Source: Paraburkholderia sp. (lineage in GTDB: Bacteria > Pseudomonadota > Gammaproteobacteria > Burkholderiales > Burkholderiaceae). From it: DNA of 32,361 nucleotides. The translations under genes and the position numbers were made by a program. Below, in pieces: positions 1 to 32,361 of this stretch (positions within the stretch are counted from its first letter, which is position 1; each line of letters opens with the position of its first letter). Location of the stretch: the NCBI GenBank assembly GCA_049523075.1, contig JBEKNG010000001.1:1-32361 (forward strand). The letters run 5' to 3'. The notes beneath the pieces are model-generated. The model made no database searches. It was not told where the DNA came from and saw nothing but the letters and a program-made list of their open reading frames with translations.

Positions 1-585
1 GAACAGACCCAGCCGATAGTTAATCGAGACGACCACGATGCCTTGCTGCGCAAGGTGATTGCCGCGGAAGACCGGCACTTCAGCCGAGCCATGGTCAAAG
101 CCGCCACCGTGAATCCATACGACGACCGGCAGCTTGCCGGTAGGATGCAGCGCGGGTGTCCAGACGTTCAGGAACAGACAGTCTTCGCTAAATGACGGCT
201 TAGAGGTATATTCCGCGGTCCAGGGAATGACCACCGTTGGGTCGCGCCGAGCCTGTTCGCAACTGGCTCCGAACTTCGTGGCGTCACGCACGCCCTGCCA
301 AGGCGTTGGGGGCGCAGGTGGGCGCCAACGGAGCGGGCCAACCGGTGGCGCCGCGTAGGGGATGCCCTCGAACGAGAGCACCTGCCCATCCGAGGCGCCG
401 CTCAATTGGCCGCTTTGAGTCTGGACCAGCGGCGCCGCAACGGCGTCGAACGGTGCGATGAATTCGTGGGCGGTCGATTTGCAGTCGAGTTGTGGATCGA
501 GCGCATGGGCATGACACAGGATTGGAGAGAACCCCATGCCTAACGACGTTAGCACGGTCATTGTGCTGGAAATGGAATTTTTCAT
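1..585 (-). CDS. Type-B carboxylesterase/lipase family protein (5' part; runs off window start)
   Basis: Not in the ORF track. Manual translation from ATG at 585 gives MKNSISSTMTVLTSLGMGFSPILCHAHA...FEGIPYAAPPVGPLRWRPP...SEDCLFLNVWTP...PVVVWIHGGGF...VVSINYRLGLF, all hallmark carboxylesterase-B motifs; frame open to base 1; N-terminus resembles a signal peptide (AHA). Confidence 0.93.
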   Translation of the reverse strand, partial: MKNSISSTMTVLTSLGMGFSPILCHAHALDPQLDCKSTAHEFIAPFDAVAAPLVQTQSGQLSGASDGQVLSFEGIPYAAPPVGPLRWRPPAPPTPWQGVRDATKFGASCEQARRDPTVVIPWTAEYTSKPSFSEDCLFLNVWTPALHPTGKLPVVVWIHGGGFDHGSAEVPVFRGNHLAQQGIVVVSINYRLGLF

Positions 586-678
586 TGTAGTCGCGTAGGT
601 GGTTCTGTCGCACCAGGGTGATCCGACGACAGCAGATGCGCAGACAATGAGCGATTGGCTCAGCCCAGCAACAGCGAG

Positions 679-873
679 CTATGCGGCGGCCTGATTCAAC
701 CACACCCGGCCCGCGGCCGTCATGTTGATGACACCGCAGGCACGCGATTCATATGCAAGCCCGGAGCTCAGTAGTTCTTCCGCTATCGAGCGCGGCATCT
801 CTGCCAGGGAATTCGAAGTTCGGTCAAGGGATTTGAGCGTCTGGACGGCCTCGGGGGAGAGTTGGATGTACAT
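679..873 (-). CDS. Small hypothetical protein (64 aa)
   Basis: Strong RBS (AGGAGG, 6 nt before ATG), protein-like composition, does not overlap other genes. Confidence 0.65.
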   Translation of the reverse strand: MYIQLSPEAVQTLKSLDRTSNSLAEMPRSIAEELLSSGLAYESRACGVINMTAAGRVWLNQAAA

Positions 874-1340
874 GGCGGCCTCCTGTTGTTTTGGTCATCA
901 TGGGCCGAATGGATCGTTGCCGTCTGTACGGTAGCGTCTACTTCCGCCCCCCCCTTTACTGAATCTTCTCCCCGTTGCGGCCGCGACGCCTGATTCGGTT
1001 CGCAGCCGGGGGTGAGTCGAATCGGCACCATGCACGCGGTGTGACGTGATAGTTTTCGTCGCAAATGCAAGCACGCGGGAGACGGGCGCTTCGGGTTGAT
1101 GGAACGATATCGACCGCTTCTGTGCCCCGTCTGGCCCGCGTTCGACAGCGCGGATTGTGCGTCAAACGACAACGCAGTAGACTCGTTGTGCGGCCATCGT
1201 CTCGCTTTGCAGCAATCTGCTCGCAACAGCCAGCGAGCAGAGAACCTGACCCAAACCGGCACGGTTTCCAAGCCATGCGGAACAATTACACGCCAGCCGC
1301 GTATGCCTTCATGTTGGTCACTCCGGCGAGGTGCTGCAAT

Positions 1341-2261
1341 ATGAAACTCCGACAGTTGCGTTATTTCGTGACAATCGTCGATGCTGGTAGTTTCTCTCGC
1401 GCCGCGCAGGTCGCCCATGTGGCCCAGCCTGCGTTGAGCCAGCAGATCGCCGATCTCGAAGAACAGCTCGGCGTCACGTTGCTGCAGCGGAGCGCGCGCG
1501 GCGTGAACGCCACAGCTGCAGGGCAGCGGCTTTACGTGGAGGCCAGTGCGATTCTGCGGCGCGTCGAGCGCTTGCCTGACGTCGTACGTGGACACGGCGA
1601 AGAAGTGGAGGGTTGCGTTTCCATCGGCATGGCTTTTCCGCTGGCGTCGCAGTTCGCGGGGCCGATCATGGCGGCATGCCGCACTGCGTTGCCAAAAGTG
1701 CGGCTGCAGCTTTCGTCCGCGGGCAGCATTCAATTGGCCACTGGCATTCGCGAACACGCCCTTGACCTCGCTATGCTCTTCGAAGGTGAGCCGTATGCGG
1801 GTTGTGTCCGTGTGCCGCTATTCGAGCGACGGCTCTTTCTTCTGCGGCGTGCAAACGGATCGGTCAGGCCTGGATCGATCAAATTTCAGGAGCTCGCGGG
1901 CCTTCCACTCGTGCTGCCGCATCAGCCGAATATCGTGCGACTTGTACTCGACCGCCTGTTCGCAGAGGCTGGAATCGAGCCGCATGTCGCTGCCGAAGCC
2001 GACGTGAGTACCGACATGCTTGCCGCCGTGCAGGCTGGTGTCGGGGATACCATCTTGCCGCTTGGCGGCACGGACGAGCTGCCCGGCAATTTTTCTGCGC
2101 AAGCCATCGAGCCTGCAGTTTCGCTGACGGCCAGCATCGTTTCTTCTGCGGACACGCCGCTCGCGGCCGCCGGGGAAGCCGTGCGCGATTTCATTGCTGG
2201 CTTTGTGAAACAGCACCTTTCCGAGCGCCCCGTACCCGGCGTCGAAGCGGAAGGGGAATGA
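1341..2261 (+). CDS. LysR-family transcriptional regulator (Nac/TcuR-like)
   Basis: MKLRQLRYFVTIVDAGSFSRAAQVAHVAQPALSQQIADLE HTH; GAGG RBS before ATG 1341 (track start 1065 is an over-extension). Confidence 0.93.
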   Translation: MKLRQLRYFVTIVDAGSFSRAAQVAHVAQPALSQQIADLEEQLGVTLLQRSARGVNATAAGQRLYVEASAILRRVERLPDVVRGHGEEVEGCVSIGMAFPLASQFAGPIMAACRTALPKVRLQLSSAGSIQLATGIREHALDLAMLFEGEPYAGCVRVPLFERRLFLLRRANGSVRPGSIKFQELAGLPLVLPHQPNIVRLVLDRLFAEAGIEPHVAAEADVSTDMLAAVQAGVGDTILPLGGTDELPGNFSAQAIEPAVSLTASIVSSADTPLAAAGEAVRDFIAGFVKQHLSERPVPGVEAEGE

Positions 2262-2356
2262 TCCGTCGCGAGCCATAGTGGTCGCTTATACCCGCATCGC
2301 AAGACAGCCCGAAGCCGAGTTCGTTCGCAACATTGCGCGCGCAGAAAACGCAATGC

Positions 2357-2881
2357 CTAAGCACTTCGTGAACATGTCTGCATGACCCGGCGCGCGCTCA
2401 TCGCTCTCCAGTAGGTGATGAAGCGCCCGGTGAACACGCCTGCGACGACTCCGGACACCGCGGCACCGATCAACACATATATCCCGAGCGACGATGCGTC
2501 GGTTACGGTGGCCATTTCGAACCCGAGCCAGAATTTGGTGGCGAATATGGCAATCATCAGCAACAACGGCAACGGAGAGCCCGGCAGCATCACGGTATAG
2601 GCAATCGGATCGACTATGAAGCGGGTCCGGCTCGCGATGAAGACGCCACCCGCGATGCCGACGAATAAGGCCGTCATCCATGCGATCACAGCAGTCCACC
2701 CCGCCAGCGGTTCCGAAACCAGATGCGCGATGCCCCAGCCCGCAAAGATGAGCGGCACGATGGCGAGCCTGGCGAGTGGCGCGGTGCCGCTGTTTAGTGC
2801 CTTGAACCCGCGCGATACCAGGACGACGAGTAACACCCAGACCCAGATTGGCGTGCCGTGAATGATTGCTGCCGGTGACAT
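2357..2881 (-). CDS. Integral membrane protein (DUF6622-like)
   Basis: TPIWVWVLLVVLVSRG N-terminus, about 5 hydrophobic segments, RBS AAGGAGG. Confidence 0.75.
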   Translation of the reverse strand: MSPAAIIHGTPIWVWVLLVVLVSRGFKALNSGTAPLARLAIVPLIFAGWGIAHLVSEPLAGWTAVIAWMTALFVGIAGGVFIASRTRFIVDPIAYTVMLPGSPLPLLLMIAIFATKFWLGFEMATVTDASSLGIYVLIGAAVSGVVAGVFTGRFITYWRAMSARRVMQTCSRSA

Positions 2882-3060
2882 GATGACCTCCTTCAGACTT
2901 AATGATTTCCCGATGGGCGGTTAATGCCCGCACGACCGAATGAGATTGATCGTATCGGCACTGAATTAGCCTGGAATGAGGGGGACAGGCCTAAATCGAC
3001 CTCGGGGAACCGGAACGCGCTTTCGTCGGGTGTAGGTGTTGGCGCGGCTCCGCATCGTGC

Positions 3061-3083
3061 CCGTGCCGTGCCGTGCCGTGCCG
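3061..3083 (+). repeat. Pentanucleotide tandem repeat (CCGTG)x4
   Basis: ccgtgccgtgccgtgccgtgccg seen directly, with a degenerate copy just upstream. Confidence 0.8.
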
Positions 3084-3143
3084 CCGTTCGCCTGACGGCA
3101 GCACGCTGGGAGCGTGCGCCAATGCCCACGCTGCCTCCCATCC

Positions 3144-3293
3144 AAGGAGCCGGGGCTTGATGCTAACGCGTTCTTTACCGAACTCGGAAGCGTCATGAAG
3201 AACGGGGTACCCGCTCCCGGGACGCTACAGAAGTTCGGCAACAAATGGGGGGGCGAGTTTTTGGGGCCGCCTTTGACCCGGTCTGCCAAATAA
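3144..3293 (+). pseudogene. Possible C-terminal remnant of a cupin-like protein
   Basis: Frame reads KEPGLDANAFFTELGSVMKNGVPAPGTLQKFGNKWGGEFLGPPLTRSAK*, reminiscent of cupin C-termini (PG...FF.EL...KxG.EFLGPPL); in-frame stop at 3093 upstream and no plausible start. Confidence 0.35.
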
Positions 3294-3728
3294 GGGGCAG
3301 GATCCCAGATAGAAAGCTGAAATTCTCGTGTGCGTAAGGAATTGCGGGGTACGAGGACGTCGCATGTTGCGTCCCGCCACGATCGGACCAACAGGAAATT
3401 CCCCTCTCCTCGCCGGTGCAACGCCTTCAGGCGGGGAATTGCCGGGTCGCCCCTGCGAGCTATATGCGCTGCTTATATTGGCATCGCGAGTCCGTATTTT
3501 CGCCAGTCCAAAAAATCCCCCACACTGCGCACCGTAGCATCAAGACGACCACTTATCGTGATTCGATCCAGGGCAAAACCATGCGCGGGGATGCGCAACT
3601 CTTCACGAACGTGAATTCCAGGTGATTTAAGCCCAACACAATACGTTATGCGAATCAACAGGGGGATTTGTATCTTCAATAGCGTGCGGCCGACGTGGAG
3701 CGAACGCTATCCAAAACGTTAGGACATC

Positions 3729-4385
3729 ATGCGAGTTTTACTGGTTGAAGAGGATTTGCAGCATGGCGAAAGCCTGCTGCGCGCACTAAAGGATGCGGAT
3801 TGCAGTGTCGACTGGGTGCGTGACGGCAAGGCCGGTAGCATGGCCATCAACACGGCCTATTACGCTGTCGTGTTGCTCGATCCCGGCCTGTCGGGCGCAG
3901 GCGGTATCGATCTGCTTCGCGCGTTACGTGCCGCGGGCAACGACGTCCCCGTGCTGATCCTCACTGCACTGGACGATCTGGAGACGCGTGTGCACAGTCT
4001 TGACGTCGGTGCGGACGATTGTGTACTCAAGCCAATCGAAGTCCGCGAACTGCTTGCGCGCATCAGGGCGGTATTGCGGCGCAAAGCGGGCTACGCGACC
4101 TCGCGTATCGGTGGCGAGTCACTCAGCCTCGATCTCAACAAGCGCCTATTGTGCTGCAACGGGGTAGCGTCGTCGCTCTCTGCGCGCGAATTCGCGCTGA
4201 TGCACGCGTTTCTGGAAAGGCCCGGCATGATCCTGTCGCGCGGTCAGCTTGAGGACAGGCTATACGGATGGGGTAAAGAGGTGGAAAGCAATGCCGTTGA
4301 CGTGCTGATCCACGCGATGCGCAAGAGGTTTGGGCAATCCATGATCCGCAACGTGCGCGGCGTCGGCTGGACGGTGGCCCATTGA
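3729..4385 (+). CDS. OmpR/PhoB-family response regulator (QseB/PmrA-like), no adjacent kinase
   Basis: MRVLLVEED receiver start, VLLD phosphoacceptor, ILTA, KP, and winged-helix tail SNAVDVLIHAMRKRFG...IRNVRGVGW; RBS AGGA. Confidence 0.92.
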   Translation: MRVLLVEEDLQHGESLLRALKDADCSVDWVRDGKAGSMAINTAYYAVVLLDPGLSGAGGIDLLRALRAAGNDVPVLILTALDDLETRVHSLDVGADDCVLKPIEVRELLARIRAVLRRKAGYATSRIGGESLSLDLNKRLLCCNGVASSLSAREFALMHAFLERPGMILSRGQLEDRLYGWGKEVESNAVDVLIHAMRKRFGQSMIRNVRGVGWTVAH

Positions 4386-4440
4386 GTTCGTTTGGCGAGG
4401 CGTTATGCAGGCATACCGTTGAATCCGCAAGGAAATTCTC

Positions 4441-5457
4441 ATGAGCACAATCGCAAGCAGTACCGGCACTACTTCAGGCCTCACCGCACCTTTGCAGGTG
4501 CGTGACATCGGGAGCTTTCACGTCGGCGGCCGCATGATTTCGCTAACTGGGATGGCTCCACGAGTTCGTGTCAGTACGGCGAACGGCGCAGTTCATCCCG
4601 TCGATCCCAATGGGGAAATGATCGTTGGTCAGATGTACGTACAGTACGTGAAACTCGCGGCCCCCCGCAGCCGGCATCCTCTCCTGCTCTGGCATGGCGG
4701 AGGAATGAGCGGCGTCAATTGGGAAACGACATCAGACGGGCGCCCGGGATGGCAGATGTTTTTCCTTCACGCCGGCTTTGATGTGTTCGTGTCTGACGCG
4801 GTCGAACGCGGCCGGGCGTCGTGGGCTCCTTATCCGGACGTTTACCCGCAAGCGCCTTATTTCCGTACGGCGCGTGAAGCATGGGAAGAAACGTTTCGCT
4901 TCGGTCCAGTTGAATCATGGAATGCCGATCCCGCACAGCGTCATCCTCACAACGGTCTCCGCTTTCCCGTGGCTCGCATGGAAGCGTTTATGAACCAGTT
5001 TGTGCCACGCTGGGGTGGCAACGACACGCTCACCCAGCACGCCTACGACGCGCTCATAGCCCAGCTCGACAGCAGCATCGTGCTGACTCACAGCCAAGGG
5101 GGTAATTTTGGGCTCAACGCCGCGCTGCACGCGCCCGGTCATATCAAGGCCGTCATCTCTCTCGAGCCGTCCGGGGCACCCGACCCGGAACATTGCGACC
5201 CGGCAGCGTTACGCGGCATACCGCATCTGTTCCTTTGGGGCGACTTCCTGGACCAACACCCCTTCTGGGTCGAGTCTGTGCCAAAGGTGCGGCGCTGGTA
5301 CAAGGCGCTGACCGCCGCGGGTGTAGACGCACAATGGATCGATCTACCCGCCCGCGGGATCGTCGGCAACAGCCATGCACTGATGTCCGACAATAACAGC
5401 GACCAAATCGCCGGAATAGTGCTCGACTGGATGCGAGAAAAGAAACTTCTCGGCTGA
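4441..5457 (+). CDS. Alpha/beta-hydrolase fold esterase
   Basis: GQMYVQY, LLWHGGGMSG, WETTSDGRPGW, nucleophile elbow THSQGG, C-terminal GNSH; RBS AAGGA. Confidence 0.88.
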   Translation: MSTIASSTGTTSGLTAPLQVRDIGSFHVGGRMISLTGMAPRVRVSTANGAVHPVDPNGEMIVGQMYVQYVKLAAPRSRHPLLLWHGGGMSGVNWETTSDGRPGWQMFFLHAGFDVFVSDAVERGRASWAPYPDVYPQAPYFRTAREAWEETFRFGPVESWNADPAQRHPHNGLRFPVARMEAFMNQFVPRWGGNDTLTQHAYDALIAQLDSSIVLTHSQGGNFGLNAALHAPGHIKAVISLEPSGAPDPEHCDPAALRGIPHLFLWGDFLDQHPFWVESVPKVRRWYKALTAAGVDAQWIDLPARGIVGNSHALMSDNNSDQIAGIVLDWMREKKLLG

Positions 5458-5591
5458 CAATCCTGAGTGGCGATACCTCTTCGATTGGCGGCCGCCGTAC
5501 GCAAATTGCGGCGCATTCCCTCTCGGAAGCCATTATTCGGGGCCGCCCTCGATCTTGCTCATGATTCGAGGGCATTCGGGCCGTAGCTTGA

Positions 5592-5993
5592 TCAGTACGC
5601 CCACCAGCCGGGGCCCCACATGTTCCAGTTCCAGGCCGCATTTTCATTCATCTGTGCGGTCATGCGTTCCTGACTAATGAAGTTTTGCTGGATCTGTTCG
5701 CGCTTGTAGTTATCCCACGCATTTTCGTCGCCGATATACAGGCAGCCGCATGCATACGGGTCCGCGTATAGAAAGATGACCTTTCCGTCCCTGACCTTCT
5801 GAACAACACGATTCGGCGGCAACGTCTCCAACTGCAGGCGTTGCTGGTCGGTCGTCACAGGGACGATATGGAAGCCCGCTGCCGCCAGCAGGTCATTTTT
5901 CTCGCTGGCTCGCTCGACAGGCGTGGAGCATCCGGAAATCAGAATGCTCGCGCTTATTGCAATCAGAATAGTGGTCCATCTTAGCTTCATCAT
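5592..5993 (-). CDS. Hypothetical lipoprotein
   Basis: MMKLRWTTILIAISASILISG|C lipobox; RBS GAGGGG before ATG 5993; C-terminal WNWNMWGPGWWAY. Confidence 0.8.
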   Translation of the reverse strand: MMKLRWTTILIAISASILISGCSTPVERASEKNDLLAAAGFHIVPVTTDQQRLQLETLPPNRVVQKVRDGKVIFLYADPYACGCLYIGDENAWDNYKREQIQQNFISQERMTAQMNENAAWNWNMWGPGWWAY

Positions 5994-6196
5994 TGTCCCC
6001 TCGTGGTTGGCGTGCTGGACTCGCAGGCGGTATTCAAACTGTTCAATACACCTGCCGAAATAGCCCTGCATCATAGGGTCGCAGAATTAGCTCAGAGTTA
6101 ACAAGCGAAGATCACGGATGCATGTTCGTTTGTCGAGCGCGCCTGCACCCCCAGCGGAATTTCTGCGTAGGTGGCACCACGCGCTATCTGGAACGC

Positions 6197-6322
6197 GAAT
6201 CGGGGAATCCTCGACTGCTCACCAACGAAAGCCCATTTGCTATGCGTACCGGGCAGAACGCACACGCTGTCGGGTTTCACCTCAGCGCCCCAGATCTGCG
6301 TTTCTTCTCCACGCATGACGTC
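6197..6322 (-). pseudogene. dgoK: Internal fragment of 2-dehydro-3-deoxygalactonokinase (DgoK-like)
   Basis: Contains both DgoK signature strings DVMRGEETQ.WG and LPGTHSKW, but only about 42 codons; flanks do not continue the family sequence. Confidence 0.75.
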
Positions 6323-6580
6323 ATACATCGACACCGCCGAGCCGCAACGATGGTCAACATCGTGGTCTTCTGAGGCGTTGAGAAGGTGAACGGCCAGCGT
6401 CGCCTGTCCTCAGACTTGCTAGTTGCGAGTTCCGAAACTGAATATTTCGCGTCGGACGGCAGGTCCCGAGAAGACTCAGTACGGGGCAAGTGTTTCAAAA
6501 CACACGTCTCGTTACACACAAACACACTGGTAATCTGCGTTGCAAATATATTGCATTCACTACTGACAAGTGAGGCACGT

Positions 6581-6682
6581 ATGAAACGATTCTTTGCGCT
6601 GATGCTGATGGCTGTATGTCTTGGAACCGCCCTGAGCGGCTGCATCGTTGTGCCCGAAGGCGGCTACTATCATCGTTATTAA
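6581..6682 (+). CDS. Very small lipoprotein (33 aa)
   Basis: MKRFFALMLMAVCLGTALSG|CIVVPEGGYYHRY*; GAGG RBS, classic signal peptide with LSGC lipobox. Confidence 0.75.
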   Translation: MKRFFALMLMAVCLGTALSGCIVVPEGGYYHRY

Positions 6683-7010
6683 CTGTGGTTGGATAGTTAC
6701 CAATCAACTGCACAATTTAAAGCCCCTTGGCAATGAACGTCGCCGACCCCGGGCAAAACTTGCTGAACTGCGCGGTTCCTCGGCGCCGCGCGTCGCTCGC
6801 TTACTCGCCGTAACGCGGCGGTCTCTTCGACCGCCGCAACGAGAGCCCGGCGAACTCACGCATCTCCCGCGCCCGGTCGAACAGTAGAGAGCGCAGTAAC
6901 CCCACATCGCTGTAACGTTCGAGCCCAACCCTGCCTGCAGTCGTGCGTGTGTCGTCTTTAGCGACGAAGAATATGTTGAGCGTCCCTTCCATATCACACG
7001 CCCCATCATT

Positions 7011-7042
7011 TACTTGACATCTAAACTATCGAAGACTAAATT
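7011..7042 (+). promoter_or_regulatory. Sigma70 promoter of the abm-like operon with overlapping candidate MarR operator
   Basis: TTGACA (7014-7019), 17-nt spacer, TAAATT (7037-7042); imperfect palindrome TACTTGACATCTAAACTA (7011-7028) covers the -35. Confidence 0.7.
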
Positions 7043-7071
7043 ACTTTCCAGATTTCAACCGGAGTGTCAGC

Positions 7072-9447
7072 ATGCGCATCGTCTGTATCGGGGGAGGCCC
7101 CGCCGGCCTGTACTTTGGGCTGTTGATGAAGAGCCGCAATCCGGAGCACGAAGTCACGGTCGTCGAACGCAACCGGCCGTACGACACGTTCGGCTGGGGA
7201 GTAGTGTTCTCGGACCAGACGCTCGGCAATCTGTGCGCGGCCGACGCACCAAGCGCCGACGCGATTCTCGACGCCTTCAACCACTGGGACGACATCGAGA
7301 TCAATTTCCGCGGCCAGCAGGTGCGCTCGTCCGGTCACGGCTTCTGCGGCATCGGCCGCAAACGCCTCCTGAACATCCTGCAGGCGCGTTGCGAAGAACT
7401 TGGCGTCAAGCTGGTCTTCGAAACCCAAGTGACGGACGACGCCGCCTACGAAGCCGACCTGATCATCGCCTGCGACGGCGCCAATAGCGCAATTCGTCAG
7501 AAGTATGCTGCGACCTACCAGCCGGATATCGACATGCGCGATTGCCGCTTCGTCTGGCTCGGCACGAAAAAACTCTTCGACGCATTCACCTTCGCGTTCG
7601 AAGAAACCGAATGGGGCTGGTTTCAGGCCCACGCCTACCGGTTCGACGATCAGACCTCCACCTTCATCGTTGAAACGCCGGAGCGAGTCTGGCGCGCTGC
7701 CGGCCTCGACGAAATGAGTAAGGAAGACAGCATCGCCTTCTGCGAGAAGCTGTTTGCGAAGTATCTGGACGGCAGCCCCTTGCTGTCGAACGCCGCGCAT
7801 TTACGCGGCTCGTCGCAATGGATTCGCTTTCCCCGCGTGGTCAACCAGGAATGGGTGCATTGGAGAATCAACGCCAACGGCGCGAAGCCCACGCCAATCG
7901 TCTTGATGGGCGATGCCGCACACACGGCCCATTTCTCGATTGGCTCGGGCACCAAGCTCGCGCTCGAAGATTCGATCGAACTCGCCAACAGCATCGGCGA
8001 ACATCCCGGCAACCTGGCCGCCGCGCTCAAGCATTACACGGAAGTGCGCAGCGTCGGCGTGCTGCGCATTCAAAACGCGGCTCGCAATTCGACGGAGTGG
8101 TTCGAGCATGTCGACCGCTATACGTCGTTCGAGCCGGAACAGTTCGCCTATTCGCTGCTGACACGCTCGCAGCGGATCTCGCACGAAAATCTGCGTGAGC
8201 GCGATGCGCACTACCTGTCGGCATTCGAAGACTGGCTCGCGACACGCTCCGGTATCGAACCCGCGCCGGCAAAACATTCGGTACCGCCGATGTTCACGCC
8301 GTTCCGTCTACGAGGCGTGATGCTCAAGAACCGCGTGGTGGTCTCGCCGATGGCGCAATACTCCGCCGTCGACGGTGTCGCGGGCGACTACCACTTGATG
8401 CATCTTGGCGCGCGTGCCATGGGTGGCGCTGCGCTGGTGATGACCGAGATGACCTGCGTGTCGCCGGAAGCCCGTATCACCCCGGGCTGCCCCGGCATGT
8501 ACACACCGGAACATCGTGCTGCATGGCAGCGCATCGTCGACTTCGTGCACCAGCAGTCCAATGCGAAGATCGGCATGCAGCTAGGGCATGCGGGCGCCAA
8601 AGCCTCGACGCGCGTGAGTTGGGAAGGTATCGATCAACCTCTGCCCGAAGGCAATTGGCCACTCGTTTCGGCCTCGCCACAGCAGTTTCTGCATGGCGTC
8701 AGTCAATGGTCGCGCGAGGCGAGCCTCGACGATCTGCGCGAAATCGAGGCGCAATTCGTCCGCTCAACCGAAATGGCGGCCGAAGCCGGCTTCGATTGGC
8801 TCGAACTGCACTGCGCACACGGCTACTTCCTCTCGAGCTTTCTCTCGCCGCTCACCAATCAGCGCGGCGACGAATACGGCGGCTCACTGCAAAACCGGTT
8901 GCGCTATCCGCTGCAAGTCTTCGCCGCGATCCGCAAAGTCTGGCCGCAAGATAAGCCCATCTCGGTGCGAATTTCCGCGCATGACTGGGTCCACGGCGGC
9001 ACCACGCCGGATGACGCTGTGGAAATTGCGCGGGCGTTCAAAGCTGCCGGCGCTGACATGATCGACGTCTCCTCGGGCCAGGTCAGCAAGGCCGAAAAGC
9101 CGGTCTACGGCCGCATGTTCCAGACGCCGTTCGCCGACCGCATCCGCAACGAAGCGGGTATTGCGACGATTGCCGTCGGCGCGATTTCCGAAGCCGATCA
9201 CGTGAATAGCATCATCGCTGCCGGTCGCGCGGATCTCTGCGCGGTGGCGCGGCCGCATCTGGCCAATCCTTCGTGGACGCTCAACGAAGCCGCGAAGATC
9301 GGCTACTTCGACGTGATGTGGCCGAAGCAATACACTGCGGCGAAATCGCAACTGGAACGCAACCTGGAACGCGAACGGGCCCAGGCCGCGGCGAACACGG
9401 GGCTTTCGCCGCAAGAACGCGCACAACGCGCAGAAGGAACGGTGTGA
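7072..9447 (+). CDS. abmA: Bifunctional 2-aminobenzoyl-CoA/salicylyl-CoA monooxygenase-reductase
   Basis: N-terminal FAD monooxygenase ([37 protein letters not shown]) fused to an Old-Yellow-Enzyme domain ([27 protein letters not shown]); 791 aa. Confidence 0.93.
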
Positions 9448-10247
9448 ACACAGGAACCTCTGCAGAGACCTCCAGGCTGGCTGGGAAACATGCAGTCGTC
9501 ACGGGCGGCGGCAGCGGGATCGGCGCCGCCACCGCCACAACGCTGGTGCGTGCCGGCGCACGCGTGACGTTGATGGGTCGCGACGCTGCACGTCTTGCTG
9601 CGCAGCGCGAAGCGTTAAGTGCATTAAACGCACCTGGCGCAACAGGCGAGTTCGCCTGCATCAGCGTAGATGTGACGCAGGAAGCCGCTGTTGCCGCTGC
9701 GTTCGAACAAGTAGGTCCTGTGGACATCCTGATCAACAATGCCGGCCAGGCACAAGCGGCCCCGTTCATGCAGACCGACATGGCCCTCTGGCAACGCATG
9801 CTCGACGTCAACCTGACAGGAGTGTTCCTGTGCACGCGCGCCGTGCTGCCCGGCATGCTCGAACGCGGCTATGGCCGCATCGTCAACGTCGCCAGCACTG
9901 CGGGGCAGATCGGCTATGCCTACGTTGCCGCGTATTGCGCGGCCAAGCATGGCGTGATCGGCCTGACCCGTTCGCTCGCACTCGAAGTCGCGACCAAAGG
10001 CATCACCGTCAACGCGGTCTGTCCTGGCTATACCGAGACTGAACTGCTGCGCGCCTCGCTCGATCAGATCACCAGCAAAACGTCGCGCAGCGAACAGGAA
10101 GCGCGCAGCATCCTGCTGCGCAACAACCCCCAACAGCGCTTTGTCGCGCCGGAAGAAGTCGCCAATGCCGCCCTTTGGCTTTGCATGCCCGGCTCCGCGG
10201 CGATCACCGGCCAATCCATTTCCGTCTCCGGGGGAGAAGTCACATGA
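9444..10247 (+). CDS. SDR-family oxidoreductase (3-hydroxyacyl-CoA dehydrogenase-like)
   Basis: [17 protein letters not shown] motifs; GTGA overlap with the abmA stop. Confidence 0.92.
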
Positions 10248-10801
10248 CACGTGCAGTTAGCGCTAAAAAGCCCCTCTCGACAGAGGCGAAGCCGCCGTGC
10301 AAAGGCGTCGCCAAGCCTGCCGAGAATGTGGTCGATTTGGAAATGAGCACCGGCGCCGACAGCCATATGGGCCTGCGTCTATGGCTGCGCATGCTCACCA
10401 CCACCAACCTTGTGCAGGCCGAGCTGCGCAAACGACTGCGCACCGAATTCGATACGACGCTGCCGCGCTTCGACCTGATGGCCCAGCTTGAACGCCATCC
10501 CGAGGGGCTCAAGATGACCGAGCTCTCGCGACGTCTGATGGTAACGGGCGGCAACGTGACGGGCATTACCGATCAGCTCGAAAAAGAAGGCCTCGTCGTT
10601 CGCGATGTGGATCCGAACGATCGCCGCTCGATCAGCGTGCGCCTGACACCCGGAGGCCGGGCGCTGTTCGACCGGATGGCGATAGCACATGAACAGTGGG
10701 TCGTCGAAATGTTCGGCGGTCTGAGCCTCGACGAGAAATCACGCACGCACCAGCGTCTGGGCAAGCTCAAGAAACATCTGCTCGACAACCTGAAGGGTTG
10801 A
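10244..10801 (+). CDS. MarR-family transcriptional regulator
   Basis: LRLWLRML...[11 protein letters not shown]...[26 protein letters not shown]...DRRS; ATGA overlap. Confidence 0.93.
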
Positions 10802-10827
10802 GCGGCACCGAACTGGAGGAGACATCC

Positions 10828-11679
10828 ATGACACGATCCCACGTCGACGCACTGCTTGCAGGCAATCGCGTCACGCTAGCGGACTATGAAGCAAAGCACT
10901 TAGGCTGGTCGGTCAGCGCCAAGGTCGCGACGATCACGCTGAACCGCCCCGAACGCAAGAACCCGCTCACCTTCGAATCGTATGCGGAGTTGCGCGACCT
11001 GTTTCGCCAACTAGCCTATGCGACGGACGTAAAGGCCGTGGTGATCCACGGCGCGGGCGGCAACTTCTGCTCGGGCGGCGACGTCCACGACATCATCGCG
11101 CCGCTGATCGACTTGCCGATGCCCGAATTGCTGCTATTCACCCGCATGACGGGCGATCTCATGAAAGCGATGCGCCACTGCCCGCAGCCTGTTATTGCCG
11201 CCGTTGATGGCATCTGCGCAGGCGCAGGCGCCATTCTGGCCATGGCTGCCGACCTACGTCTGGGCACCGCGCGCAGCAAGCTCGCATTTCTGTTTTCGCG
11301 TGTTGGCCTCGCAGGCTGCGATATGGGCGCGTGCTCGATCCTGCCGCGCATCATCGGCCAAGGGCGTGCGTCCGAGCTGCTCTTCACCGGCCGCTCGGCA
11401 AGCGGCGAAGAAGGCTACGCCTGGGGTTTCTATAACCGCCTGTGCGATCCCGAGGCCTTGCTCGACGAAGCCGCAAAGCTGGCCGCCGAGCTCGTCGCCG
11501 GACCGTCGTTCGCACACGGCATCACCAAGAAGATGCTGCACCAGGAATGGAGCATGAGCGTCGACGAAGCGATCGAATCCGAGGCGCAGGCCCAAGCCAT
11601 CTGCATGAGCACGCAAGACTTCGAACGCGCGTATCGCGCGTTTGCAGCGAAAACGCGTCCGGTATTCGAAGGAGACTGA
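10828..11679 (+). CDS. Enoyl-CoA hydratase/isomerase family protein
   Basis: [30 protein letters not shown] crotonase motifs; RBS GGAGGAG. Confidence 0.93.
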
Positions 11680-11680
11680 C

Positions 11681-12889
11681 TTGAACGCTTCCGGCAAGAT
11701 CGATCTTCATAGCGCGCTGGCGTGGCCGTTCTTCGAAGACCGCCATCGCGAACTCGCGACAGGTATCGAAGCATGGTGCGGCACGCATCTCGCTGACGCA
11801 AACCACGGCGAGGATGTCGACGCGACCTGTCGCCATCTGGTGCGCGAACTGGGTGCAGCGGGGTGGCTCAAATACGGCGTCGGTGGCACTGCTTACGGCG
11901 GACACGGTGACACCATTGATACACGCGCCGTCTGCCTGCTGCGTGAAACGCTCGCGAGGCATTCAGGCCTCGCGGACTTTGCGCTTGCTATGCAGGGGCT
12001 CGGTTCGGGCGCCATCTCGCTTGGCGGCACGCACGAACAGAAGCAACGTTACCTGCCACGTGTGGCGCACGGCACGGCCATCGCCGCATTCGCGCTGTCC
12101 GAACCGGAAGCGGGATCGGACGTCGCTGCCATGGCGTTGTCAGCCCGCGCTGACGGTGACGTCTATATCCTCGACGGCGACAAGACGTGGATCTCCAACG
12201 GCGGCATCGCCGATTTTTACGTGGTGTTCGCCAGAACGGGTGAAGCGCCCGGCGCACGCGGTGTCAGCGCCTTCATTGTCGACGCGGATACGCCAGGCCT
12301 GGAAATCGCCGAACGCATCGACGTGATCGCGCCGCATCCGCTCGCACGCCTGCACTTTGCCGGCGCACGCGTGCCGCGCAGCCAGATGCTGGGTACTCCC
12401 GGCGAGGGGTTCAAGCTGGCGATGCGCACGCTCGATATTTTCCGCACCTCGGTGGCAGCTGCATCATTAGGTTTTGCGCGTCACGCCATGGAAGCGGGGC
12501 TGGCACGCGCCACGTCGCGCAAGATGTTCGGCCAGACCTTGGGAGACTTTCAGTTGACCCAGGCGAAGCTTGCACAGATGGCGCTTACCATCGACAGCAG
12601 CGCGCTGCTCGTCTATCGCGCCGCCTGGTTGCGTGACCAGGGTGAGAACGTCACGCGCGAAGCTGCGATGGCGAAGTGGCACGCCAGCGAAGGCGCGCAG
12701 CAAGTGATCGACGCGGCCGTTCAGCTTTGGGGCGGCATGGGCGTGCAAAGCGGCACCGCCGTCGAAATGCTCTATCGCGAGATTCGCGCGCTACGCATCT
12801 ACGAGGGCGCAACCGAAGTGCAGCAACTGATCGTAGGCCGTGATCTGTTGAAGGCCTACGCAGCCGCGCGACAGGACAACAAGTCATGA
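11681..12889 (+). CDS. Acyl-CoA dehydrogenase
   Basis: [31 protein letters not shown]; probable TTG start after GAAGGAG. Confidence 0.93.
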
Positions 12890-13329
12890 GCGCGACGTTC
12901 GATATGCCGGTGCGCATCCGTTTCGCGCATTGCGACCCGGCGGGCATCGTGTATTTCCCGCAGTACCTGGTACTGACCAACGCGCTGGTCGAAGACTGGT
13001 TCACCGACTGCCTGCGCGTCGACTACGCCCACATGATCAGTGAGCGCCGGATCGGCTTGCCGATCGTCAAGCTCGACTGCGAGTTCTCGCGGCCAAGCCG
13101 GATGGGCGAGACCATCACGCTCACGCTGACCGTGGACTCAATCGGCCGGCGTTCGATTCGCATCGGCATAGTCGGCCATTGTCAGAACGAAGTACGCTTT
13201 CGTGCGCATCAGGTGCTGGTGACGACTTCGCTCGAGACCGGCCAGTCCATCGATATCCCCGACGACATCGCGAGCGCCCTCGCGAGCTTCGCCCCAACGC
13301 TTGCCCTCACCGACGAGCCACGCTCATGA
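12886..13329 (+). CDS. 4-hydroxybenzoyl-CoA-type acyl-CoA thioesterase (hotdog fold)
   Basis: [17 protein letters not shown] motif; ATGA overlap. Confidence 0.9.
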
Positions 13330-13730
13330 AAAAGCCACTTCTTCCTGCCGGCTGGGTCAAGCCGCGCGGCTATGCAAACGGCGTTGCGGCCGTTGGCACC
13401 CAGGTGTTTATCGCGGGCCAGATCGGCTGGGACGCCGAGGCGCGCTTCCAGTCGACCGACTTTGCCACCCAGGCGATTCAGGCCTTGCAGAACGTCGTCG
13501 CCGTGCTGCACGAAGCCGGCGGCAAACCGGCCCACCTCGTGCGTATGACCTGGTACGTAACGGACAAGCGCGAATACCTCGCTGCGCTTAAAGACATCGG
13601 CCGCGCGTTTCGCGAGCTGATCGGTGACTATGACATTGCGATGAGCGCGGTTCAGGTCGTCGCGCTGATCGAAGACGAAGCCAAAGTCGAAATCGAGGCG
13701 ACTGCGGTGATCCCCCACGAAGCCCATTAA
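13326..13730 (+). CDS. RidA/YjgF/YER057c family protein
   Basis: PRGYANGV, FIAGQIGWD, KVEIEATAV; ATGA overlap with the thioesterase stop. Confidence 0.9.
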   Translation: MKKPLLPAGWVKPRGYANGVAAVGTQVFIAGQIGWDAEARFQSTDFATQAIQALQNVVAVLHEAGGKPAHLVRMTWYVTDKREYLAALKDIGRAFRELIGDYDIAMSAVQVVALIEDEAKVEIEATAVIPHEAH

Positions 13731-13747
13731 CCGTTCGGGAGAGCGTC

Positions 13748-15385
13748 ATGGAACCGTCTGCGCACATCGACACCTTCGCCCGCGATCATCTGCCGCCGCG
13801 AGATCAATGGCCGGTTTTTATGCTCGACAATCCCGACATTGCGTATCCGGCGCGCTTTAACTGCGCAACCGAGTTGCTGGACCGGACCATCGCGGCCGGG
13901 CACCGCGACCGTCCGGCCATCTGGTCCGAGGTGAATGGCGAAGCCCATGCCACCACGTACGGCGAGTTGCTTGCGTTAGTGAACCGCAGCGCACATGTGC
14001 TGGTCGATGAGTTGGGTCTAAAGCCCGGTAACCGCGTGTTGCTGCGCGGGCCCAATAGCTTGCAGATGGCGGTAGCGGCGCTGGCCGCGCTGAAAGCGGG
14101 GCTCGTACTGGTGCCCACCATGCCCCTGCTGCGCGCCAAGGAACTCAAGCAGATCATCCATAAGGCGCACATCAGCGCCGCCCTATGCGATGCACGCCTG
14201 ATCGAGGAGCTCGCCCGCTGCAGCGATCCGCGAGACGAATTCTTCTGCGCGACGCTGCAGCAGACCTGTCTGTTTCATCACGACGCTGCGGACTCCTTCG
14301 CAACGCTCGCCGCCGGTAAGCCAGACCACTTCACCGCCTGCGATACCTCCGGCGACGACGTCTGTCTGATCGCTTTCACGAGCGGTACAACCGGTCTGCC
14401 GAAAGGCTGCATGCATTTTCATCGCGACGTACTGATGATGTGCGACCTGTTCCCGCGGCACGTGCTCAAACCCACGGCGACTGATGTGTTCTGCGGCACG
14501 CCGCCACTCGCCTTCACCTTCGGGCTCGGCGGCCTGCTGTGCTTTCCGTTGCGGGTGGGCGCCTCCACGGTGCTGATCGAGCGGCTCACGCCCGAGAGCT
14601 TGCTGCAGACGGTCGAACGCTTTCACGCCACGGTCATGTTCACCGCACCCACCTTCTACCGGCAGATGGCGCCGCTCATGCCGCGCTTCGATACATCGAG
14701 CCTGCAGAAGACTGTCTCCGCAGGCGAGGCGCTGCCCGATTCGACGCGGCATCTGTGGCGCGAAGCGAGCGGCATCGAGATGATCGATGGCATCGGCGGC
14801 ACCGAGCTGATCCATATTTTCATTTCGGCAGCGGGCACGGAGATTCGGCCGCACGCCATCGGCCGCGCCATCCCAGGTTATGTCGTGCAGGCCGTCGACG
14901 ATGCCATGCAGCCAGTGCCACCCGGCATCATCGGCAAGCTCGCCGTGCGCGGGCCCACCGGTTGCCGTTATCTGGCCGACGAACGGCAGACGAAATTCGT
15001 GCGCGACGGCTGGAACCTGCCCGGCGACTCCGTGTATCTGGACGAAGACGGCTACGTGTTCTATCAGGCACGCGCCGACGACATGATCGTCTCCGCGGGC
15101 TACAACATCTCCGGCCCGGAAGTGGAAAGCGTACTGCTACAGCACGACGCGGTAGCGGAATGCGGTGTAGTCGGCGCGCCCGACGAAACCCGCGGCCAGG
15201 TCGTCAAGGCGTTTATCGTCCTCAATCCCGGCTTCAAGCCTGACGACAAAATGGTCGCGCAGTTGCAGGATTTCGTGAAGAATACCGTGGCGCCGTACAA
15301 GTATCCGCGTCTGATCCGGTTCGTCGATGCACTGCCGCGCACCGAAACCGGCAAGCTCAAACGGTTTGCGCTGCGCGGCATGTAA
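13748..15385 (+). CDS. abmG: 2-aminobenzoate/benzoate-CoA ligase family AMP-binding enzyme
   Basis: SAHIDTFARDHLPP N-terminus, FTSGTTGLPKG, DGIGGTE, LPRTETGKL; position in the abm-like cluster. Confidence 0.88.
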   Translation: MEPSAHIDTFARDHLPPRDQWPVFMLDNPDIAYPARFNCATELLDRTIAAGHRDRPAIWSEVNGEAHATTYGELLALVNRSAHVLVDELGLKPGNRVLLRGPNSLQMAVAALAALKAGLVLVPTMPLLRAKELKQIIHKAHISAALCDARLIEELARCSDPRDEFFCATLQQTCLFHHDAADSFATLAAGKPDHFTACDTSGDDVCLIAFTSGTTGLPKGCMHFHRDVLMMCDLFPRHVLKPTATDVFCGTPPLAFTFGLGGLLCFPLRVGASTVLIERLTPESLLQTVERFHATVMFTAPTFYRQMAPLMPRFDTSSLQKTVSAGEALPDSTRHLWREASGIEMIDGIGGTELIHIFISAAGTEIRPHAIGRAIPGYVVQAVDDAMQPVPPGIIGKLAVRGPTGCRYLADERQTKFVRDGWNLPGDSVYLDEDGYVFYQARADDMIVSAGYNISGPEVESVLLQHDAVAECGVVGAPDETRGQVVKAFIVLNPGFKPDDKMVAQLQDFVKNTVAPYKYPRLIRFVDALPRTETGKLKRFALRGM

Positions 15386-15425
15386 CATCATGTAGAGCGT
15401 CCCGTCATTCCTTCTGGAGTCAGGC

Positions 15426-16075
15426 ATGTCCGCGTCTTTCATTGAGGTTGTCGCCCACGATGGTGGCCGTTTCAACGCTTACGTCGCACGGCCGGCACAA
15501 GGGTCCGGCTCGGGGCTTGTGCTGCTGCAGGAAATCTTCGGCATCAACGACTATATGAAGTCGATGGCCGACCGGTTTGCGGAAGAAGGTTATGTGGTGC
15601 TGGTGCCGGACCTGTTCTGGCGGGTAAAGCCAGGTGTCGTGCTGGGCTACGGCGAAGCTGACATGAAAGAGGCACTCGGTTATCTGCAGCGGTTCGATAT
15701 CGACCGCGCAGTGGACGATATCGCGGCCACCATCGGCGCGTCGCGCGCGCTGCCCGAGCAGGCGGGCAAGGTCGCGCGGATCGCATCGTCGATGAATTCG
15801 TCTTCAGTTGTACTCATACCTGCGAGATCGACTGGCTGCTGCCGGGCGTCGCGCCCACCGGAAAGTATTTCGAAGTGCCGATGCTGGCCGTCGTGTGCTT
15901 TCGCGGCGACAAGCTATACAACGAGCATATCTACTGGGATCAGGCCTCGGTGCTGGTCCAGGTCGGGTTGCTCGATCCGGCGGGGCTGCCGGTGGCGGGG
16001 ATCGAGAGCGCACGCAAGCTGCTCGATGAGAGCCTGCCGTCGAACCGGTTGATGGGTGCGAAGGCGAAGGCTTAG
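15426..16075 (+). pseudogene. Dienelactone hydrolase-SnoaL/ester-cyclase fusion gene with internal deletion and frameshift
   Basis: DLH N-terminus (LLQEIFGIN, VLVPDLFWR) stops at GKV (15771) before the catalytic GxCxGG; a -1 shifted frame continues ADRIVDEFVFSCTHTCEIDWLLPGVAPTGK...EHIYWDQASVLVQVGLL (SnoaL-like C-terminus) to TAG at 16075. Confidence 0.85.
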
Positions 16076-16200
16076 GCGTCACGCGCGGGGATACGTCAGT
16101 CGGTCGATTGGACTCGTTTGTGAGGCGGTGCTTCATTCTAGAATTGGCACTGTCCAACGCGGCTATGATGTGGCACTCCACTGGCTAGGATTCCATACCG

Positions 16201-16872
16201 ATGCTCACCGTCCATCATCTGAACAACTCCCGCTCACAGCGCGTCCTCTGGCTACTTGAAGAACTGGATGTGCCGTACGAGATCAAGCGCTATGAGCGCG
16301 ACCCCAAGACCATGCTGGCGCCGCCCGAACTGCGCGCCATCCATCCGCTCGGCAAATCACCGGTGATCACGGACGACGGGCTCACCATCGCGGAATCGGG
16401 CGCCATCATCGAATATCTGGTGGAGCGTTACGGGCAAGGGCGCCTGGCGCCCGCTACCGGGACACCGGAACGTCTGCGCTATACATACTGGCTGCACTAC
16501 GCAGAGGGATCGGTGATGCCGCCGTTGCTGCTCAAGCTGGTGGCGCTGCGGATCGCCGGCGCGCCGATGCCGTTCTTCGCCAAGCCGATTGCGCGCAAGA
16601 TCGCCTCGACGCTGCAATCGAGCTTTGTGGATCCGCAGATCAAGCTGCACCTCGGCTATATCAACGATGCGCTGACTCCCACCGGCTGGTTGGTCGGCAA
16701 CGAATTCAGCGCCGCGGATGTGCAAATGAGCTTCCCGCTCGAAGCCGCCACGGCGCGCGGTGGAGTCGTCACCAGGATTGACGCCATTAACGGCTTTCTC
16801 GAGCGCATCCACGCACGTCCCGCGTATCAGCGCGCACTGGAACGCGGCGGCAAATATGAGTTGTTAAGCTAA
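16201..16872 (+). CDS. Glutathione S-transferase (GTT1-like)
   Basis: HHLNNSRSQRVLWLLEEL, HPLGKSPVI, AESGAIIEYL. Confidence 0.95.
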   Translation: MLTVHHLNNSRSQRVLWLLEELDVPYEIKRYERDPKTMLAPPELRAIHPLGKSPVITDDGLTIAESGAIIEYLVERYGQGRLAPATGTPERLRYTYWLHYAEGSVMPPLLLKLVALRIAGAPMPFFAKPIARKIASTLQSSFVDPQIKLHLGYINDALTPTGWLVGNEFSAADVQMSFPLEAATARGGVVTRIDAINGFLERIHARPAYQRALERGGKYELLS

Positions 16873-17052
16873 GCCTCGCTGATGCGGGGCGTAGGGCGAG
16901 GACCGCCGCTCCGGGCGGATCATCCATGCGCGCCTCACGTTCGACAGGCGTAACATCTCGGTTTCGGACTCGATAGTCGGCCGACCGTACAGCGCCATGA
17001 ACTCCGCGATGAGCGCCAACGGACATGCTACCCAATACGGGAGACTCGCCGC

Positions 17053-18543
17053 ATGCCCCATAACATCGACCAGCACAAACGCTGGCTCGCCCTGATCGTC
17101 CTGTGCCTGGGCGTGCTGATGATCGTCCTCGACTCGACGATTGTGAACGTCGCCCTGCCGTCGATCGCCGCGGATCTAGGCTTCTCCGAAACCGCTCTGG
17201 TGTGGGTCGTGAACGCCTATATGCTGACCTTCGGCGGCTGCCTGCTGCTCGGCGGCAGGCTGGGTGACCTCTATGGCCATCGCAAGCTGTTTCTGCGCGG
17301 CCTCACCCTCTTCACGCTTGCCTCGCTCGCCTGTGGCATGGCGAATTCCCAGGTGTTGCTGGTCTGCGCGCGCGCCGTGCAGGGCTTTGGCGGTGCGGTC
17401 GTGTCCGCCGTCTCGCTGTCGCTGATCATGAACCTTTTCACCGAGCCGGGCGAGCGGGCCAAGGCCATGGGCGTGTATGGCTTCGTATGTGCGGGCGGCG
17501 GCAGCATCGGTGTGCTGCTGGGCGGTCTGCTCACGAACCTGTTGAGCTGGCACTGGATCTTTCTCGTCAATCTGCCTATCGGCATCGCGGTCTACGCGAT
17601 GTGTGTCGCGCTGCTGCCCGACGGCCGCGGCCACGCACACGGCGAGCGGCTCGACGTCGCCGGTGCTGCGACGGTCACCACCTCGCTGATGCTGGCTGTC
17701 TATGCCATCGTGAACGGCAACGAGGCGGGCTGGACTTCGCTGCAGACGATCGGCATGCTTATCGCTGCGCTGGCGCTGCTCGTGCTGTTTCTGCGCATCG
17801 AAGCGCGCGTGCAGCATCCGTTGATGCCACTTGCCCTGTTCAGACTGCGCAACGTTGCCGTGGCGAATGTTGTCGGTGTGCTGTGGGCGGCTGCGATGTT
17901 CGCGTGGTTCTTTATCTCGGCACTTTATCTGCAACGGGTGCTGGGCTATCGGCCGATGCAGGTCGGACTCGCGTTCCTGCCGGCCAACCTGATCATGGCG
18001 CTGTTCTCGCTTGGCCTGTCCGCGCGCCTCGTCATGCGATTCGGTCTGCGCCTGCCGCTCGGCGTCGGCTTGCTGCTGGCTGCCGCAGGGCTCGCATTGT
18101 TCGCGCGGGCACCGGTTAACGGCAGCTTCGTCATCGATGTGCTGCCCGGCATGACCTTGCTCGGACTCGGCGCGGGTATCGCATTCAACCCTGTTTTGCT
18201 GGCTGCGATGAGCGACGTCGAAGCGAGCGAGTCCGGCCTCGCGTCAGGCATCGTCAACACGGCGTTCATGATGGGCGGCGCCGTGGGTCTCGCGGTGCTC
18301 GCTAGCCTTGCGGCGGCGCGCACGACTGCGCTGCAGGCGGGCGAGGCGCCGGCCGCGGCACTAAACAGCGGGTATCACGTTGCGTTTCTGACCGGGGCGA
18401 TTTTTGCCGCGGCGGCGGCGTTGATCGGCGCGTTGCTGCTGCGCCCGCGCGCGCAGTCCCCTGTCCATGCAGACGCTACTGCCGACGAAACACATGTTGC
18501 GCACAGGCCGCATGCACGCAATACCACCACCGAGAACGGCTGA
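17053..18543 (+). CDS. DHA2-family (EmrB/QacA-like) MFS efflux transporter
   Basis: LDSTIVNVALPSI, GGRLGDLYGHRK, WIFLVNLPIG motifs; about 14 hydrophobic segments. Confidence 0.93.
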   Translation: MPHNIDQHKRWLALIVLCLGVLMIVLDSTIVNVALPSIAADLGFSETALVWVVNAYMLTFGGCLLLGGRLGDLYGHRKLFLRGLTLFTLASLACGMANSQVLLVCARAVQGFGGAVVSAVSLSLIMNLFTEPGERAKAMGVYGFVCAGGGSIGVLLGGLLTNLLSWHWIFLVNLPIGIAVYAMCVALLPDGRGHAHGERLDVAGAATVTTSLMLAVYAIVNGNEAGWTSLQTIGMLIAALALLVLFLRIEARVQHPLMPLALFRLRNVAVANVVGVLWAAAMFAWFFISALYLQRVLGYRPMQVGLAFLPANLIMALFSLGLSARLVMRFGLRLPLGVGLLLAAAGLALFARAPVNGSFVIDVLPGMTLLGLGAGIAFNPVLLAAMSDVEASESGLASGIVNTAFMMGGAVGLAVLASLAAARTTALQAGEAPAAALNSGYHVAFLTGAIFAAAAALIGALLLRPRAQSPVHADATADETHVAHRPHARNTTTENG

Positions 18544-18665
18544 ACCATGCATAGGAGCACAGCGGAGGATGTGTCGCCGCCGCCCAGATTAAAAATGCGC
18601 AATCCTGATCAAATCAACCACTGTACCGCTCGCTATGCTGGCTTCATGCTGACATGAGAGCTGGT

Positions 18666-19499
18666 ATGAGCCCCGTCCAAAAGGCGCTCTGGTTTATCGA
18701 AAGCCACTTTTCGCGCGAACTGACGCTCGACGACATCGCGAGTTGCGGCTGCGTATCGCGCTATCACCTATCTCGCGCCTTCGAAGCGGCAACGGGCCGC
18801 CCGGTAATGCGCTACGTGCGGGCACGACGCCTGACCGAAGCGGCGCGGCGTCTGGCAAGCGGCGCACCCGACATTCTGGCGGTGGCGCTCGAGGCGGGAT
18901 ACGGCTCTCACGAGGCATTCACGCGCGCGTTTCGCGAGCAGTTCGGGCTCACGCCCGAGGCGCTGCGCGCGCAGGGACATCTCGACAACATCCGCCTCGT
19001 GGAGCCGATCAAAATGGACGAAACCCTTCTTGGCAACCTGGCGCCGCCTCGCTTCGAGAACGGCAAGCCGCTGCTCATCGCAGGCCTGACCGAGCGCTAC
19101 GACTGCGACACCAGTGTGGCCATTCCGGCCCAGTGGCAGCGCTTTAACGAATACTTCGGAAAGGTGCCCGGCCAGATCGGCAACGTCGCCTACGGCATCT
19201 GCTACAACGCCGACGACAGCGGCAATTTCGACTATCTGTGCGGCGTCGAAGTGAGTGACTTTTCCAGCCTGCCTGCCGGGTTGAACCACGTTCGGGTGCC
19301 GGAGCAGCGCTATGCAGTCTTCGCGCACCGCGAGCATGTAGCAGTGATTCGGCGTACGTGGAACACCATCTGGAACAAATGGCTGCCGGAATCGGGACAT
19401 ACGCCGGCCGACGCGCCGAACTTCGAACGCTACAGCGAGCAGTTCGACCCCGTCACGGGCATGGGCGGCTTCGAAATCTGGTTGCCGCTCAAGACGTGA
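18666..19499 (+). CDS. AraC-family regulator with C-terminal GyrI-like ligand-binding domain
   Basis: KALWFIESH...YVRARRLTEAA...GYGSHEAFTRAFREQFG HTH plus GyrI-like YAVFAH...IWNKWLP...FERY; alternative start at 18654. Confidence 0.92.
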   Translation: MSPVQKALWFIESHFSRELTLDDIASCGCVSRYHLSRAFEAATGRPVMRYVRARRLTEAARRLASGAPDILAVALEAGYGSHEAFTRAFREQFGLTPEALRAQGHLDNIRLVEPIKMDETLLGNLAPPRFENGKPLLIAGLTERYDCDTSVAIPAQWQRFNEYFGKVPGQIGNVAYGICYNADDSGNFDYLCGVEVSDFSSLPAGLNHVRVPEQRYAVFAHREHVAVIRRTWNTIWNKWLPESGHTPADAPNFERYSEQFDPVTGMGGFEIWLPLKT

Positions 19500-19600
19500 T
19501 GGTTCTCCGATCAAGTATGTGATCGGGATGCTGGCCGGTGTAGACGATGTAACGCCAGCCAGCACGTGTCTCGCTGTCCTCTTCCCCACTCCGGCCAACG

Positions 19601-20848
19601 CTACCTCGCCGGCGCAAGCCCCGCGATCCGCAAACGCTCAACGCCCTCGGCAAGCGCAAGCACAACCTGTTGCCCGTCCCGTTCGCGGATACTGATCGTC
19701 CGGTCACGCTCATCGCGCGGTCCGACTGCGACGAAAACCGGCACCTGTTTTTCGCGAGCATCGACGATTTTCTTCTCCAGCCGCTCCGGACGATCATCGA
19801 GGACGACCCTGACGCCCGCCTCTTCAAGCGCCTGCACGACCTGCGCGGCATACGCCGCGCTGGCGTCGTTAATCGTCGCCACCGCCACCTGTTCCGGCGC
19901 GAGCCACAATGGCAGCCAGCCTTCGTGATGCTCGAGCAACATCGCGATGAAACGCTCCATACTCCCCAGCACGGCGTGATGAATCATCACTGGCCGCTCG
20001 CGCTCGTTGCGATCGTTGACATACTGTGCGTCGAGCCGCTCCGGCAACACGAAATCGAGTTGGATCGTGCCGCACTGCCAACTCCGTGCCCGGCTATCCA
20101 GCAGATGAAATTCCACTTTGGGACCGTAGAACGCGCCCTCACCCTCGCGCACATCGAACTGCAGTCCCGCCGCAAGCGCAGCTTTGGCCAAGGCCGCTTC
20201 GGCACGGTCCCACACCCCGTCAGCGCCTGCGCGTAGCGCAGGGCGCGTCGCTAGCGCCACCGAGAAAGCGGGAAATCCGAGGTCGGCATAGACGTTACGC
20301 AGCAAATCGCAAAAGCGCCCGACTTCGACCTCGATCTGCGCTTCCGTGCAAAACACATGCGCGTCGTCCTGTACGAACGCGCGCGTGCGCTTGAGCCCTT
20401 CCAGCGAACCGGAAGGTTCATCGCGATGACAGGCGCCGAACTCGCTATAGCGCACCGGTAACTCGCGGTAGGAACGCACGCGCTGATTGAACACCTGCAC
20501 GTGGCACGGACAGCTCATGGGCTTCAGACACAGCGCACGTGCTTCGGACGCGTCATCCGCGTCGCGCTCATCGTTCGCGCTGCCCGAGTCCTGTCCTTCG
20601 GACAACGAATACATGTTGGCGCCGAATTTCTCCCAATGACCGCTGCGTTCCCAGATCGAACGGGCGAGCAGTTGCGGCGTGCGAATTTCGCGGAAGCCCG
20701 CACGCCGCATTCGGCGGCGAATATAGTCTTCCAGCACGCGGTACAGTTCCCAGCCTCGCGGATGCCAGAAGACCATGCCAGGGCCTTCCTCCTGTTGATG
20801 GAAAAGGTCCAGCTTGTTACCCAATACGCGATGATCGATGTCGTTCAC
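19601..20848 (-). CDS. thrS: Threonyl-tRNA synthetase paralog lacking the N-terminal TGS and editing domains (415 aa)
   Basis: Starts directly at DHRVLG...LF (catalytic-domain start); SGHWEKF, KPMSCP, HRDEPSG, QDDAH, GAFYGPK, QCGTIQLDF, MIHHAVLGSMERF, P.WLAP and anticodon-binding domain; GGAG RBS 6 nt before GTG. Confidence 0.93.
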   Translation of the reverse strand: MNDIDHRVLGNKLDLFHQQEEGPGMVFWHPRGWELYRVLEDYIRRRMRRAGFREIRTPQLLARSIWERSGHWEKFGANMYSLSEGQDSGSANDERDADDASEARALCLKPMSCPCHVQVFNQRVRSYRELPVRYSEFGACHRDEPSGSLEGLKRTRAFVQDDAHVFCTEAQIEVEVGRFCDLLRNVYADLGFPAFSVALATRPALRAGADGVWDRAEAALAKAALAAGLQFDVREGEGAFYGPKVEFHLLDSRARSWQCGTIQLDFVLPERLDAQYVNDRNERERPVMIHHAVLGSMERFIAMLLEHHEGWLPLWLAPEQVAVATINDASAAYAAQVVQALEEAGVRVVLDDRPERLEKKIVDAREKQVPVFVAVGPRDERDRTISIRERDGQQVVLALAEGVERLRIAGLAPAR

Positions 20849-20854
20849 AGTACG

Positions 20855-21004
20855 CTCCGTTTGACAAGAGCCATCGACGGAGGGCTATAAACGCCAAGGG
20901 CCCCGTCCGTCTCCGGCGAGGCCCTTGGGGGTTTGCAGCAGCTTCTTGCCTTAGCGCGCGCAACCTCCAGACGACCCGCCCGTGAGGGTGGTCGTCGTGG
21001 TGGT
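20855..21004 (-). promoter_or_regulatory. Ribosome-mediated attenuator (alternative hairpins) upstream of the short thrS
   Basis: GACGACC(20996-20990)/GGTCGTC(20976-20970); GGAGGTTGC(20968-20960)/GCAAACCCCC(20936-20927); CCAAGGGCCTCG(20928-20917)/CGGGGCCCTTGG(20905-20894) capped by CCG-GAGA-CGG; CTCCGT(20882-20877)/ACGGAG SD (20860-20855). Confidence 0.8.
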
Positions 21005-21037
21005 GACAGCCGCGAAGGAAAGCGAATAGAGGTCCAT
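20951..21037 (-). CDS. Thr-rich leader peptide (thrL-like, 28 aa) MDLYSLSFAAVTTTTTTLTGGSSGGCAR
   Basis: Manual translation; codons ACC ACC ACG ACG ACC ACC CTC ACG (7 Thr in 8 codons) about 100 nt upstream of a ThrRS gene and overlapping the hairpins; below the ORF-track size cut-off. Confidence 0.87.
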   Translation of the reverse strand: MDLYSLSFAAVTTTTTTLTGGSSGGCAR

Positions 21038-21043
21038 GTACCG

Positions 21044-21073
21044 ACATTAAACGATTTGACGGCGATACGTCAA
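21044..21073 (-). promoter_or_regulatory. Candidate sigma70 promoter for a leaderless leader-peptide transcript
   Basis: TTGACG (21073-21068) with TTTAAT at 16 nt or TAATGT at 18 nt spacing, 6-8 nt before the leader ATG; no SD precedes that ATG. Confidence 0.55.
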
Positions 21074-21672
21074 TCGATGCCTGTGGGAATTTCGTGCACA
21101 CCACGCGCCGCCGGCTCGACCTCAAACGCCTCGCCGGTGGCAAAAAACGTCCCGCCCGCCACGTAATGACACGTGCGCAATTCCGGGTCATCGCCGAAGT
21201 GCCAGCGGTTGTTCGAGTAGACCCGGCTATCCGCATACGCGGCGACCACTTCGCCGATGATCAGATCGTGGCGCTGGCTATCGTCAGGAATCACCTTGCA
21301 TTCGAGCCACGTTATGCAACCGGCTAGCATCGGCACGTCGATGCGCTGCCCCGCAAACGTCTCGAGGCCGAACGCGGCGAACTTGTCGAGATCGACGCCG
21401 GGCGTGGTGCCGACCGCGAGCGTTTGTCGCGCGAACGCGCGGCTCGGCAATTGCAGCCCGAACACGCCGCTTGCTTCGATCAGTTGCCGCGTGAGCGTGC
21501 GGCTGTCGACCACCACCACGACCTTGGGCGGATTGAAATCCAGCGGCATCGCCCACGACGCCGCCATGACGTTCGTGCGCCCCGCATGGGCGCTGGTGAT
21601 GATGGTGACGGGTCCGTGATTCAGTAACTGCGTAGCCCGTGACAATTCCACTGTTTCTCTGGTGCCTTTCAT
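21070..21672 (-). CDS. Flavin reductase-like (DIM6/NTAB) FMN-binding protein
   Basis: LLNHGPVTIITS, NVMAASWAMPLDFNPP, WLECKV, HDLIIGEVVAA; RBS GAAGGG before ATG 21672. Confidence 0.9.
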   Translation of the reverse strand: MKGTRETVELSRATQLLNHGPVTIITSAHAGRTNVMAASWAMPLDFNPPKVVVVVDSRTLTRQLIEASGVFGLQLPSRAFARQTLAVGTTPGVDLDKFAAFGLETFAGQRIDVPMLAGCITWLECKVIPDDSQRHDLIIGEVVAAYADSRVYSNNRWHFGDDPELRTCHYVAGGTFFATGEAFEVEPAARGVHEIPTGID

Positions 21673-21898
21673 ACGTCCCTTCGTCTTCAAGCGGTGTCTC
21701 GATTCGCGCGGTGTGCCGAGGCATCCGAGCCGCGCCACATGGCATTCTAGCCAGGCGGCGGATACTGGTAGTGGGAGCCCAATCAAGACGCCAGCACATT
21801 TTGACGTGCATCGATGCATGCATACCGCGTGACCGCCTATGATGGGAACATCGCGGCGTGACCGTCACGGCGACCGATAAGCACACGACCTGCTCACC

Positions 21899-22711
21899 AT
21901 GTTCACCCAATACATCGTCCAGTGGGATCTGATACCTGATGGCAACCCGATCGTCACGCACAGCAGTCGCCTGTTGCCAGTGCGTCAGCACGGTGTTGCA
22001 GCCATGCTCAAGATTGCCCAGGGGGTCGAGGAACGCGCCGGCGGCCGGCTGATGGTCTGGTGGAACGGTGTCGGTGCCGCCCGCGTACTTGCGCATGACG
22101 GCGACGCGTTGTTGCTGGAGCGAGCCGAAAACCCGCATTTGCTGGTGGAGATGTCCCGACACGGACAAGACGACGAGGCCGCCAGGATTCTTTGCTCGGC
22201 CGCTGCGCGGCTGCACCGGCCGCGTGACCCGCGGATGACAGAACCGGATCTGTCCGAGCTGGTGCCGCTCGACCGCTGGTTCCGCAGTCTGTGGCCAGCA
22301 GCGCAGCAACACGGCGAACTGCTCGCGCAGTGCGCCAAGGCCGCACGTGAACTACTCGCCGCGCCGGAGGATGTGGTGATCCTGCACGGCGACATCCATC
22401 ATGGCAACGTGCTGGACTTCGGCGCACGTGGCTGGCTCGCGATTGACCCCAAAGGGCTCTATGGCGAGCGCGGCTTCGACTATGCGAATATCTTCTGCAA
22501 CCCCGATCGTGACACGGCGCTCGTGCCCGGCCGGTTTGAGTGGCGCGTCAACCGCGTGGTGCAGGAGGCCGGGCTGGAAAGGCAGCGTTTGCTGCAATGG
22601 ATACTCGCCTGGTCGGGACTATCCGCTGCGTGGATTCTGGAGACCGGCGAAACACCCGACGTGGACTACGATATAGCGCGGCTTGCGGCGGCGGCCTTGC
22701 TGCATGACTAG
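21899..22711 (+). CDS. APH(6)-family aminoglycoside/hydroxyurea resistance kinase (StrB-like)
   Basis: THSSRLLPV, AMLK, WWNGVGAARVLA, LHGDIHHGNVLDFG..GWLAIDPKGL.GERGFDYANIFCNP. Confidence 0.9.
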   Translation: MFTQYIVQWDLIPDGNPIVTHSSRLLPVRQHGVAAMLKIAQGVEERAGGRLMVWWNGVGAARVLAHDGDALLLERAENPHLLVEMSRHGQDDEAARILCSAAARLHRPRDPRMTEPDLSELVPLDRWFRSLWPAAQQHGELLAQCAKAARELLAAPEDVVILHGDIHHGNVLDFGARGWLAIDPKGLYGERGFDYANIFCNPDRDTALVPGRFEWRVNRVVQEAGLERQRLLQWILAWSGLSAAWILETGETPDVDYDIARLAAAALLHD

Positions 22712-22739
22712 CGCGACAGCCGTCGCAAGCGCGACCGCC

Positions 22740-23060
22740 CTAACTCTTATCGCCGTGCGCCCCGTCCAACGGTTTGTGCTGCTCTTCTCCAAGCCCCGGG
22801 AAAAATGCATTCCACGCCGCGCGAACGCCTTCGGCAGCGGTCGCCTCGGCGCTGAAGGTTTCGCTTTCGCCGGCGCGGGCCGGGTCGGCGGAGAGCCCTC
22901 GCCAATGCGTGAACACCAGCAGCGGCTTTTCGCTCCACTCCCTAGCACCGAACTTCGCAAACGCCGTATCGCCGCTCACCAGTTGAACCTCGTACCAGCC
23001 GTCACGGACAGGCGTGTAACGCTCCAGCGGAAACCACGCGGTCGGTCGAATATCCATCAT
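22740..23060 (-). CDS. Hypothetical protein (106 aa)
   Basis: RBS GAGAGGA before ATG 23060; TAWFP...PVRDGWYEV...HWRGL protein-like sequence. Confidence 0.7.
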   Translation of the reverse strand: MMDIRPTAWFPLERYTPVRDGWYEVQLVSGDTAFAKFGAREWSEKPLLVFTHWRGLSADPARAGESETFSAEATAAEGVRAAWNAFFPGLGEEQHKPLDGAHGDKS

Positions 23061-23346
23061 GTCCTCTCTCGTCGAAAGATCGTCACGGATAAATACAAGG
23101 CATTCTTCATGCCCGATTCCAAGAGCGAGGCCGAGCACGGTGAATACGTCGTGGAGGCTGGCGCGTATTCAACGCAGGACGGAGCATGTCGGCGGGTAGA
23201 TACCGCATTGACGCGCGCGATGCCTGCGGTGGAGGAGGTAAAGGAGGCGGCTCCGTCCGTTCCGGCGAGAGTAAGACTTACACGGTGGTAAATGCAGGCA
23301 GCGGTGCGATGTTGAATGATGCGGTGCAGCGCCTGCTCTAGTGCGT

Positions 23347-24849
23347 TCAAGCCCTCACGCCCGCACCCCGTCGACCGCTGCGCGCAACACCCGCCACTTC
23401 GCTCACGCACTGCGCCAGCCCAGCCACACCAGCCGCAATCTGTTCGGCCGGCGTATTGCCGTAGCCGATCACAAGCCCGTTGTCTTCATCGCACGGCCGC
23501 AGCGCGAACCCGGATAGCGCACGCGGATTGAGGCGCCGCTGTTGCGCCAGCTCGACCACAGTGCGGTCCGAAATACGCGGCGGCAACCTGAGCGTCAGAT
23601 GCATGCCGCAGTTGCCGCCGAGAATCTGCGCCGGTTCAAAGCGCCCGGCCAGCGCCTCGCGTAACGCCTGCTGCCGCTCACGATAAAGCCGCCGCATGCG
23701 CCCAAGGTGGCGGCCAAATTCGCCCGCCTCGATAAAGTTTGCCAATGCCAATTGTTCAAGCCGGTGGCCGCCGCGCAGCATCTCCTGTAGCGCCGTGCTC
23801 GTGTGCGCCACCATGCTGCGCGGCAACACGACAAACCCGATACGCAGCGCCGGAAACATCGTCTTGCTAAACGACCCGACATACAAAACCGGCGCATCGG
23901 GCATGAGACCCTGCATGCTCGCGATCGGCTCGCCGGTATGACGAAACTCGCCGTCGTAGTCATCCTCGATCAACCAGGCACCGGTGCGCCTTGCCTGCGC
24001 AATCAGGTCGAGGCGCCGCGCCACAGAGAGCACCGCGCCGGTCGGATACTGGTGCGCCGGCGACGTATAAATCAGCTTGGGCGGACTTACCCGCCAGGCA
24101 TCCGGCGGCACGGCCATGCCTTCATGATCGACGCGCATCGGCACGGTCTGCAGATCGCCGAGATTGAAGGCGGCTTTGGCGCCGCGATAACCCGGATTTT
24201 CGACCCACGCAGTATCGCCGGGATTGGTTAGCAGGCTCACACAGAGATTCAGCGCTTCCTGTGCCCCCTCAGTGATCACCACCTGCGAGCCGTCGCAGCG
24301 CACGCCTCGCGCCATCCGCAGATGCGCGGCGATCGCATCACGCAAAGCTGGCTCGCCCGCCGGCGCACCGTAACCGAGCAACAGAGGTAAGCCTCGCTCC
24401 ATGGCCCGTTCCAGCGAGCGGCGCCAGGCGCCCAGCGGAAAGCGGTCCAGCGCCGGAGTACCCGGCGTCATCACCGAGCTCATATCGGACTGAGTGCGAG
24501 TGGCGGCGAACCGTTTGAGCCGCGCCGCGTAGGCGATCTCGGCCGCGGCCGAATCCTGATGCGTGTCGGCATGGGACGCGGCGCTCGATAGCGGACTCAC
24601 GCGAGTTCCCCTGCGGTCGGCCAGCACATAACCTTCGGCGAGCAGATGGTCGTATGCGATGACCACCGTGTTGCGCGACACGCCGAGTTCCGCCGCGAGC
24701 AGCCGCGACGACGGCAACGACGCGCCCGCCGGCAGGCGTCCGGCCAGAATCGCCTGCTGCAGACGCTCGATCAATTGCTTCTGCAGCGGAACAGGCTTGC
24801 CGGCCGGAGTGAGCGCGCCATGAGCCAATGGCCCTATGATCTCGATCAT
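23347..24849 (-). CDS. MocR/GabR-subfamily GntR regulator with PLP aminotransferase-like domain
   Basis: LPSSRLLAAELGVSRNTV HTH; SPAHQYPTG, IEDDYDGEF, GSFSKTMFPALRIG (PLP Lys). Confidence 0.94.
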   Translation of the reverse strand: MIEIIGPLAHGALTPAGKPVPLQKQLIERLQQAILAGRLPAGASLPSSRLLAAELGVSRNTVVIAYDHLLAEGYVLADRRGTRVSPLSSAASHADTHQDSAAAEIAYAARLKRFAATRTQSDMSSVMTPGTPALDRFPLGAWRRSLERAMERGLPLLLGYGAPAGEPALRDAIAAHLRMARGVRCDGSQVVITEGAQEALNLCVSLLTNPGDTAWVENPGYRGAKAAFNLGDLQTVPMRVDHEGMAVPPDAWRVSPPKLIYTSPAHQYPTGAVLSVARRLDLIAQARRTGAWLIEDDYDGEFRHTGEPIASMQGLMPDAPVLYVGSFSKTMFPALRIGFVVLPRSMVAHTSTALQEMLRGGHRLEQLALANFIEAGEFGRHLGRMRRLYRERQQALREALAGRFEPAQILGGNCGMHLTLRLPPRISDRTVVELAQQRRLNPRALSGFALRPCDEDNGLVIGYGNTPAEQIAAGVAGLAQCVSEVAGVARSGRRGAGVRA

Positions 24850-24854
24850 CGTCG

Positions 24855-24900
24855 CTGGACCTATCAAATAGTCGTTGAGTGGATCTTTTTAACATACCAC
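24855..24900. promoter_or_regulatory. Candidate MocR binding sites
   Basis: CTGGACCTAT (24855-24864) and GTGGATCTTT (24879-24888) direct repeats plus inverted ...CCAC (to 24900) in the divergent intergenic region. Confidence 0.55.
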
Positions 24901-25007
24901 GTTTGGCGTATTGTCTCTGTTGAATGCAGCCCAGACAACATCAGATCAACGCCGTTGTGTGCCCCTCCAGCGGGTCACCGGACAACAGAAAAACTAAGGA
25001 GAGGAAA

Positions 25008-25748
25008 GTGGCACAACGAATCAACGAATACCTGCAGCCGATCGGCGTGCCGGTGCCGGACTGGAAAGGCGCACAACTGCCGGGGCGCGAGCCGCTCGTC
25101 GGACGCTATTGCCGGATCGAGCCCGTGGACGTCGAGCGCCATGTCAGAGATCTCTACGAGGCCTATAGCTCGGCCGAGGACGGCCGCGACTGGACCTATC
25201 TGGCAGTGGGGCCGTTCCAGAGCCTCGAAGCGTATCGGGAGCATCTGACCAAAGCGGCTGCGCTGACCGATCCTATGCACCACGCGGTGATCGATCTGGC
25301 CACAGGAAAGGCCATCGGCACGCTGGCCTTGATGCGCATCGACCCGCCCAATGGCGTGATCGAAGTAGGCCACGTCACCTACTCGCCGCGCCTCAAAAGG
25401 ACCCGCATCGCGAGTGATGCAATGGCACTGCTGATGAAATATGTGTTCGAGGACCTGGGCTACCGGCGCTTCGAATGGAAATGCGATTCCCTCAATGCGC
25501 CGTCGCGGGTGGCCGCGCTGCGGTATGGCTTCAAGTTCGAAGGGATCTTCCGCCAGGCGATCGTCACGCGTGGACGCAACCGGGATACCGCATGGTTCTC
25601 CGTCATCGACAGCGAATACCCGGCAGTGCGCGACGGCTTCGCGCAATGGCTCGACGAGCGCAATTTCGACGCTGAAGGCAATCAGCGTAAACGGCTGGCC
25701 GATCTGATCGCGCAGCGGCAGGCGCTGGCGGCAGAAGCGGGCGGCTGA
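25008..25748 (+). CDS. GNAT acetyltransferase (RimJ/RimL-like)
   Basis: WTYLAVGPF, NGVIEVGHV, LGYRRFEWKCDSLNAPS, EGIFRQA, RNRDTAWFS; GTG start after AAGGAGAGG. Confidence 0.92.
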   Translation: MAQRINEYLQPIGVPVPDWKGAQLPGREPLVGRYCRIEPVDVERHVRDLYEAYSSAEDGRDWTYLAVGPFQSLEAYREHLTKAAALTDPMHHAVIDLATGKAIGTLALMRIDPPNGVIEVGHVTYSPRLKRTRIASDAMALLMKYVFEDLGYRRFEWKCDSLNAPSRVAALRYGFKFEGIFRQAIVTRGRNRDTAWFSVIDSEYPAVRDGFAQWLDERNFDAEGNQRKRLADLIAQRQALAAEAGG

Positions 25749-25833
25749 AATCGACGCCGGCACCCGTTTCACTCTTGCCTGAACTCCGGCTACCCGTTGA
25801 CCGGCGCAGGCAGCCCGTCAATCGTGCCGGGGC

Positions 25834-25890
25834 TGCCGCGCCTCGCTGCCTCGGCCTCGTTGCCGCGCCCTCTCGCTACCTCGCCCTCGT
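25834..25890 (+). repeat. Imperfect 27-30 bp tandem duplication between convergent GNAT genes
   Basis: tgccgcgcctcgctgcctcggcctcgt followed by tgccgcgccctctcgctacctcgccctcgt; adjacent GGCAGCCC/GGGCTGCC stem (25809-25837). Confidence 0.6.
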
Positions 25891-25891
25891 C

Positions 25892-26428
25892 TCAGGCGGG
25901 GCCGGCGGCCCGGCGAAGGTGGATAGTCGGCTTGCCTTTGTACGACCCGCGCGCCCATTCCACATAGCCGCATTTTTGCGCCACCCGCAGGGACGGCGTG
26001 TTCTCCGGTGCGACGATGCAGGCGGTATCGGCGGCGGGCCATTCTGCATCGGCCCACCGCAATGCCGCACGGACCGCCTCGGTTGCGTAGCCGCGCCCCT
26101 GGAATGCCGGGGTCAGCGCCCAGCCGACCTCGGGCGTGCCATTGAGCGGCGGCTCGATCTGACGCCGGAAATTGGCAAAACCCACTTCGCCGACAAAGCG
26201 GCCGCTTGCCTTGTCGCGCACCACCCAGTAGCCGAAGCCCAGTAGCGTCCAATGCCCCACGTAGCGCAAGAGACGCGCCCAAACCTCTTCGCGGGTGAAC
26301 GGCTGGCCGCCGATAAAGCGAATCACCTCGGGATTGGACCACATCGCGAAGCTATCGTCGTAATCCTCGAGGACGTGAGGACGCATGGTCAGGCGGTCAG
26401 TTTCGAGGGACGTGCTGAACTGGGCCAT
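25892..26428 (-). CDS. GNAT acetyltransferase (RimJ/RimL-like)
   Basis: LETDRLTMRP, GHWTLLGFGYW, PEVGWAL...QGRGYATEA, N.PS.RVAQKCGY. Confidence 0.92.
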   Translation of the reverse strand: MAQFSTSLETDRLTMRPHVLEDYDDSFAMWSNPEVIRFIGGQPFTREEVWARLLRYVGHWTLLGFGYWVVRDKASGRFVGEVGFANFRRQIEPPLNGTPEVGWALTPAFQGRGYATEAVRAALRWADAEWPAADTACIVAPENTPSLRVAQKCGYVEWARGSYKGKPTIHLRRAAGPA

Positions 26429-26627
26429 GGCGGGGGAACGGGGCTGAGGGTGGTTGGGATGATGGCAGAATCCCGACGTTGATGCACGTCCACTCTGCGA
26501 GCTAGGATACGTACACCGCCGCGCTCGCTCTCCCGGGCATCTCAATCGTTCAAGCCATCCGGCCAGCGCTGCAAGAGCGCTGGCGGCAGTCGACACGCAG
26601 CATAGGCGCCCACTCGGAGCACCCCGC

Positions 26628-27260
26628 ATGCAGCTTCGATTCAGATTCAGATACCTGTCCGCCTTATGCATCAACCTGCTGCTGCCATGGCTTGCGTACC
26701 GCCTCGCGTATCCGCATTGGGGGCAGCCGGGTGGCCTGCTGGTATCGGCGGTACCGCTGCTCGCATGGATGGCGTGGGACCTGGTGCGCCACCGGCATTT
26801 CGACGCATTAAGCAGCATGGTTCTGGTCGGCATCGTGCTCTCGCTTGCCGCGATGATACTCACCGGCGCCTGGCAAAATCTGGCACTGGACGAGCCCATG
26901 GTGTCCGGCATGATCGGCGTTGCCTTTCTGGTTTCGCTCGCGCTGCCGCGTCCGATGGTGTTTTATCTGGCGCGTTCGACAATCGCCCGCGAAAGCGTGA
27001 AGCGCGCCAGCGAATTTGAGCAGGAGTGGCGTGAGCATCCCAAGCTCGCCTACCGAGTCCGCATCATGACGCTGGTCTGGGGGATCGGCCTCATCACGGA
27101 GAACACCTTGCGCACGCTGATCGTCTGGGGTGCGGCGGGCGACCCGCGTTCGGTAGTCGAGTCGAATGTCTTGCGCTATGGTTTCTACGGTGTGCTTATG
27201 CTTTGGACGATCTGGTATCGAAGGCGCATCAAACAGGATGCCGATGATTACGCAACCTAA
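26628..27260 (+). CDS. Membrane protein (VC0807-like)
   Basis: INLLLPWLAYRL, RHFDALS, RPMVFYLAR, MTLVWG; about 6 TM segments. Confidence 0.75.
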   Translation: MQLRFRFRYLSALCINLLLPWLAYRLAYPHWGQPGGLLVSAVPLLAWMAWDLVRHRHFDALSSMVLVGIVLSLAAMILTGAWQNLALDEPMVSGMIGVAFLVSLALPRPMVFYLARSTIARESVKRASEFEQEWREHPKLAYRVRIMTLVWGIGLITENTLRTLIVWGAAGDPRSVVESNVLRYGFYGVLMLWTIWYRRRIKQDADDYAT

Positions 27261-28123
27261 GCCAGCTCCAAAAACCGCTCAAGACACGGATTGCGATTCA
27301 CCGGCGACCACACCAGCACCTGTTCGATCAGCGGCGCATCGGCGAGCGGTCGGAACACCACCCCTGCAAGCTGCGCCTTGCGCATCGACGCCGGCACGAG
27401 CGCAACGCCGACCGCCTCGTCGACGAGACTGAGCACCGTCTGCTGCAATTGCACTTCGAAGCGGATATTCGGCTCGAAGCCACCCAGCCGACAATGCTCA
27501 AGAATGGCGGCACGCAAGGTCGGCGCCACTTCCTCCGACGCCAGCACGAACGATTCCTCTGCCAGCTGCGCAATCTTCAACTTTCGCGCCCGCGCTCGCG
27601 GATGGGTCCGCGACAGTGCCACACACAGCGGCTCGCTGACAATCGTGCGCGCAGCGAGACCCTTGTTTGGCACGCTCGGGAACATGATGGCGGCATCGAT
27701 CTGGCCGGCCAGCACCTGCGCAGCAAGATCGTTCGAGACCACCTCGCGCAAATTGAGCGCCACCTCCGGATACGCCGAACCGAAAGTCCGCGCATAGCCC
27801 GGTACCACGCTGTACGCGGCGCACATCGTAAAGCCGATCGCCAGCGTGCCGGTATCTCCATGCGCGGCCGCCTGCGCGTTGCGTGCGGCCTGCTCGATTG
27901 CGCTGAGAATCGCCTTGGCGTCCGCGTAGAAACGCTCGCCGGCCGCCGTTAGCGTGACGCTGCGCGGACTGCGCTCGATCAGCGTGACGCCGAGACTCGC
28001 TTCCAGCGCTGCCAGTTGGCGGCTCAACGGCGGTTGCGACAGGTTGAGCCGCGCCGCAGCGCGGCCGAAATGGCGGGTCTCGGCGAGCGTCACGAAGTAG
28101 CGGAGCGGTTTGACGTCGATCAT
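27257..28123 (-). CDS. LysR-family transcriptional regulator
   Basis: MIDVKPLRYFVTLAETRHFGRAAARLNLSQPPLSRQL HTH. Confidence 0.94.
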   Translation of the reverse strand: MIDVKPLRYFVTLAETRHFGRAAARLNLSQPPLSRQLAALEASLGVTLIERSPRSVTLTAAGERFYADAKAILSAIEQAARNAQAAAHGDTGTLAIGFTMCAAYSVVPGYARTFGSAYPEVALNLREVVSNDLAAQVLAGQIDAAIMFPSVPNKGLAARTIVSEPLCVALSRTHPRARARKLKIAQLAEESFVLASEEVAPTLRAAILEHCRLGGFEPNIRFEVQLQQTVLSLVDEAVGVALVPASMRKAQLAGVVFRPLADAPLIEQVLVWSPVNRNPCLERFLELA

Positions 28124-28124
28124 G

Positions 28125-28139
28125 ATGCAAAAAAGGTAT
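28125..28139. promoter_or_regulatory. LysR recognition box (T-N11-A)
   Basis: ATGC-AAAAAAG-GTAT, one mismatch from ATAC-N7-GTAT, abutting the lysR start in the divergent region. Confidence 0.6.
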
Positions 28140-28231
28140 TGTTGAACACCTGAAACAGTATTTGATTGTATCAACGCGAACCACTACTCTGGTAAATCGT
28201 CTTTTCTCCGCCCACGTGCCCGGCCTCACCG

Positions 28232-29182
28232 ATGTTATCGACCCTAGAGATTCTGCTCCCCGTATTCGGCCTGATTTTCGCCGGTTTCGTGTGCCGCAAG
28301 CGCGGCCTGCTGGGTCCCACGGCCGCGTCGGAACTGAACCGCTTCGTGGTGTGGCTCGCGCTGCCCGCGCTGCTCTTCGACATCATGGCTCACGCCACCT
28401 GGCATCAGCTGTATCAGCCCGCGTTTGTCGCTACCTTCGCGCTCTCTTGCGCCGGGGTATTCGTGCTGATCCTCGCCGTGCGTCTGCTGAGCGGCCGGCA
28501 CCTGGCTGACGCCAGCGTCGACGCCATTGCCGGCTCGTATCCGAACACCGGCTACATCGGCTTTCCGCTGTGCATGATCGCGTTCGGACCGGTCAGCCAG
28601 ACGCCGACCACGATCGCCACGATTCTCGTCGCCTGCGTGTTGTTTGCGATCGCGATTGTCCTGATCGAAGTGGGTCTGCAGACCGAGCGCGCGCCGCATC
28701 GGCTGGCGCTGAAGGTAGTGGGTTCGCTGGCGCGCAATCCGCTGATCGTCTCGCCGATCGTCGGCGTGCTGCTCGCCAGTGTGCACGTCACGCTGCCGCA
28801 AAGCGCGGAGACGTTTTTGAAACTCCTGGGCGGTGCCGCGAGCCCGTGCGCGCTGGTGAGCCTTGGCCTGTTCCTCGCAGAAAAGCGCGAAGGTAAGGCT
28901 GACGCGGCGAAACCCGGCGCTTCGCTGCTGCTGACCGGCACCAAGTTGCTGCTGCAACCGGCCTTGACCTGGTGGCTCGCCGCACGCGTGTTTACGCTGT
29001 CGCCGCTGCTCGTCGAAATGGCCGTCGTGCTGGCCGCCCTCCCCACCGGCACCGGCCCGTTTATGCTCGCCGAGTTCTATCGGCGCGAAGCGCACATCAC
29101 GTCGCGGACCATTCTTCTGTCGACCGTGGGTTCGCTCGTGACGCTCTCGCTGTTGTTGCTGTTTATGCGGCACGGCGCCTGA
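28232..29182 (+). CDS. AEC (auxin efflux carrier/malonate MdcF-like) family transporter
   Basis: LNRFVVWLALPALLF, NTGYIGFPL, ASPCALVSLG, ALPTGTGPF; about 10 TM segments. Confidence 0.9.
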   Translation: MLSTLEILLPVFGLIFAGFVCRKRGLLGPTAASELNRFVVWLALPALLFDIMAHATWHQLYQPAFVATFALSCAGVFVLILAVRLLSGRHLADASVDAIAGSYPNTGYIGFPLCMIAFGPVSQTPTTIATILVACVLFAIAIVLIEVGLQTERAPHRLALKVVGSLARNPLIVSPIVGVLLASVHVTLPQSAETFLKLLGGAASPCALVSLGLFLAEKREGKADAAKPGASLLLTGTKLLLQPALTWWLAARVFTLSPLLVEMAVVLAALPTGTGPFMLAEFYRREAHITSRTILLSTVGSLVTLSLLLLFMRHGA

Positions 29183-29341
29183 ACGCGGACGCGGCGGTGC
29201 GACGCGCTCGCACCGTGACACGTCGCGACATATCTCGCACATATCTTTTAACAGTGCCCGTCCCTAGACTTGTTTCATGGGACGCGACGGCAATCGGTGC
29301 CGTAGACGATTCGTCCCCTCACGAGTCGGAACAGGCACACG

Positions 29342-30220
29342 ATGATATCCACAGGAAAAATTTCGCTCTTTGCTACAGCGATTGTCGTTAGCGCGTCGAT
29401 GATCGAAGCATGGGTGCTCAGCCGTAAAAAAACCGCGCATTTCGACTGGCATGAAGTGATGCTGTCATTGGCAGATCTGGTCGGCCGCAAGCTGCTCGCG
29501 CTCTTGCCGTTATCGCTTGCGGCGCCGATCTTCGCGTTCGCGTGGGACCACCGTATTTATACGGCTACCATTAACAGCGCGTTGATGGTGTTGCTGCTGT
29601 TCGTCGGACAGGAGTTCTTCTATTACTGGTATCACCGTGCATCGCACCGCATCCGTTTCTTCTGGGCGACGCACGCGGTTCACCATTCGCCGAATCAACT
29701 GACGCTCTCCTCGGCATACCGGCTCGGCTGGACAGGGAAACTGACCGGTGCAGCGATGTTCTTCACGCCGCTCGTCTGGCTCGGCATCCGCCCCGAAGTG
29801 GTGCTGACGACGTTGATGATCAATCTGCTGTATCAGTTCTGGCTGCACAACACGTGGATGCCGAAGCTAGGCTGGCTGGAATATGTATTCAACACGCCGT
29901 CCGCCCATCGCGTGCACCACGCCTCGAATACGGCGTATCTGGATGCGAACTACGGTGGTGTACTGATTATCTTCGATCGCCTGTTCGGCACCTACGTCGC
30001 GGAGCGCGACGATCTGCCCTGCCGCTACGGCCTCACGACGCCGACGCGCTCCCACAATCCCTTCGTTGTGCAGTTCGAACATTGGGTGAGCCTCGCTCGA
30101 GACATTGCATCGTCGAAGCGTCCGTGGACCGCGATCGAATACGTGCTGCGTCCGCCTGGATGGAGGCCGGACGGGGCGGGGGAGACAACGGAGGATTTGC
30201 GGCGAGGGGTTGCACGCTGA
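29342..30220 (+). CDS. Sterol desaturase/fatty-acid hydroxylase superfamily protein
   Basis: His boxes YYWYHRASH, HAVHHS, HRVHH; NYGGVLIIFDRLFGT. Confidence 0.9.
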   Translation: MISTGKISLFATAIVVSASMIEAWVLSRKKTAHFDWHEVMLSLADLVGRKLLALLPLSLAAPIFAFAWDHRIYTATINSALMVLLLFVGQEFFYYWYHRASHRIRFFWATHAVHHSPNQLTLSSAYRLGWTGKLTGAAMFFTPLVWLGIRPEVVLTTLMINLLYQFWLHNTWMPKLGWLEYVFNTPSAHRVHHASNTAYLDANYGGVLIIFDRLFGTYVAERDDLPCRYGLTTPTRSHNPFVVQFEHWVSLARDIASSKRPWTAIEYVLRPPGWRPDGAGETTEDLRRGVAR

Positions 30221-30323
30221 GGGGGTTGTTCCCGGATATCCCTTCTTCGATTATCGGACCCGTCCATGGAGCTTTTGTGAAATGAGCGAAAGCACAACGA
30301 CAAGGCCGCGGCCAGACTACGCG

Positions 30324-31472
30324 CTAACTACGAATCAAACCCGTCAGCGGCTGTGTCGAGCCTGCTTGCGCAAAAAGCGCGGCCGCGGTTCGATGTGGGT
30401 CGAGTCCAAGGCTCTCGCTCGCGGCGCCCGCAATCAAACCGTCGAGCGCCGTGGTCGCCCGCAGATCGCGCGCCTGGTAGAGATCGTTCGGCTTCAGTCC
30501 CGGCCAGTCGCCGAGTACGCGCCCGCCGTTCACGGCCCCGCCTATCAGCATCGCTACCGATCCGGTCCCATGATCCGTGCCGCCCGTGCCGTTGGCAGCC
30601 GCGGTGCGGCCGAACTCGGTGGCCGCCAGCACGGTCGTCTTACCCCACAGCGGCCCGAGGCCATTGCGCAAGGAAGCGAGCATCGTGTCGAGCGCTTTCA
30701 ACTGATTCGCGAGGCGCGGGTTCTGTGCGCTATGTGTGTCCCAGCCGCCGGTTTCGATCATCGCCAGCCGCGGACCGTCCTCCCGTGACAGAAAACTCGC
30801 GGCGAGCTTGCCGAGGCTCGCCGGATCCTGGCGCGCATCAGCGTCGCCAGCAAGACCGCGCGCGGCCATTGCGGATTCCCAGAGCGGCCCGAGCTGCGCG
30901 TCCTGCTCGTAAAGCTGCGAGACGCGCACGAGCAGATCGTCGGGCGCTTGCGGCAATCCAGATGGCGCGTACGACGTGACATCCGCTTTGCCGCGCAGTG
31001 CCATGGGTACCGTTGGTGCAAACGCAATGGCGTTTTCGTGCGTGGCGGGCATCATCGCGACCAGCCGGTTCAGCCAGCCGTCCTTCACCTGATATGGCGA
31101 GGTGCCGCCGGTTTCCAACACATTCTGGCCATCGAAGTGCGAGCGGTCCCGATAGGGCGAAGCCACCGCGTGCACAAACAACGCCTCGCCGGACGCGTAC
31201 ATTTTCGCGGTCTCGGCAAGCGACGGATGCAACGCAAAGGTGCCGTTCAGTTTGGTCGTCGTCGACGTATCGATAGCGAGCGTACCGCGCAAGCTCTGGT
31301 AGGACGGCTCGGCATACGGCACCACGATGTTCAGACCGTCGGCCGCGCCGCGCTGGATCACGAAAACGAAGCGGCGATCGGTCTCGACGCTCGCGAAGGC
31401 CATGTGTGGCGACGCGAGAATCGCGCCAGCACCGGCTGCGGCGAAGCTAAGAAATTGGCGACGGGAAATCAT
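30324..31472 (-). CDS. DUF1501 family protein (Tat-exported)
   Basis: MISRRQFL twin-arginine signal; QRGAADGL, RSHFDGQ, GGWDTH, TEFGRT..NGTGGTDHG. Confidence 0.88.
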   Translation of the reverse strand: MISRRQFLSFAAAGAGAILASPHMAFASVETDRRFVFVIQRGAADGLNIVVPYAEPSYQSLRGTLAIDTSTTTKLNGTFALHPSLAETAKMYASGEALFVHAVASPYRDRSHFDGQNVLETGGTSPYQVKDGWLNRLVAMMPATHENAIAFAPTVPMALRGKADVTSYAPSGLPQAPDDLLVRVSQLYEQDAQLGPLWESAMAARGLAGDADARQDPASLGKLAASFLSREDGPRLAMIETGGWDTHSAQNPRLANQLKALDTMLASLRNGLGPLWGKTTVLAATEFGRTAAANGTGGTDHGTGSVAMLIGGAVNGGRVLGDWPGLKPNDLYQARDLRATTALDGLIAGAASESLGLDPHRTAAALFAQAGSTQPLTGLIRS

Positions 31473-31477
31473 GGCGT

Positions 31478-32361
31478 TTATCTCCGTTGAAAGTCGGGCG
31501 ACACGAGCAGCAGCGCGATCGCGGTCGAGGCGCTCTCGGCGCGTGACACCGCCGTCTGGGTCGGCACACTGATCGAACCGACCAGCAGCGTCTGTCCCAA
31601 GGTGCGCGGATCGATCCGGTCGCCGACGCGCGACGCAAAGCGCTGTGCCACTTCCACACGACGCACCAGCGCGTCGGGGGCTGCCCAGCTCGCGGCAATG
31701 TCGTCGTAGCCGGCGGGCGAGCCCGGCCGCCACACAGGCTCGCCGAGCTGCGTGAGCAGCGGCGCGCCCTGCAGGTTGCCAAGGTCTTGCCAGCCGAGGC
31801 CGCGCATCGACGAGATGGTCCATTCCCACGGCGTTTTGAATTTCACCGCGACGGGCGACCACGCTTCCGGGGAATCCACCAGCGCGCGATAGACCGTTGG
31901 CAAGTCGCCGCCGCTACGCTCGAACGCGTTTGCGAGCCGTTCAGTGACCGCAGTTGGTGGGTTGTCCGAAACAAAGTGACGCGCCAGCTTGCCAGCAATG
32001 TGCTGCGCAGTCGCCGGCGACGCCGCGAAGTCGTGCAGGATCGCCCGTGCCTGATCTTCGCCCTGCTGATCGTAGCGGCGTCCCATGATGGTCCGCGAAC
32101 CCGGCTCGTGAACTTGCGGACGAAACACAAAGCTGCCGGGCGCAGCGCCGTTCGGCTGCGGCCCCTTCACGCCGGCCACGCTCCATCCTGTGAGTGCGCG
32201 GGCAAACTCGGTGACATCGGCTTGCGTATAGCCGCTGCGCACGCCAAGCGTGTGCAGTTCCATGATTTCGCGTGCGAGGTTCTCGTTGAGCCCGCGCCTG
32301 TTGTCGGGATTGCGTTGTTCCGCCCGCAGCGCGGCCATGCTGTCGGGCCCTACGGAGCGTG
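31478..32361 (-). CDS. DUF1800 family protein (3' part; start outside window)
   Basis: NENLAREIMELHTLGV, YTQADV..FARALTGW, LVSPDFQRR C-terminus; usual partner of DUF1501. Confidence 0.88.
   Translation of the reverse strand, partial: RSVGPDSMAALRAEQRNPDNRRGLNENLAREIMELHTLGVRSGYTQADVTEFARALTGWSVAGVKGPQPNGAAPGSFVFRPQVHEPGSRTIMGRRYDQQGEDQARAILHDFAASPATAQHIAGKLARHFVSDNPPTAVTERLANAFERSGGDLPTVYRALVDSPEAWSPVAVKFKTPWEWTISSMRGLGWQDLGNLQGAPLLTQLGEPVWRPGSPAGYDDIAASWAAPDALVRRVEVAQRFASRVGDRIDPRTLGQTLLVGSISVPTQTAVSRAESASTAIALLLVSPDFQRR

Follow-up and report, generated by a model that had tools for sequence, protein, structure and literature searches.

The stretch of DNA analysed here (the window) comprises 32,361 nucleotides of a Paraburkholderia genome with an assembly of 6.08 Mb, 61.7% GC, and 82% completeness. 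On its minus strand, it carries a gene for a short threonyl-tRNA synthetase (ThrRS), hereafter the short thrS (19601..20848), preceded by a leader upstream open reading frame (uORF) of 28 codons (20951..21037) and by an RNA that is predicted to fold into alternative hairpins.

The short threonyl-tRNA synthetase

The short thrS begins with GTG and encodes a protein of 415 aa composed of the catalytic and anticodon-binding domains only. Pfam recognizes tRNA-synt_2b and HGTP_anticodon and no other domain, the match to the TIGR00418 thrS profile begins at profile position 171 (452 bits; cut-off 383.65), and the alignment with E. coli ThrRS starts at residue 243. By all three measures the N-terminal TGS and editing domains are missing, which confirms the earlier sequence-only reading, in which the enzyme begins at the catalytic domain. 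No editing motif was found upstream of the gene in 52 loci of the clade formed by this protein and its short relatives (the short clade).

In E. coli numbering, transferred through a Buttiauxella locus (L073) and anchored at D243, the core features of a bacterial-type ThrRS are present, including the Zn ligands C334, H385, and H511 and the catalytic residues R363, D383, Y462, and R520. All 118 clade sequences examined, many of which are close relatives, share these residues and Q484 without change. The active-site motifs also carry clade-specific changes, the placement of which was judged by E. coli numbering only: N333S (98%), G336C (87%), N364D (79%), M374K (69%), V376T (88%), L445A (99%), and R512H (97%). 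In 10 of 10 pairs that include the window protein, dN/dS lies between 0.05 and 0.11, indicating purifying selection and hence a maintained protein; together with the common start across the clade, these values rule out a pseudogene or a truncation artefact.

The anticodon-binding domain is less conventional. R609 is kept in the clade and E600 is replaced by D, but N575 and R583, found in 99–100% of 77 housekeeping cores, have given way to P/A/S and V/M/F, respectively, and the further replacements K577R, H585A, and T586R occur. In E. coli ThrRS, residues of the N575 and R583 region contact bases 32/34 and 37/38 of the tRNA (PMC4756836, available text). Since these two contacts and K246 and K249, all near-invariant in housekeeping enzymes, are lost in the short ThrRS, normal charging by it is not assured.

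The protein is also poor in threonine: it has 7 Thr residues, the housekeeping copy 25. A rough coding filter gave 1,863 long ORFs, of which no more than two have a lower Thr content, and the composition-corrected Thr residual of the short ThrRS ranks 2 of 1,863, so that GC drift is an insufficient explanation for the window protein. For the clade as a whole, the median in GC-matched cores is 9 Thr (range 4–18) versus 15, and GC drift might account for this difference, as Lys and Asn are as depleted as Thr. Avoidance of all codons starting with A is unsupported, AGY and AGR codons not being reduced. Outside the clade, four short ThrRSs (P0122, P0179, P0202, and P0211) contain 1–4 Thr in 403–416 aa, whereas several other short representatives contain 14–23; the former counts suggest that threonine avoidance may have arisen repeatedly. 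Threonine poverty fits any state in which Thr-tRNA is scarce, be it through starvation or through inhibition, and so cannot tell the two apart.

Second copy, distribution, and neighbourhood

The ThrRS genes of the genome are the short copy and one other, a housekeeping thrS of 635 aa on contig G000:C40, which is followed by infC, rpmI, rplT, pheS, and pheT (names from translations). The sequence-only reading regarded the short gene as an accessory copy and proposed looking for a separate full-length thrS-infC; its presence supports this view and, along with the full-length copies in same-genus genomes, rules out the short gene as the sole thrS. More generally, none of the three findings that would contradict that reading and could be sought in silico was made.

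The named proteins closest to the short ThrRS come from Paraburkholderia, and relatives of ~390–430 aa occur in Paraburkholderia, Burkholderia, Caballeronia, Bradyrhizobium, Inquilinus, Acidiphilium, Edaphobacter, and metagenomes. Within the genus, 11 of 36 genomes carry the short copy, and all 11 also have the full-length one, whereas none of 24 genomes from other families of the order carries it. Among 10 more distant genomes, eight have a long second copy, one has a partial second match, and one (G068, 2.5 Mb) has the short copy only. In a quick midpoint-rooted tree of a chosen subset (29 short and 44 full-length cores, with this short lineage as the only one included), a branch supported by 100% SH-aLRT separates the short cores from the full-length ones. 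One copy of the short thrS resides on the conjugative plasmid pM7012, in whose RefSeq record the leader is unannotated.

In the window, the short thrS is accompanied by a convergent AraC/GyrI-like regulator (18654-19499, plus strand), a flavin-reductase-like gene (21070-21669, minus strand), and, two genes away, a gene resembling the APH(6) family of aminoglycoside phosphotransferases (21899-22711, plus strand), which scores below all NCBIfam cut-offs. The regulator and the flavin-reductase-like gene recur only in close relatives, and no gene neighbour recurs beyond ~13 close loci. Gene clusters around the short-thrS loci, annotated in the window only, revealed no adjacent editing factor beyond close relatives. 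No tRNA gene linked to the short loci was seen either, almost all matches being tRNA-Val(GAC), as at the housekeeping loci. Two side observations concern the window itself: the APH(6)-like gene has the appearance of a resistance-family member, and an ORF at 15426-16052 (plus strand) has a dienelactone-hydrolase-like start and a tail that looks unrelated by eye, and is possibly frameshifted or deleted.

The threonine-rich leader

The uORF has Thr at codons 12–17 and 19, that is, seven Thr in eight codons. The sequence-only reading had pointed to this run, and it is indeed exceptional: among 47,201 ends of short ATG ORFs in the genome, the leader uORF is the only one with such a density. That reading also proposed a check for Thr-run uORFs before homologs of about 400 aa, and the feature proved to be conserved. 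A Thr-rich uORF lies upstream of the gene in all 52 short-clade loci with usable upstream DNA (near-duplicates included; L126 and L135, both cut, left out), with 94–143 nt between its end and the thrS start. The maximum number of Thr per eight codons is 7 in 21 loci, 6 in 11, 5 in 3, 4 in 15, and 3 in 2, so that 50 of the 52 reach at least 4; among 117 full-length thrS loci, by comparison, none reaches 5 and 10 reach 4 within 300 nt upstream. Start, frame, and stop of the uORF are conserved in 52 of 52 loci, and within the Thr run the first and second codon positions are more conserved (0.78–1.0) than the third (0.51–0.88 at five of six Thr codons).

A predicted −35 box, TTGACG (21068..21073, minus strand), overlaps the stop codon of the flavin-reductase-like gene, and a predicted −10 box, TAATGT (21044..21049, minus strand), is recognizable from its sequence and spacing. 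In 49 of the 52 loci, TTGAC recurs 34–39 nt upstream of the uORF; two of the three exceptions are cut or without upstream DNA. With the −10 box at −12..−7, transcription is predicted to start on the ATG of the uORF, and the arrangement of the two boxes suggests a leaderless leader transcript; a Shine-Dalgarno sequence is absent before the uORF. A consensus promoter scan of the leader region called no promoter. By eye, no conserved operator was seen besides the −35 and −10 boxes, and an inverted repeat over the −35 box was dropped as an operator candidate, as it is lost in more distant loci.

Rfam, including its covariance model of the Thr leader (RF00506), gave no match for the leader at E-values up to 10 (positions 20700-21200) and none at the gathering score in five other loci. 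A family-wide motif scan found matches in 20 of 301 genomes, with background matches in the control as well. As a separate observation, a leader like that of the short clade precedes a full-length thrS in Azospirillum griseum (L024, ~2860-3100), upstream of a second TTGACA and just beyond the 300-nt range used for the full-length count; the near-identical thrS of L021 has no such leader, and L024 may have captured the attenuator recently.

Folding of the leader RNA and the predicted switch

On the minus strand, folding and covariation delineate segment 1, which contains the Thr codons (the sensor) and forms the 5′ arm of a protector helix 1:2 (20981..21004), segment 2, which pairs either with segment 1 or, as an antiterminator, with segment 3 (20963..20980), and a GC-rich, terminator-like hairpin 3:4 (20894..20928). 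The stem is followed by a weak U-tail with 4 U in 8 (20886..20893), whose partner in the OFF fold is the region of the thrS start. Segment 5 (20876..20885) has two predicted partners, the ribosome-binding site in the OFF state and segment 4 in the ON state. The Shine-Dalgarno sequence of the short thrS, GGAG (20855..20858), is recognized from sequence, and its G180, G181, and A182 are conserved in at least 90% of 41 leaders, a non-redundant subset of the 52 loci.

The leader folds with −95.6 kcal/mol (z = −4.55), a stability reached by none of 200 shuffles. Free of ribosomes, it is predicted to form helices 1:2 and 3:4, together with a long helix that covers the Shine-Dalgarno sequence and the GTG. 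The Thr codons overlap helix 1:2, which is mutually exclusive with 2:3, in line with the sequence-only reading, which had placed these codons over alternative hairpins. In folds of the nascent window RNA, with segment 4 not yet made and with three ribosome footprint sizes, a ribosome blocking codons 12–16 yields 13–14 bp of 2:3, whereas no 2:3 pair forms without a ribosome or with one at codons 21–23 or beyond. Over the 41 leaders, the median of 2:3 is 14.4 bp in the stalled state versus 2.6 bp without a ribosome (with the ribosome at the stop codon, the design of this test forces a zero), although 2:3 of at least 12 bp is predicted even without a ribosome in 7 of them. At equilibrium on the full-length RNA, 3:4 wins for every ribosome position, so the switch must be kinetic. 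Helix choice is kinetic in classical attenuators as well.

Helix 1:2 is paired in 74% and helix 2:3 in 83% (core, 95.5%), while 94% of the cells of helix 3:4 are paired, with two-sided changes at 6 of its 16 pairs; covariation in all three exceeds 500 of 500 shuffles and the slid controls, comparisons that are inflated because the loci are related and the pairs derive from the window's own sequence. For 4:5 (89% paired) and 5:6 (73% paired), no covariation beyond shuffles was found. The dependence of the switch on ribosome stalling, as proposed earlier, thus finds computational support in the nascent folds and in covariation.

Once 2:3 is fixed, 4:5 forms in 41 of 41 leaders. Segment 5 is predicted to cover the Shine-Dalgarno sequence in the OFF fold of the window, L001, L012, L016, and L139, and the start codon in that of L009, L010, and L011. 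In the window, the calculated cost of opening the ribosome-binding site is 13.9 kcal/mol OFF versus 6.2 kcal/mol ON, with a weak 5-bp hairpin still lying over the Shine-Dalgarno sequence in the ON fold. Of the 41 leaders, 31 have an OFF–ON gap of 2 kcal/mol or more; the gap exceeds the spacer-shuffled mean in 38 and is reached by at most 1 of 20 shuffles in 23. Among 17 Burkholderiaceae-type leaders, however, there are 9 whose ON state at equilibrium is less than 2 kcal/mol easier to open than OFF. The 8 nt that follow the core stem contain 3 to 6 T across the 41 leaders and 3 T in the window, and a terminator scan did not call hairpin 3:4 with its U-tail. A trade-off between a weak U-tail and strong masking of the ribosome-binding site was not found, the correlation having the opposite sign (rho 0.41). 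Given the weak U-tail of the window and the unmasking of the ribosome-binding site, mixed control with a real translational share is expected.

These predictions can be assembled into a mechanism. Transcription would begin at the leader ATG. With ample Thr-tRNA, the ribosome would reach the stop codon and cover segment 2, allowing hairpin 3:4 to form, whereupon the RNA would either terminate, helped by a U-tail that is weak in the window and stronger in many alphaproteobacterial copies, or be shut off by segment 5 locking the ribosome-binding site of thrS. With scarce Thr-tRNA, the ribosome would stall at codons 12–17, segment 2 would capture segment 3, and the freed segment 4 would capture segment 5, so that the short thrS would be both transcribed and translated. 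Needing 7 Thr and not 25, the short ThrRS could still be made during a shortage of Thr-tRNA. Such a sensor would be blind to the cause of the shortage, be it Thr starvation or an inhibited or damaged main enzyme.

Relation to known systems

E. coli thrL-thrABC and pheM-pheST are classical leader-peptide attenuators, and pheM controls a synthetase. The leader described here shares with thrL and pheM the run of cognate codons over a protector helix and the mutually exclusive 1:2, 2:3, and 3:4 pairings. Unlike thrL, it has Thr codons only and no Ile codons, does not match Rfam, and targets a spare ThrRS; unlike the classical attenuators, it is probably leaderless, has a weak U-tail, and adds a 4:5/5:RBS relay. 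The second ThrRS gene of Bacillus subtilis, thrZ, is induced through a T-box when tRNAThr charging falls, and its enzyme is full-length. The short thrS resembles thrZ as a second ThrRS gene with predicted induction by falling tRNAThr charging, and differs from it in sensing through a leader peptide and not through T-box RNA, as well as in the length of the enzyme. A leader terminator precedes thrZ (PMC3997798, available text).

In Streptomyces lividans, a leaderless, Thr-containing thrL with a hairpin lacking a clear U-run lies before thrS (SLIV_19410; PMC8079986, available text). Like the leader described here, which is probably leaderless too, it is a Thr leader before a thrS, but it contains only two Thr codons, encodes an unrelated peptide, and belongs to Actinomycetota. 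The auxiliary trpRS1 of S. coelicolor is controlled by ribosome-mediated attenuation (Vecchione and Sello 2010, available part) and is linked to indolmycin resistance (PMC9437257, available text). The short thrS is likewise an auxiliary synthetase gene under (predicted) ribosome-mediated attenuation, yet it differs from trpRS1, where resistance has been demonstrated, in that the enzyme lacks known resistance residues. Histidine leaders, furthermore, precede hisS paralogs (PMC2965389, available text).

At the protein level, Anabaena T2 is also a second ThrRS poor in editing, which is stress-induced and trans-edited by the housekeeping copy; according to the available text of PMC4787780, it retains a degenerate editing domain and is induced transcriptionally by zinc limitation. 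ObaO and the ThrRS of borrelidin producers are likewise second copies, in Burkholderiaceae and others (10.1101/704981, PMC11252418, and PMC4389257, available parts). As described there, ObaO lies in the obafluorin (oba) cluster, has an N-terminal region (the construct starts at residue 241), and carries S464/M, whereas the short ThrRS has G463/L489 and no cluster alongside. Yeast mitochondrial MST1 similarly has no editing domain and leaves the N575 and R583 contacts unused, but it is the sole organellar enzyme and is not regulated like the short thrS (PMC4756836, available text).

The principle is therefore known from thrZ, trpRS1, and the Streptomyces thrL-thrS, while the leader element itself is absent from Rfam. 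Attenuators of thrS have reportedly been predicted in proteobacteria by Vitreschak 2004 and Lopatovskaya 2010, and the supplements of these papers may list the present loci. A literature search, whose coverage excluded most subscription papers, returned no account of the short-ThrRS clade or its leader, and the available text of PMC6614838 and PMC9976931 holds nothing on this leader element.

Possible roles of the short thrS

We consider it highly probable that a spare ThrRS is regulated here by the sensing of Thr-tRNA. The reading that we prefer, with a probability of about 0.6, is that the short thrS encodes a Thr-codon-attenuated backup synthetase, which would be induced by a shortage of Thr-tRNA of any cause. 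A bolder version, in which a widespread proteobacterial clade of minimal ThrRSs, with a remodelled anticodon domain and changed active-site loops, acts as an emergency synthetase that either resists other natural inhibitors or purposely loads serine, under a leaderless six-segment relay of termination and initiation, seems doubtful to us.

If the uORF were untranslated, the hairpin would serve only to terminate transcription or to structure the RNA, and the run of Thr codons would be incidental. The missing Shine-Dalgarno sequence, the negative promoter scan, and the participation of the ACC repeats in helix 1:2 would suit such a case, which is nevertheless barely credible given the conserved start, frame, and stop, the variable third positions beside constrained first and second ones, and the TTGAC at a fixed distance in 49 of 52 loci. 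The more serious competitor keeps the same switch and has the gene selected as an inhibitor-resistant ThrRS (against obafluorin, borrelidin, or another soil antibiotic), as in the case of Streptomyces trpRS1. The patchy and mobile distribution, the clade-specific active-site changes from N333S to R512H, the APH(6)-like gene two genes away, and the Thr poverty, equally useful under inhibition, speak for it, and a larger amount of ThrRS alone confers borrelidin resistance on E. coli (PMC4389257, available text). The residues tell otherwise. The G463S form of ObaO confers resistance to both obafluorin and borrelidin (PMC11252418, available text), but the ObaO-type Ser463 (with Met489) is absent here, the clade having G463 in 99% and L489 in 95%. 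Similarly, the four borrelidin-resistance substitutions of S. parvulus (312, 461, 488, and 489) and the changes at H309 and L489 (PMC4389257, available text) have no counterpart at E. coli positions 309, 312 (Tyr), 461 (His), 488 (Tyr), and 489, which hold H, K, F, V, and L here (312, 461, and 488 mapped by offset from human numbering). With G463, L489, H309, and F461 all of the sensitive type, resistance to obafluorin or borrelidin by known means is unsupported, which weakens the resistance reading offered from the sequence. No biosynthetic cluster was seen beside the gene, the window neighbours do not form an obafluorin cluster, and no neighbour recurs past the close loci. According to the available part of 10.1101/704981, these genera have additional ThrRS copies solely in association with the oba cluster; judged from the window neighbours, the short-ThrRS clade appears to contradict this. 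Overall, selection for resistance strikes us as unlikely, although it might act through the clade-specific active-site changes, dosage, or other inhibitors.

Two further proposals concern the purpose of the enzyme. It might step in when the main ThrRS is lost to a lack of zinc or to oxidative damage, with the attenuator reading the resulting drop in Thr-tRNA, by analogy with Anabaena T2, which is induced by low zinc, impaired in editing, and trans-edited by T1 (PMC4787780, available text); the extra Cys and His beside the Zn ligands (C336 and H512) would agree. We find this improbable, as all three Zn ligands are retained, neither the window nor pM7012 shows a zinc-related neighbour, and no conserved operator besides the promoter boxes was seen by eye. 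Even less probable, in our view, is a deliberate mistranslator that places Ser on tRNAThr, or a charger of under-modified or non-standard tRNAs, which would keep ribosomes moving. The missing editing domain and the replacements at N575, R583, K577, H585, and T586 are what such an enzyme might display, but R609 persists and position 600 is still acidic, the short loci showed no linked tRNA gene, and MST1, also without editing domain and contacts, charges tRNAThr (PMC4756836, available text). Moreover, the genome holds the editing domain of the housekeeping ThrRS, AlaRS, a free-standing AlaX-like protein of ~240 aa as a candidate trans-editing factor (L193, G000:C168:2332-2460), and three YbaK/ProXp matches. 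The same inventory qualifies an earlier suggestion that fidelity is traded for continued translation: the editing domain is missing as claimed, whereas a loss of Ser editing is unproven, because the housekeeping editing domain could act in trans and the AlaX-like protein is present. Trans-editing of an editing-poor second ThrRS has been demonstrated in Anabaena (PMC4787780, available text), and the housekeeping enzyme would probably correct, in trans, the Ser-tRNAThr made by the short ThrRS.

As a backup synthetase, the short thrS would offer a testable case for why bacteria retain second synthetases, combining a direct Thr-tRNA sensor with a nearly threonine-free enzyme, and its leader, unannotated and missing from Rfam, represents a new regulatory RNA family to catalogue. 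Should the clade-specific residues instead make the enzyme drug-resistant, this would suggest that further ThrRS inhibitors exist in soil, which matters for ThrRS-directed antibiotics, and the leader could serve as a reporter for ThrRS-inhibiting compounds.

The leader of the housekeeping thrS

A separate observation concerns the housekeeping gene. Before it, just after tRNA-Val(GAC), lies a 14-codon uORF with five Thr codons, followed by a strong U-tailed terminator (L191, G000:C40:5954-6128). This uORF was present in 11 of 11 same-genus loci and in 0 of 7 from other families, and the fold test gave no sharp switch for this leader. The leaders of the short and the housekeeping thrS may be tuned to different thresholds.

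Follow-up and report, generated by a model that had tools for sequence, protein, structure and literature searches.

A reading frame rich in threonine codons, followed by a chain of hairpins and then by a threonyl-tRNA synthetase (ThrRS) gene, raises the question of whether the leader senses the supply of Thr-tRNA through ribosome stalling and, if so, whether it acts on transcription or on translation. The locus analyzed here lies in a window of 32,361 nucleotides of a Paraburkholderia sp. (contig JBEKNG010000001.1, positions 1 to 32,361), whose numbering is used throughout. We consider that the Thr-codon leader and the alternative hairpins in front of this spare, editing-less ThrRS probably form a ribosome-stalling switch, with an output that in the window copy is predicted to be mainly translational.

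The downstream enzyme

The regulated gene (19601..20848, minus strand) encodes a ThrRS of 415 residues that contains the catalytic and anticodon-binding domains only, with PF00587 and PF03129 as sole Pfam matches and no TGS/editing domain. It covers positions 171-562 of the TIGR00418 model and begins to match E. coli ThrRS at residue 243. An earlier note on this DNA had called the gene thrS, which is right as to the enzyme, but it is a spare, editing-less copy and not the housekeeping thrS, since a full-length ThrRS of 635 residues, 50% identical to the short one, is encoded elsewhere in the genome (contig C40). The short form is patchily distributed in the genus, being present in 75 of 201 genomes (E-value cut-off 1e-145, one unpublished genome, G186, being counted), and its named relatives belong to Paraburkholderia, Burkholderia, Inquilinus, Bradyrhizobium and one Steroidobacteraceae MAG. 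All 17 short ThrRS of a 39-protein tree, midpoint-rooted only, fall on one side of a 100/100 branch. In one record the copy is carried by a conjugative plasmid, where it is annotated as thrS and no leader is listed.

The catalytic-site motifs of C334, R363 and H385 are kept in 71 of 71 short ThrRS and that of H511 in 70 of 71, and the alignment with the E. coli ThrRS chain agrees with their retention in the window's protein. C334, H385 and H511 are the zinc ligands of ThrRS, and R363 belongs to the same set of residues. The short protein is a ThrRS with intact catalytic motifs, for which aminoacylation of tRNA-Thr is a prediction. As for anticodon recognition, N575 and R583 of E. coli ThrRS contact C34 and A38, according to passages of PMC4756836; their equivalents are changed in all 65 short ThrRS that were scored (of 71), to Pro and Val respectively in the window's protein, and are retained in 85 of 87 full-length enzymes. 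The residue that follows H511 in the short ThrRS is His or Gln, not Arg. With such altered anticodon-loop contacts, tRNA recognition by the short ThrRS may differ.

Threonine accounts for 7 of 415 residues (1.7%) in the short ThrRS versus 14 of 394 (3.6%) in the housekeeping core, and it is lower in the short form for 7 of 8 scored pairs (nine pairs, one without an extracted housekeeping core). Avoidance of Thr as a specific trait was rejected, as Lys, Asn, Tyr and Ile drop equally. Two further observations concern the protein family. The short ThrRS carries an acidic insertion of ~15 residues ahead of the zinc-ligand motif, and a stretch elsewhere in the same genome (C355:1267-1635) resembles the editing-domain region of the housekeeping ThrRS at 29% identity and may encode an editing domain of AlaRS/AlaX type.

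A leader family with a shared hairpin core

The leader is a member of a family defined by a hairpin core (20922-20900 in the window), which lies at most 160 nt from the start codon in 72 of 72 short-ThrRS loci found through their protein (67 distinct leaders); some genomes are represented twice in this set. Outside it stand five further 'short' calls, which are full-length genes that had been truncated or masked, and three loci with too little flank to be used. Near full-length thrS the core was not found in any of 80 loci with up to 3 mismatches (7 were left out for flank). A poly-Thr leader precedes full-length thrS in 2 of the 80, one of them being a diverged member of the hairpin-core family. 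Individual cases are L054:1927-2100 of Azospirillum griseum, a diverged family member upstream of full-length thrS, and L008, where a poly-Thr leader with a U-rich terminator is followed by full-length thrS.

An exact-pattern scan of metagenomes returned at least 120 loci, and ~1000 stretches are estimated for one exact pattern, some of them chance matches. ThrRS lies downstream of the core in at least 37 of the matches listed (at least 120). Pfam assigns 47 other downstream proteins, among the matches listed, to asd (21), the DHDPS family (7), methyltransferases (3), GNAT (3), guanylate-cyclase-like proteins (2), DUF1127 (1) and other families (2, probably chance matches), with 8 left without assignment. 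The leader codons change with the gene: Thr and Lys abound in all 17 de-duplicated leaders of asd, and Lys/Arg are carried by the three leaders read out of four that precede DHDPS-family genes. Sensor codons that fit the aspartate pathway are strong indirect evidence that these leaders would sense tRNA supply. Loci of this kind, with asd behind Thr+Lys leader peptides and the same core or with DHDPS-family genes behind Lys/Arg leaders, include L163, L169, L220, L295-L297, L304 and L306, among others.

The core also occurs, at 1 mismatch, in 13 of 301 genomes of the class of the Bradyrhizobium isolate, before asd, short thrS, methyltransferase and GNAT genes. A second member resides in the genome studied here (contig C115, L289:1230-1400, minus strand), before a DUF2917 gene. 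Its leader of 28 residues has no run of Thr; the hairpin core is compensated, and both a U-rich tract and an anti-SD of 8 bp are present. A protein of 60-67 residues with no Pfam match is repeatedly encoded downstream of the core, after a leader peptide that ends with STLSG (L166, L177, L195, L201, L231 and similar loci), and in L205 and L222 its N-terminus is fused to a cyclase-like domain.

Rfam 15 gives no hit at the gathering threshold in the window nor in 12 relatives, and a search of the window at E up to 10 yields 3 matches in all, each scoring well short of its gathering threshold. The window does not reach the gathering score of Thr_leader (RF00506), and it has no Rfam hit to a T-box riboswitch (Stem I specifier, T-box antiterminator). 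The RNA family is real and conserved, and uncatalogued in Rfam 15.

The leader reading frame and its predicted promoter

The leader ORF (20951..21037, minus strand) encodes 28 residues and contains six Thr codons in a row (21004-20987) and one more at 20983-20981, i.e. a run of cognate codons as seen in thrL-type attenuators. At least 4 Thr are found among the 10 codons preceding GGYGGR in 71 of the 72 protein-found short-ThrRS loci, and the Thr codons of the thrS leaders are ACC or ACG in 215 of 233 instances. Upstream lies a predicted sigma70-type promoter (21044..21073, minus strand; -35 TTGACG 21073-21068, -10-like TAATGT 21049-21044), which a generic promoter scan of the window did not call. 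Among the 36 thrS leaders with an ATG (38 examined), TTGAC/T begins 35-37 nt upstream of that codon in 32, the ATG having been picked partly by this spacing where several in-frame ones exist, and an SD-like word ahead of the ATG is present in none. Given this spacing and the lack of an SD-like word, we infer that transcription starts at or near the leader ATG, yielding a leaderless mRNA.

The flavin-reductase-like gene at 21070-21819, whose stop codon overlaps the predicted -35 box, is a neighbour in 29 of 71 loci. Also close to the locus are an MFS gene and an APH(6)-like gene (21899-22711).

Hairpin segments and their pairing

For 21004-20840 the computed folding energy is -84.1 kcal/mol (z -5.0), a value that none of 200 shuffles reaches. 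The earlier note had proposed six segments, all of which are found on the minus strand where it had placed them, and its OFF state (1:2, 3:4 and 5:6) is the minimum free energy (MFE) structure as drawn. Segment 1 (GACGACC, 20990..20996) lies within the Thr codons, as claimed, and in the MFE, i.e. when ribosome-free, pairs with GGUCGUC at 20976-20970. Segment 2 (20960..20980), which had been put there as well, sits in Gly-Ser-Ser codons; it comprises GGAGGUUGC (20968-20960) and, missed earlier, GGCGGG (20980-20975). Segments 3 and 4 (20894..20936) comprise GCAAACCCCC (20936-20927) and the 3:4 hairpin, in which CCAAGGGCCUCG (20928-20917) pairs with CGGGGCCCUUGG (20905-20894) over a GAGA loop (20913-20910), giving 12 bp, an A bulge and CCG-GAGA-CGG. 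Segment 5 (GCCCUCCGUC, 20876..20885) has as its partner either segment 4 in the ON state or the SD in the OFF state, and segment 6 (20842..20860) holds the ACGGAG SD (20860-20855) and the GUG start codon (20848-20846). Between segments 4 and 5 runs the tail CGUUUAUAG (20885..20893). It is indeed the weak U-tract described before, but its role is not that alone: it forms a 9-bp pairing with CUGUGAACG in the start-codon region (20850-20842), and therefore the OFF hairpin hides the start codon too. Hence, both SD and start codon are paired in the default fold, as in a translational attenuator.

The ON state required revision. The 2:3 helix as originally drawn contains a mismatch and a bulge, overlaps 3:4 by only 2 bases and does not overlap 1:2 at all. 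Its six inner pairs can form while 3:4 and 5:6 stay intact (-40.1), and the whole helix is compatible with 1:2. As written, 2:3 plus 4:5 gives no switch (-21.6 vs -36.9 for 3:4 plus 5:6) and is compatible with 3:4. The mutually exclusive helix is formed by GGCGGG (20980-20975) with CUCGCC (20920-20915); once 2:3 takes it in, 1:2, 2:3 and 3:4 exclude each other as in thrL-type attenuators, and only with this extension could the ON state work, still as a kinetic one. An additional helix, GCCG:UGGC, could prolong 4:5 in the window (-22.5 vs -14.9). We rejected it, as it is incompatible with GGCGGG:CUCGCC and lacks partner specificity (segment 3 with segment 5, z -0.1).

Partner specificity across relatives

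To compare relatives, duplex energies were computed for every segment both with the partner from its own leader and with partners swapped in from other leaders, after de-duplication by 8-mer overlap to 38 thrS leaders (69 in total; 3 dropped for spacers < 44 nt). De-duplication lowers relatedness without removing it, so that the relatives are not independent and the z values should not be read as probabilities. In the 38 thrS leaders z is -2.4 for 1:2, -3.6 for 2:3 as given in the earlier note, -6.8 for lower 3:4, -3.7 for 4:5 and -3.8 for 5:6, with control pairs (6-7) ranging from -0.5 to +2.6. The 1:2 value reaches -6.1 in the all-gene set (52). Twenty stricter all-gene subsets (38-43 leaders) give median values of -4.9, -5.6 and -5.6 for 1:2, 2:3 and lower 3:4, and of -3.7 for 4:5 and -3.9 for 5:6. 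Partner specificity of these five helices is kept in the stricter subsets, and the comparison backs the six-segment layout with its SD-sequestering OFF state.

The pairing of the tail with the start codon scores -2.7 in the thrS leaders and -2.2 in the stricter subsets. Evidence for it is weak, because the pairing of segment 5 with the first part of the coding sequence, one of the controls, reaches -2.5 in the all-gene sets, equal to tail:start. GGCGGG:CCCGCC is nearly invariant (z -1.2), yet it pairs better than shuffled partners do (-16.0 vs -11.2), and the pairs of the lower 3:4 stem vary among G-C, A-U and G-U between leaders. AC stands directly ahead of GGAG in 18 of the 31 GGAG-bearing leaders (38 examined), compared with 9% of 802 genomic GGAG sites before long ORFs, an enrichment expected if CUCCGU pairs with ACGGAG.

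Energetics of the OFF and ON states

Constrained folding with ribosome masks, which the earlier note had put forward as a check, reveals no switch at equilibrium, with P(3:4)=1.00 under all 9 masks. Taken alone, 3:4 is worth -30.6 kcal/mol, and the tail pairing contributes -9.7 kcal/mol to OFF. The best ON fold with 4:5 lies at -50.5 versus -69.2 for OFF (18.7 kcal/mol, about 19, higher), with a barrier of ~16 kcal/mol, and the unconstrained fold retains 3:4 in 33 of 38 leaders. As OFF wins under every mask, ON could only be a metastable, co-transcriptional state, of a kind that is plausible for attenuators.

In prefix folds 2:3 is the first to form. In prefixes with segment 3 out and segment 4 not yet, GGCGG:CCGCC has P > 0.5 in 38 of 38 leaders when a stalled ribosome masks the sequence upstream of GGCGGG, versus 18 of 38 without a ribosome; the window values are 0.94 and 0.00. 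The cost of opening the RBS with 3:4 formed has a median of 13.1 kcal/mol versus 9.0 kcal/mol with a shuffled spacer and is higher in 36 of 38 leaders (window, 15.2 vs 8.6 kcal/mol). Forcing 2:3 cuts the median cost from 9.2 to 5.4 kcal/mol and lowers it in 28 of 38 (window, from 9.8 to 5.5), failing to cut it by at least 0.5 kcal/mol in the other 10. It should be noted that the window MFE with 2:3 forced keeps 5:6 and not 4:5.

Level of the output and competing explanations

The eight nucleotides after the G-C stem of the window copy (UUGGCGUU) contain 4 U, so that a thrL-type U-tract is lacking, and a generic terminator scan of the window called no terminator. Among the 38 thrS leaders the count is at most 4 in 13 and at least 5 in 25, with 6 in 10, the last resembling a thrL-type tract by count. 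There is no trade-off between the strength of the U-tract and that of the OFF (SD) hairpin (rho -0.01), and this comparison lends no support to weak tracts being replaced terminators. As the number of U does not track the strength of the SD hairpin, the family appears to be dual, the window copy standing at the translational end, and termination at 3:4 probably contributes in relatives with U-rich tails. Nus-assisted termination, or Rho polarity that follows on SD sequestration, may likewise play a part. The former description of the output as translational or dual is a fair reading; that translational control would replace termination is a less secure one, given the 10 of 38 relatives with 6 U.

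Of the other explanations, classical transcription attenuation fares best. Here 3:4 would be a terminator aided by NusA/NusG and 2:3 the antiterminator, with 5:6 only tightening a rare read-through message. The stability of 3:4 on its own, the U counts of many thrS leaders, the U-rich tract of the genome's second family member and a distance of 20-45 nt from leader stop to hairpin core all agree with it. The window tract and the missing terminator call do not; moreover, a terminated transcript needs neither 4:5 nor 5:6, yet both are partner-specific, and AC is enriched before GGAG. We therefore regard termination as the sole output as rather unlikely, and favour sequestration of the SD and start codon for the window copy.

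A different proposal concerns the purpose of the switch and not its mechanism, namely that the enzyme is an inhibitor-resistant, ObaO-like ThrRS whose leader senses the loss of Thr-tRNA caused by a drug. Any ThrRS inhibitor would trigger the leader, the patchy occurrence and the plasmid-borne copy are in line with a resistance gene, as are the APH(6)-like and MFS genes nearby, and resistant second copies of synthetases are known from what passages of PMC9437257 describe. The resistance determinant of ObaO, as given in part of PMC11252418, is G463S; the corresponding Ser is missing from the window's short ThrRS, which has Tyr-Gly there, as do 70 of 71 short proteins, one not being scored. In addition, APH(6) is a neighbour in just 1 of 71 loci (flanks of 1-3 kb), and asd and DHDPS-family genes sit behind the same core. 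We regard a resistance function as improbable.

Sequestering an SD invites Rho polarity by itself, and the Thr run is C-rich, so Rho could be admitted either by these codons or by the untranslated thrS message, leaving to the hairpins a role in timing or polarity only. A uORF mechanism of Rho type has been proposed for a Sinorhizobium DUF1127 gene in the part of PMC12218461 considered. Nevertheless, the C-rich run spans only ~25 nt and is paired in 1:2, and Rho would leave five partner-specific helices unexplained, making it a very improbable controller next to a ribosome-stalling switch. Finally, hardly any weight is due to a four-segment, ermC-like arrangement in which 3:4 stays fixed and the SD is freed when UGGAGG of the leader takes up segment 5 (2:5): it spares the breaking of strong 3:4 and is seen in some prefix folds of the window, but the 2:5 helix was rejected for want of partner specificity, with z +0.7 in thrS leaders, the same as shuffled partners, and a median of +0.1 in the stricter subsets.

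Proposed mechanism and its meaning

The ribosome-stalling switch can be described in four steps, in which sequences, conservation, partner specificity and computed energies provide the basis for predicting start site, stalling, timing and level of output. The mRNA would begin at the leader ATG. With ample Thr-tRNA the ribosome would reach the stop codon and cover segment 2, allowing 3:4 to form; if no ribosome loads, 1:2 would form and then 3:4. In either case segment 5 and the tail would fold over the SD and GUG (OFF). With Thr-tRNA in short supply the ribosome would halt at the Thr codons, where it covers segment 1, so that segment 2 could capture segment 3 (GGCGGG:CUCGCC and the inner 2:3 pairs) before segment 4 exits the polymerase. 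Once out, segment 4 would pair with segment 5 and leave the SD exposed (ON). Being metastable and co-transcriptional, ON would relax to OFF after the ribosome clears segment 2.

Tentatively, and with somewhat less than even confidence, we suggest that these leaders may be a portable, uncatalogued six-segment attenuator chassis of Proteobacteria, in which one core would serve as terminator, antiterminator target and anti-anti-SD, and the codons of a leaderless mini-gene would be swapped per gene (Thr for proofreading-less ThrRS, Thr+Lys for asd, Lys/Arg for DHDPS-family genes, other peptides for methyltransferase, GNAT and DUF2917 genes). Lineages would differ in how far the output is transcriptional or translational. 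For thrS, the chassis would call up an error-prone, Thr-poor ThrRS whose anticodon-loop contacts are remodelled and which would sustain translation, possibly with Ser, in Thr starvation.

In Proteobacteria such leaders are known from textbooks for termination, and the locus offers a testable case in which an amino-acid leader peptide would act on translation initiation. A link between a widespread clade of editing-less ThrRS and Thr-tRNA shortage also raises the question of regulated mistranslation, and the leader codons predict the signal for poorly annotated downstream genes.

Comparison with known systems

In its working the switch resembles a ribosome-mediated attenuator with translational or dual output, and by the tests described above it falls outside the thrL, T-box and ermC families. 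The principle of leader-ORF attenuation is already known; the hairpin-core element is uncatalogued. A literature search that covered main texts brought up no paper on this element; Lopatovskaya 2010, Vitreschak 2004 or supplementary tables may already list such leaders, which limits the claim to novelty. Lopatovskaya, Seliverstov and Lyubetsky (2010) reportedly list thrS among genes with predicted attenuation. An RBS-overlapping attenuation mechanism is attributed to that work in a passage of PMC4833913. The portions considered of PMC2965389, PMC13285730, PMC12218461 and PMC6123439 contain no description of the element, and the DUF1127 attenuator in PMC12218461, as partly described there, is set apart by its different, Rho-type mechanism, a distinction of description and not of sequence. 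Attenuation is described in general terms in parts of PMC6123439 and PMC1262725, the latter also presenting, for Actinobacteria, the LEU element, T-boxes that sequester the SD, and leaders predicted upstream of trpS and leuS.

Among established systems are the E. coli attenuators thrL and pheM/pheST, pheST being a synthetase target. E. coli thrL (RF00506) resembles the window leader in its Thr-codon leader and its 1:2/2:3/3:4 logic, whereas the window leader has no Rfam match, Thr only and no Ile run, no leader SD, a weak U-tract, and two extra segments that reach the SD and start codon. The translational attenuators ermC and cat-86 share the predicted freeing of a sequestered SD by a ribosome stalled on the leader ORF, but they use a drug-dependent arrest peptide, a resistance gene and four segments, in contrast with the codon run (tRNA supply), the ThrRS target and the six segments seen here.

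On the side of the enzyme, Anabaena T2 is the model of an inducible, poorly editing second ThrRS (in passages of PMC4787780 and PMC9437257), and like the short ThrRS it accompanies a housekeeping enzyme, one able to edit in trans (PMC4787780). As far as these passages go, T2 differs in being Zur/zinc-controlled and in keeping a degenerate editing domain, whereas the short ThrRS lacks the domain and has a Thr leader.

The closest tested precedent is that of the mycobacterial poly-Cys leaderless attenuators, whose sORFs (Ms5788A) free a sequestered RBS according to part of 10.1101/834739. As described there, the mycobacterial system has a leaderless short ORF with a run of a single amino acid, stalled ribosomes that block RBS-sequestering structures, and several loci that share the logic. 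The leader studied here, predicted to be leaderless, would follow the same scheme. The mycobacterial leaders respond to Cys, in Actinobacteria, and the ribosome itself blocks the sequestering structure; here the amino acid is Thr, the target is a synthetase, and the signal would be passed on by 2:3 and 4:5 over a hairpin that resembles a terminator.
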